NCBI GenBank assembly: GCA_051294905.1 | Contig: CM119386.1 | Span: forward strand, 2,046,001-2,110,000 | Source: Botryllus schlosseri | Taxonomy: Eukaryota | DNA length: 64,000 nt | Reading direction: 5' to 3' | Part shown: positions 1 through 64,000 of the stretch, in pieces | Layout of the letters: every line of letters starts with the position of its first letter | Position numbering within the stretch: the first letter of the stretch is position 1 | Made by a program: the position numbers and the translations under genes | Notes under the pieces: model-generated | Seen by the model: the letters and a program-made list of their open reading frames with translations, nothing else | What the model was told of the DNA's origin: nothing | The model's database searches: none

Positions 1-887
1 CTAATATCCCCCAACATAATCTTGCGATACCCCAACCTTGATCCTAAGCCACTTGAAACCCTAATATCCGACTCCCCCAACTCCAAAAACAATATATTTT
101 GAAGTGTTAATAGGAAACATATAATCATATCTGAGAACACTGGCTTGTTATGGGGCGTTACACAAGAAAACACCCATCGCTATCGTTTGTGTGCTTCGAA
201 ATTCCGCGATTCACTTCGTCTTGATACAGAATAACTCGAACATAAAGAGCGTCATTTTGTGCTTAGTCTGGAGGATCACTTCGGCGCTATAATTTACAAT
301 TTTCTAGAAAGCTATAATTCCTGATAATTTGGGTTGCTCTTGATCAATATTGTCACTTTAACAATTGACCACTTTGTCAGTCTAATGTTCGTTGTCTGCC
401 ATCTAAATGTAATCTGTCCGATCTCTGTCAAACATTATTTAATCAACACTCGTGGTAAAAATAATTTTTTCTGTCCCAGTTCCAGATCCGTCGAAGAATT
501 GTGAGTAATATCTGCTGTTGCATCTTACATTTGTGCTGCAATATCATGTAGTTATTTTCTCGCTATTATTGATCCACAATTATCCCGTTTTGTGTTAACT
601 GTTCCAATTTGAGTATGTTCAAATGTGATTTGACCAATCTTCGTGGAGTGAACGCAATTGAAATGGAGCATATTCTAAATCATAGTTGGCTATGATCAGG
701 GATGTCTGCCCTCATATTACACCTTTGCAGTGTGCCGTAGTTTGTCAATCACGCCATGCACTATAATTAATGAAAATCGTCTTTATACATACCTTACCAG
801 TGATAAATTTCACCTTTGTAGTATAGCTGTTTTCATTGGATTGAATTCTGTTTTCGCAAAGCGTCTTCAATATGATTTGTGGTACAG

Positions 888-3800
888 TGAACTACAAGGC
901 TCACCGAGAGTACAACGGGAATCCACCGCCTCCGTTTCCGAATGCAAATATCATCACGTTTCAAATCGGCCAGCCGATTGAAGTCACCAATCAAGTTTCA
1001 CCGGACTGGTGGCAAGTGAGAGCTTTTTAGATCATTTTCAGGGATAATAATAATTAATCAGAACCAGGGAATCGCTGTGTGTATGTGTTGAATGTATTCC
1101 AACGTGTATAGAATATATATTTCTATATACAATTGAATAGTATATTCATATTGAAATGAACTCGAATATTTTCGGCTGACACTCGCCAAAGGTAATCGTC
1201 AGCAACTAGTACAGACTTAGCTGTCAGCCGAAAATATTCGGGTTCATTTCAATATGAATCTACTATTACATTCTATATTGAAGCTCTGTACCTCCAAGAA
1301 GCTCTTCGTATATTTCTATCCATAGTAATGAAGTTTGATTCATTTCGTGGCAATGCTAAAATGATTTATTTTGCAAGGCCACGCGTTGTTAATGGTCTGC
1401 TGATAGAAATATTACTAATGCGTAGGGAATATAGGGTTAATAACATAACCTCAAAAGTAACAAAATAGACAACTCTATCCAATGAATCTCATATCAAATT
1501 TTACTTCTTGCGTAAACAGCTTGTAACATGAATAATATAGATGGCTGTTAATAATGAACTATGTTCAAAATTTATTTTAATTTTTTTCCAGGGAAGGTCA
1601 CTTGCAGATTATGAGAAGATTGGATTTTTCCCGGCTTCCCATGTCAGCCCGGTAAGAGAAAAAAAACGGTTTCGGTACGGTAACGTAAATAAACGATGGA
1701 TTGTGAATTATGAAATAATTGAGGTGTACGCTTTTGACTCATCGACAACATGAGAGTCTACGAATCGCGGTCGCGTAGTTTGAAGTTGACGATCAATCTT
1801 GTCAAGTTGAAAACAAGATCGAGAAATTTCATTGACGGCATCGGACAGTATGAAAGTAGCTGTGAAATAATCGTTTGAGAATTTGTACCTCGCGGATTCA
1901 CTTAGCTAGATCCTATGTAGTCGGCATAGAGATAATCCCGGGATGACGTTAGTAGAAGCGACTGAAGTATAGTGAAGTACTGTGTTTATCAATACTACAA
2001 ATTGTAAGAGTCGTTTATCTATACTACGAATTGTCAGAACCGAATGTCTCTGTAATTTAAACGATGACTAAGAAACGCGAATGTGTTCAGGTAATGTCAT
2101 CAGTAGGGAGAAGTAAAAATTGCTGCTGCTGAACGTTTTTTGGTATTCATGCCAAGCTACCTCGTACGGGCACACAGTTCCAACCAAAAATGTAGAAAAG
2201 CACTACAATTCTAATATTATGTGCAACAATGCATAATTTAAATACTCGTGGGCGAAATTTTGTCAAAATTAAGTTTCATAATGTCAAAAAATGTAAAAAT
2301 TTTCATTTATTAGTGTAAAAAAAATAACCTCCCTAGTCGTCAGAACGCAAAGGATGTTTTGTCTTTACATTGTTTTCACTTCACTGTGTAACCGTAGAAT
2401 ATTGGTCGCGGAGCGGAATTTAACCCCGGCTTGTATTTGTAACCAAGTCGCAAGGTTCCGGGCCACAAGTCAATTAGACTTTTATAGTTTTGACTCGAGT
2501 CAAGTCGAGTCATTTTCAATTTACTACAGAGTCAAGTCCGAATCGGGGAGGGACTGGTCGAGTTCAAGTCATAGTGTTTACTGTTCAGTATCTTTTTTCT
2601 CACTCTAGCTAGACATGTTCATTCAAACAGATAAAAGTCAGTTTCTAGACCTATTTTTCAATTATCATTCCTGATATACGAGACTTCAATTAGTGATATA
2701 GAATGTGTCTAGTCATTTGACCGAGTCCAAAGAAGTAGAAGTGTACTGCGTTACTGACTGACTCTGGTTTTTATGCCGTTTTGACCCCGGAATACTACAT
2801 ACGATATGAACCCAGTTTAAAATTTCGCAACCGCCGCGTGGTCATACGAAAACTGCCGCCATTGTTCAGCATTCGAAAAGAGAGCCCCGAAAGAGTTACA
2901 TGGATGCCGTGATAAGGCCAGGGCCAGCTTCTCCGTGCCGGCCCACTGTACAAAACGAACCGGCTCACGAGACGCGCCTTGAGGACGCGCACTGGTACGA
3001 ATGTGACGTGGCCCGTTCAATGCATGCCCGTGTGTGTGGCACCGTTTTCTGTTGAATGGATCTTGATTGATGTGTCCTGTGTTCTTGCGTATAATTGTTC
3101 ATAATAATCAGTGTTTTTCTTTTATTTTTCTTTTCGTATCGCAGCACCGCATTGGCAGACCCGAACGGGACGACCCAACCAATAGGCCAAAGCCATGTCT
3201 GTCGAGCCACGAGCAATTAAAGAATTATTATTGGTATATAACGATACTCTGTGAATTCATTTTTAATCCAGTGGCGCTCAACCTTCGCTTGTGTACCGGT
3301 GAAGTTTTAGAAAGCAGAATTTAGCCCACAAATCTCGAAAGCAAATACTGTAACTTTGATTTGATGAGAAAATTGAGACTGCACCGTCATTCGTCATACA
3401 CAATTCGTTTGAAGTTTAGGCGCTTCTTCGATATACCCCTTCGATATAAAATTTATAAACGGAAAAATGTATTCTTTTTTTTTCATGTTGGGTACGGAAT
3501 ATTAGGGTTGTAGGTGGGTTAGGGTTATGGTTGGGGTTGGGGAATCCCAATATTAGGGTTGTGGGTGAGAGATACTAGGGTTAGGGATGACAGATATTAA
3601 GGTTTTGTGAATTACGTATATCAGGGTTGGGCGTGAGGGATATTAGGGTTAGGGGAGATAAAATCCCCGAACTAACGTCTAAAACCCCCAACCCTAACGT
3701 CTGTCATCCTCCAACCATAATATCTCCAACTCCCAGCACTAATACCCCTCCCCTACAACCCTATCATCTCCCTCTCAAAACCCTAATATCTCTCCCCCGC

Positions 3801-6800
3801 AACCCTAATATCTCCCACTCACAACCCTAATATCCCTCCCACTAAACCCTAACATCTTCCACCTACAACCCCAATAGTGGGATACCCTAACCCACTTCCA
3901 ACCCTAATATCCAGCACCCACGACTTCAATCCCAGCATGAAAAAGAATAAATTTTTCCGTTCATAAATATTGATCTCGGGGGGGGGGGGATAGGGGAGAT
4001 AAAATCCCCGAACTAACGTCTAAAACCCCCAACCCTAACATCCGTCATCCTCCAACCATAATATCTCCAACTCCCAGCACTAATACCCCTCCCCTACAAC
4101 CCTATCATCTCCCTCTCAAAACCCTAATATCTCTCCCCCGCAACCCTAATATCTCCCACTCGCAACCCTAATATCCCTCCCACTAAACCCTAACATCTTC
4201 CACCTACAACCCCAATAGTGGGATACCCTAACCCACTTCCAACCCTAATATCCAGCACCCACGACTTCAATCCCAGCATGAAAAAGAATAAATTTTTCCG
4301 TTCATAAATATTGATCTCGGGGGGGGGGGGGTATATCGAAGAAGCGCTGAAGTTTCTGGTAATGCAACTAACTCGATTTTGATCGTTTTATTTCTTTTAA
4401 AAGGACTTTGTCATTTTCTAGCCTCTATTTTAGTGTGAAATTAGCCAAAATGGTGCTGTCGAATTTAAGAGATTTTGTACAATAGTAATATATTTGGTGG
4501 GTGGGCTGCAAAGCTGACACATTCTGGCGGTTGAGAACCACTGGTGTTGTCATATTTAATCTGACGTAGCATTAGTTCATGTTTGATATTTTGTGCAGTG
4601 TTGAACTTGGTACAATATGCGTTGCATTGTCTTAAGCTGTGGTAAAATAATAGGGTTAACCGTTATTTTGAGTAGATGCTGGTGTGTGATAGCTCCCGTT
4701 GTGTTATGACGGTATACCCAACGTTCTTGTAAATGACTCAAGTTTTGAAAATACTGTCATATATAATGAACCTTGTTGCCGAATTTAGCTGTTCCCTGTT
4801 CGGTTTCCGTGAACTACAGAAGTACTTTGATTTTTCTGTTGCATGCTGTGGTCGGTTGTTGGTTATAAGTTTAATGTAATAATATAAAATTCCTGCACTG
4901 TGCTATTCTGATATTATATATTGGCCTCGTCGTCATAATGCCACTTCATAAAATCGCTGTGTGATTGGTTTGTGCTCTGTAAATATAATGAATGTGGCAT
5001 GATGTAGTGAAGATTGTAAATTTGGCATGATTTAGTAGAAATTTATGTTCGGTTTGTCATTGTACCCAACGATCAATCCATTATGGTAAAGTTTATGTCA
5101 GTACTGATAGGGACATCCTCTGAATGAAATGTGGATTGTATGCATATTATTGTGAATGGGTATTAGGGAGTGTAAATCTCTCAGATAGCCAGACCTCTGA
5201 ACATGATCATATCATTATCAGGGAATCCATACTGTCAGTAGCTGCCCCATTCACTTTGTCTGTGTTATTAGTCTCACAAACGTTTTTGACATTCATGTCC
5301 ATATTGGCACCTTATTTGAGCTCTTTTTATGGCACCTTTAACAGTCTGTGATTGCATTGATATAAATGTGTTGGTCTGGCGTGTTTGGTGGGTAATAGTG
5401 ATTTTTATATTCGTAAACGTATTTTGCATGTGATTGGCATCATTTTCAAAGCTGTGATGGTGTTGTGTTTGGGAAAAAGGTTTGACCGGTTACGTTTTAT
5501 GGAGAGTATCTTCAATTCGGTAATTTGTTACAGCTTTGCTGGCTGCATTTCCGAATATGCACATTTGGCAACAAGCTTCACAATGCACATTCACAATAGG
5601 CTATAATTCGGGTAATTTAAAGATTTGTAGTTTGGCCACTATGTATTTGTGTGATATTCATATCACAACTAGTAAATGATTCTCATAAATGAAGACTTGT
5701 AATGTGAAATCCCTCATCTTAACGTATGCTGTACAGTTGCTAACATGCCGAAAATATGGCCTATGTCGCTTTGCTCATATTTACTGTGAACGCGCAGGTA
5801 TGCTGGTGAAATTGTCCGGGGAGAGGCTGAGAAAACGCTCAAGGACAGGCCCACTGGAACATTCCTTGTTCGTAACAAGCCCCCTTTAAACCTCGTCTTA
5901 AGTCTCACGTAAGATATTTCTTTACTTGGTATACAATGTTTTAATGTGTTATGAGAGTACTCTCTGGTGTTGGTTACTTGATAGTTGATTTGTTTTGAGA
6001 TGATGTTTGGGAATTGGTCTAGGGGAGTGCTGTTCAACCAGTGTGTACTAAAATATGCATAAGGTGCACCAGTGCGAAAAAGTATATACTAGTCACACAT
6101 CACACAGGCTGAACTCCATTTAGACTGTTCCCTGCCTAAACTATGATAACAAATGACTAGACAAGGTAGTCACAGACCTACTCACGACATAATTCTCAAA
6201 TAATGATATGTTTTTTTCTAGTTTCTTGATAACATCCTGCCCTTTCACGAACCCCCTAAAACTATTTCGCGGACCCAAGCTTGAGAACCCCGCAATATAC
6301 GCTAATGAACTCTGATACGCAAAGTTTTTCTGTAGATGCAAAATAATTCGTTTGTTGGCAGGTATCAAAGCGACGTGAAGCACATCAAAATTCTGCAGAC
6401 CGACGACAGTTTGTTTTACGTAGCAGAGTGCAAGCATTTCCGATCCGTCCAAGTATGTTGTCACCTGTTTTAGTTGTGTCGAGTGCCTTATAGATGTCGC
6501 TTTGGTTCTAAGGAATTGATCAGATTTTATGAGAAAAATTCTCTCTCCGGCTTTTTCCTGGGGTTGGAAACTACTCTCAAATACGCGTATCGAAATCCGG
6601 AAATGTTTCCAGATCGTAACGGTATCAGGACAGGTGAGGATTCTAACCATGAATTTTCTTGGGCATACCGTGCAATGGACGCTCATTTGATTTGATTCTT
6701 TTAAAGTGAGTTCTGTGTGTGAAATCTAATGTATTAGGATCGGGTTTAGATCGATGTATACAAAAATGGAGCAAACACCATTAACCGACAGTCAACGGAA

Positions 6801-9800
6801 TCTTACAGCAGTTGAGTTTGAGGTCAGAAGTAGATGATGCTAGTCCGATCTCTTGAAGCCAATTCCTATTATCATCTATTGGACTATGCCGTTAATCGTT
6901 ATCTAGTAGATGTTCTGTCACTGTGATTTGTATCAGAAAACATATTCTGCATTTAGAACGACAGTTTACTTATATAAATCCAATATCCCATGAATCATTT
7001 CACCTACAAAATTCTCAATAAAGTATCATTGAAAGATTTCCACTATGGTATTTTTCAACATCTTCCCAAGTTGTAGTTGTTTGCTGATATATTTTCTGTA
7101 TATCATCACGACTGTACTGTGCATATTCTCTCGGTCCAATGCAGACCTGGTCATGTGCACGATCACATCGCTGTTGGCAAGCCTTTGTTGTGATTGAGGC
7201 AATGGAGTTTAAGATTTATCGTGTGGCTGTCATTTCCAAGAGTGATGACTAGGGCGATTTTTTTTTGACATGTCAAAAAAAGTCAAAATAAGGTCAAAAT
7301 TTTAGCGTTAGGTCAAAAAATGTCAAAATTGACAAAATTTTTCTCAACCTGGATTTTATTTGTATCGTAGATTTTGCGCAATCGGTGAACTTATCGTTTG
7401 ACATTTTACAGTTTGTAGCCTACTTTATAGGCCTACCGTGGCCGATGGCGCATTGTCTGCTCATTGTGAATCAAAAACAGTCATATGAGGCAAATAGGTT
7501 GACACGATGCTCAACGTACCGCAATATTCTAAGTGAAGCAAGACTGCATGGGCATTGCATGGTTCTTACAAAAATTGAGATGTAAACCATTGTCAGAATG
7601 AAGCAACACGGTGTGTCACCAGCAGTGTACGCACGCACAACTTCAGTGTTGCCAGCCAATAGCTGCTACAGCTGAACGTTCTTTCTCCATTCTTCTTGCT
7701 GTTGTTGTTTGTATATTGATGGTGTTTGTCGACTACAATGGTCATTTACACGAGGCCGATATTCCTTATTTTCGATTCCGTATCTGCCGACTGGTAGCAC
7801 GGCCCACTTCTATGCTTTTTGTAAGACACCGCTTACGCGGATGTGATGGCGAGGAGGAACCTATAGATAAACCCTCAACACTTAGGTAGGAATTCTGGAG
7901 TCGACCTCGGTCGGACTAGAACCTAAAACCCATTGGTGTTGTAGCTGTGGATTATCCCACTACGCTATCTCGCCACATCTTCATCCTTGGCAAGCTACTT
8001 AGTAAAGCCAGACACTTTTTACCCGAGAATCAGGGATATCTAGAACTAGATATCTAGATATCTAGGTGTGTGTATCTAGAAGTAGATATCTAGATATCCC
8101 GAGAATGCAGGAAAGTATCTTTCGTTGTACTACAACAAATTTTTAATTATTTCCACCATAGTACAATCATGTACTGGAATTCATCATAGGGCCAAATTTA
8201 GTTAAAATAATATTTCGTCATGTAACAATTTGTCAGTTTTTGAGTCAAACAAGTTTTTCAGGGAAACTACTTCGTAAGGACAGACAATTCAAACCAGAAA
8301 TGTAGTAGAAGTAGTAAAATTGTAACATTTTTTGGGAAAACACCTAATTTGCATACGTTAGGTCAAAATTTGGTCAAAATTTAGTTTTTTAAGGTAAAAA
8401 AATGTCAAAATTTAGATTTTTTAGGTCAAAATCTTCCGTTTTTTAGGTCAAAAAAAAAATCGCCCTAGTGATGACACATTCCATGTAGCTCATTTTCAAA
8501 TACTGCTTCATGCCGCTACGGTTTGCTTTGAAAATAATCGCTTTGAACGCACATTCTGCTAACCCTTGTGACTGTTTGAATTTCGCTAGTTTATAATGCA
8601 ATAAGCACTTTCTTCAACCACCGTGAAATTAACTCTTATTAATATGCATTGAGATATGTTTCCGCATTTCACAAAAGCTCTGTAGTCTACGAATGTAAGA
8701 GGCGCTCCGATGAGGGATTACGTGGAAAGTTAGTTTGGACAACAGAAAAAGTTTTTGTATCATCTACAAATAGTAGATCGAGTCTAAGCCATCTGTTTGC
8801 CCTGATTTATTGGATTTTGATTTGTGTGATGTCGTATTTCTTGATACGATGGTTAATTTTAGGTCTCTAGCTCCTGACGATTGTTCCTGATATGAGTGTC
8901 AGCCTAAAAATATATTTGGGATCATTTCAAATGTTCATGCATGTATCATTCAAGAGCTTTTTTAGGTACATAACTTAATATACAGATAAATAGGATATTC
9001 ATATTGAAATGAACCCGAATGTTTTCGGCTGACACTCGTCAGGGGTAATCGCCAGCAATATATCATTCAACATTCATTCTAATATTGTATTGATTGTAAA
9101 TAGTTATGCATAATTAATAATATATAATTAACACCCAATGCTTTCCAAGATGGCACTCTTTGAGGGCAATCATCAGCAGGAATTTTAAAAACTTGAGTGC
9201 AACTGCATTGCATACATCCAGTTATCACGCCAAAACAAACGCAACATCAACTCTGAGAATATAAAAATGAATATGTGCTGCATCCATTGGGTTTGAAAGT
9301 TATTTGTGTTCTTGTTGGTGCACTGAGGCCAATTTCAATGTAGCTTCATATGGTGAAGTCCGATCAACCCAAATGTCTGTATCATATACACATAATTCCA
9401 GGGTCTTTGTTATTTGTAATGCGTACTTACGATTTAAATGCAGCTCCATCAACACGACGACCTATTGATACTCTTACCGACGAATTTTCGCGGGCTCAGC
9501 TCAATGACGGCGGTGAGGCGACAAAACTATTATATTGGTTTATGAGTAGGGCTGAACACAACGATTTGATTGGTCGAATCCGAGTTGAGTATCATTTGCG
9601 ATGACTTTTTTGAGTAACTAATATACTTTTCACATTAAGAGTTGTTTCATTGACGTGATATATAGAGTTGATGCTTTCCTCACACTTTGTGAGTCTCCTA
9701 ACATCGATGGCCGTGTCACAGTGTCCGAATCGCATGGTTGTAACCGAGTCACAAGGTTCCAAGTCACAATTCAATCTCAGTTTTCTAGTTTTGACTCGAG

Positions 9801-11810
9801 TCAAGTCGAGTCATTTTCGATTCGCCACCGAGTCAAGTCATAGTCAGCGAGTAGAGGGTCGAGTCCAAGTCTACTTTTTTCGACTCTGCTCGAGTGATAT
9901 AGAATGGCTCGCATTCATAATATCGTAATTTTCCTCATTCCTTAGAGTTTCTGGCCCTGTTTTCCAAGTATTAGGACTGATAGACGAACTCGCAATAATG
10001 TGGTCACTTCACTATTCTTCGAAGTGACAAAGAAATGCCTGTCTTGGCGTCCTAGTCTCGAGTCATGCACGATGACTCTAGTACAAGTCGAGTCAATAAA
10101 CAAAGTGACCCGAGTTGAGTCATTTTACGCGTTTGCGTTTGAAAAAAAGACTGGATGGTGCGTAACCGCCATTTTTTTCCTTGCGCCCGCTAAAAGATAC
10201 ATTTATGACGTCATATAGCTTTGATACTCGACTCGGAATTCGATCACTTTTGTTACTCAATTTTGCCAAGCTCTAGTTTTGAGCAAAGAGAGTAATTTGA
10301 AAAGGCTTTGCGCCCACTATCGTCTGCACGAAAAATTCGAATCGAATTTTAATAGACTACAAAATCAGGTCCTCGGTCGAAGTGTATAATTCCAGCGTTA
10401 TTGATTAGTGCCCGCATGCTTGAAGTGGGAGATCCATGATTCTCCCATGTGATTGATTGGGTTGTGAGTGTTCGATTCAACACCTGGTAGTTAAATTATC
10501 GCGGTTAACGTATATTATCTTCTCGTAACTTGCACTACATTTCCTTACAAGCCGAACGTCACTACTATCTTACCGAGTGGTATAGAAATTGCGTCAGTGC
10601 TACGCTAAAATTGCGCGGTGGGATGGCAAATAGAACCTCGTCCAATCGAAGCTTCGCAACGATTACTCGGTAAAACGAGATCAGACCTTATTCCGGTCTT
10701 GAGCAAACGCGAGGCCGCATGCATTAGTTTTCTGTCTGTCGTATCATTGATTGTTTCGTGTGATTCTGCGCTGGAATCTCCTGCTTTCTATTAACCGATA
10801 GCGATCACTTGCTTGCATGCATGCTTTGTGTTCCTTTTTTTTTTTGCGTAATTCGAAAGGCCATTATGTTACGCTTGATTTCTATCACGCTTGCTATTAC
10901 CGTACTGCATCCGTCCTTGTCGAGAGCTACTTGCGACTTTTCCATCGGCATTATCCATTATTTGTAATGCAGATAACATTTGATGACTGCTTCGTTAATC
11001 TCACATTGCGCAACTATGAAATTGCGTGCTTTCACGTCTACTTGGGCGTCATCAGATATCGTTAACGTAGTCATTGATTCTACTCGTGTAGAAGTAATTG
11101 AGGAGTCGCTTGGAGATACAGACCCTCAATGCACAATTGAATAATACATTCATATTGACTGACATAGCCGAAAATATTCAACTACATTTTTATATGGCTA
11201 TGGTATTAATTTGTACACGAAGAGACTGCTTAAGGTACAGAACTTCGGCATGCAATTGTACGGATGTATTGATTAATTACATTTACCTGCGAAGTACCCA
11301 CTTCCCGCACCTGACAATGTACCAGCGACATCGCATTCTTCCGATGATCTCTGCGATAAAATACGAGTACTAGTTGCTCCGCTGTGTTCAGTGTCCTTTG
11401 ACGGCAAAGTGTTCCCTGTGATCGGCAAGGCCATCGCGAAATACGATTTCGACGCCAGGAGCGAACAGGAGCTGAGTCTTGTCGCGGGTCAGTTTGTCAA
11501 CATCATAAGCAAAGCGGGTGGAGATCACGGATGGTGGAAAGGCGAATATGACAGAAAGGTAAGCGTCGGATGTCGTCTATGAGAGGGAGTCTTGCCAAGA
11601 CAAATATGGAGTTTGGAGACAGGAATTTGGAACACGTATGATCGCGGGGCACGAATGGTTGTTAAAAATAACATTTTATTATTAAGCATAGCATTGTTCT
11701 TGTGGACAGATTAACAATATGTGTGGTACCGACGAGGCCGTCAAACCCTAATAACAACCTTTCCACAGATCGGCTATTTTCCAATAAGTTTCGTGGACGA
11801 GCAGTATTGA
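888..11810 (+). CDS. VAV: Vav family GEF, 3' part (N-SH3, SH2, C-SH3); 5' exons lie upstream of the window
   Basis: Phase-consistent GT-AG exons: 888-1015 (YKAHREYNGNPPPP...EVTNQVSPDWWQ), 1592-1651 (GRSLADYEKIGFFPASHVSP), 2816-2994 (linker ending EDAHW), 5798-5908 (YAGEIVRGEAEKTLKDRPTGTFLVR), 6362-6452 (YQSDVKHIKIL), 6513-6633 (ELIRFYEKNSLSGFFLGLETTLKYAYR), 11392-11558 (KAIAKYDFDARSEQELSL...GWWKGE), 11769-11810 (IGYFPISFVDEQY*). A C-terminal SH3-SH2-SH3 with a PPPP-containing atypical N-SH3 is the Vav signature. Confidence 0.92.
3420..4347. repeat. Foldback-type repeat with TTAGGG/CCCTAA-rich arms and an internal 341-bp tandem duplication
   Basis: GCGCTTCTTCGATATACCCC at 3420 is inverted at 4328-4347. 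G-rich TTAGGG variants at 3500-3655, C-rich AACCCTAA variants at 3680-4260; 3651-3991 is repeated at 3992-4331. A related fragment lies at 1-90. Confidence 0.85.
4545..5640 (-). mobile_element. Degenerate LINE ORF2 (endonuclease region) remnant
   Basis: Minus-strand YYPPNTP (5371-5400) resembles the APE YRPP motif; many stops, so only suggestive. Confidence 0.3.
7250..8467. mobile_element. hAT-type non-autonomous element (1218 bp) with nested insertions
   Basis: TIR TAGGGCGATTTTTTTTTGAC; perfect 8-bp TSD GTGATGAC at 7242-7249 and 8468-8475; subterminal GTCAAAA repeats. A partial inverted relative lies at ~15160-15600. Confidence 0.9.
7697..7974 (-). mobile_element. tRNA-derived SINE
   Basis: Reverse complement starts GTGGCGAGATAGCGTAGTGG (A box), then GGTTCTAGTCC (B-box-like), and ends in an (AAC)n tail. 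Collinear with the copy at 17292. Confidence 0.8.
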
Positions 11811-13119
11811 CGGCCGTCCGTCGCCCTGTATCACCGACGAAATCGCCCTCAATGCCGGTCTTGTCTGCCGCCTTCTTCATATCCAAGTGTACCGCGATCG
11901 TACCGGGAGAAAACGCAATTCGCATCACTCACGCAACTCTGCATCAAGTTCATAACATCATGTCAACAAGATATCTTGTTCGCGCTACACTATCCTGCCG
12001 TGACCTCGCGCCACGGCGTTTGTATCAGCCGCTCGTAATCATCCGTGTGTGATATTTAATTTTTTACCGCCTAGAATATTTTATCGTTTTTCCGTGTGAA
12101 ATATTTCATCATTGTAGAACGCTCACGCGGTCGGTCTACGCAGGGTTACTGTGAGCCTCGGTTGGTTTGATCCCGATGGACGCGTGTATCTGGCGATCCT
12201 TACAAGATTACGAGTGTGGCAATGCCCTTTCCTTGCTATATTGAAATGAAATATTCAATAGCGTGACTATTCTTGCGCCGGCGGTTTTATTTTCAGCATA
12301 TTCTACCCTACGACCGTCCGTGCATTGCCGGCGCGTTCAATTCTGTTGATCGGCAAAGCCGACGGCTCTCTGTATGTATCTTTTATGCACTTCAAGCCTC
12401 TGTGTATAATATTCTCTTTTTAATTTACGCCAGTAGCCATTGTTATCTCGATATTACGATGTCTCATCTCGCAGCATAAACGCATGTAATCTCAACCATT
12501 CCTCATCTGATTCGATGTCCGGTGTAACTTATGTTGCCGTATGCAGAGTATTGTTTTTAGAATGTCACGTTTTCGACAGCGGACTGTTCTGTCTAGCCGT
12601 CAATGCGTCGAATCTATAATATATCTGAACCGAAGGATCTTTGGAGTATTTTGACAAGACTGTGGTCATGGTATTGTGTGTACCGTGTTCAGGCCTGTCT
12701 CTCTGAATCGAGTGACGTTTTTCGAATGACTTGACTTGACTCGGGTTCGGCGTGTGAAAAATATGAAAAGTCACATTTCCATGCCCATTTGAAGCTATCG
12801 GTCGGCTTGGCAAATCATTCTGAACCACTCATACTAACGGAAAATTGACCATGTAACGATTACTGCTCAGTTATTTACTGGATTCATTCGACAGACCCTA
12901 TTACTGACATCACAATGGCAGTTACGGGCATTATGTCATCTCTACCTACACTACACTCACGAATAAATTATTCAATAAGTAGAGTCATGGCCATGGTGGA
13001 GTTCATGTAAAACTAGGTAGGGCTCCGTGCAGGTGAATATATAGGCCTATGTTGAGGCATGATTATTTTGGCATCGCCATGACTTCATGTTTGCACAGTC
13101 AAACACGCATTTACAATGA

Positions 13120-13272
13120 TAAACGCCTTACTTTGGCGTATACGTGGATTGTATGGCGAGGAGGAGCCTAGATAAAAAAACATCGAGCATTTGAATAGGA
13201 ATTCAGGAGTTGAAGTCGTAATCCCCAGCAGATGTGGAATGCACAACAGGAGTCAAACCCGGCTATTACCGG
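13120..13272 (-). mobile_element. Diverged SINE copy (partial)
   Basis: Shares ATGGCGAGGAGGAGCCTAGATAAA and adjacent sequence with the other SINE copies. Confidence 0.55.
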
Positions 13273-13979
13273 CTGGATCCGTATCTGTCCCTGGAGCTGT
13301 ATGTAGCCTCCTGCACTTCGGTTTGCCGTAAGCCAACAAATGCATCAATCACTCTCGACGCCACATGATTATGGAACCGTAACAATACGAAATCTGCATG
13401 ACACAATCTGGCACCGCACAGGCCGTTAATCCTCAATGTGTAAACATCATCACGCGAAGTTACCATAAAATGATGTGGGTTCTCGGGCTGTCGAGTCAAC
13501 TAAAACCTTTTATGTTATTTGCACAAAATCTCGCAGCACACAGGAACGAGCGCGGGGGCAATTTGTCCAGCCGACTCACGGAAATATCCTTTCATGAATG
13601 CTATTTACTGTTTAACCTGATGCTCCTAAACTGTACGTAAACTCATAGGGGAGCAAATATTAATCTATCGTAATAAGAATGTCGCTCGACTATTATACCG
13701 CATACTTCATCTATGCGCTGAGGTTATACAGCACTAAAACTGCCAGGATAGAACTTGGATTTAGGTGAAGCTATCCGAGATGTATAACATAGATCATGAT
13801 CTGCCATCGCAACGAAAATCAACTGTAGCCTGCATCGTTCCTACGAAAGTATACTAAACGGAATCTCGAGAAAATTAATGTTCATGCAATAACGCTATGT
13901 TGAAAACTGGTGGGAATGCAGAATATTTAGTTGATATTATGTCCTGACAGGTCGAGAATAGATTAATCTTTGCGTGAGA

Positions 13980-16900
13980 ATGGGAATTTTCAGCCTATTT
14001 TCAGTGCTATTGCTCGTTTCGTCCTACTCCCCGACTACTGCGTGTCCTGCAGAATGCAAGTACGTATGTCGTCTACTTTAAGATTATGATGCCTTGGCAA
14101 ACCCAATGGCACACATTGGTTTCATCTATTTCAGCTGTTTTGGATTCAATGGGGAATGGATCGCAGACTGTGCCAGAAAAGCGCTCACGTCCGTCACATA
14201 CGCAGATTTCGATTCAAATACTACAGAAATTCATATGCAGTACAACTTTATTGAATCGTTACCTGAAGATGCATTCGCGACCGTCCCAAACCTTAAGTAC
14301 AACGGCATGTTATTTGATCACTGATTTATACGGATTCACTCATTTAATTACAGGCACCTGTACCTGCAATCGAATCGCATTGCGTCGCTTCCGCAGAATA
14401 TCTTTCAAAATCTAGGTGAACTTCGAACGCTGCGTCTGAATGCGAACAAAATTAGTGACATTGGAACAGGGCGATTTCAAAACCTCGCAAAACTGCAGCT
14501 ATTGTATATTCACAACAATGACTTGAAGGAAGTTCTGGACGACGCTTTTGATGGGCTCGTCGCGGTATGTTCAATTGTTCATGTTCAACTTCCTCAACAT
14601 TCCTTCCATATCCCATTTACACCAAAAAATGTATGGAAGTTGGCGGGAATCATTTCGATATCACAGGAATATATTATACAATTCCACCATGCTGGTCTAC
14701 AAAACTAACCAACGTTATTTTGACCGTGATAAACGCTGCCTAAATTGGATTCCAGTTTAGCCCAGTGCAGATTTGTCTTATTGCTTGAGATCTTTTCAGG
14801 TGGAGCAAATCTCGGTTGCAATGAATCCTAATCTAGCTTCAATCGGCGAAGCTGCCTTCTACAACTTGGCGACAATCAAGATGATTGATATAAGTGGAAG
14901 GTAATATTCCATATCTCGTATCTCCAATGTCTCTTACCCAAGTTCGTCAACGGCGCGAAAAGTATAGGCTACAAGATGTATTAATTTCTCGTGGTCACTA
15001 GTGACTCATTGTTAGGTGCGGTGCGGATGTGTTACTTTGTTTTACTGTGACATCGTGGGCTTCCTATACGTCCGAAAACCAGAACCTAAACAGTACTTAG
15101 TCAGCTCCCCAATCCCCTAACAAATAATACGTTGGTCTTGGGCCTCCATGGGGTGATAACTAAGGCGATTTTTTTACCTAAAAAACGAAAGATTTTGACC
15201 AAATTTTAACCTCACGTTTGTAAATTAGGTGTTTTCAACAAATTCTTAGAATTGTACTACTTATCTTCCTTTCAGGTTAGAACTGTCTTTCATTACGAAG
15301 TAGTTAGGCCTAAGCAAACTTTTTTGATCTAAAAACTGAAAAATTTTTACATGAAAAAACTATATTTCAACTAAATCTGGACCTATGAAAAATTCCAGTA
15401 GTTACATCACGCGTTATGGGAGAACTAATTAAAATTTGTAGTAGTACAACGAAAGATGCTTTCCTACATTCTCGGGTAGAAAGTGACTATCCTTACTAAG
15501 TAGCTTGAAAAGAATGGAAAAAGAACGTTCAACAGCAGCAGTTGTTGGCTGGCGACACTGAAGTTGTGCGTACACTGCATTGCTGGTGACCAGAGTAGGT
15601 CAAAGTAGTCACCGTTGCTACTCAAGTAGAAGTAGAAGTAACGACGGAATTTCTACTCAAGTAGAAGTAGGAGTGATGGCTCACAAGTAAGTCAGTAAGT
15701 AAGTTATAGGGACTTTACGCTTATTTTTGCTAACAAAACTGAAATCTGTCAAGTAGAAGTAGAAGTATAGTCTAAAATCATGACTACTTAAAAAGTAGTG
15801 TAAACAGGAAAAGTTTGCTTCAAGTACTTCAAAAAGTAGAACTGCTTCGTTACTAACCACCTCTGCTGGTGACGCACTGTGTTGCTTCATTCTGACAATT
15901 TTGTCTACATCACAATTTTTGATCATGCGCTTGTTGATATAAAATCCAATGCCCATTGCGCACGCAGAGTGCTTCAATTGCGGTGCGTTAAGCATAACAC
16001 CATGCCAACTTATTTGTGTAATTTGCCCGTTTATGATTCACCATGAGCAAATAATGGGGCGTCGTCAACGGTAGGCCGATAAATTGGGCTACAAGCAGTA
16101 AAATATCGACGATAAGTTCCAGGGTTGTGACCAAGTCACAAGTCGATCTCACTTTTGTAGTTTTGACTCGAGTCAAGTCGAGTCATTTTCAATTCACCGC
16201 CGAGTCAAGTCCAAGTCCAAGTCAGCGAGCAGAAGATCAAGTCCGAGTCATGGTATAATTACTCGAGTCCGAATCCAAGTCATTATTTTGACTGCTCAGA
16301 TTTCAGTTGAAGTCTTGTTAAACCCACTTTTTATAACTCTGTTTGGTGATATCAAATGGTTCGCAGTCATAATATACTACTTTTCCTCACTCTAAGCAGT
16401 TTCTGGTCGCATATACTAAATCCCGATAGTGTGGTTACTTTACTATTCTTCGAAATTACAATGAAATGTCGGTCTTGGCCGTCAGAGTCTCGAGTCGAGT
16501 CGAGTCATTTCCGTATTTTGAGAAAATGACTCGAGTCAAGCCGAGTCACCAGAAAATCGTGACTCGAGTCATTACAAACATGATAAGTTCACCCACGGTG
16601 CAAATATCTACGATACAAACAAAATGCAGGTTGCAAAAACATTTCAACTTTGTAAACAATTTAATCATTTTTTCCAAACGCTACAATTTTGACAAAATTT
16701 TAACTTTTTTGAAATGTCAAAAAATCGACCTACTCATTGGTATACATATGCATATATTTCTGAGCTCATTTCAGCCCACGTCATCAGATTTACCGGCACA
16801 CGGTTGAGGGGAGTGGTGTCCTCTAAAATTTAGAGCGCGTTAAGGGGCGGTGTAAATAAACCAGCACACTAAACTAAAAGAAAAACTTGTTTGGCGAGAC

Positions 16901-19900
16901 GCACACGATTCCAACTTCAAATTTATTCACGGAGTATTGCTACATATTTTCAGGTTGCCAAAAAATGACTATTCGGCGCCGGCTATTTAGGTAGGGTTAC
17001 CATACGTCCATAAGTCCGACAATATTGAAAAAGTGCCCTCCTTTCCCGATACCAAAATATGGTAACCCTAATTTAGGCGCTTACATGGACAATTGGACAT
17101 AAATTATGTGCATATTCTACACGTATCAAAGGTCTCGGTCAATATACGGCAGTCAATTATACATAATATAGGTAATAGCACACTAGTTCTTATGATAAAG
17201 TATTGGTTGACAACCATCTCTAATTCCCTGCTTGATCAGTCGAGAAAGTGATGCGTGCCAGCAAAAGTAAATCATTTCCCTGCAGTTTCAAGTGGCAAGA
17301 TAGCGTAGTGGTATGATCCTCAGCTACAACACCGATACGTTGTGGGTTCGAGTCCGACCGCGGTCGACTCCAGAACGCCTACCTAGGTGTTGGACGTTTA
17401 TCTAGGCTCCTCCTCGCCATCTCATCCGCGCAAGCAGTGTCTTATAAAAAGCCTAGAAGTGGGCCGTGATACAAGTAAACAGTAATCAGAAACAACGAAT
17501 ATCGGCCTGGTGTAAATGACCATTGTAGTCGACAAACACCATGAATACCACAAACAACAACAACCTGGAGTTTCAATGCGAAGAAAAATGATTACTACCA
17601 AGAAATTTTTCACGCTTATTACATTCGCAGTTATTTCGAAATATAAATATTTTTATTGAATAATCTTTACTGTGTGATATTTCGAAGGCGGGGCCGCTTG
17701 CCGTGATAATTCTGCGAGTGTTGCGATCTCGGATTCCACTGTGGGATGAATATTTGTTCCATTTCAAAGCATTTGATATTTTTAACACCGCATAAATCCC
17801 ACAATTCTTTCTCCAACAGTGCCCTCACAATGTTGTATTCGCTTTGGTTCACTGGACCAGGTATCCAACCGTCCATCAATCCAGAAAAGATTTACATGTA
17901 TGATATCGACACTTTGATTTGCGATGAACAGCTGGAAACATTTTTGCAGGTAAGCAAATACGAGGAAAAGGGTCTCTGCATGTGTCCGAACGATATCAGT
18001 TGTCCAATTGAGAAGCCACGAAAGGAAATTTTGTTCGTGCTGAGCTGTGCGGCTACTGTCCCAAATGGTCGAAGCGATCATTGATACTCAATTTCAAGTA
18101 GAAGTAGTGCCGTGAATTTCAAGTAAAAGTAGAGGATTGGCTTGAGAAACTGTTGAAGTAGAGATGGTAACAGTCTAAAAATGGAATTAGACAAACCAAC
18201 TTGGTTACTCTCAAAAAGTAGAATTAGATACTACATATACCCATAAGGCCTTGGACGTGTGAATCGGACCATCACATCATTAATAAACCGTATACGATTG
18301 TCGGCGTGGCAAAGATACGAGACAGGACGATTTAGCAATGGAAATATTTTCTGTTTCAGTGGATGAACCGGCCTACAAATCTACGCCGAGCGTTCGGTCG
18401 TGCAACGATGGTGTGTGGTCAACCAGAGAACCTGAAAGGCCGTTCCGTAACCGTTGTGGATCCCGCCCGTCACTACACTGTAGCAGGAGATTGCCCGGCA
18501 GAATGTTCTTGCTTCAATTCTGGTGCCTCCTACATCGCCGATTGCTCCAGCAGAGGTAAGCTGCCGTGTAGTAACTTGCGTTGTTTGTATTGTTTAAAAG
18601 TAATATATACGTTTGTGTTGTGTATAGATACTTTGATCCCACCGCGACAATATACTCCCGTGCAGTGGCATAATCTGCATCTGATGAAACAAAATTATGT
18701 AAACCTCTCTTCGGTATTATTGTGACATCATCAGTTCGTGTCGAACTAGAACCTTTTAGGAGTTACCAGCATCGCTGCATCCCTGCATCAAGATCACCCC
18801 TTCATTCCACTTTATACCATTAGGGCTGACAGAGATACCGTCGAATTTCGCTCCTGAGACAACGGAAATTTTCCTTCAAAACAACCAAATTCAAACTGTC
18901 AGTCCCTACAACTTTCTTCACCTGACTAAATTGGAGTGAGTAAAATATAGAATCAGGTTCTGTCACAAAAGAATGTGTATAACTCTGTATCCTATCTATT
19001 TTCCAGGTATCTATTCCTGCATCAAAATGCGATAGACCTAGTCGACTTGAATGCCTTCAGCGGTCCAGTTGGATTGAAGCAGCTAACCCTGAACAATAAC
19101 AACATAAGTGCTATCACCGTTGGAGTATTCAATAACTTGATGACGCTGGAAGTATGTATTTTACCTACCAGTGTTGAGAACAAGTGACTCCGCAAAACGC
19201 ACAATCATTGAATGACTGTCTGTTCGCTTTAACACAAACTGGTCACACCAGCGAATCATGAACAATGAACATGAACATAGACATGACAACATGCAGCGAT
19301 TTAATCGACACCGATTACTTGATGACTTGAAACCGGCGTGTAAATTTTGCTCCGAGTCACAAGTCAATCCACATTTCCGAAACGACGAGTCATGTTAAGT
19401 CAAGTCACTCTCGCTAAGTGACACGGGGCAAGTACGCAGTCATAAACTACATTTGTTATGCGATCAAACAACATGTCTACATCGTGTCTTTTGCAGACTT
19501 TTAAATCTCATTCAATATACCCTACGCATCGCAAGTTTGTGGCGTACAATGGCTACCATAATTTACTTCGCTACCTTACTGTGCAATGAATGTTACATTT
19601 CTTTCTTCTTCCTTCTTGTGGTAAGCGAAGATGGAAATGAAATGTGTTATAAAATATATGTGTCTTGATTTTAGATCTTGAACTTGAACCACAACAAGTT
19701 GACCAGGATTCAGGCAAACTACTTCCCATCCATGACCAGTTTGGTTCAGTTTTCTGCCAACGGAAATTCCATTAGTAGGGTTTTAGCGGGATCATTCGAC
19801 AGCATGGTGTAAGTATAGCCTATAGATATTCATGAAGTTGGATATTCTGCTATTAATCGTCGTGGGAATTCATAAGAGGAAATATATAAAAACATAGTTT

Positions 19901-22900
19901 TAGGGCCTTCAAACATTTATTGCAAATCTGCAGCACCCCGAATGTATAATGTCACATTTTAAAGTCGTGTAGGGATGTTGTTGAAAGTATTTTTTCGTTT
20001 ACCAACATCCACTGATATATAGCTGTTTCCCGAGATATAGCTTGAAAATCCGGTCAACATACATATTATCCACGGACTAATTAAAACATATAGGCTAGCC
20101 ATTTTTGTCTAGTGCGCCTCTTTTCCATAAGTTTCGGAAGATATGACGTTGTCTGGACGTCGCTACGGAATCGTGAAGATGTATATGTTTCCGGTAAAAA
20201 TTAAGTGCACTTCCAACTTCGTCTTAGCAATGGATCCTGCGTGAAGCGTTTGATAATGTAATCTAGGCTAATCAGTTTTACTGAATGCATCGCAAATAAC
20301 AAATTCGTTCAACTTCTTACACACTTGACATCTATGTTGATGAGCTGTAATGTAGAATTTATTGATGCCATAACGCTTCGCATTTATGGTCTAAGGAGCC
20401 TATATAAGTAACACTAGCTTTTTGTATTTAGGAGCCTAAAATATTTTGGCATGGCACAAAACAACTTGGAAGAGCTACCTGATGGCATTTGGGGAAACAG
20501 CGGAAATCTGTATTTCATAGACGTATCAGAGAATTCCTTGAATTCACTGCCAGCGATTCCGTCTTCTGTGTCTGTCTTTGAGGCGCGCGATTGCAGCATA
20601 CTCTCCCTCTCCCCGGGGTCGTTCCAAACTGCAGGAAACTTGGAGACTTTGGAATTGTCAAATAACAGGATTTATAGGATAGAAGACAACACTTTTGCTG
20701 GAGCCACCCGGCTGCAAACGTTACGGTTGGACGTAAGGAGTTGATTTATATCCAGTCGAAATTGGCTATTATATACGCGAAAGTAGAGAAGGGCTAGTTG
20801 CCGATAAGCTATCAAGTAGACGTGAGATAGACTGCTGAAAATTCGAATAGCGGTCTCTTAACGTAGCAATATTAACTGCTCATATGAAGCAGTGATCACA
20901 GACGGTCAAAGTCGTCAGCGTTTCTGCTCAAGTTCTAGTTATTTTTCGTTGGTGACAACACAAAAACACAACGCGTTTCGTGTAAATTTGTCAAACACCT
21001 GAAATGATGTTTAGTGTTGTCAATATAGGTGTTGTTAAACGCTGTGTATGCAATTTAGAAGTAACGCCCTCGACTTCCCCTCATAGTTACTCGTAGAAAT
21101 AACAATATCCAAGACCAGTCCAAACTATATTTCAAGTGGAAGTAGAAGATGGAAGATTTCAAAAGTACTCAAGTAAGTAGTTTCTAAAAGTAGATTTGCA
21201 TGATCGAGGGGTTGCATAAACTTTTAGCAGTATGTGTACTTTAAACTTGTATCTTCGCAACTAAAACGCATAATGATTAATGACACTATACAAATATGTA
21301 CAATCCTCGAAAATACATTCAGTTGCCGTGTTACAAGGGCTATTCCGCCGGTTCGGATCATACTTCACTGTTTGAAGTGATGCAAACTGATTCTAAAACT
21401 ACTTTCTACTTTTCAAAACCAAATTTCAAAAAGTAATCTGTGATGTCGATGTCCGAGCGAGTCATTTGGGAGTAGGACGGAAAAATGACCTTTCTTAGTC
21501 AACACAACAGAATTTCCCGTAAATATTTTAGAATCAGCAGTGTTCTAGTCCGGTATTCTGACTTTTGTGATTTGTAAAAAGTGTCCTTCTTTCCGATTCC
21601 CAAAATATGGCAACCCTACGTTATACTGACCTGCCCTGGTTCTATATCGTTTCGAACCACCGTATCCGCGTCAAACCTCGTAAAATATCGGTCGCGGTTT
21701 GAAATGTAACTACGTAAGTATAGTGCAACTATAGGCAAATCCTACTTGAGTACCCCAAAATGTAGAACTGCATGGTTAACGACCACCTCTGGTCCGGATA
21801 TATTTATGTTGTACACCCGGAATCAATCCGACATCTTGTTGCAGAATAACGCATTGGAATCGATCGAGAACAATTACTTTATCGACGCAACCAGCCTAGT
21901 CACACTCGATTTGAGCGACAACGCCAAATTGACCCATCTGTCCGACTACGCCTTCTCCGGCCAGCGATACAACTTACAAAGGCTGTATCTTAACGACTGT
22001 GCAATGTCCACCACGAACGGAAGGGCGTTCAACAGTCTCGAGCATCCGAATTTATACGTCCAGCTTGCCGGGAACCCGTGGAATTGTGATTGCGGACTAG
22101 AGGTGAAGTTTTGTTGCATTCTCATTGGACGTATGAAGTATTCCATTTATGCAATTTGATTTCACGTTTATTTATTAATATGGATACCAACACGTGTTCG
22201 TCATGTAGTTCAAATGATGACATGTGTACACCGTACAGTAGGGCTGTTCAAAAATAACTTAACTTTTTCCTGATTGCAGCCATTCACTGAATAAATTGTC
22301 AGGTTACCCTAAAAACCACTACACACCCAATTTGACTGAATTTCTACCAGTAGAAGCGGACCTATTTGAGTTTTTCGTTGATAATTCTAGGATTATCCTT
22401 GATTGGTGGATAATCCGAGAATTATCAACGAAAAACTTTTAATTTAATTTTAATTGGATCTGCGGAGTCGTATACTTGTTAGAATTGAACCAAATTTGGT
22501 GTGCAGCGTTTTTTAGGGTCACCTGGCAATTTAATCTGTGAATGGCTGGAATCCGGGAAAAAAAGTTGTTTTTGAACAGCCCTAAGTACAGTACAGTAGG
22601 GATGTTTAGAAAATTCTTTTTTTCTTCTAAATTTCAATTTCCACTAATTAAATTGTTAGGCTGCCTACAGAAACGATGCACATCGAATTTGACCTAATTC
22701 CAATCGCTAGGAGCCGTGCAAAGCGGAATTTTGACCATTTTTTGAAAATGATATAGTAGCCTACCTCATTGAATTGGGGCAAATTTGGCGTGCAGCGTTT
22801 CTTAGACGACCTAACAAATTCATCGGTGATAGAATGAAATTTGGAAAAAAAAATGTTTTTGAACATCCCTAATGTACACTGAGATGTACCCCTTTAATCG

Positions 22901-23630
22901 CATGCGTATGCGTGCCCTGATCACGTTCTTATATATATAGTCGAACCAGGTAAATGAATTCGATTTAACTTAAGATTCAGTAATCATTTAAGAATGGGGT
23001 CATTCCACCCTCTCATGTTATGTTCTACACCAGAACGCGACTAAACATTTTCTAACAAGAAATACTTACTCGTATCACCATATTATATTACTATACCATC
23101 GTATTGTTGTGTGATATTGGTCGAAGAGTTGATTGACAATGTTGCTATCGAATAAATACTTGCCAGCGTGTGCACTGAACAATGAATTAACATGCATCGA
23201 CGAATCGGTGTTTAACTGGATCTTTCTCGGTACAGTGTCTTACTGGGGGTCTGGAATAAATAACACCCATATTGCCTATTCATTTTCAGTAGGCCTATCA
23301 CTCACAGTGTAGCTCGGTAGCTGCGTATCAATCGTTATTTCGATAGCAATTCATATTCTATTATAGTGCGACATTTTACATTTCAGGACTTTTCTGACGT
23401 CCTCCGGTCGTCGCTGGCGACGGACGCTCCAAAGTGCCAAAATCCAGAGTCCGAAAACGGGAAGCCTATCACCGATGTCGATTACGTCCTCGCGTGTAGC
23501 GATCCGGAGACGATAGACCCGGATCCGGCTTCGGATCAGACCGCTTTGATTATTTCGTTAACGATCGTGTTGGCGGTCCTAGTGTTCGGCGTTGTGATGC
23601 TGATTGTACTCCGTCAGTCCAAAAAACGAA
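13980..23630 (+). CDS. Type I transmembrane leucine-rich repeat protein (signal peptide, LRRNT-LRRs-LRRCT twice, TM helix); final cytoplasmic exon unresolved
   Basis: Twelve phase-consistent exons: 13980-14059 (MGIFSLFSVLLLVSSYSPTTACPAEC), 14135-14296, 14354-14564, 14800-14900, 17820-17949, 18360-18555 (CGQPENLKG...DCPAECSC), 18824-18935, 19007-19151, 19675-19808, 20432-20732, 21845-22102 (LAGNPWNCDCGL), 23387-23630 (TM ALIISLTIVLAVLVFGVVMLIVL, then RQSKKR). About 691 codons; LxxLxLxxNxI repeats throughout. Confidence 0.9.
16992..17070. mobile_element. Very short hAT-like MITE (TAGGGTTACCATA...TATGGTAACCCTA)
   Basis: Perfect 13-bp TIR; ATTTAGG on both flanks. Related ends at ~21600-21620, 42647-42950 and ~47270. 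Confidence 0.65.
17292..17564 (+). mobile_element. tRNA-derived SINE, full length
   Basis: A box TAGCGTAGTGG, B box GGTTCGAGTCC, (AAC)n tail; 12-bp TSD with one mismatch (CTGCAGTTTCAA 17280-17291 / CTGGAGTTTCAA 17565-17576). Confidence 0.85.
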
Positions 23631-25056
23631 GTAAGCATAATCTCTATTGTCGTGTTGTCAGCGGTGAACAAAGTTGTCAGCGGTGGTATTGGGGTAGAAG
23701 TAGCAGTAACGCCGTAAATATCTACACAATTACAAGCAGAAGTATTGAAGATATTACAAAAATACTTCAAGCAGTTTCAAGAAGTAGATTTGTTCGATGG
23801 GTCGCACATTATAAGCAGGTAATCGGATGTGCCACTTTCAAAATACGAACACGAATACGTGCAATATCTACAGATACGAGGGGTATTTTTTTCAAGTTGT
23901 TGCAGCGGTTGCAATGACTCAAGTCATGACTCGACTCGAGACGCAATTTTTCGTTAACCCGACTTGACTCGATTCATTTTGTTAAAAAGGGAAAGTGACT
24001 CGACTCGACTCGAGTCAATTTGTGTATTGACTCGACTTGTACTCTAGCCATTGAGCATAACTCGACTAAGTCATGTGACTCGAGACATTCTATATGGCTT
24101 TAATTCAAGGGTCGCGTATCAGGACCCATACTTGGAAAATAAACCCAGAAACTGTCTTCCAGCTGTTTCAATAAACATGTTACGAGTTAGAAACTTGGTA
24201 ACTCCGAGTTCTTCGGTATCCCTAAAAGAGTTTCATGGAAATGAGTTCAACCTGACCGGAACGCGATAATGAAAAATGAACATGATGTCTTGGACTTTGG
24301 ACTAGACCCGTTGCTCCCATGACTTTGGACTCGGACTTGACTCATGGCCGCATGAGTGCTGATGAGTGGCATGAAAATGACTCGACTGGAATCGATTTAA
24401 AACTATTAAAGTAAAATTGACTTTTGACTCGAACCATGTGACTTAAGGTTACCACCGTGAGTTGTTCTGTCAATTTCACCATTATAAGTGATGCAAACAT
24501 AAAGCTATATATCTTCAATTTTACGCACTGCAAAGGGTAAAAAGTCATCAATTTTGCCTAAAAACCTGTTAAGCAGAAGTGGAAATTCTCTATAGAGATA
24601 GGCTATGTCCAGTTGCCTCTCTGCTCGCACGTCCGTCGATGTGTCTGAATAGAAATTTGGGGAACGGCAGTTGTGATACTTGAAAATGCTTAAAATATGT
24701 CATTTGTGAATTGACACTTTACCGCGCGGACGTCATTCAATCACGATATCCAAAATACGCTTTACCAATGATTCAATGACCAATCACCATTTCAGCTTTA
24801 CCGCTTTTTTTAGAAGCCATCGGAAACGGCCATCGCTCATCCGCTGATCGGGGAGCACACTCAAACGACCAGTATGTGTCTGACGAGAAAGGCCTGACAG
24901 GACTTTGAATGATTGAAATACGATTATAATTCTTACTACAATTGTGGAAACCATCGTTGTAGCTTACCGATCATGAAATTTCCAATGCACCAACAAGCTC
25001 ACTCTATAAAATTCGAGTGCATCAGTGGTCTTTCAATCAAGTGTGTGTGTTATCCG

Positions 25057-25400
25057 AGGGAGATAGCGTAGTGATGAGAGTCGGGGCGGTTCGATTCCCG
25101 CCGTCGGAGGTTACTCTAGGCTCCTCGCCCCCCGTGTCGTTGTTCGTACAGCGTGAAAAAAGGCGAGAATGAAGACCCAATACCGAAAGAAAAAGGGCAA
25201 GCAATAGCTACTAAAAAAGGACCGACCGACGAAGAAAGAATAGCATCGAGGAAGACTGTGACATCGGTCACTGTAGGTCGCGGTGAATGCGAGTTCAAGA
25301 GACACCAATTGGTTCGTCGTTCGGCATCCCCCCATCTGTTCATTACATCGCATTGTGTGTCTTGTATATCGCATTTGTGTGTGTGCGCCTTGAGCGGATG
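25057..25400 (+). mobile_element. SINE-related element with tRNA-like head and longer body
   Basis: GAGATAGCGTAGTG head, GGTTCGATTCC B box, CTAGGCTCCTC core; body shared with the copy at 27902. Confidence 0.7.
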
Positions 25401-25619
25401 AAAATATAATCTGTCGATTGATTGATTGAAACGAAACATTTGGACGCGGCATAATATACTACTGTGACGATATGTGAAGCAGGACTTGACCTCCAATGTT
25501 ACCCTGATGCACATTGCCGATGCGCTGTCGATCGTGGATGAGATGAATAAATAAACTTTACTCAGTCCCTAATTTAATTATACGCCAGAATAGACAGTAT
25601 AGAATACGCAACCGCAGAT

Positions 25620-25900
25620 AGAGAGAGAGAGAGAGAGAATTCTTTTATTCGTCAACCATGAATATAGTGTAGGCAATGTCCACAGAGATTCACGTCCAAT
25701 AGTACACATTTTTTTCATATTTTCCTAACTATATTCTACACGGTATAGACTGGGAGACCAGATATGACCAAAGTCTTCTAGGCCGGAGTCACCCAAGCAT
25801 ATTTGGTAGTATTAATATTAGTATGAATCCATAGGGGATCACATAGGGGAAACAAATTGATATGATACATTACCCAACTACATATCCATAGGATACAATT
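25620..25900 (-). mobile_element. Probable 3' end of another LINE with a (CT)n tail
   Basis: (GA)n at 25620-25638 followed by TTTTATT (minus strand AATAAAA), the same tail architecture as the LINE end at 38450-38475. Confidence 0.4.
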
Positions 25901-26659
25901 TAAGCCTGCGGCAATGCTTGACTAGTAATATAAACTTGTAAACTATTTTCAAATTCGTTTTAGATCATACAAGAGATTCGGTGACATGACCACTTTGACC
26001 ATTAGTCTACAGAACAGATATAGATACCTATTATTATTATTATATAAATTATTTACTACTGCGGCAACGTACGCTGCAAGCGGTCAATATATTCGTGATA
26101 GAACGATGGAGGCCGAGTGAAACCCAAAATCATTGAATGAATGAGGTCTGTCGCCATCACAAGTCACACCAGCTTATTATCGATAACAGTCCGAACACTT
26201 GTAGAGTATATACACAGCGATTTTCATCACACCGATAGTTGCTACCGATATTACGCGATGCAATAGCCAACATCTCAATCGCACCAATTTGTTTTTTTTT
26301 TATGATACAATGAACAAATCAAATCAAGATGCATACCGCGTACGTCTGTTAGATTTTTTACATCAGAACTTACATCAGACAAAACATCCAAGCTTACTAA
26401 ATGCATCGTTTAAGGCAGTGCATGGTTGTAAACCAGGGTGCCGATTGAAATGCTCAGGGTTGCCGCGTGAAAATGAGGTTAACAGGGTACAGGGTAGTGA
26501 GAGTAGTACCCGTTAACACAAATTAAGGTCATCCAAATCCTGGGTAGCATTTGGTGAGTTTTTAAAAAGGTCATCACATCACCTGTACTTAAAGGAGTGG
26601 ATGGTTCTCCAAAAGGTTCAGAAGCACTGTTTGGATTTCTCTAATTGACATTTGTCGAT

Positions 26660-27629
26660 ATATCAGTACATCCAGCTTGCAGTAGCAGAAAAGTTCAATC
26701 AGTATTTTTGCAACATTGGTCCGGATCTTGCAGCTTCAATACCAAACTCCTCCGATGACTTTCTCTCGTACTTGAGTCCTGGTCCTCAGAAATCCATTTT
26801 TCTTGAGCCGACAAGTGAAGGAGAAGTTGCGATCGTATTATCTGAAATGAAAAGTAACAAAGCAGTAGGACCCGATCTCATCCCAACTCACTTTCTGAAG
26901 CTAGTCTTTAATATTATTGGTGATGTTATATGCAATTTCTTCAATGAGTCGATACGTCTAGGCATTTTCCCAGATGCACTGAAAACTGCCAGAGTAATGC
27001 CGGTGTTTAAGAAAGGCTGTAAAAAGCTAATTTCTAACTACCGACCAATATCTGTTTTGCCAAATCTTGCCACGGTTTTTGAGAAACTGATTGACTGCCG
27101 ACTTAAGAACTTTTTTGAATTGAATGCAGTACTGTCTCCGACCCAGCATGGATTCAGATCCAACCACAACACCAACCATGCAATACTATCAATTGTAACG
27201 GACTATTACAAAACCATCAAGCAAAAAGAAAGTGGCTGCAGCATTTTTATCGATCTCCGCAAAGCTTTCGATACAGTTAACCACAGAATCTTAAGATACA
27301 AGCTAGAACACTATGGAATCAGGGGTACTGCAGCAACTCTACTTGAAAGCTACCTGGCAAACCGCAAACAATTTGTTAAACTGGGGACATTAAGAACGAC
27401 TACCAGAGATATAACTTGTGGAGTGCCACAAGGCTCAGTCCTTGGACCGACTTTTTTCCTCATTTATATTAACGACATTGTTAATGCATCTTTATTCCGC
27501 ACAACGCTATTAGCTGATGATACTCACCTCTTCATAACCTCCAACACTGTCGATGATTTGCATGCATCTGTGAATAGGGAACTCCCAAAAGTGTCGAGAT
27601 GGCTGCAAGCAAACAAACTAAGTTTGAAT
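26660..27629 (+). mobile_element. CR1/L2-type LINE, 5'-truncated; first half of the reverse transcriptase ORF
   Basis: ORF 26652-: KAVGPD, NYRPISVL, QHGFR, FIDLRKAFDTVNH, GVPQGSVLGP, LADDT, ending NKLSLN at 27629 where the transposon begins. Confidence 0.93.
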
Positions 27630-27901
27630 ACCACCGTGATTCTATTAGAAAAAGTACGCCATATGGGAAACACTGATTATTACGATGGGAGCATTATATA
27701 TTTCAGATTGGAAAATTTTCGAATATTATGAAAAGCGGTTGCCAGATAATTTTAACCTGCATTTATGTCGTGTTTAATACATTATAGCCAGAGTTGAATG
27801 GCTTTGTATCCTTTGACGAATACTAGGTATCCTAAACAACATATTAAAAGCCGTTTCAAACTTCGGAAGATGCTTGGAGCTGAGAACCATCGAAATATAT
27901 C

Positions 27902-28250
27902 GCGGGGGACATAGCGTAGTGGTGACGATAAGCGCCTACCAATCTGGGGACCCGTCGGAGGGTTATCTGGGCCCCTCTTCCCCGCTGTCACCGTTATTAC
28001 GGCGAAAAAAAGCCTCGACGAAAGAAGTCACTCACAAGGAATGCGCAAGAACTAGTAGAATGCATCACGACTTCAAAAAAAAAAGATCAACATCAAAGAG
28101 AACTGTGACATCGGGCACTCTAGGCCGAGGTGGATGTGAAATTAAAAGGATCACAACCGCGTGTCGTTCGACATACTCCTATCTGCTCATTACATGGCAT
28201 TGTGTCTTATCGCATTGTACATTGTGTGTGGTTGTTCAGTTGAAAAATAT
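27902..28250 (+). mobile_element. SINE-related element within the left arm (mirrored at ~35900-36245 in the right arm)
   Basis: GGGGGACATAGCGTAGTGG head; body ACTGTGACATCGG...CATTACATGGCATTGTG aligns with the 25057 copy. Confidence 0.7.
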
Positions 28251-28479
28251 AAGTCAATGATTATATATATAGCCGCATATAACGTCGGAAATTCCCTAAT
28301 GCACGAATTCAGATTTGTCGGACTTGATGTCGTTTTTAACATATCACAGTCAAAGAAAGAAGAACTTCTTACCTTGCTATGAATAGAAATGTACTTAAAT
28401 ATCACTAACAAAGTCATATTAATCTTTGGAAACCCTTCCGTAGATGAGAAATATCAAGATATATGTAGCTGCAAATTAT

Positions 28480-30384
28480 ATCTGAAATTGCGGAGTAGCC
28501 TACCCGAATCCAGATGTGGAAGGTGGAACTTTTCACCCTTATATGAATAGAATGGGTCCCTAATAAAATTTAAAAATCACTTTCAAACTTCGGAACCATC
28601 TTGGAGATCAGAACCATCGAAATATATCCAGGCGCAAGTTATGTCGGAAATTGCGCCTAATATACGCGAACTGACATGTGATGTCGTTTTTCACCTATAA
28701 TAGCATTGGTAGGAAGAACTTTTCACCCATATATGAATAGAAGGGGTCCCAAAGAACATTTAAAAATCAGTTTCATCCTTCGGAACCTGTGTGGAGACGA
28801 GAACCATCGAAATATATCCAAGCGTAATTTATGTAGGTAATTGCCTAATACGGGAATTCAGATGTGCCACACGCGATGGCGATTTTCACCTTTAATAGAA
28901 CAGGAAGGAAGAATTTTTTCCCCATATATGAATAGAAGGGGTCCCGAAGAACATTTAAAAATCAGTTTCATCCTTCGGAACCTGTGTGGAGACGAGAACC
29001 ATCGTAATATATCCAAGCGTAAATTATGTAGGTAATTGCCTAATACGGGAATTCAGATGTGCCACACGCGATGGCGATGTTCACCTTTAATAGAACTGGT
29101 AGGAAGAACTTATCACCCTATTATGAATAGAACGGGTCCCAAAGAACATTTAAAAAGCAGTTTCATCCTTCGGAACCTGCGTGGAGACGAGAACCACCGA
29201 AATATATCCAAGCGTAAATTATGTAGGAAATTGCCTAATACGGGAATTCAGATGTGCCACACGCGATGGCGATTTTCACCTTTAATAGAACTGGAAGGAA
29301 GAACTTTATCCCCATATATGAATAGAAGGGGTCCCGAAAAACATTTAAAAATCAGTTTCATCCTTCGGAACCTGCGTGGAGACAAGAACCATCGAAATAT
29401 ATCCAAGCGTAAATTATGTAGGTAATTGCCTAATACGGGAATTCAGATGTGCCACACGCGATGGCGATTTTCACCTTTAATAGAACTGGAAGGAAGAACT
29501 TTTTCCCCATATATGAATAGAAGGGGTCCCGAAGAACATTTATAAAGCAGTTTCATCCTTCGGAACCTGCGTGGAGACGAGAACCATCGAAATATATCCA
29601 AGCGTAAATTATGTAGGTATAATTGCCTAATACGGGAATTCAGATGTGCCACACGCGATGGCGATTTTCACCTTTAATAGAACTGGAAGGAAGAACTTTT
29701 TCCCCATATATGAATAGAAGGGGTCCCGAAGAACATTTAAAAAGCAGTTTCATCCTTCGGAACCTGCGTGGAGACGAGATCCATCGAAATATATCCAAGC
29801 GTAAATTATGTAGGTAATTGCTTGATACGGGAATTCAGATGTGCCACACGCGATGGCGATTTTCACCTTTAATAGAACTGGAAGGAAGAACTTTTTCCCC
29901 ATATATGAATAGAAGGGGTCCCGAAGAACATTTAAGAAGCAGTTTCATCCTTCGGAACCTGCGTGGAGACGAGATCCATCGAAATATATCCAAGCGTAAA
30001 TTATGTAGGTAATTGCCTGATACGGGAATTCAGATGTGCCACACGCGATGGCGATTTTCACCTTTAATAGAACTGGAAGGAAGAACTTTTTCCCCATATA
30101 TGAATAGAAGGGGTCCCGAAGAACATTTAAAAATCAGTTTCATCCTTCGGAACCTACGTGGAGACGAAAACCATCGAAATATATCCAAGCGTAAATTATG
30201 TAGGTATAATTGCCTAATACGGGAATTCAGATGTGCCACACGCAATGGCGATTTTCACCTTTAATAGAACTGGAAGGAAGAACTTTTTCCCCATATATGA
30301 ATAGAAGGGGTCCTGAAGAACATTTATAAATCAGTTTCATCCTTCGGAACCTACGTGGAGACGAAAACCATCGAAATATATCCA
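28480..30384 (+). repeat. 195-bp tandem array in the left arm (about 7 full units plus partial and degenerate outer units)
   Basis: Unit GTAATTGCCTAATACGGGAATTCAGATGTGCCACACGCG...AAATTATGTAG recurs with a period of about 195 bp. The ORF track shows the same 64-aa peptide at 28841, 29036, 29623, 29818 and 30013. Confidence 0.97.
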
Positions 30385-30400
30385 GGAGACGATTGTTGGG

Positions 30401-30949
30401 TTGGGCTGCTTTGGAGAGGATGTTTTTAATACTAACGAAGATGAAGTTGCAATATCCGGAACTTGGACCATCGAATTTAATGATTGGGCGAAATTGACAA
30501 AGAACAGATTGAAAAACAGATTTAATAAAAAATCGTATTATTACATTCCAATTTTCAAAAAAGTGACACAATATTATGACCGTTGCGTACCCGTGGTGAA
30601 GAATCAATACTTGAAAAATCAAATGCTGAACCCCCCTGAAAATTACAACGAAGGATACGTTCTCTTTCGCTGTGCTCACCACACATGCTGTAATTGCACT
30701 GCGGAAGGCAAAATCTTGTTTGTGCGCCAAGGAACTGGAATAAAATGTAACCTGGAACTTGCTGGACGCCGAAAACATATAGGGTGCAAACGATCGAGAC
30801 CGATGAGAGGGCCGGACAGTGAAGGTCTTGGCAAAGATTTGAGCTGCAAAAAACCTTCCAAGCTGCATAGAGAGCTCCGGGTTGCCCAAACCGAAAGGGA
30901 ACGGATTTCGGGAGCTCATACATACGCTCCGTCATTGGACGTTTTATAA
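30401..30949 (+). pseudogene. N-terminal part of the transposase, separated from the main ORF by an apparent 1-nt frameshift; no ATG visible
   Basis: Open frame ...FRCAHHTCCNC...KPSKLHRELR...PSLDVL* followed 5 nt later by in-frame IKSKFGVPCGW of the downstream ORF. Adding one base at 30947-30951 fuses the two ORFs. Confidence 0.7.
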
Positions 30950-30969
30950 AAATAAAATCTAAGTTTGGT

Positions 30970-33900
30970 GTGCCTTGTGGCTGGACTTCCGATGTCTTCC
31001 GAAACATTGAGTTGTTGAGGAAGATGTACGAGGAAGATGGAACACAATTCATTAGAGGCTGGCAAGGCTGTCCTTTAAGCGTCACATTATTCTCAACCTT
31101 TCAATTGGAATTATTCAAAGATTTGTGCCAGAAAGATATTTTGTATTTTGATGCCACTGGGACAATTATTCGGTCGGATGGAGGAAAAGCTTTTCAAATA
31201 TATTCGATTTTGGTCCGAAGCCCTTACAAAGATCTGCCAGGGATACCGGTAGCAAGCTACGTTACAACGTGCCATACGACTGAGAGTATAAAACATTTCC
31301 TCGGGTGTTTTAGAGATGCATGCTCGACGAAGTTGGTACCGAGATTGGTAATACTTGATGGCGCAGTCGCCCTATGGAACGCTTTTCTCTCCGTCTTTTG
31401 CAGTGAGACCAGACTCCAATATTATCATCGTGTGTACCGGATAGTAACGGGTGAAGCGTCGGGTAATGACTTGTGTTTAACCCTAATTGTCAACTGCCTG
31501 AGCCACTGCATGAAGGCCGCGTCCACTATGTGCAAAAGATATTACATTAAGAAGTACTACCGCGATGCTATGCATTGGATGGCAATGATATTTCTAGCCT
31601 TAACTATTCACGAAATGGATGCCATTATTAACCACTTATTTGTTGTGCTTTTACTGCGACAAAATTCCCCCCGGGTTGAAAAAAGTTTCCGAGCGCTACA
31701 ATCTCATATGACTAAAAATGAAAGCCTTAAAAATTTACCGGATCAGTTTTATGAGTATCAAAAGGACGATGACGTATTCGCGAATTTTATTATACACGAC
31801 AAGAGTCAAGAATACAAATCCCCGTTTTATCTGAGGTACAAAAACAAACTTGAATTATTTAAAAAATCTATAACTTATCAAGAAGGAAATGACCCCGGAC
31901 TATGGCCAACAACCAACAAATATTTTTCAGAGTCATTTTTTACCAAAATTGAAAACGTAATATTCCCAAGACTTGGTGCTACATCTGGACTTTTACTCGG
32001 CAATCTTGATCGACACGCCACAGGAACTGATTGCCCAAATGCTGTTTATCAAAGATTCGGCAGGGAATTTGAAAAAATTCGCTCTGCAAGTATGAAAAAT
32101 AATTTGCAATCAATTTGTGATTGTAACCGCACACAGGGTATTATAGAGCAGCATTTTTATGAACTGAAAAACATATATTTGGACAATACAAGATGTAGCA
32201 AAATTGACAAATTCATTTTGAAATACCACAAAGAAATCGTCACGTCATCTAAAATATTCGCGGATAGTTTATTACATCGCGGTTTCAAAAGAAGAAGGAA
32301 AACAAAACTGTCGAAGGAAACACAACAATTGGTGAAGTCGACTTTCAAAAAAAGGAAAAGAAGGCAGACTGGCTGCTTTACCTCCGGAGAACTATCAAAA
32401 ACATTGAAATTCGACAACGAGCCTTGTAGAAAGATCGGCAAAGGAAAAAATGAAGTAAGTTCGTCGTGGTATTTTAGTTAACTTTTGTACAATATACTTT
32501 ATAACCCTAGGAACTAGAATTACTTTGGACGAAAGGAAATGAAGTTGAAATGGTAGCTGCATATATTTCCTCAACTACGCTCTTCACGGGAGATTTGGGA
32601 ACCTTGCGTCCAGACAAATGGTTGAGCGGTGAAGTAAGTCGTATTAATGTAATTGACTATTGAATGTACCTAGAACTAAGAGCAGTTATTACTTCAGTTC
32701 GAACTCGTATGGTGATTATTTACAACGCAGGTCATTGATTACTATCTGCATATGCTGGCTGACTCGAAAACATATGTGCTGGATTGCAATGTAGCGACTC
32801 ATATCATTTTCAGCTCGGATGAAGAGCTAATCCGAAGGCAATCATTGCGAAAGGTACACAATACACACACATCCCTATTATTTAAATAAATAAATCTATG
32901 ACGATGATTATCAGTACGCCAATATACAATGATATCGTTGTGATCTTGTACGCACGATAACGATGCTATCGAAATGCACGGAGCATTGTACACTGAAAGC
33001 ACTTTGCAATCATCTACATATATTAATAGGTGAAATTCGATCACTACGAAAAGATCATTGCTGCAGTGAATAAGTTCCAACACTGGATGCTGCTGGTTGG
33101 TCACGAATTTCGAATTGCATATGATCGTTCGGCAATTCCAATAAAGCGCATTTATGTATGTACAGGTAATTAATATATCAGATGCCGAAATTTCATTACT
33201 AAATCCACTCGGAAGTACGAAAAAAAGCACCGTAGCTGCGGCAGAGAAATTCAAGTAAGATTATTTTACTTAGTCATGCCTATCATATCAATTGTACATA
33301 AGAGTACCACATTCATTTTTAGGAGGTATCTGCAAATCAGGAGCGAATCGGTCGATTGCCAATCCATGACGTCCAAGCAATGGAGTATCAGAATGTACGA
33401 TCATTCCATTCAGCAAGATGGTTACAACTGTGGCGTGTATGTCTTGAAGGTAAAAAAGTTGAGATTTCATTTTACGAAGTGCCCGTCATAGATCAGATTT
33501 TCAAAAGTTTGCAGAACAAGTTTTGGGAAGCACAGCTTTATCATTGGCAAGTATTCCGAATGAAGAGACTGACCTTCGGAGATTTCGGCACGAAATCGCA
33601 AGGCAAATATTAGACGAATCAGGTAAGGACATCTATATCGAATTAGATAGATGGAAACAGTAGTTCTATATCGATCAACATCATACGTAGTTAATTGGTT
33701 TCTTCGATTGTTACAGGGTCATATTTTCTTGTTTTGTTTTGCGAGTAATATATCTATGCTAACGAATCTTATGCATTCCACATTAAGATCCGATCGCCGA
33801 TATCTGCAGCTTTTGTGCTGACGCATCAACGCTTGATTCATCCTGGGTATGAGTCTTCCATTATTTACTCCAATTATGACCATATTAATTAAAAACATAT

Positions 33901-34062
33901 CATCAATATATCTGAAATATACCTCTGCGATACAATGACCATTTCTATATACCATAAAATGTTTGACAGGAGATGTGCCAAGGATGCAACCGGAAATATC
34001 ACGCGACATGCGCAAGGGACACAGTTAATGGGAATATATTCTGTCCTATTTGTCAGCCATGA
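30970..34062 (+). CDS. MULE-type DDE transposase fused to Ulp1/C48 cysteine protease and PHD finger (spliced)
   Basis: Exon ending at 32454 holds YFDATG, VILDGAVAL, CLSH and TQGIIEQHF (D, D, CxxH, E). Further phase-consistent exons: 32511-32633 (GDLGTLRPDKWLSGE), 32731-32853 (VIDYYL), 33030-33095 (HWMLL), 33166-33254 (LLNPLG), 33323-33449 (QQDGYNCGVYVLK), 33508-33622, 33788-33846 (ICSFC...W), 33970-34062 (EMCQGCNRKYHATC...FCPICQP*). Confidence 0.85.
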
Positions 34063-34196
34063 GTGACGACTGGAAATCTCATGAGGATTTTAAAAATAAT
34101 TCATGTTTCTTTTGCTACAATGTAAATATTAAATTCGTTGCATCTTTAACTGGTGACTTATACCTGCTGTATCGATATGTATGATGATTGCTGAGA

Positions 34197-34684
34197 ATTA
34201 TTATTATTATTATATTCTTTATTCACAGTAAAACTGGTAGATACACACATAATCCGGGGAGCAACCTGCCCCCAAAGGAAAATGGCGAGATTGGAGTAAA
34301 TTTTTAAAATTTCAGTTATACATTCAAATTGTTATTCCTATGCAATACACGGAGAAGTCAGATTACAGAATTGCAGCAGATGAAGAATTGGCAAGGGTTA
34401 CAGAGCAGAGGTAGAGATGATTGAAGATGAAGAATCGAAATTACAGAAATTATGCTGTGATTCACAAGTGTGATTTTAGTCCAGTGGTGCATTCAAGGCC
34501 TTCCGAAGAATGTGCACATTGCCCAATAATGTGATTTTCTGGATCATGTCGAATCGAACGTTACCCGGAATTTGTTGGATATGCCTCATGAGTTTTTTGC
34601 TCACGACCCCTGTAGCACCAATGACTATCGGTACAATGTTTATTTTGCATCGCCACATTTTCTCACATTCCATTTTGAGGTCTG
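34197..34684 (-). mobile_element. 3' fragment of an RLE-type (R2/R4-like) non-LTR retrotransposon
   Basis: Minus-strand frame DLKMECEKMWRCKINIVPIVIGATGVVSK...IQKITLLGNVHILRKAL* (stop at 34476), the typical C-terminal VPIVIGALG / LLGTAxILRKVL pattern of this group; (TAA)n tail at 34197-34213. Confidence 0.7.
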
Positions 34685-35650
34685 CGCGTGTGGCACATCT
34701 GAATTCCCGTATTAGGCAATTACCTACATAATTTACGCTTGGATATATTTCGATGGATCTCGTCTCCACGCAGGTTCCGAAGGATGAAACTGCTTCTTAA
34801 ATGTTCTTCGGGACCCCTTCTATTCATATATGGGGAAAAAGTTCTTCCTTCCAGTTCTATTAAAGGTGAAAATCGCCATCGCGTGTGGCACATCTGAATT
34901 CCCGTATTAGGCAATTACCTACATAATTTACGCTTGGATATATTTCGATGGTTCTTGTCTCCACGCAGGTTCCGAAGGATGAAACTGATTTTTAAATGTT
35001 CTTCGGGACCCCTTCTATTCATATATGGGGAAAAAATTCTTCCTTCCTGTTCTATTAAAGGTGAAAATCGCCATCGCGTGTGGCACATCTGAATTCCCGT
35101 ATTAGGCAATTACCTACATAATTTACGCTTGGATATATTACGATGGTTCTCGTCTCCACACAGGTTCCGAAGGATGAAACTGATTTTTAAATGTTCTTCG
35201 GGACCCCTTCTATTCATATATGGGGAAAAAATTCTTCCTTCCTGTTCTATTAAAGGTGAAAATCGCCATCGCGTGTGGCACATCTGAATTCCCGTATTAG
35301 GCAATTACCTACATAAATTACGCTTGGATATATTTCGATGGTTCTCGTCTCCACACAGGTTCCGAAGGATGAAACTGATTTTTAAATGTTCTTTGGGACC
35401 CCTTCTATTCATACATTGGTGAAAAGTTCTTCCTACCAATGCTATTATAGGTGAAAAACGACATCACATGTCAGTTCGCGTATATTAGGCGCAATTTCCG
35501 ACATAACTTGCGCCTGGATATATTTCGATGGTTCTGATCTCCAAGATGGTTCCGAAGTTTGAAAGTGATTTTTAAATTTTATTAGGGACCCATTCTATTC
35601 ATATAAGGGTGAAAAGTTCCACCTTCCACATCTGGATTCGGGTAGGCTAC
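34685..35650 (-). repeat. 195-bp tandem array in the right arm (3 full units plus partial and degenerate units), inverted relative to the left array
   Basis: Reverse-complement units at 34720-34914, 34915-35109 and 35110-35304. Confidence 0.97.
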
Positions 35651-36319
35651 TCCGCAATTTCAGATATAATTTGCAGCTACATATATCTTGATATTTCTCA
35701 TCTACGGAAAGGTTTCCAAAGATTAATATGACTTTGTTAGTGATATTTAAGTACATTTCTATTCATAGCAAGGTAAGAAGTTCTTCTTTCTTTGACTGTG
35801 ATATGTTAAAAACGACATCAAGTCCGACAAATCTGAATTCGTGCATTAGGGAATTTCCGACGTTATATGCGGCTATATATATAATCATTGACTTATATTT
35901 TTCAACTGAACAACCACACACAATGTACAATGCGATAAGACACAATGCCATGTAATGAGCAGATAGGAGTATGTCGAACGACACGCGGTTGTGATCCTTT
36001 TAATTTCACATCCACCTCGGCCTAGAGTGCCCGATGTCACAGTTCTCTTTGATGTTGATCTTTTTTTTTTTTGAAGTCGTGATGCATTCTACTAGTTCTT
36101 GCGCATTCCTTGTGAGTGACTTCTTTCGTCGAGGCTTTTTTTCGCCGTAATAACGGTGACAGCGGGGAAGAGGGGCCCAGATAACCCTCCGACGGGTCCC
36201 CAGATTGGTAGGCGCTTATCGTCACCACTACGCTATGTCCCCCGCGATATATTTCGATGGTTCTCAGCTCCAAGCATCTTCCGAAGTTTGAAACGGCTTT
36301 TAATATGTTGTTTAGGATA

Positions 36320-37281
36320 GGGGAGATGTGGTACCGATGGATCACTGGGACCGAAAATACTTTGAAAATTCTCTATGATAATTCCATGATTGCACTCCGT
36401 GAACTTGTCTACAATTGCATGCTGGCAAAATCTTTCCTCACATACAAAAAAATTCGACGTGAGCGAGCTATGGGGTCTCTCACAGATGATTTTTGTTTTG
36501 GGGGGTGTAAACTAAATTTAGATCGACATATACATTTTTCTTTGTAACCTTCAACACGAACAAACCAGCAATCATTTTTATTGTGAAGTGTAGGGCTTGT
36601 ATCAGGCTATATAATGACACCTATTATTTTTTTCAGTACTTTCCTTGAGTGGACTTTTTTTCGATTCATGTATAAAATTCGTAGGGTGGGGACCGATGAT
36701 ACAATAGCCAAATCAAGCAAAATAATCAAGCATACTAATCATGAAACAAATGAAACATGCCTAGGTACAGAAAATCTTTATCTAATAATTGCATATGATG
36801 TTTTATCGCTATAACGAGGTATTTGGAAGTCACGCTGTCGATTTCCGGGCAATATGTATGTACCCACAAATTTATAAGTTCGAGCCTAAATCGAAACGTG
36901 ATTTTATGACAACATTTGAGTTAATATTTATTCTATTTTTTGACAGTTGCGACCAAACATTCTTCTTTGGCTTGCTGCAGCTTAGATTATAATACTGAGC
37001 AAGAAAAGTAGTCACATTTGAGTTTTTTAGGGTATATGTGTCATAGGTCCCCGGGTCGTGTGTCATTGGACCCACCGGGTGGGGACCGATGACACGTTCG
37101 AGCAACAAATTTTGAACGTCCATAAATATTTTTTGAAAAGACGGATATTCATGTATATGTGCGCGATAGGTAGAGCTTGTATCAAAGTGCTGAGCCAGCA
37201 AAAGATCTGCTGTTTTCGGCTGAACATTTCGTGGCCAGCGATCATTTTCCAATTTTTGATCCATCGGTACCACATCTCCCC
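36320..37281. mobile_element. Non-autonomous MITE (~960 bp) with TA target duplication, inserted in the right arm of the large transposon
   Basis: 24-bp TIR GGGAGATGTGGTACCGATGGATCA and its complement. Flanked by TA at 36318-36319 and 37282-37283. The left arm shows the empty site (reverse complement GGATACCTAG). Confidence 0.88.
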
Positions 37282-37481
37282 TACCTAGTATTCGTCAAAG
37301 GATACAAAGCCATTCAACTCTGGCTATAATGTATTAAACACGACATAAATGCAGGTTAAAATTATCTGGCAACCGCTTTTCATAATATTCGAAAATTTTC
37401 CAATCTGAAATATATAATGCTCCCATCGTAATAATCAGTGTTTCCCATATGGCGTACTTTTTCTAATAGAATCACGGTGGT

Positions 37482-38474
37482 GTTTGAATGCAGATAAGAC
37501 CGAGATGCTCGTTTTAAATAATGCCAGTCATAATTTCACTGTGAACATCAATCATAAACAAATCTCAATATGTGACTCAGCAAAATATCTCGGCGTCACC
37601 ATTGATTCCAAATTGTCTTGGAAGCAGCATATTGAATGCACAATATCAAAACTAGCTCGGTGTGTGGGAATAATGACCCGTCTCCAATCTTTGGTTTCCA
37701 GATCAGTACTACGAACCATCTACTTCTCTCTTTTCCACTCGCATCTGCAATATGGAATCGTAGTATGGGGAAATGCATGTACAACATTTTTGTGCAGAAT
37801 TCGAACCCTGCAAAACCGTGCGATACGGCTGATCTCATCTGTACCTTTACGTACCAATTTATCGCCTTACTACCGTAAGCATCGAATTTTGCGAGTTGAT
37901 GAACTATATCGCTTCGAAGTATCAAAAGTTGTTCACAAATATTTTTCCAATAGTCTCCCTCCTGTGTTTGATGACTTTTTCATACCTGCTAAACATGTCC
38001 ATTCCCATTACACGAGATCTTCGTCTAAAGGAAACGTCTACTTACCCCAACCCAATAGCAACCTAACTAAGAGATCTATCGACTACTCGGGACCTATCAT
38101 CTGGAATGCATTACCATCGCATATCCGTGAATTGCCTTATAATAGATTCAAAAAAGCCCTACTTGATCACCTCTTGTCGTTACACTAACACTGTTGCCCT
38201 ACCTCGTCCAGACATTGCTTCATTGATCATTTGCTACCATTGTTTAATTTTTTTCTATTTTCCTTTCGTAACTAAACATTTTTTTACAGCCAGACTGTTC
38301 TGAGTCAAGTGTACCTGTTTGATGCTGGTGTGATCAGACTAGATGACCTTCACGGTCTTATCGATCATTCCTATCTAATACCGAATACTGTGCACGCATA
38401 TTTTCTGTACCACCATCACTGCCGTTTGTTATGTATTTTGGTTCGATGAAAATAAAGACTCTCTCTCTCTCTCT
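37482..38474 (+). mobile_element. Second half of the same LINE: RT C-terminus, 3' UTR and (TC)n tail
   Basis: LNADKTEM...KYLGVTIDSKLSWKQHI...YGIVVWG...GPIIWNALP to the stop at 38188; AATAAA at ~38451 followed by a (TC)n run at ~38458-38475. Confidence 0.9.
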
Positions 38475-39502
38475 CCAGGATATACAGTTAGTCAGACACC
38501 CGAGTGATATCTGCGATACGTGCGATGTCGTAGTATATCCACGGGGCCGCGTCAAACTATAGATTACAAACGTATTGTGCGTACGAGTAGGTAATGGTAT
38601 ATGTATTGTATAGTATAGTTAGACTATAGTTGGATTAGCTACTAATTTATTGAACTACGGATGATCTGTCGTATTAAACATTGTGAACAAAGTCCAACCA
38701 ATTATTCATAACTACTGACGGCGGTAGTGACTAGAGACTCACATAAGCAAATAAGCATACCAGGCGGAGGCGCAAGCTTCTCTTCTGGAGTGACAGCCTG
38801 ACACGTATCCTAGCATACTCCAGTCAAGTCTGTCTGTGGTTTAGGTAGATTTTGTATATAGGTTCGTTCGAACGCCGGCCAGATCAGACCAAAAGAGTTG
38901 CTTGTATAAGGCGTTTGGCACTAGTGTTGACGCTGAGGACTTGATAACCTCTCTTTCTTTACATTGTCATCGTCGAAGTACCGCGACGCTGTAGACGCAA
39001 ATACACTTCCTTCCTTTGCATCTTGCATGTAAACTGCGTACCAGAGATATGATATAGCTCTGTTAGTGTATATAGCCGGTTACGACTCGTATACTGTGTC
39101 ATGCTGCAATAAGTAGCCCTCTTACTCTTCGCTATTCGGTATTTATGTATTAGGCTATATCATACGGGGTCAGATTATGTTAGGATCTGTACTGTATTGA
39201 GACTGCACAATTTATTTGTGAAACATTTACCACAAAATGGTTGTAATCCAGCAACAACTTCGCACTGCAATTATGTTCAGATCAGGCTGATTGCGCGAAA
39301 TTCAGGAGTTGCATTTTATGCGATCTACGTATAGCTTATCAAGGTTGATTTTTCTGGCCCGTGTGAATAGGCCTATATTATATAGATATACAGTTGAGTG
39401 TGGCGGGGAACCTGATCTAAAAGCATGCTGGGTCAGTGGGTCTACCTTGCTACGTTACCTTGGCTTGGGACCAGAGTGGAATCGGTGGCAACGGCACACG
39501 CA

Positions 39503-39896
39503 ACGTCACGCGAGCATTTATGTCTGATCACGCCGGTTAATGAATTATGCTGACGTCATGAAGCGTTACCATAGTCCATATCCAGAATAGGGAGCTTGCG
39601 CTTTACAATGTTACGCAAGCAAGCGTGGCATTTGCGCAACAGCGAATATACGGCGTAACCCTAGTCTGGCGTATACCAGATCTATTTTAGCACATTGTGT
39701 CGTTTAATAAGTAATTCAGTATTGAATCAGAGAGAAAAATAATTCCGTCACGCGGATGAAATTTTCCAATCACACGAGAAATCCGTCTGTCACGCACAAC
39801 ATGTTGTCGAAAACAACCACCGATTCCAGTCTGGCCTAAGAAAGATTTCATTTTTGTTTCGCTTACATGTGACTTGTGACATCTATTATGACGTAA
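39503..39896 (+). promoter_or_regulatory. Putative EDEM3 proximal promoter with ACGT-core bZIP sites
   Basis: ACGTCA at 39503, TGACGTCA at 39551-39558, CCAAT at ~39765 and TGACGTAA at 39889-39896, all within 500 bp upstream of the EDEM3 ATG. Confidence 0.3.
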
Positions 39897-40000
39897 TAAA
39901 TTTCAAAGTAGTGTAAAATGATGTGCATCAAACTATCGACCATTTCACCTAGACGAATTTATGATTGAATCTCAAACTTTCCAGATCTTTACACTAGGCT

Positions 40001-43000
40001 ATGACGGGAGGGCATGGCATCCAAAAGTTGGGTGTCTGGGTATTCGGTTTGTCCTTTTGTGTTGCTGTCTATGGATTAGCATGGAATTCCGGAACGATCA
40101 CTCCGGCAAAGAAAGTCCAGTTGAGGTATGTTTAGAATCTGGACTTGACTTAGTTTATGTGCAAGAACATTGTTTGATTTTCTCATTTGGTTCATAACTT
40201 TTAATTGACCCTACTAGATCTTGAAGTTATTAAAAAAAGTCTCTACCTGTATCTGTATGTATCATCACTGCCACAATACCACAATTTTGCTGAGTTTATT
40301 AATAAATAGTTGTGTCTTGAAATTGAGGTACTATTTCATTCTTAATGCACCACTGAGGCCGGGTCTGCATTATAAATCTCAAATGCAGAGTTGTAATGAC
40401 TCCGGTCATGACTCGAGTCCCAATTTTTCTTTGACTCGTCTTGACTCGGATTATTTTCTTAAAAATGGGATGTGAATCGAGTCGACTTGAGTCAATTTGT
40501 GTATTTTTTCGACTTGTAGGCATACCCGAGTCATTGCGCATGACTCGACACGTTCGATATGATTGATCCAAGTCTTGTATATCAGGACCAATAATTGAAA
40601 AATAGACCCAGAAACTGACTTTTATCTGTTTATCTGTTTGAATGAACATGGTTAGAGTGATAAGAATAAGTATATTATGAATCTGAGGCCTTCGATATCA
40701 GTATCACAGAGAGTTGAACCTGGTTAGAACTCGATATTGAACAGTACAAACTACGACTACCCAGACTCGAACTGTTGCGCCCTTATTTGGACTTGACTCG
40801 GTGGTGAAATAAAAATGACTGGACTTGAAACTCGAGTCAAAACAATAACAGTTGGATTTACTAGTGACCCAGAACATTGGGACTTGAAACCCTGCCGAAA
40901 CGTCTGTCTCTATTCTGGGCGCATTAGCCATTTTTTCTTGAGCATTCAATGGTTGAAGGTAGCACTTTATGTGGTTTAATATCAAAAGCTGCCTCCTCTT
41001 GCAACAGTCTACTTTTTTCAGGGATAAAGTTCTTGAAATGTTCACACATGCTTACTCCTCCTACATGGAACACGCCTATCCCGCCGACGAACTAATGCCA
41101 ATAGCCTGCAAAGGCCGATACCGAGGAGTTACGACATCAAGGGGAGATGTTGACGATGCACTGGGAAAGTATGATAGAGTTCTTTTCTTTAATCTATTTT
41201 TAGCACTGCAACTTCATATGAAGTGCATTATTTTACCAGTGACTGACAGTGACTGAATATATTTTTGAAGACTCTACCAATTTTTGGTGTCATTTTGCGT
41301 TGGTCGCTATTATATATCTTGCAATTTTGAAAGAACTTTATGAAACCAGGCCTACTTACTGGAGTAGGCCTACTTTTCAGGCCTTATATTTAGTATTTCA
41401 AGTAGTTTTGACATGTTTTGGAATTTAATACGGTATTTTACTTGCACCAGTACTGGAGTAGGAATCTACAGCGTTTCTTTAAACTCTATTTGACTATCTT
41501 TAAACTCTATTTGACTATCTTTGACGATCTACGCATCTTAACTTGAAGAGCTTCTTGGAGGTACAGAACTTCACTATTCTATTGAGTAGTATATTCACAT
41601 TGAAATGAGCCCGAATATTTTCGGCTGACACTCTTCAGGGGTAATCGTCAGCAACTAGTAGAGAATTGGAAAGAACATTGTATATCAACAATCGTATCGC
41701 TCTAATATGACGCCACAAGCGCAAAATTTCAAATAAGAGAGTTAGAGAGAGTTCAATGTAGCCTACTATTTTTAGATTGTACACTAAAATAGTACATTAA
41801 ACCCTCTCTTATTCGAAATTTCGTTCTGGTGACGTCATATTTTGTGATACAGCGTACAGTTGTTGATATACAATCCAATTCTCTACTAGTTGCTGACGAT
41901 TACCCCTGATGAGTGTCAGCCGAAAATATTCGGGTTCATTTCAATATGAATATGCTATCCAATTGCATTTTAACTTGAAGAAACTTCAGGCCACCTTTGA
42001 AGTCATTGCTCCTCATGTGAATGCTTTAGTATATTTCCACAGCTATTAGCAGGAGACTGCCGTTACTGCCGCTGCGTAAGATCACAGTTGAATATGTTTT
42101 GAATTCCTGTTCAGTTTCTCGTTGACTCTGATCGACACTCTGGACACGTTGGCTGTTTTGGGATTGTACGACGAGTTTGAGGATGCCGTAAAGAAAGTGG
42201 AAACTGACGTCCGTTTCGACTCCAATCTAATTGTATCGGTCTTTGAAACCAACATTCGAATTTTGGGGTAATTCTGCGTTTTCTCGAACTAAAGTTAGAG
42301 TCTGTCACCAGTAAGATTTGTAAACGCTGATTGTAAGGCCAATGTGAGATTACACCAAGCAATGCCTGTTTCGGTATGTTGAAAGATTTGGCTGTAGATC
42401 TAGAAAGCTTGTTACTATCAGTACCTGCAGCACTGGTCTAGCTGGCTGTGTTACTGTTGGTGAATGATTGGACTCAATCTGAGTGCTGTAGAGCTACCCC
42501 GACCCCCTGTAGATACTATTATTACAAATTAAAAATTTCAAAAACAAAAATTTTGCGAATCAAAACTTTTTAACAGTAATAGCTTCACTCTCCACATTTA
42601 TAATTTAGCATTTTTTTCGTTTTTGAATTCTTTGGTTAGTAATATTATAGGGTTGCCATATTCGAAAGAGAGGACACTTGAAAATTCCGAAAGTACTGCT
42701 AGCGGCTAAGAAAACTGGTGAATTTGAAAAAAATTTTGTACCAAAACTTCTGCGTTCGACAAAAGAAAGGTTGTCACTCACCAATTCTGCCTAGAAGTCG
42801 ACTGTTTCGTGGCATTTTAATACTTTTCTGATAAAAGGGAACAAATTCCCCCCAAAACAGAGGACATTTAGGCGTCCTCGGAGGACACTTTCAATTTCGC
42901 TTTTTCAAGAGGACAAATCCTCTTGAAAAAGGACATATCGTAACCATATAATGATAGTATTTACGGTGGGTAGCTTGATAATATATCTACTATACGCTAG

Positions 43001-46000
43001 TATCAATGCTGACTAGACTGCTTTGAATTCGTGCCGTGGCCAACAATTTCTGTTGCTGTCGCAGAGGCTTGCTCGGGGGCCATGCCTCAGCATTAGAAAT
43101 CCAGTTGGAGCACGACCGAATGAAATGGTACAACGGTTCTTTGTTGAGGATGGCAAAGGAAGTGGGGGATAGATTGCTTCCCGCTTTTAACACAACAACT
43201 GGAATTCCAATGTCGCGGGTACGTAGATTTGTCCTTGTCATAAATTCTTGCTAAACGTGATTCTCTATTGTACCAGTACGTAATGGATATTCCGGCCAAG
43301 CATGTTTTATTCACGTACAGAATAGGATCCCTAATCCGCTGGGCGAAACTCCCGCACTGGAAAGGCCCTAACATTAGGGTTGTTCAAAAAGAACTTATTT
43401 TTCACTGATTAAATTGTTGGGTTGCCGAAAAAAACCATGCACACCAAATTTGGCTCGATTCCAACTGGTAGATGTGAACGTACAGGAGTTTGAAAATTCT
43501 GTATTTATTATAAGAAAATTAGAAAAAAGAATTTCAAACTCCATTTCCCACTGTTTCAGTACCCCTGCACTAGGGCAATATTTCAGAACCCGATTTCTAC
43601 ATAGTCTTGGTAATATCCTTGACTATTTTTACCGACTTCTTTGGATATATTTCAGTTATCAAGCATAATCTATCATGACTGTATTGCCTATGCCTGTGTG
43701 TAGGTAAACTTGAAAACGGGAGCTGTCAATAGAATCCATGATAAAGACACTTGCACTGCGTGCGCGGGCACTATGATTTTGGAAATGGCTGCCCTGTCAA
43801 GGTTTACTGGTAAGTCTTTGAAGTTAGATTCGCTTGAAGCCTCATCATCTGATATTGTTTGTAATTTTTATATGGATACTGTTGCTGTCACTAAAACTTT
43901 ATCATCTCCATTTTATATTTGTGTCCTGTGATACTGGTTAATTGCTGTGCTTTTTCTCGGCCCAGGTGACCCCATTTATGAGGATAAAGCACGTAAAGCC
44001 ATGGATTACTTGTGGTCTCGTAGGCAGAGGTCGTCAGATCTGATGGGGACTGTACTAAATGTCCACGATGGCGAATGGATAAGGTAAGGAATTTGAATTT
44101 GCTGTAGGTTGGCGTGATTCGTAAAACGTGCAGCTTTTAGGAAGGAAAGCGGTATTGGTGCGGGTATCGATTCCTACTATGAATATCTCCTAAAAGCTTA
44201 CATCGTTTTCTCGGATGAGGAGTACTTACTTCGTTTCAATGCACACCACTCAGTAAGTCTTATGCTGTATCCAATTTCATAATCGTTCAGTAGGATGGAT
44301 CAAAATAGGGTACCGTCCAGATTCTAATGGTGCTACAATGCGGTATCAGGGTGCCTATGACCTTTTTTGTTGAATGCCTTTCCTAAAGATGTTCATGTTC
44401 AGTCAAAAACACTGTTTTGTGTGATTTTTATAAGCTGTTGATCATTTTAAGGACCTAGATGTCTGAATTTAGTGTCTTGGGTCTGGACTGTCAAAGATTG
44501 GGAGCCACTGAGTGTCAGTCCACGATTATATTGGGACAAATTTTCTTTTTGTCGAATCCTAATCGAGACATATGTTGTTACAGTAACATTTTTGTTATGT
44601 ATCCCAGTAATGCAGATATTAACTTGGCAATACCATCAAAAATGCTCAAACCATACTCTGAAACTCTACGTCATGACCTTAAATCTACTAACGTCGACCT
44701 CAATGTTTCGACAGGCTCAACTATCTTTAGTATGATAACCGTATTCAAAAATTTATAATGAATTAAAGTAATAATCTGAATATTCATAGCATAGTGCTTA
44801 GTTCGCAGTCTTTTTTGTAGTTTTTCAATATCAATTCATTCCGTGCATAAATAAAATCACTCTAATGCAGGAGTCACTAACTCATTTGTACCAACGGGCA
44901 TGTCATCATTTTGTTGATTCCTAAGGGTCAAATCCTCTGATTTGGTGATTGAGTAACACAATTCTACCGTTGTACTGGAAAAAGTCAGCGTCGAATGTGG
45001 TGGTATGATATTTTCGTGTAACATTGGCGACAGCATGAAATGACCATTAGTTGGAACAAATCTTTAATGCTAGCTACATGCTATCAATTATTTATTTTGA
45101 TGTTACACTGTTAGCATCTTACACTGGTATGCAGAAGGCACTTGTCATCGTGTGCTGGATGAATATTCCTTGGTATAATTTGATCATAATTAAAAAACAG
45201 GACATCGTTGTTGTGTCTTGATAATAATTTTTTTCGTTACTGACACACTGTGGACCCAACACAAAGTTGAGCTCTATCAAAGTAAGAAGGGGTGAAAAAT
45301 TTTGAACTTATTAGAGAAATATTCCAACGATTTTATTTTGATGGCTACTATTGGAAGCTTCAAGTAAATTTGTATCGTGTTAAATTCTGGTTCTTGGCTT
45401 TCTGTCCAGGTGAGTGCACATTGAGGAGTGTTGTTCAACAATTTTATTCTTTATATCATATTCCTGCTTCTCAAATAGACTCGAATTTTGATAAAGCATT
45501 TCATATTGTTCCAGTTGTTCGTGTGTTCATATTCAAATGAACCCGAATATTTTCGGCTGACACTCGTCAGGGGTAATCGTCAGCAACTAGTCAAGAATTG
45601 GAAAGAACATTGTGTATCACAAAATATGATTAAGTGAGGCCAATTCCATAGATGACAGCATGAGCGATACAGTAGTCTTCAATACAAGGCCTGAATTCAC
45701 TCGGTATCATGCCATAATCTACTAAAAACTTCAATACGCCACATGATCAATAAGATGATTGGAAATTCCATATCTAAATCGAATCCATTAGAGCGAAACT
45801 GAATTCAAACGTGGCCCAAATTTTTAATGCATTTTTAATTAACATTTGTTTGTATATCTGCGATAAATGGCATAGCTTTAATCGCGTGTCGGTTGTGCCG
45901 TGAGTAACGTCACGCAGGCTTCGGTTATCATTCTCAAAGCTGCATCGGTGCTTCAAACTCACCATGGCGCCTCACTTTCAGGCTATAAAGCAGTACGTCA

Positions 46001-49000
46001 AGCAAGGCCCGTTGCTCATCAACGTGATGATGCACCAGCCGAACACCCCTTCGCGGAATTTCATGGACGCTCTCGGAGCATTCTGGCCTGGACTTTTGGT
46101 AAGAAGCCTTGAAATTATGTAGTTCCTCGCGGTAACCAGGGATTGTCGATGTTCAGCATTGGTAATCATGAAGAACTAGATGTAGCGCTGTATATTTCTA
46201 CTCTATTAGCCATTTTGGCGGTCAAAACTGCTTCAAGTGAAATTAGTAGGTCGCCAAAGTAGTCGAGGGGTCATATTATCAGTTCATCGAAATTGCAAGA
46301 TGTATGTTTGCTACTGCCTCAGAATATATAACAACATCACAGACAGGTGCAATCTTCATCATTCAAGACTATATATACCAAGTCACAAGACTCCGAGTCA
46401 CAAGTCAATCTCACTTATATACGTTTGACTTGAGTCAAGTCGAGTCATGTTTAATTCACCACCGAGACAAGTCCGAGGTCAAGTCAGCGAGCAGAGGGTC
46501 GAGTCCGAGTCATTGTGTTCGCTGCTCAGTTTTCAGTTAAAGTCTTGCTAAACCCGCTTTTTATAACTGTACTTGGTGATATCGAATGGTTCACATTTAT
46601 AATATACGAATTTCCCTCACTTTTAGCAGTTTCTGGTCTCATTTTCAAGTACCAGTACCAATAGACGAAATGCCAATGGGCTGGTTACTTTACTATTCTT
46701 CGAAATTACAAATTGGCTGTCTAAGTCTCGAGTCATATGACTTGGTTCGATGCATGCGAATTTGCTCAATGACTCGAGTCCAAGTCGAGTCAATACACGA
46801 ATTGACTCGAGTCGAGTCATTTCCGTATTTTGAGAAAATCAGTCGAGTCTAGTCATCAGAAAATCGTGACTCGAGTCGAGTCATGACTCGAGTCATTACA
46901 ACCCTGGTTACCATGCATCCTCTGGTCAGATTTCTCCTCCTTTTTGATGAACTCGGAAATATCCTCCGAGGACGCCTAAATGTCCTTATTTTTGGCAATT
47001 CGCGCTCCTTTACAGCTTTGACAACCAGGCGATTGCACGGGCACAGCTAAAAAACGCCATAAATGACATACAATCTTGATCTGCACGGCAGAGATTGACT
47101 AAAAATTACTTTAGAGTGGATCTACCGCGAGTCGAGTTGGATAAATGACATTTTTTAAGTCAACACAACAGTATTTTTAACCGTACCGTGGTTTGTCAAA
47201 AGTGTCCGTTTTTTCGGATCTCAAAATATGTTTTTCGGATCTCAAAATATGTTTTTCGGATCTCAAAATATGGCAACCCGCATTCAGTTAACTTGATGCA
47301 GGGGCTGTTTACTGTGGTTCTCCTGACTATTCACACAAGGGTTGTAATAACTCTAGTCACGATTTTCTGATGACTTGACTTAACTCGAGTCATTTTCTCA
47401 AAGTACGGAAATGACTCGACTCGACTCAATCTGTGTATTGACTCGGCTTGGACTCGATTCATTGCGCATGATTCGAACCAAGTCATATGACTCGAGACTC
47501 AGATGGCCAAGACCGACATTTCATTGTAATTTCGAAAAACAGGGATTTCGTCTATTGGTACTGGACTGGTACTAAAAATGCGACCAGAAACTGTTAAAAG
47601 TTAGGAAAATTAGTATATTATAAATGCGAGCCATTCGATGTCACCAAACAGAGTTATAAAAGTGGATTTAACAAGACTTTAACAGGAAACTGAGCAGTCA
47701 ACTCAATGTCTTGGACTCGGACTCGAGTCATAATACCATGACTCTGACTCGAACCTCTGCTCGATGACTCGGACTTGACTCGGTGATGAATTGAAAATGA
47801 CTCGACTTGACTCGAGTCAAAACTCTAAAAGTGAGATTGACTTGTGACTTGGAGCTTTGTGACTCGGTTACAACCCTGATTCACACGTAAAAGCAATGCA
47901 AACTTATCCCAAACCTTCTTTCTAGTTGTTGGAATCCCAATTGTAGAAAGTATGCAAGCCTAGTTTTGCGTAAAATCTGTTTAGAAGAAGTGGAAGTACC
48001 AGTAATCAAAAGTTTCGCGCTGTTCTCTTGTCCGTACCGGTAGGCAAATTATTTTGAATGAGTAGAAGTACTTACTGTCACTGACAGCCTCTTGATTGTC
48101 GCTATGTGGATTTCAGGTGTTGAAAGGTGACTTGCTGCCCGCGATCGAAAACCACGAGCTGCTCTACCAGGTGTTCCAGCGGCACAAATTTCTGCCCGAG
48201 GCCTTCACCACCAGTTTCGACATCTTCTGGGGACAGTACCCGCTACGGCCCGAGTTTGCCGAAAGCACGTACCTTCTGTACCAGGTAATTTTGTGTCGTG
48301 TTTAGAGCTGGGAAAATTCCTACACTTGTGGTAGTTTATCAGAGGATTCAGTTTAATTGCGTTTCAGGCCACGAAAGACCCGTATTATCTTGAGGTCGGC
48401 AGAACGATTATAGAGAATCTGGAGAATCATACCAGGGTGGAATGCGGATACGCCGGGATAAAAGTGAGTTTGCTTTCATATTGTGTAATAAAAATAAAAT
48501 ATTTTTGGGATAAGTTTGTGTCAGTTCAATGCGTGAAATCATAATACGAACAGTCTAAAATCAATGTCACATTGACGCCCGAATATATTGCTGAAGATTG
48601 TAATCATTTCTAGTAGCATTAGTCAAGATACAAGATTTTTCGAAATTTCATGCCGGTGACATCGTATTTTATGGTACGATTGTTGATATACTATGTTCTT
48701 TCCAATTCTCTGCTAGTTGCTGACGATTGCGCCTGGCGAGTGTCAGCCGAAAATATTCGGGACCATTTCAATATGAACATCATATTCAATTGTATTTTGA
48801 GGATGCATTTTGCCGCTCTGACCAACTTTGTTTATGTAGCTGTTTTAGCAATACTATATGGACCAAAGGTTGCCGATTGTAGCCTACTACAAGAGATTTT
48901 ACAATATAGAAGAAGCCTATTCCGGGTTATGTGATAACATTATTTGTATCCAACTAATAAAGGTCAAAGTGGAGTATGGTAAAACAGGATGCTTGTGCGT

Positions 49001-52000
49001 TCAACCATGAATATGTTTGGGCTTTGTGAGATTTTGAAGGGCGGTGTCTGATGAAACTACATTGTTCATGCCTCTATAGATTTAGAATTGCTGAATTCAC
49101 AAATACTAAGAAATTTAATGAGATACCTAATTGAATAGTTTCTAACAAAATTTAGCAGAATTGATTCTTATGGGCAAAAAAATGGCAAATGTCTATAAAC
49201 CAATCTTTTCTCGTTTAACACGATATAGTTATCCTGTAGCATTTACAGGAAAATCAAAATGAGATTCGAATTGAAGTTCTGACGATAGAAACATTCCCTA
49301 AATTAGACTACAATCAGTTTACTGGCCTCGTATTCTAACAAGTCTAGTTATCTATTGTAGTTATCCGAGTATGGCGCTTATAGACTATTATACTGATATT
49401 ATTATTGGACCAGAGGATTGTAACCAAGTCACAAGGTTCCGAGTCGCAAGTCAATTTGTTTTTACAGTTTTGCCTCGAGTCAAGTTGAGTCATTTTCAAG
49501 TCACCACCAAGTCAAGTCGTAGTCGTGAGATTTGAGTCCGAGTCGTAGTGTTCAATGTTCGTTATCGAGATCAAGTCAGGTTTTTGAACTATTTGGTGAC
49601 GATCATAATAATATACTCATTTTTCTCACTCGTAACATGTTTATTCGAATGGATAAAAGACATATTCTGGGCGTATTATTCATGTATTGGTTTAGACTTG
49701 CGACCTTGGTTGTGTGGAATAATTGTAGGCTCAACTGAAGTACGTTGAAAAATGCAGGATGTTCGGACGTTCAATCACGAGGATCGTATGGACTCGTATT
49801 TCCTCGCCGAGATGTTCAAGTATCTGTACTTGTTGTTTTCCCCCGCGACCAGCACGGAATGTGGCACGACCGGCCCGGGGCTAAAGATGGAAAATTATTT
49901 ACTCACCACCGAAGCGCACCTTTTACCGCTGTACTTGTCGACTATGCCGCCGCACGGAAATAAAACGTCCAGCGTAAGATTTTTTTGCCATATTCAAGTT
50001 TGGTCATGCTTGACCTTCTGCTGTGTCATCTCCTGTTTGTCGTTAATATCTTGAAAATGTATGGAGAGTTCGAATAATCGATTTTGGTATTTGATCAGTG
50101 AAATTGTTACTGTTGTATTAAGAAATTTGAAAACGGCACAAAAGCCTGTGCTCTTTCTTCGGCGAGTTGTAAACATATTTCGGAAGGCGCCCTTTCGCAG
50201 TATTAAACTGCTTGCTGTACCTCAGTCTGTCGGCGGATCCGAACGGTTAATGGAACGACAGTGCGAGAACAGCGAGTACGTACGCTCCACAAACTTGAAG
50301 CATCTTCAGAAAGTACGCGGTACCGTGCGGAAATTTTTTCACAAGCTGCAGCCCGATTCCGCCTCGCAAGCCTCTTGCAAGATCAAGTACGTTATCATTG
50401 TCGTCTGGTTGCAGACTTGTCTTCATTAAATGCAATAGTTAGTTTTCTATGTTAGCATAGGCCTGCCAAGTGTCGCACATATCCAAAATTTTATGGCTTT
50501 GTAATTTCGTATTGAAATTTGAACGAATCAAGAAAGTTACCATAGTTACTCCCGGGCGTGATCATTGATCGGTAACGAAGCACTTCTACTCGACAGATTT
50601 TAAGCAAAACAACCTACATTTTAGACTTGGATATTGAAGAGTAGAAAATACTTTAAGATGTGTTTCCATCACGTTAACGAACCAAATTGTCATAGCGGTT
50701 GAGTGAAATATCACCTGTATCACGGTGACTGAATATGTTGGAGAAATTACACCAATTTGTGGTGTAATTAGTAACTACAAGTCATTTTTTTGCTTGTCGT
50801 GTAAATCGCCGCTTCTTGTAATTGATTTGAAATTGAGGCATTTGCTTTGACTTTTCTCGGGTGCAAGCAATAACTACTTAGGCCGCCACTGGCCCTAGCA
50901 CATTAGCCTGCTACGTGGACTTGCGATTTACAGAGTCGGCCAAGACGCCGTGACCCAGCAGCTAAGATTTGACGGCCCGCGGATGCTGGTCGCCAAGGAC
51001 TTTGACATGATGGACAAGGACCACATCAATCTAATCAAGCTGATGGGAATCACGACCGAGGTGATCGAGAAGGGGAAAATCCAGCTGAACTTCGACCCCA
51101 AGTTGGCTACTTCGGAAAGGAGCGCCGCGGTGAGTGATTTGGATTGACGTTTACCAGCGTTTTTTAGAAACGTGACATTACGTCTTGTATTCTGCACGAG
51201 TGCATTGATTTATAACTTGAAGACCATTATACAACAGTGATTATCAACCATTTTGACCTCGCGGATCAGTAAACCTTCAAAATATATGTCTCGGACCGTT
51301 GAACAACCAAGATTAACCCTAAATTTGAGCAAGACATATGTATGCAACTTGAATTTCATGCAGGAAACTTCTTATAAAGCCGCCTTTTTGACACAATATA
51401 TTTATACGTGCCTCTTTTAAGGTTTCTGCAAGCCGCAACTCCCGGAGTCCTGTTAAAACCACTAATTTGGTCGTGATTTTTCGCTATCCTTTGAAAGAAA
51501 TGAAACTTTTATGTTTGCTATAGCCTCTATTATTATGCCAACGGTCGTTTAATTGCACTGTCAGAATTTAACGAAGTTTGTTAAAAAAGTCTCCACCGTT
51601 TTCACATATAACTTGTCCGAAGTTGTAGGCTATTTCCAAACACTTGCACCATTAGATTATTACCGGGGTTTTGCAAACTTGTTCTGTTTGCTCTTTTAGG
51701 AAGGTCGCATATTTCTCTACGAAATTCAAGAGCTCAACAAGGCCACCGAAGAACAGTCCGTGGAACCCGTTCTCATTCAGTTGCTGAGCCAACCTTATCT
51801 CGGGGCGATCATTCTGAAGGGCGGACCCGCACAGTTTGGACCGTCCATGTCGGAACTCCCGCCTGTAAGCTGCCTAATGTGGATCAGCGGCTCATAAAGT
51901 AGTTTTGGCCGTGAAATAGTAATGCTTTATTTTCCTGTTGTTGCAATATTTGGGTGGATCTGTGTAGTGAGTTGATTTTTGATTAGTGACGACTGACGAG

Positions 52001-55000
52001 TGTCAGCCGAAAATATTCGGGTTCATTTCAATATGAATATACTATTCAGTTTTGTTGATGGTAAGTTGACACTCATTTTCCCTAACCGTAACGGACCCCT
52101 GCCCCCAAGTTACAGTTCAAATTTAGTGCAACTGTCTTGTGCAAATATCAACTGTAGGCTAGCGATAAACAGTAAAAAACGGCGTATCTTGAAAATAACA
52201 TACTATGGTTTTTTTGGAGTAGTGATTATGTTATGTATATCACAGGACAAAAATGGATTTCTGAAAATATTTCAACGTCACGCTGATAGACCTTACCCTT
52301 CCAAGTACTTGTTTTTTCTACAAACCCCAACAAAACGCTTATAAACAGCAATATGTTTGTATCAATAGACTATTTCCAATGTGGCACAATAGGAGATTTC
52401 ATCTCGGATGCTCATTTTGTTGATGAGCGTCACAAAGTTTTAAAAGTAATGAAGCGAAACTTGAAAACTTTTTTCTAAATTGGCTGCCGGGTTTGAAAGT
52501 TTATCAAGCACTGATTTTTAGGTGTAGTCAGGAAGTTTTTGACTAAATGAGTTTCAACTATGTTTTCTACTGAAAAAAAAGGTAAATTTATAATAACCAG
52601 ATGGTCATTTACAGTGCAGCTGGCATTTTATTCGACCATCGTGGGCCTGTATCTACTACGTTATTGTTCGTTTTTGAGACGGTGTTCCAGTAGAGTGGTA
52701 ATTTACGAAACAGGCCAAAACTACTCCCAGCAACAAAAATTTATTAGTATCGGGATTGCGGTATTCATTCAAGATGACTAATACAGAAACTGCACTCTGC
52801 CGGACTATAGTTCCGCCATAGTTTGCACTGTACAATTAGTCCGTTTTTCAGTGATGAATGCTGGTTATTGTTCAATGTGCGATTCCATCGGACGATTTAT
52901 CTTCTGTCTGACAAATTCTCTTTTAAGTGTTTCTATGTGATGAGGGCAATATCGCTGATCAATTGTGCCAACGACGTTAATTAGCTTCTGCAAGCCCTTG
53001 ACAGTAAAAGGCTGTGTCACCAAGTTTTTATCATGCCAATATGCCTGAAGAATCTTCCTTGAACGTTCGCGTAAGATAAGTGTGCAGACATTAAACTACT
53101 GCCCGTTATGTAATTTTCAGACAGTGGGAGCTCTCGAATTCGCATACCCCTTCAACGCTTGCTCCAAGTTGCAAGATTCCGACAATTTGCGAGGAAAAAT
53201 CGTATTAGCCGGACGCGGCGACTGCATGTTTGTGACCAAGGTTCTGAACATCGAGCTTGCAGGCGGGGTGGCTGCGTTGATCATAGGTAATAAACTGATT
53301 GCTTATCTTGATTATGATGTTATCTAAACCGAATGACTTTCATTCTTTGTGTGCTGTCCAGTCGTGCTGAGGGTTATGCTATCTTATAGGCTTCAATATA
53401 GTAAGGTTGCAGGAGTAGCATAGCTTTTTAGGAGATATGTTCAAATGAGATTAGATATCTTGCATAAATTCCAGTCATGTCATCTACTCTATAAGATAAT
53501 CTTTGAATTGCCTGTCAATTGCCTATTATAGAGTCGGTTGAGATGTCACTGGGCTAATTTTCGGATGAAGACGCTGGTAATCGCTGTATATACTTGGATA
53601 TGATGACTGCAAATGAATTTGTCAATTGCCATATCCGGCAGTCGATCATTAGCCGTTGGCGGGTCGTTGAGTGGATTCTTTGCTCGTTAATTCATGTTGG
53701 ATTGCTTCTTTCCATAGGCCGCACGCACTGAAATACCCGCTATGCCTATCTTGTGTCTAATGTTGTATGTTCGAATAGGCCTTTTGTGTGCTGTATTTTC
53801 GCACGGTATTACAACTTAATATGTTTTGCTCTGCTGGTTTTTTATGTGTCAGTACGGTGGCACTACAAAGTTCAAATGACAAAACATGTTGATCTCATTT
53901 TCAATTCGCCACCGAGTCTAGTCTGAGTCCGAAGGTTCGAGTCAAAGTCACTGTGTTCACTGTGCATTCTGGGGTTTAATCCTGTTAAATTCACGTTTTT
54001 ACAACTCTGTTTGGGTTGTATTGAATGCCACACATTCATAATATTGTAATTTTTGTCACTTTACACAGTTTTTGGCCCCATATTACAAACACAAGTACTG
54101 GCAGACGAAATACCAATAATATGGTAGCTTACTTTTCATCGCAGTGACAACGACTGTCTTGGCCTTCCGCTACTCGAGTCGAGTCATTTTCCATATTTTA
54201 GAAAATGACTCGAGTTAAGCCGAGTCACCAAAACAATTCGACTCGAGTCATTACAGCCCTGCATCACATAGATTATCATATATTAACCCTTACGAGGTGG
54301 GCGTATCATATATGACATGGCATGTCTCCGACACCGATTTCTCCATGTTGACACGCCCTAGACATCGGGTACTACGTTTTTTGAAAAGCCGAGACTTTTC
54401 CGATGTATTTGGTACCTTACTCAAAAATTTTGGTTTATAAAAATAAACAAAAAATTGAAAATAAAATAAAATATGGTTATCACCTAAAACTTCCGGATAT
54501 TTTCCGAGTGGGAAATATTGTCGGAAAATCTGCCAGAACATCAGAAGTCGACATGTACGGTTTTCTGTGTAAATTTTCACCGTTTCAAACATCAATACGT
54601 TTTCTGAGGGGGATTTGTAAATTTTGGTCACGCTTCAGTGCAAATTCAATCAGCATATGAGTCATAAACAGGTATACTATGCCTGCAAATGGTTGGATAT
54701 GACAAAAGAAAGCATATCGCGTTGTTTTATGCCATAAACCGGACTGTAGGGGCCGATTGAGTCTTGATCATGAACTTGACCTTGATGACCACTCACTGAC
54801 CACGCCCATTTGTAAATTTTATATGTATTTTCCATTTTTCGATATCTAACGAACCGCGCGGTTTACAACCATGGTTTACGGTTTGTTTGAAACCAGGCAA
54901 CAGTGGCTACGCACTGAAGCATCACATTCCTCTCTCTGACGCCATCCTGAGGGTCAGCCTTGAAAATTGAGAGAGAGATATTTTTTTGGGGGAAAAGCTC

Positions 55001-57390
55001 GTTTATTTAAACTTATTAAAAAACCTCAGACACGTCATGGGGTGTCGATCAAGGGTGGAATCGGTAGAGGGCTATACTCCGCCCACTTTTAAACTGGAAC
55101 GGCCCAGATTCAAGACCTGGTGGGGTCACGGTGAGAATTTGAAAAGTGAAGGTCAATTCTGCAAAATATGGCCCCACCTCGTAAGGGTTAAGGGCATAAG
55201 GACCAAGACAGACATTTCAAAGAATAGTGAAGTAACCAATGATTCGTATTTCGCCCATCAGTCCTGATACTTGGAAAATAGGGCCAGAAACTGTTGGAAC
55301 TGAGTAAAATGACGATATTATGAATGCAAGCCCTAGCCCTTCTATATCACTCTGGCAAAGTTTAACAATTAAATAGTATATTCATATTGAATCTATCCTG
55401 TCGTTTTTCGACTTATTTCGCTTCAATATGAATATATTATTTAATTGTATATTGAAGTTCTATACCTCCAAGAAGTTCTTCAAAGTTTAACAAAGTGAAT
55501 TACACCGCATTAAACTCAAAACTGAACAGAGAACACAATGACTATGACGCTATGACTCAGACTTGACTCGAGGCAACACTTTTAAAGGAAGATTGAGTTG
55601 TGACTCGGGACCTTGTGACTTGGTTACAACCCTGATATAAGGTATAAGTATTCCTGATGTTTTGAAATGTGAAACGCAGATCTCGGGGCTAAATCGTTTG
55701 TAACGTTCATAGTAATATTCGATAAACGACTCATTCTTCCAGATAACAATTCCGAGTCGGCCTTTGCGGAAGGCCCCGCGTTCACGATGGCCGGTGACGG
55801 TTCCACGGAGACTTCGATCCCTTCTGCGTTCTTGTTCTCGAAAGAGGCCAAAATAATCCAAGCCTGCTTGGAAGAGTTCGGCCTCGAACAGGAGTCCTTG
55901 GTGATATCGATGGGCTACCAACAGAAGTCGCTGGGTAAGGTTTAATACTGATCTTGGTCGATGGTTGTCACCATTTTCAGCTTTAGAAACAGTAAATTTA
56001 AAAATGAGTTTTGCTGACCCATGAAACTTCGAAAATCCTATAAATATATTTCGAGAGGGCGGTGAATCGAAAAAAGTTGAGTTTATATTCAAAAGAACTG
56101 TGACTTTGCTGTTTGCTGATCTATATTTTATCACTAAATTCTTGTGTCAAAATTTATGGGATTTTCATTAAAAAGTCTTCTTAGCTTCCACACGTAACTG
56201 GAATCAAACGAACTTCAGGCTTTTAAACGTTGGGTGTAATGCTAGCAGCATCGTGATGAGCACTAGTTTTAAAGTGGTGAACTCTACATTCCGACACGCT
56301 GCAGAAAATTTGTTCCGAATTTCTACACCGATTTTAAATTTGGTGCTAGATCTCTCTAATTATATGACATGCGCCCGTCTTGTTGCATTATGCGATTGAG
56401 ATTTATAAAATTTTAGTAGATTCGGATGACCGTCGGTAAAATGTGGTGTTTTTCAACCACTTAATACAATAAATCATACCAAGCACCGAACACAAATTCT
56501 GTAATGATGGCAAATAAGCACAGATACAGTATAATGAATCCAGTTTTTTTCTTTAATGCGACATCGTTGCATGTTCGAATTCGGGGTGGCTGTCATAAAA
56601 ATCCTCGAATGGGAGATTTCAACCTAAATTTAACATTGGATTCGAATGGTAAAATTACTCATTCGGTTTTAGGGATTGTATTTGATGTCGCAAGGTTAAT
56701 AAGGGATAGGTTCTGGATTGGAATTCCAACTAGGATTGTGGAATTATGGTAAGAAACCATTTAAAATCGATGAATTCGATTGACGATATGAGGCAAATTT
56801 ATTAGTTCAAGAATTACCGAGTCATGGTTAGCAGCAAAGTCGCGATTTGGATTTGGGCACGGAGTTCAAAGTGCTGGTGAGAAATGCTTTTAACTTCCAG
56901 GTGTTTATTAATATGTCACGGTCTCATAGTAAAGATGAAATCAGGAAAAATTTTTTGACCGCTTTCATTTTCTTCCGAAAGTCACCGTAATGGTACTGAA
57001 TCTATATATAGGTTAATGTAGAAGTAGTATACATATAAATGAATCTCTATGGTGTGGCGTCCTGCGGTTCTACTACTAGTTGATTAGCAGTACTGACTGC
57101 TTTGACGCCTCTGCACAATTTTACAACATTTGTGTGAACTATCCAATCGTACATTAAATTGTGTACCTCTAAGAAACTCTTCAATTATTATTATTAATCA
57201 TCATCTGTTTTCTACAGACGAGGTCATAAGGGACTATGGCTCGGAAACATCAGGAAGCGGGCAAAATGGTAAGGAGAAGGAGAGTCCGCCACCTGAAAAC
57301 AGTTCGACGTTAGAACCTGACGGCGAATCTAAATCATCTTCCGACAAAACCAAGGAATCGGACGGTTTAAAACACAAGGACGAACTTTAA
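40001..57390 (+). CDS. EDEM3: ER degradation-enhancing alpha-mannosidase-like protein 3 (GH47 + PA domain, C-terminal KDEL)
   Basis: Seventeen exons whose phases sum to 2565 nt (854 aa + stop): 40001-40125, 41022-41168, 42115-42267, 43065-43218, 43704-43809, 43966-44083, 44141-44252, 45982-46098, 48117-48284, 48368-48463, 49758-49973, 50226-50386, 50934-51129, 51700-51864, 53121-53286, 55743-55934, 57218-57390. Motifs: [78 protein letters not shown]; PA domain [16 protein letters not shown]; ends HKDEL*. Confidence 0.96.
41540..41985. mobile_element. Palindromic MITE family with ATTGAAATGAACCCGAATATTTTCGGCTGACACTC arms
   Basis: Long inverted arms at 41585-41670 and 41875-41955; other copies or half copies at ~1135-1310, 8995-9062, 45525-45625, 48690-48795, 51998-52047, 55375-55480. 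Confidence 0.8.
47210..47272. repeat. 21-bp unit x3 at a MITE terminus
   Basis: TTTTTCGGATCTCAAAATATG repeated three times, followed by GCAACCC. Confidence 0.85.
47337..47878. mobile_element. hAT-type MITE of the GACTCGAGTC-rich family (full-length exemplar, 542 bp)
   Basis: TIR (C/A)AGGGTTGTAA...TTACAACCCTG; perfect 8-bp TSD ATTCACAC (47329-47336, 47879-47886). Related copies at ~2440-2760, 9735-10275, 16120-16580, 23915-24430, 40385-40895, 46378-46906, 49415-49740, 53870-54261, 55545-55634. Confidence 0.92.
54287..55187. mobile_element. piggyBac-type non-autonomous element (901 bp)
   Basis: TTAA on both sides (54283-54286, 55188-55191); TIR CCCTTACGAGGTGGG. Confidence 0.9.
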
Positions 57391-57767
57391 CGACCAGCGC
57401 CGCGCGCCGTACAAAATGCACTTAACAGACGCCTCATTGTATGCACCGGGTGGGAAGCGTGGATGTCGGAGGCCGCTGCCGTCTTTTTCTTTAGGAAATC
57501 ATGGGATTAACGGGAGGATCCCGGATATTATCCGAACTGTGCAATATACGAGTGCAGAGTGTGTTGAACGGTGATTCCAACGAGTTTACGTTGTTGGCAT
57601 AGCGAAATTCATTTGACAAGCTGTGTGTTTCGCGATTTAGATCGTCCTGGGAAGTGCGCATTTGATTTGTCCGAACAATGTTGTGCGCGTTAGTTCAAGC
57701 TATATTGTCTTTGGTTCGTTGAACTGCTGTATCGACGCGTGGTTGACCTTTAGTTCATTATTCCCAT

Positions 57768-58339
57768 TAGGGCTGTTCGAAATTATTTACAGATTCCAGT
57801 GATTCACTGATTAAATTTGCAGGTTACCCAGAAAAACCCTGCATACCAAATTAGGTTCAATTCCAACAAGTATAAGCTGCCGCAGAGCCAATTAAAATTT
57901 TCAATTTATTATGAAAAATTTGAAAAAAAAATTCCGATTTTTTTTGTCAATCCCATGAAATTGTTGAGTTGTCTTCAAAAACGATGCGAAACAAATTTGA
58001 CTCTATTCCAACCCGTAGAAGCGGAGTTATTTGAGTTTTTCATTAATAATTCTGGGATTACCCACCCACCGACAATGCTAGTTTTGCAAATCCAGCACTT
58101 TCAGCTGCATTAACTTCACTTATACGGGTTGGAATTGAGTCAAATTTGTTTCGCATCGTTTTTGAAGACAACTCAACAATTTCATGGGGTTGAAAGAAAT
58201 TTTTTCTTTTAATTTTTCATAATAAAGAATTTAAATTGGCTCTGCGGTGGCTTATGCTTGTTGGAATTGAGCAAAATTTGGTGTGCTGCGTTTTTCTAGG
58301 GAATCACTGGAATCTGGAAGTTATTTTAGAACAACCCTA
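57768..58339. mobile_element. hAT-like palindromic MITE (TAGGGCTGTTC...GAACAACCCTA)
   Basis: Inverted termini, flanks ATTCCCAT / GCTCCCAT (6 of 8 match), internal long inverted repeat. Relatives at 22239-22584, 22597-22871 and ~43376-43600. Confidence 0.75.
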
Positions 58340-59199
58340 GCTCCCATGCTTCTGTCATCAAATATTCGTAAACGGTGATAATCGTTGATGACACGTGCCA
58401 AAAATATGGTAATTAGTTGTGAATCGGATTAAATTTTGCTTCCGATAAGTTTCATATCTGGACATGAAAAACCTACGGTAATTTTTTATCGAAATCAACT
58501 TATTTAATCATATTGGCTGGTGCCGCAAGGTTTTAGAAATTGAAGTAGAACATCCTGGCCAAAATAGTCATCAATCCTGAAAGTACGCTAATCTGCCAAA
58601 AAGAGTGGTGCAGTTGCTCGGAAAATATATTTTCTTCTTTTACGGAAGCAGTGCTCCCCAGAAAAATATTGACAATTGTCAAAACGAATCAAACAATAAC
58701 GTGAGGGTGGTTTCTGCTATGCATGCAGTGTATACCGGCCTGCTGGCGTATTTTCTCATTTCTTTGCCAACGCAGGGTGCTCAATGCTGCACGCTTTTAT
58801 CGCTGCTGGTGCAGAATACCGACTTTTATTCGCATGGTGCGCGTTTGTGGTAGGCTATGACATTGCTTCATTGATTCTTTACTCTTTTGTGTGTGATTGG
58901 GGATGCTGAGGTCTTAAAAAACTTGATTGATTGAGTTATTTTGAAATTAGTATTTTCGATATGAGCCGACATTTTTCCAATTAACTTCGAGGTATTAGCC
59001 CTAAATTTTCAAGGTGATGATTCATATCTACCTCTCGTTGAGTTTTGGTGGCCTGGCCCAAAATGATTTTTATTAGAACATAAATCTCCAAAGTTTTCTG
59101 CAATCCGAGCGTACCTTTGCCTTTTAGTTTCCAGGGACATTTGTACAACTGAATACTCGTCTTAATTTGTGAAGGACCCAACAAAAAGGTTCGGGTGTT

Positions 59200-60170
59200 T
59201 CATATTTGTAGAGCCATACAATGATTCAAAGTTTTTTTGTGAATCTACAACCAGGTTTCCTTGTCAGGAACACAATCATTTCTGTCACAGGAAATGAGGA
59301 TTATTGAATTTGGTATCTTCTGATTCTTGTTCTGATTTCTGGCTTGTTTTCCGAATGAACCCAGACTAAATAAAGACTGCCTCTGGGTGTCTTCCTCTAA
59401 AAACAGTAGGCTATGGATTGAATTTAAGATCGAATTTAATATCATTGTGGTGCAATCACAAACAGATACATGCTAGTCAGAATACTTGTCGCGATGCAGC
59501 ATTTACATGTCTTATGTACTGATTTTGACCTGCGGTTAAAGTAATTGTGTTACCCGTATGGGTGAATTAATAGACCGTACCAATGATTCTCAATATATTT
59601 GATTTTCCTCATGTTAATGGTAAGGATCTGTGCTCAGTCATCCAAAATAACGATCAATTTCTAGTAGTTTTTGTTCATTGACTGTATTGTTAGCGCTGCT
59701 ATCTTCAAATCCACATATTTCCTGGAATATATCAATAGAATTAAATATTAATGTGTTAAGATCAAAACAAGATATTCTTTCCTTTTATGCTTTTTTAGTG
59801 TTCCTGTTTACTTCGCTCCATACAACCTATCGATGACCCTCTTGCTGTTTCCGAATTCTGAAATATCTCTATTTTCCTGATGGTATGTGTATTTATATAT
59901 TCAAGTCTCTGTGTCCGTTGTTGTTGATGATAGTAAATATGAACTGGCGTGGGTTGAATCTCTCGCACTGTGTTTTACTGCCTTCATTAATATATATTTT
60001 TCAAGCTTCTGTTGGTTCCAGCATAAATAGTAATGCCTTGGGCAAGCAATAAAAGGATGACTGGATAATGTTTGGAAGTGACTGGTCTCTGATATTAGTT
60101 TAGTGATTATGGACAGGTCAAGGTTATCCGGGACAAGAATGGTAATCCTGTTTCGGATTCGGGATATTTT
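59200..60170 (-). mobile_element. Degenerate LINE remnant
   Basis: Fragmented minus-strand frames with endonuclease/RT-linker-like composition (a degenerate match to the PTRVT motif near 59550); no intact ORF. Confidence 0.3.
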
Positions 60171-60172
60171 CA

Positions 60173-60360
60173 TGCGGAGGAGATAGCGTAGCGGTGAGCG
60201 TCAGCGCCGTCTATGCAGGCGGCCGGCGTCGGAGGTATTTCTAGGCTCCTTGTCCCCGTGTCACTGTATTTACGGCGACAAAAAGCCCAGTGAAAGATCT
60301 ATTGAAGAATGAAAGAAAAGAGCAAGAGATAGCGTCTAACAGGACCGACGAATAAAAGTG
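60173..60360 (+). mobile_element. SINE-related element (partial)
   Basis: GGAGATAGCGTAGCGG head, CGTCGGAGG...CTAGGCTCCT...CCCGTGTCAC core. Confidence 0.6.
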
Positions 60361-60986
60361 ACCAGCGACCTGTTCTTGAGTTGGCGACCCGTTTTAAACG
60401 AAGCCACTTGTTTTGAGTATAACCCTACCCAACGTCCAAGAAAACAAATCATGAAAATGAACGGGAAAGTAGAGTTTGAATTTCGTATTAAAGTGGGCTA
60501 CATTACGTTAATAAATTCATTGAACACGGTTTTCAGTCTTTAGAAATCGCTTAAAGTTTACGTTAAATACGATATATTCCCGGTATAAGTGAATAAATTC
60601 GCGATTAATGTATCGATTCAGGAATCCGGCCCGCCGAGTGTCAGGTCCACCAACTGGAGAAGTTACCCGCCCCTGGCCTAGGCCAAGGTGGGTGTCTGAT
60701 TTCAAAGACTATTCCAAGTGGTTTCGACACCTTCCCATCTACATATTTTCATTGTATCGCAATTTTTGTGGTATACTGAACTGATAAATAATGCTGACCA
60801 AGCGGACAGAACAGAAAAAAAATGCAGAAATATCCGGCTCGAGTCCGAATTTCGATTGATTTGGTCTGGTGAGTACGGGGAAATCCCTTGAATGTGCATC
60901 CCGTTTACAAGATATTGAATCTTCTTTAATTTTGTAATTCCGGAGTTGTAATTGCTTGGAAGGCCTTGTATCGAAGAAATCGTGAC

Positions 60987-63746
60987 ATGAATATTTCAAG
61001 ACGTACAAGTATATTGAAACGACGTTACAAGCCATCAACGTACCGTTTGAAATTGTCAAGGAAGCAAACAAATCAGGGTTTCGACAACAGCCAGATGGTG
61101 AAGTCACACGAAGCTCAGTGCTTAAATTTGGTCCGGTATGCTCGACGATACGCCCCTAAATCCTTTCAATTGGTTACTAATTGCTAATGTTGCAGAAAAG
61201 GTGACTGGGAAGGATACGTTTGCACGCTGCTATTCCCCAAGGTCCCCAGAAAGTCTGCCTTCGCAATTCGTGCTTTTAATACGGAATTATCGCGGGTGGG
61301 TGCAGTATTGGTTTTTATGTGAGTCAAATGATGATAAAGCAATATATTTCGACATTCGACTGAATTCTGAGTGATTTTCTTCAATTAACAGAAAGGGTCA
61401 GAGTCTTCAAAGATTTTTTATTGTTTATCCTTCTATATTAAACATTGAATTTTAATTATAACATAGGAAATGAAATAGGAAAACATGTATAGTTAAGAAT
61501 CATACATACAATTAGACATGTATCATTGAAAGAATTTGGGCCTGCTTTGGAAGTGGGAATTTCTACTTATAGAATTTTAGTTGAGTATGTCAATTACACA
61601 ACAATACTACTACTTGAGTAGCCAGTGCCCCATTACCACATGTGTGTTAGTAAATGCGACGTATTGAGTATAGGTAGTAGCTCTATTGCTGTTCAGCTAG
61701 CATGTTGTCTGCAAACCTACTTCTGTGTAGTGTATTTTAGTATGCCAATACTTTATATTCCATCTTACCCACAGGTTGCCGATTCTGTATCAGGAAAATC
61801 TTTGGGATTCATGAGGTTTCATTTTTGGAAGCAAAATCTCGATTCAATATATCAATCCGTCCCTCCAAATGGCCCTGTAGGTGGTGAGCTGTATCGTGCT
61901 GTGCAGCGGCATGGGCTGTCTAAAAGTTGGTTGAAAAGAATGATTTCGGCGCGGGTGAGTTTGAAATTGGTCTAGATCCCAACAGTATACATTTTCTCGC
62001 GTACCGTACCCTCTTTTTGTGTACTGGACAGCATCCATATAGGACAGTGTGAAACTGGTCTCGCAATCTGTAGGCCCGGACTCAAGGCACATTGGTCATA
62101 GTCAACCTTGAACAGAGCCTCTAATGACCAAATTCCATATTTATATATGAATATACATATATTCTATATAGAACAACTAGTAGTGAACAGTGTACAACTG
62201 TATGTACAATCAGACCCTAAACTGTGTTCTGTGTGATATACGGATCAATATTGCCAAGTTGTTATAATGCTTAACCCATAATGAACAAGCACATTATTCC
62301 AACGGCAGACTTTCAACTCGACAGATGTAACAAGTCAAATGTAAGGTATCATGAAAAGGGTTTACAAGTAGTTTATACCAAGTACTAAATAAGTTTATGG
62401 ATTACCAAGGAAAAGTAAAAGTTGGCCTACCAAGTTATGGACCACCACTGCTTATAAACATGGTAGGCCATAATAGACTTCATTGTTTGCTAAATCATAT
62501 GCATTAAATAGCTTGTTATCCAAGGGAAAACTTTAAACAGTCACTATTGTTGGAAGAACTTATAGTTGAATAAGTTGGACTTCAGCTTGGCAATATATGA
62601 AATTCCATGTCTTTCTTTCTTTTAATTTCGTTTTAGAACGCTATGTCAAGTGCCTTTTCACCAGTCGGCACAGGGAAGGGTATCTTCACTTGCCTTACTT
62701 TACTCTCCATTTTTAATATGTAACTCGGTATTTGGACACTGAAATTCATTTGTCTGATCAGTGATCATGTCTCAAAATAGATACTCATTATTATGCATAT
62801 TAGATTCTGAATGAGTGGTGATCTGCTCAGCTGGATGTTAGTAATGACAGAATGTCTTTAATATGTTAGTAGTTTTTTCTTTAATTTTTAGGAAGATCAC
62901 TTAGATTCTGGTTTCAACAATATTAAGCAACTCGAAGACTACGCTGACAACACAAGCACAGCACAACTTTGTTTACTTTTACAATGTTTAGGTGAGTTCA
63001 GAGTATGCCAACGAGTCTTTTTAATATTACAATTCTTCTGTTTAAAACAGTTTCTATGCGTTTTATCTGAGGTTCTAACACATTGATGCACACTGCACAG
63101 TGACCTTGCTTTTGATAAATATTGGAAAGAAACGATATATTCGATGAAATGACATCTTGGTTTTGACCATTTTTAGCTAGCTTGTGGACACGTGCCGCAA
63201 CTGGGGAGCAGTCGATGCAATATTAGAATCCGCCAGCCAATTAGAATAGGAAATACATGTTCATAGCACAATCTAGCCACCACTTGTCTTTTACCTGCTA
63301 TTTCTATGCAGTTTTAGTCCTCAATCCTCATTCACAGGCAGTAATTAGATAGCAAATCTGTGAAGTCATAATTGGTTGCATAAAGATATCATTTATATGG
63401 TTGACAAGTCTTTATCTTATACTGTTGCAAGAACAGTTGAACACCAGAAACCTTGCGCTAGAAGGTGGATTCTCATTTCATAGTGTAGTTTGCAATGAAT
63501 GTATTTAATTCTTGCTATTACGCGGCTAATTTCATGTTTTGTATTAGTATATCTTACTCATTTATTATGTGTACAATGGATATTTTATGCTAATTGGCAT
63601 TTGTGTTCTCAGGTATAGAGGACGTGAACTGTGATCACGTTGCAAGTCATATCGGTAAAGCCCATGGTATTGTAACAGCGCTGCGGGCAACGCCTTATCA
63701 CGCTGTGAGAAACAGGGTCTATATACCTTTGGAATTCTTGATTAAG
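60987..63746 (+). CDS. NDUFAF6: NADH dehydrogenase complex I assembly factor 6 (squalene/phytoene synthase fold), 5' part; continues beyond window
   Basis: Exons 60987-61135 (Arg-rich, presequence-like [13 protein letters not shown]...CLNLVR), 61196-61295 ([14 protein letters not shown]...[12 protein letters not shown]), 61775-61954 ([19 protein letters not shown]...LKRMISAR), 62892-62991 ([12 protein letters not shown]), 63613-63746 ([23 protein letters not shown]). Phases are consistent and the motifs match NDUFAF6 as recalled. Confidence 0.9.
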
Positions 63747-64000
63747 GTAACATTCTTACACATATTTAGCGATAATCGCCACTACTATTTGACACCAAAC
63801 ATAGTCATGCGATACTGCTGATGCCGAATATCTCACTCTAAATGAGGGATGGGAGAAAAGCCAGGTTTGCTTTCATAAGCCAGTCCCCATCCTCAACCTC
63901 TTGGTATATTTCTTTTGTGGGCGGCTGAAACCGAGTTGGTCGACCTGAGTGATCTGATTCCGTATTGAGTATAAAAGGTTGAGTCTTTGAGTACCTCTTA

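What the first reader, a model, noticed from the sequence alone, without database searches (positions are those of the whole stretch)
30970..34062. Transposase-Ulp1 SUMO protease-PHD finger fusion hidden in eight short exons
Seen in sequence: the ORF track shows only the 503-aa transposase, but eight further phase-consistent GT-AG exons extend it by a C48-type protease (WLSGEVIDYYL, HWMLL, QQDGYNCGVYVLK) and a complete C4HC3 PHD finger. Established knowledge: Ulp1-like proteases occur in several Mutator-group elements, and PHD fingers read histone H3 tails. Inference: one polypeptide could cut DNA, read chromatin at target sites, and remove SUMO marks used in transposon silencing, making it a candidate anti-silencing module.
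Basis: partly seen in the sequence, partly recalled or inferred. Interest (0 to 1): 0.75.

Follow-up and report, generated by a model that had tools for sequence, protein, structure and literature searches.

The report
Foldback transposon gene: transposase-SUMO protease-PHD
This is the gene of a 9.85-kb jumping gene of the Mutator/Rehavkus type; its transposase is joined, through eight short introns, to a SUMO-type protease and a histone-reading PHD finger, a combination that is real but already catalogued, and this copy is damaged.

Summary
ORF 30970-32454 continues through eight GT-AG introns into a 759-aa frame ending at 34062. All eight introns carry in-frame stops. RNA reads confirm the last two junctions. 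Colinear homology to a fish protein with the same layout (P0134; Pfam Peptidase_C48 and PHD above cut-off; phmmer 2e-30) supports all eight.

The gene lies in a foldback-type DNA transposon, 27630-37481. It has 2.8-kb inverted arms holding 195-bp tandem repeats and an 8-bp target duplication, and it is inserted in a LINE RT ORF.

The transposase has no Pfam hit. A profile search finds 400 relatives. Of 34 long ones, 16 carry a USP/UCH domain, 12 a C48 domain and 9 a PHD finger. Its model fits the IS256-family (Mutator-related) transposase best (Z 12.8). The upstream ORF folds like a WRKY-type zinc finger. Anatomy and PHD match published descriptions of Rehavkus; the 8-bp TSD does not (9 bp).

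This copy is damaged. A frame break separates the DNA-binding part from the core, the catalytic Asp of the protease is Asn, and a small TA-flanked element sits in the right arm.

Ulp1 plus PHD in animal Mutator transposases was reported in 2010 (PMC2836005). The scan has also noted this kind on other DNA of the same genome. The anti-silencing idea is untested. New member of a known kind.

The parts
27630..37481 (+). Whole foldback-type DNA transposon, 9852 bp
   Evidence: The terminal 200 nt are perfectly inverted and the arms are 98% complementary over 1.4-1.6 kb. The insertion splits a LINE RT ORF in frame.
27622..27629 (.). Left copy of the 8-bp target site duplication GTTTGAAT
   Evidence: Direct reading. 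The joined flanks restore ...KLSLNADKTEM... of the RT ORF.
37482..37489 (.). Right copy of the 8-bp target site duplication GTTTGAAT
27630..30384 (+). Left inverted arm, with 9.6 copies of a 195-bp tandem repeat (28517-30384)
34685..37481 (-). Right inverted arm, with 4.9 copies of the 195-bp repeat (34685-35628) and a nested ~960-bp TA-flanked TIR element (about 36322-37279)
30401..30946 (+). Upstream ORF: N-terminal Cys3-His zinc-finger (WRKY/GCM1-like) part of the transposase. It is in a different frame from the core and ends in a stop at 30947-30949. There is no in-frame ATG before 30623.
   Evidence: tblastn to relative L001 gives 3e-19, and in L001 it is contiguous with the core. C62, C91, C99 and H126 are conserved. 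The model has pLDDT 82.6; its best matches are WRKY domains at Z 6.3 and 6.0.
30944..30970 (+). Frame break between the N-terminal part and the catalytic core in this copy
   Evidence: Frame analysis. A contig of run X1 differs here by one extra A behind 30945 and by T>G at 30947. Relative L001 reads straight through the equivalent place.
30970..32454 (+). Exon 1: DDE catalytic core (DATG at about residue 61, LDG at residue 130, CLSH, NRTQGIIE at residue 393) with an alpha-helical insertion domain and a basic tail
   Evidence: Alignment A4. AF2 model pLDDT 83.7. The ISCth4 (IS256-family) transposase is the best match: Foldseek E 2.7e-4, VIA Z 12.8.
32511..33622 (+). Exons 2-7 (32511-32633, 32731-32853, 33030-33095, 33166-33254, 33323-33449, 33508-33622): C48/Ulp1-like protease. 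His is in HWMLL, Asn replaces the triad Asp at 33202-33204, and Gln and Cys are in QQDGYNCG.
33788..34062 (+). Exons 8-9 (33788-33846, 33970-34062, stop TGA): C4HC3 PHD finger at the C-terminus
   Evidence: Both flanking junctions are seen in RNA reads.

Best explanation
The interval is the coding core of a recently inserted but defective copy of a foldback-type cut-and-paste DNA transposon (27630-37481). The element belongs to the Mutator superfamily and is most like the Rehavkus group.

The family's single gene encodes one polypeptide with four parts: an N-terminal WRKY/GCM1-like zinc-finger DNA-binding domain; a DDE RNase-H-like catalytic core with an alpha-helical insertion domain; a C48 (Ulp1/SENP-like) cysteine isopeptidase; and a C-terminal PHD finger. 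In the window the last two parts are split over eight short exons.

Shown: the exon structure, the homology of each part, the transposon borders, the 8-bp target duplication, low-level spliced transcripts from this family, and the fact that relatives routinely carry C48 and/or USP/UCH domains and PHD fingers.

Inferred: the transposase binds repeated sites in the 195-bp subterminal arrays, cuts both ends and integrates with an 8-bp stagger. The protease removes SUMO or another ubiquitin-like modifier, and the PHD finger holds the enzyme on histone H3 tails. Together these would either blunt SUMO-dependent silencing or tune repair signalling at the break.

This copy cannot make the full protein (frame break at about 30945-30949) and has Asn in place of the catalytic Asp. 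If it moves at all, it would have to use protein from intact sister copies.
For: Gene model: phase, GT-AG; stops in every intron; two junctions in RNA reads.

C48 and PHD: phmmer of the spliced C-terminus against relatives gives P0134 2e-30, P0104 7.5e-24 and P0057 3.5e-10, the last over its Pfam C48 region. Pfam on P0134 gives Peptidase_C48 28.7 bits (cut-off 20.7) and PHD 27.3 bits (cut-off 24), in the same order. The alignment shows conserved His, Gln and Cys and the C4HC3 pattern.

Family trait: of 34 long relatives, 16 have UCH, 12 have C48 and 9 have PHD. P0084, P0047 and P0025 join transposase, UCH and C48 in single proteins.

Transposase class: conserved D, D, CxxH and E. Best structural match is the ISCth4/IS256-family transposase, Z 12.8, 12.0 and 10.8. 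MULE is the only Pfam family hit by more than one relative (2 members, best E 6e-4). The N-terminal model matches WRKY domains and Aft2 best.

Element.

Literature: Rehavkus is described as foldback transposons with long inverted termini, subterminal tandem repeats and a PHD finger. Rehavkus-1_TC is 9.5 kb with a 164-bp repeat (PMC6446971, PMC10218199, bioRxiv 10.1101/2024.12.02.626372). Ulp1 and PHD occur in Mutator transposases of hydra and lancelet (PMC2836005).
Against: The window's transposase ORF has no Pfam hit at all, and the MULE hits in relatives are below the curated cut-off. Hermes (hAT) scores Z 10.8 and P element Z 8.9, so the lead of IS256 is only about 2 Z units. The WRKY matches have Z about 6, below the level at which a fold match is safe. 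The TSD is 8 bp, whereas Rehavkus is tabulated with 9 bp. No Repbase Rehavkus sequence could be compared. Pfam finds no C48 hit on single exons, so C48 membership of the window protein rests on transitive homology. Six of eight junctions have no RNA support. The spliced reads over the last junction carry G at 33825 where the window has A, so they come from a sister copy or allele. No biochemical function was tested.
Confidence: 0.8

Rival explanations
1. The element belongs to the Zisupton/KDZ superfamily, whose members are multi-exonic and make 8-bp target duplications.
For: The 8-bp TSD. The multi-exon gene. Zisupton makes 8-bp TSDs and is multi-exonic (PMC12730594, PMC9297572). From my own memory only, Zisupton transposases can carry a SUMO-protease domain.
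Against: PF18758 (KDZ transposase), which recognises Zisupton, hits neither the window ORF at E up to 1 nor any of the 34 long or 33 core relatives. The best fold match is the IS256-family transposase. The foldback arms with subterminal satellites are the Rehavkus anatomy.
Confidence: 0.06
2. It is a foldback element of the P or hAT superfamily, like Galileo. [quoted passage not shown]
For: The 8-bp TSD. D-69-D-262-E spacing with a large helical insertion. Hermes Z 10.8 and P element transposase Z 8.9. Foldback structure arose independently in the P superfamily, as with Galileo (PMC4079207).
Against: No THAP, BED, hAT-dimerisation or P-element Pfam hit in the window ORF or in 67 relatives. IS256 ranks first in both Foldseek and VIA. 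The N-terminal domain resembles WRKY/GCM1, the Mutator-type DNA-binding fold (that link is from my own knowledge; the fold match is).
Confidence: 0.1
3. The C48-PHD exons are a separately transcribed passenger gene captured by the transposon, not part of the transposase protein.
For: No RNA read spans junction 32454|32511. Mutator elements are known to capture host gene pieces (PMC8277862 abstract).
Against: Exon 1 runs in phase into exon 2, and the alignment to relatives continues across that junction. Relatives called as single uninterrupted ORFs join transposase, UCH and C48 (P0084, P0047, P0025), and NCBI models join transposase and C48 (P0057, P0134). 28 of the 34 long-relative domain hits are to a UCH or C48 domain.
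Confidence: 0.04

Closest known systems
Rehavkus DNA transposons (Repbase; for example Rehavkus-1_TC of Tribolium castaneum), now filed under MuDR/Mutator
   Same: [quoted passage not shown] Size: 9.5 kb with a 164-bp unit in Rehavkus-1_TC, against 9.85 kb with a 195-bp unit here. [quoted passage not shown] Only weak similarity to canonical MULEs.
   Different: The TSD is 8 bp here and 9 bp in the published table. The published host range is arthropods and annelids, whereas relatives found here are in fish and a sea cucumber; earlier scan notes call this genome a sea squirt, which I did not verify. The papers I could read do not mention a C48 or USP domain for Rehavkus. No sequence comparison with Repbase entries was possible.
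Mutator-type transposases with Ulp1 and PHD from Hydra and Branchiostoma (Repbase Reports 2008-2009, shown in Fig. 1e of PMC2836005)
   Same: Animal Mutator transposases carrying a C-terminal Ulp1 catalytic domain next to a PHD finger.
   Different: I could not obtain their sequences, so it is unknown whether they belong to the same clade as this element.
Plant KI-MULEs / Kaonashi and CUMULE (Ulp1-carrying Mutator-like elements)
   Same: A Mutator-superfamily element with a C48 domain (cited in PMC2836005).
   Different: The plant elements have clear Pfam MULE domains. From my own knowledge, they often carry the ULP-like gene as a separate or captured ORF. They lack foldback arms.
Ginger1 transposons (for example Ginger1-9_HM: integrase-like transposase + Ulp1 + PHD)
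   Same: The same accessory pair, Ulp1 then PHD, at the C-terminus of a DDE transposase, with introns in the gene.
   Different: The catalytic core is Gypsy-integrase-like with 4-bp TSDs, a different superfamily.
Zisupton (KDZ superfamily)
   Same: 8-bp TSD and a multi-exon gene.
   Different: No match to the KDZ transposase profile, and a different best fold match.

Membership tests
Peptidase C48 (Ulp1/SENP) | Sequence homology to the C48 catalytic domain (Pfam PF02902) | tested here: met
   Indirect. Single exons give no Pfam hit, and the spliced protein could not be handed to Pfam by reference. The spliced C-terminus matches P0134 at 2e-30, P0104 at 7.5e-24 and P0057 at 3.5e-10. Their aligned regions pass the PF02902 cut-off at 28.7, 31.4 and 53.7 bits.
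Peptidase C48 (Ulp1/SENP) | Catalytic His-Asp-Cys triad plus oxyanion Gln | tested here: not met
   His (HWMLL), Gln and Cys (QQDGYNCG) are present. The Asp column holds Asn in the window (LLNPLG, codon 33202-33204), whereas all nine relatives that cover that column have Asp.
Peptidase C48 (Ulp1/SENP) | Isopeptidase activity on SUMO or another ubiquitin-like modifier | not testable with these tools
   Needs enzyme assays.
PHD finger | C4HC3 zinc-ligand pattern with canonical spacing | tested here: met
   C-x2-C-x12-C-x2-C-x4-H-x2-C-x11-C-x2-C across exons 8-9. It aligns ligand for ligand with the PHD of P0134.
PHD finger | Pfam PF00628 above the curated cut-off | tested here: inconclusive
   The last exon alone scores 16.3 bits against a cut-off of 24, and zf-RING_2 scores 20.5 bits. 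Homologue P0134 passes at 27.3 bits. The full finger spans an intron and could not be scanned by reference.
PHD finger | Binding of histone H3 tails | not testable with these tools
   Needs peptide binding assays. The Trp of the common W-[FY]-H motif is Lys here (RKYH).
Mutator superfamily (MULE/IS256-like) | DDE triad with a C/DxxH motif after the second D | tested here: met
   DATG, LDG (D130), CLSH (H179) and NRTQGIIE (E393) are conserved across 33 sequences. The motif definition is from my own knowledge of Yuan and Wessler 2011, which was not readable here.
Mutator superfamily (MULE/IS256-like) | Match to the Pfam MULE profile (PF10551) | tested here: inconclusive
   No hit for the window ORF. 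Two relatives hit below the cut-off (best E 6e-4), and MULE is the only family hit by more than one member.
Mutator superfamily (MULE/IS256-like) | Catalytic-core fold closest to the IS256-family transposase | tested here: met
   ISCth4 ranks first in Foldseek (E 2.7e-4) and in VIA (Z 12.8, 245 residues aligned). Hermes follows at Z 10.8 and P element at 8.9. The margin is modest.
Mutator superfamily (MULE/IS256-like) | WRKY/GCM1-type N-terminal zinc-finger DNA-binding domain | tested here: inconclusive
   Conserved C, C, C, H. The top VIA matches are WRKY domains (Z 6.3 and 6.0, full target length) and Aft2 (Z 5.8), but Z is below 8.
Rehavkus group | Long inverted termini with subterminal tandem repeats | tested here: met
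   2.76-kb and 2.80-kb arms with 9.6 and 4.9 copies of a 195-bp unit.
Rehavkus group | PHD finger in the transposase | tested here: met
   Also present in 9 of 34 long relatives.
Rehavkus group | 9-bp target site duplication | tested here: not met
   The TSD is 8 bp, GTTTGAAT. A 9-bp reading does not fit either side.
Rehavkus group | Sequence similarity to Repbase Rehavkus transposases | not testable with these tools
   Repbase is not available. Cluster names gave only fish and sea cucumber proteins.
Zisupton/KDZ | Match to the KDZ transposase profile PF18758 | tested here: not met
   No hit in the window ORF or in 67 relatives.

The most novel reading that the evidence does not exclude
In this whole transposase clade (400 relatives at E up to 1e-3) a ubiquitin-like-modifier protease (C48, USP/UCH, or both) together with a PHD chromatin reader may be an obligatory part of the transposition machinery. 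The element would bring its own eraser of SUMO/ubiquitin marks to chromatin. That could block SUMO-dependent heterochromatin or piRNA-type silencing at its own copies, or steer repair of the excision break. This would make it an animal counterpart of plant transposon anti-silencing factors.
Probability: 0.25. Interest if true: 0.7.

Novelty: new member of a known kind. Interest (0 to 1): 0.3.

Why it matters
It is a clean annotation case: most of a transposon gene is invisible to ORF finders because it is cut into exons of 59-131 bases.

It also shows that one poorly profiled branch of Mutator-type transposases (no Pfam hit) almost always carries a SUMO- or ubiquitin-type protease, often with a PHD finger, across fish, echinoderms and this genome. 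What these proteases do for a transposon has never been tested.

An intact sister copy would be a good starting point for assays of deSUMOylase activity, histone binding and their effect on excision or silencing. This particular copy adds little beyond that, because it is broken.

Tried and rejected
- Pfam on the 503-aa ORF and on single exons gave no transposase or C48 hit. The exons are too short, and the spliced protein could not be passed by reference.
- The word-based protein search found only two relatives, and a second try with a profile was no better.
- A profile search against PDB sequences found nothing.
- tblastn of the spliced C-terminus against relative L001 found no C48 match, because that copy is too diverged and broken.
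- Cluster names gave few organisms.
- Yuan and Wessler 2011 and the Phantom paper are not held.
- Tm1/Phantom foldback elements were considered and set aside: they have strong FLYWCH and MULE Pfam hits and no protease.
- An exon 7 start at 33492 was rejected because it breaks phase.
- A search for an empty-site copy of the LINE target in the window found none.
Full report
**1. Observation**

The window holds a 503-aa ORF at 30970-32481. Leaving it at the GT at 32455 and joining eight further pieces gives a continuous 759-codon frame ending in TGA at 34060-34062. The pieces are 32511-32633, 32731-32853, 33030-33095, 33166-33254, 33323-33449, 33508-33622, 33788-33846 and 33970-34062.

All borders are GT..AG. 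The introns are 56-176 bases long, and each has in-frame stops, so the frame exists only after splicing. Phase is kept only if exon 7 begins at 33508; the AG at 33490-33491 fails.

**2. Is the gene model real?**

Raw RNA reads from public runs of the same species label show the joint 33622|33788: two reads in X24, plus one contig in X1. They also show the joint 33846|33970: nine reads from six starts in single-cell run X22. Depth over the rest of the gene is near zero, so the other six junctions are untested by RNA.

The nine reads over the last junction carry G at 33825 where the window has A (a synonymous change). They therefore come from a sister copy or an allele, and they show expression of the family rather than of this copy.

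Independent support comes from homology. The spliced C-terminus (264 aa) matches P0134 at 2e-30 over residues 1-254. It also matches P0104 (7.5e-24), P0030, P0084, P0023 and P0057 (3.5e-10). The multiple alignment runs across all eight junctions without gaps at the joints.

**3. The protease and PHD domains**

P0134 is an anchovy protein, XP_063075866.1. It has Pfam Peptidase_C48 (28.7 bits, cut-off 20.7) followed by PHD at its very end (27.3 bits, cut-off 24). P0057, a sea cucumber protein, has transposase then C48 (53.7 bits).

The window protein keeps three protease residues:
- the catalytic His (HWMLL);
- the oxyanion Gln;
- the catalytic Cys (QQDGYNCG).

The triad Asp is Asn (LLNPLG, codon 33202-33204), whereas all nine aligned relatives that cover that column have Asp. 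The PHD ligands align one for one with those of P0134. On its own the last exon gives only sub-threshold PHD and RING hits.

**4. The transposase**

The 503-aa ORF has no Pfam hit, and the word search found two relatives. A profile search of 1.84 billion representatives found 400 proteins at E up to 1e-3.

An alignment of 33 cores shows conserved DATG, a second D (D130), a CxxH (H179), an LLGDLSRH motif and NRTxGxIE (E393). The AlphaFold model is confident (pLDDT 83.7, pTM 0.83).

Structural matches, in order:
- ISCth4, an IS256-family transposase: Foldseek E 2.7e-4; VIA Z 12.8, 12.0 and 10.8.
- Hermes: Z 10.8.
- P element transposase: Z 8.9.

From my own knowledge, IS256 is the bacterial family related to eukaryotic Mutator. 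MULE is the only Pfam family that more than one relative hits, though below the cut-off (2 members, best E 6e-4). No KDZ, hAT or P profile is hit.

**5. The missing N-terminus and the frame break**

An upstream ORF (30401-30946, another frame) is homologous (3e-19) to the part of relative L001 that runs straight into the DDE core. It carries conserved Cys, Cys, Cys and His residues.

Its model (pLDDT 82.6) matches WRKY domains best (Z 6.3 and 6.0, over the full target length) and also Aft2 (Z 5.8). These scores are suggestive only.

In the window this ORF ends in a stop at 30947-30949, and the core frame opens at 30871, so the two overlap out of frame. A contig of run X1 differs here by one extra base behind 30945 and by a substitution at 30947. 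Relative L001 has one continuous frame at the equivalent place. The window copy is therefore frame-broken.

The homology also starts upstream of the first in-frame ATG (30623). The start codon is either on an exon I did not find or has been lost.

**6. The element**

- Borders: inverted arms run from 27630 and to 37481. The outer 200 nt are perfectly complementary, and a further 1.6 kb is 98.4% identical.
- Repeats: the arms hold 9.6 and 4.9 copies of a 195-bp unit.
- Target site: both ends are flanked by GTTTGAAT. Removing the element and one copy restores a LINE RT ORF...RWLQANKLSLN|ADKTEMLVL.... A 9-bp duplication does not fit.
- Nested insertion: the right arm alone contains a ~960-bp insertion with 24-25-bp perfect TIRs and a TA duplication, while the left arm keeps the empty site.

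The copy is young (intact TSD, near-identical arms) but damaged in three ways: the frame break, the Asp to Asn change, and the nested insertion.

**7. A family trait**

Among 34 long relatives, Pfam finds UCH (USP-type deubiquitinase) in 16, Peptidase_C48 in 12 and PHD in 9. P0084, P0047 and P0025 combine transposase, UCH and C48 in one protein. P0003 has PHD, transposase and UCH. P0077 has transposase and a C-terminal PHD.

Several of these come from metagenome gene calls, which are uninterrupted ORFs. In those, the fusion is physical. The metagenomic relative L001 has PHD, zinc finger, DDE core, a C48-like piece with His and Asp, and UCH, in broken frames.

**8. Comparison with what is known**

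[quoted passage not shown] Rehavkus-1_TC is 9.5 kb with a 164-bp unit. They have a PHD finger, 9-bp TSDs and only weak similarity to MULEs, and Repbase now files them under MuDR. The element here fits this description except for its 8-bp TSD. I could not compare sequences with Repbase.

Bao, Kapitonov and Jurka (2010, PMC2836005) show an alignment of Ulp1 and PHD domains of Ginger1 and Mutator transposases. They list Ulp1 in Mutator elements of hydra, lancelet and plants, and Ulp1+PHD in Ginger1-9_HM. They note a C19 deubiquitinase fused to another transposase, and they propose a role in DNA repair signalling. The combination is therefore catalogued.

Zisupton shares the 8-bp TSD and the multi-exon gene, but its Pfam profile does not match.

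Earlier notes of this scan report the same kind of element, with Ulp1, PHD and sometimes USP, at several other places in this genome, and they call the genome a sea squirt. I did not verify the organism.

**9. Mechanism**

Shown: the structure of the element and of the gene, the homology of each domain, and the recurrence of the accessory domains.

Inferred:
- cut-and-paste transposition with an 8-bp stagger;
- binding of the transposase to repeats in the arms;
- removal of SUMO or ubiquitin-like conjugates by the protease;
- chromatin tethering by the PHD finger.

Two purposes are on the table. The other is control of repair at the break (PMC2836005). Nothing here decides between them.

**10. 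Verdict**

This is a new, damaged member of a known kind, and its interest is modest. The open and testable question is what the built-in Ub/SUMO proteases do for this transposon clade.

Noticed in passing
window 36322-37279: A ~960-bp element with 24-25-bp perfect terminal inverted repeats (GGGGAGATGTGGTACCGATGGATC...) and a TA target duplication is nested in the right arm only. The left arm keeps the empty site TTTAGGATACCTAGT. It is probably a Tc1/mariner-type MITE that inserted after the host element.
   Followed up: partly
window 34129-34684: A very high-copy repeat lies between the stop codon and the right arm: contig word depth of 1000-5000 in run X1, and abundant in RNA runs X22 and X24. 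A minus-strand ORF (34476-34769) runs from the first 195-bp unit into it.
   Followed up: no
window 26652-27629 and 37484-38188: The target of the insertion is a non-LTR retrotransposon RT ORF (…LLADDTHLF…), split in frame by the 9.85-kb element.
   Followed up: partly
window 33195: Four RNA reads of run X24 follow the window up to 33195, inside exon 5 and not at a splice site, and then continue with unrelated sequence (CGAAGCAGGTTCACGG...). This is unexplained. It may be a rearranged sister copy or a chimeric transcript.
   Followed up: no
L001 6766-15488: A metagenome-derived eukaryotic contig carries a 33%-identical relative with PHD (26.8 bits), zinc finger, DDE core, a C48-like piece and a USP/UCH domain (25.1 bits), in several broken frames. 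A piggyBac-like ORF lies nearby on the other strand.
   Followed up: partly
relatives P0084, P0047, P0025 (protein ids): Some relatives carry two different isopeptidase domains, USP/UCH and C48, in one protein after the transposase. P0025 also has an N-terminal PHD.
   Followed up: partly
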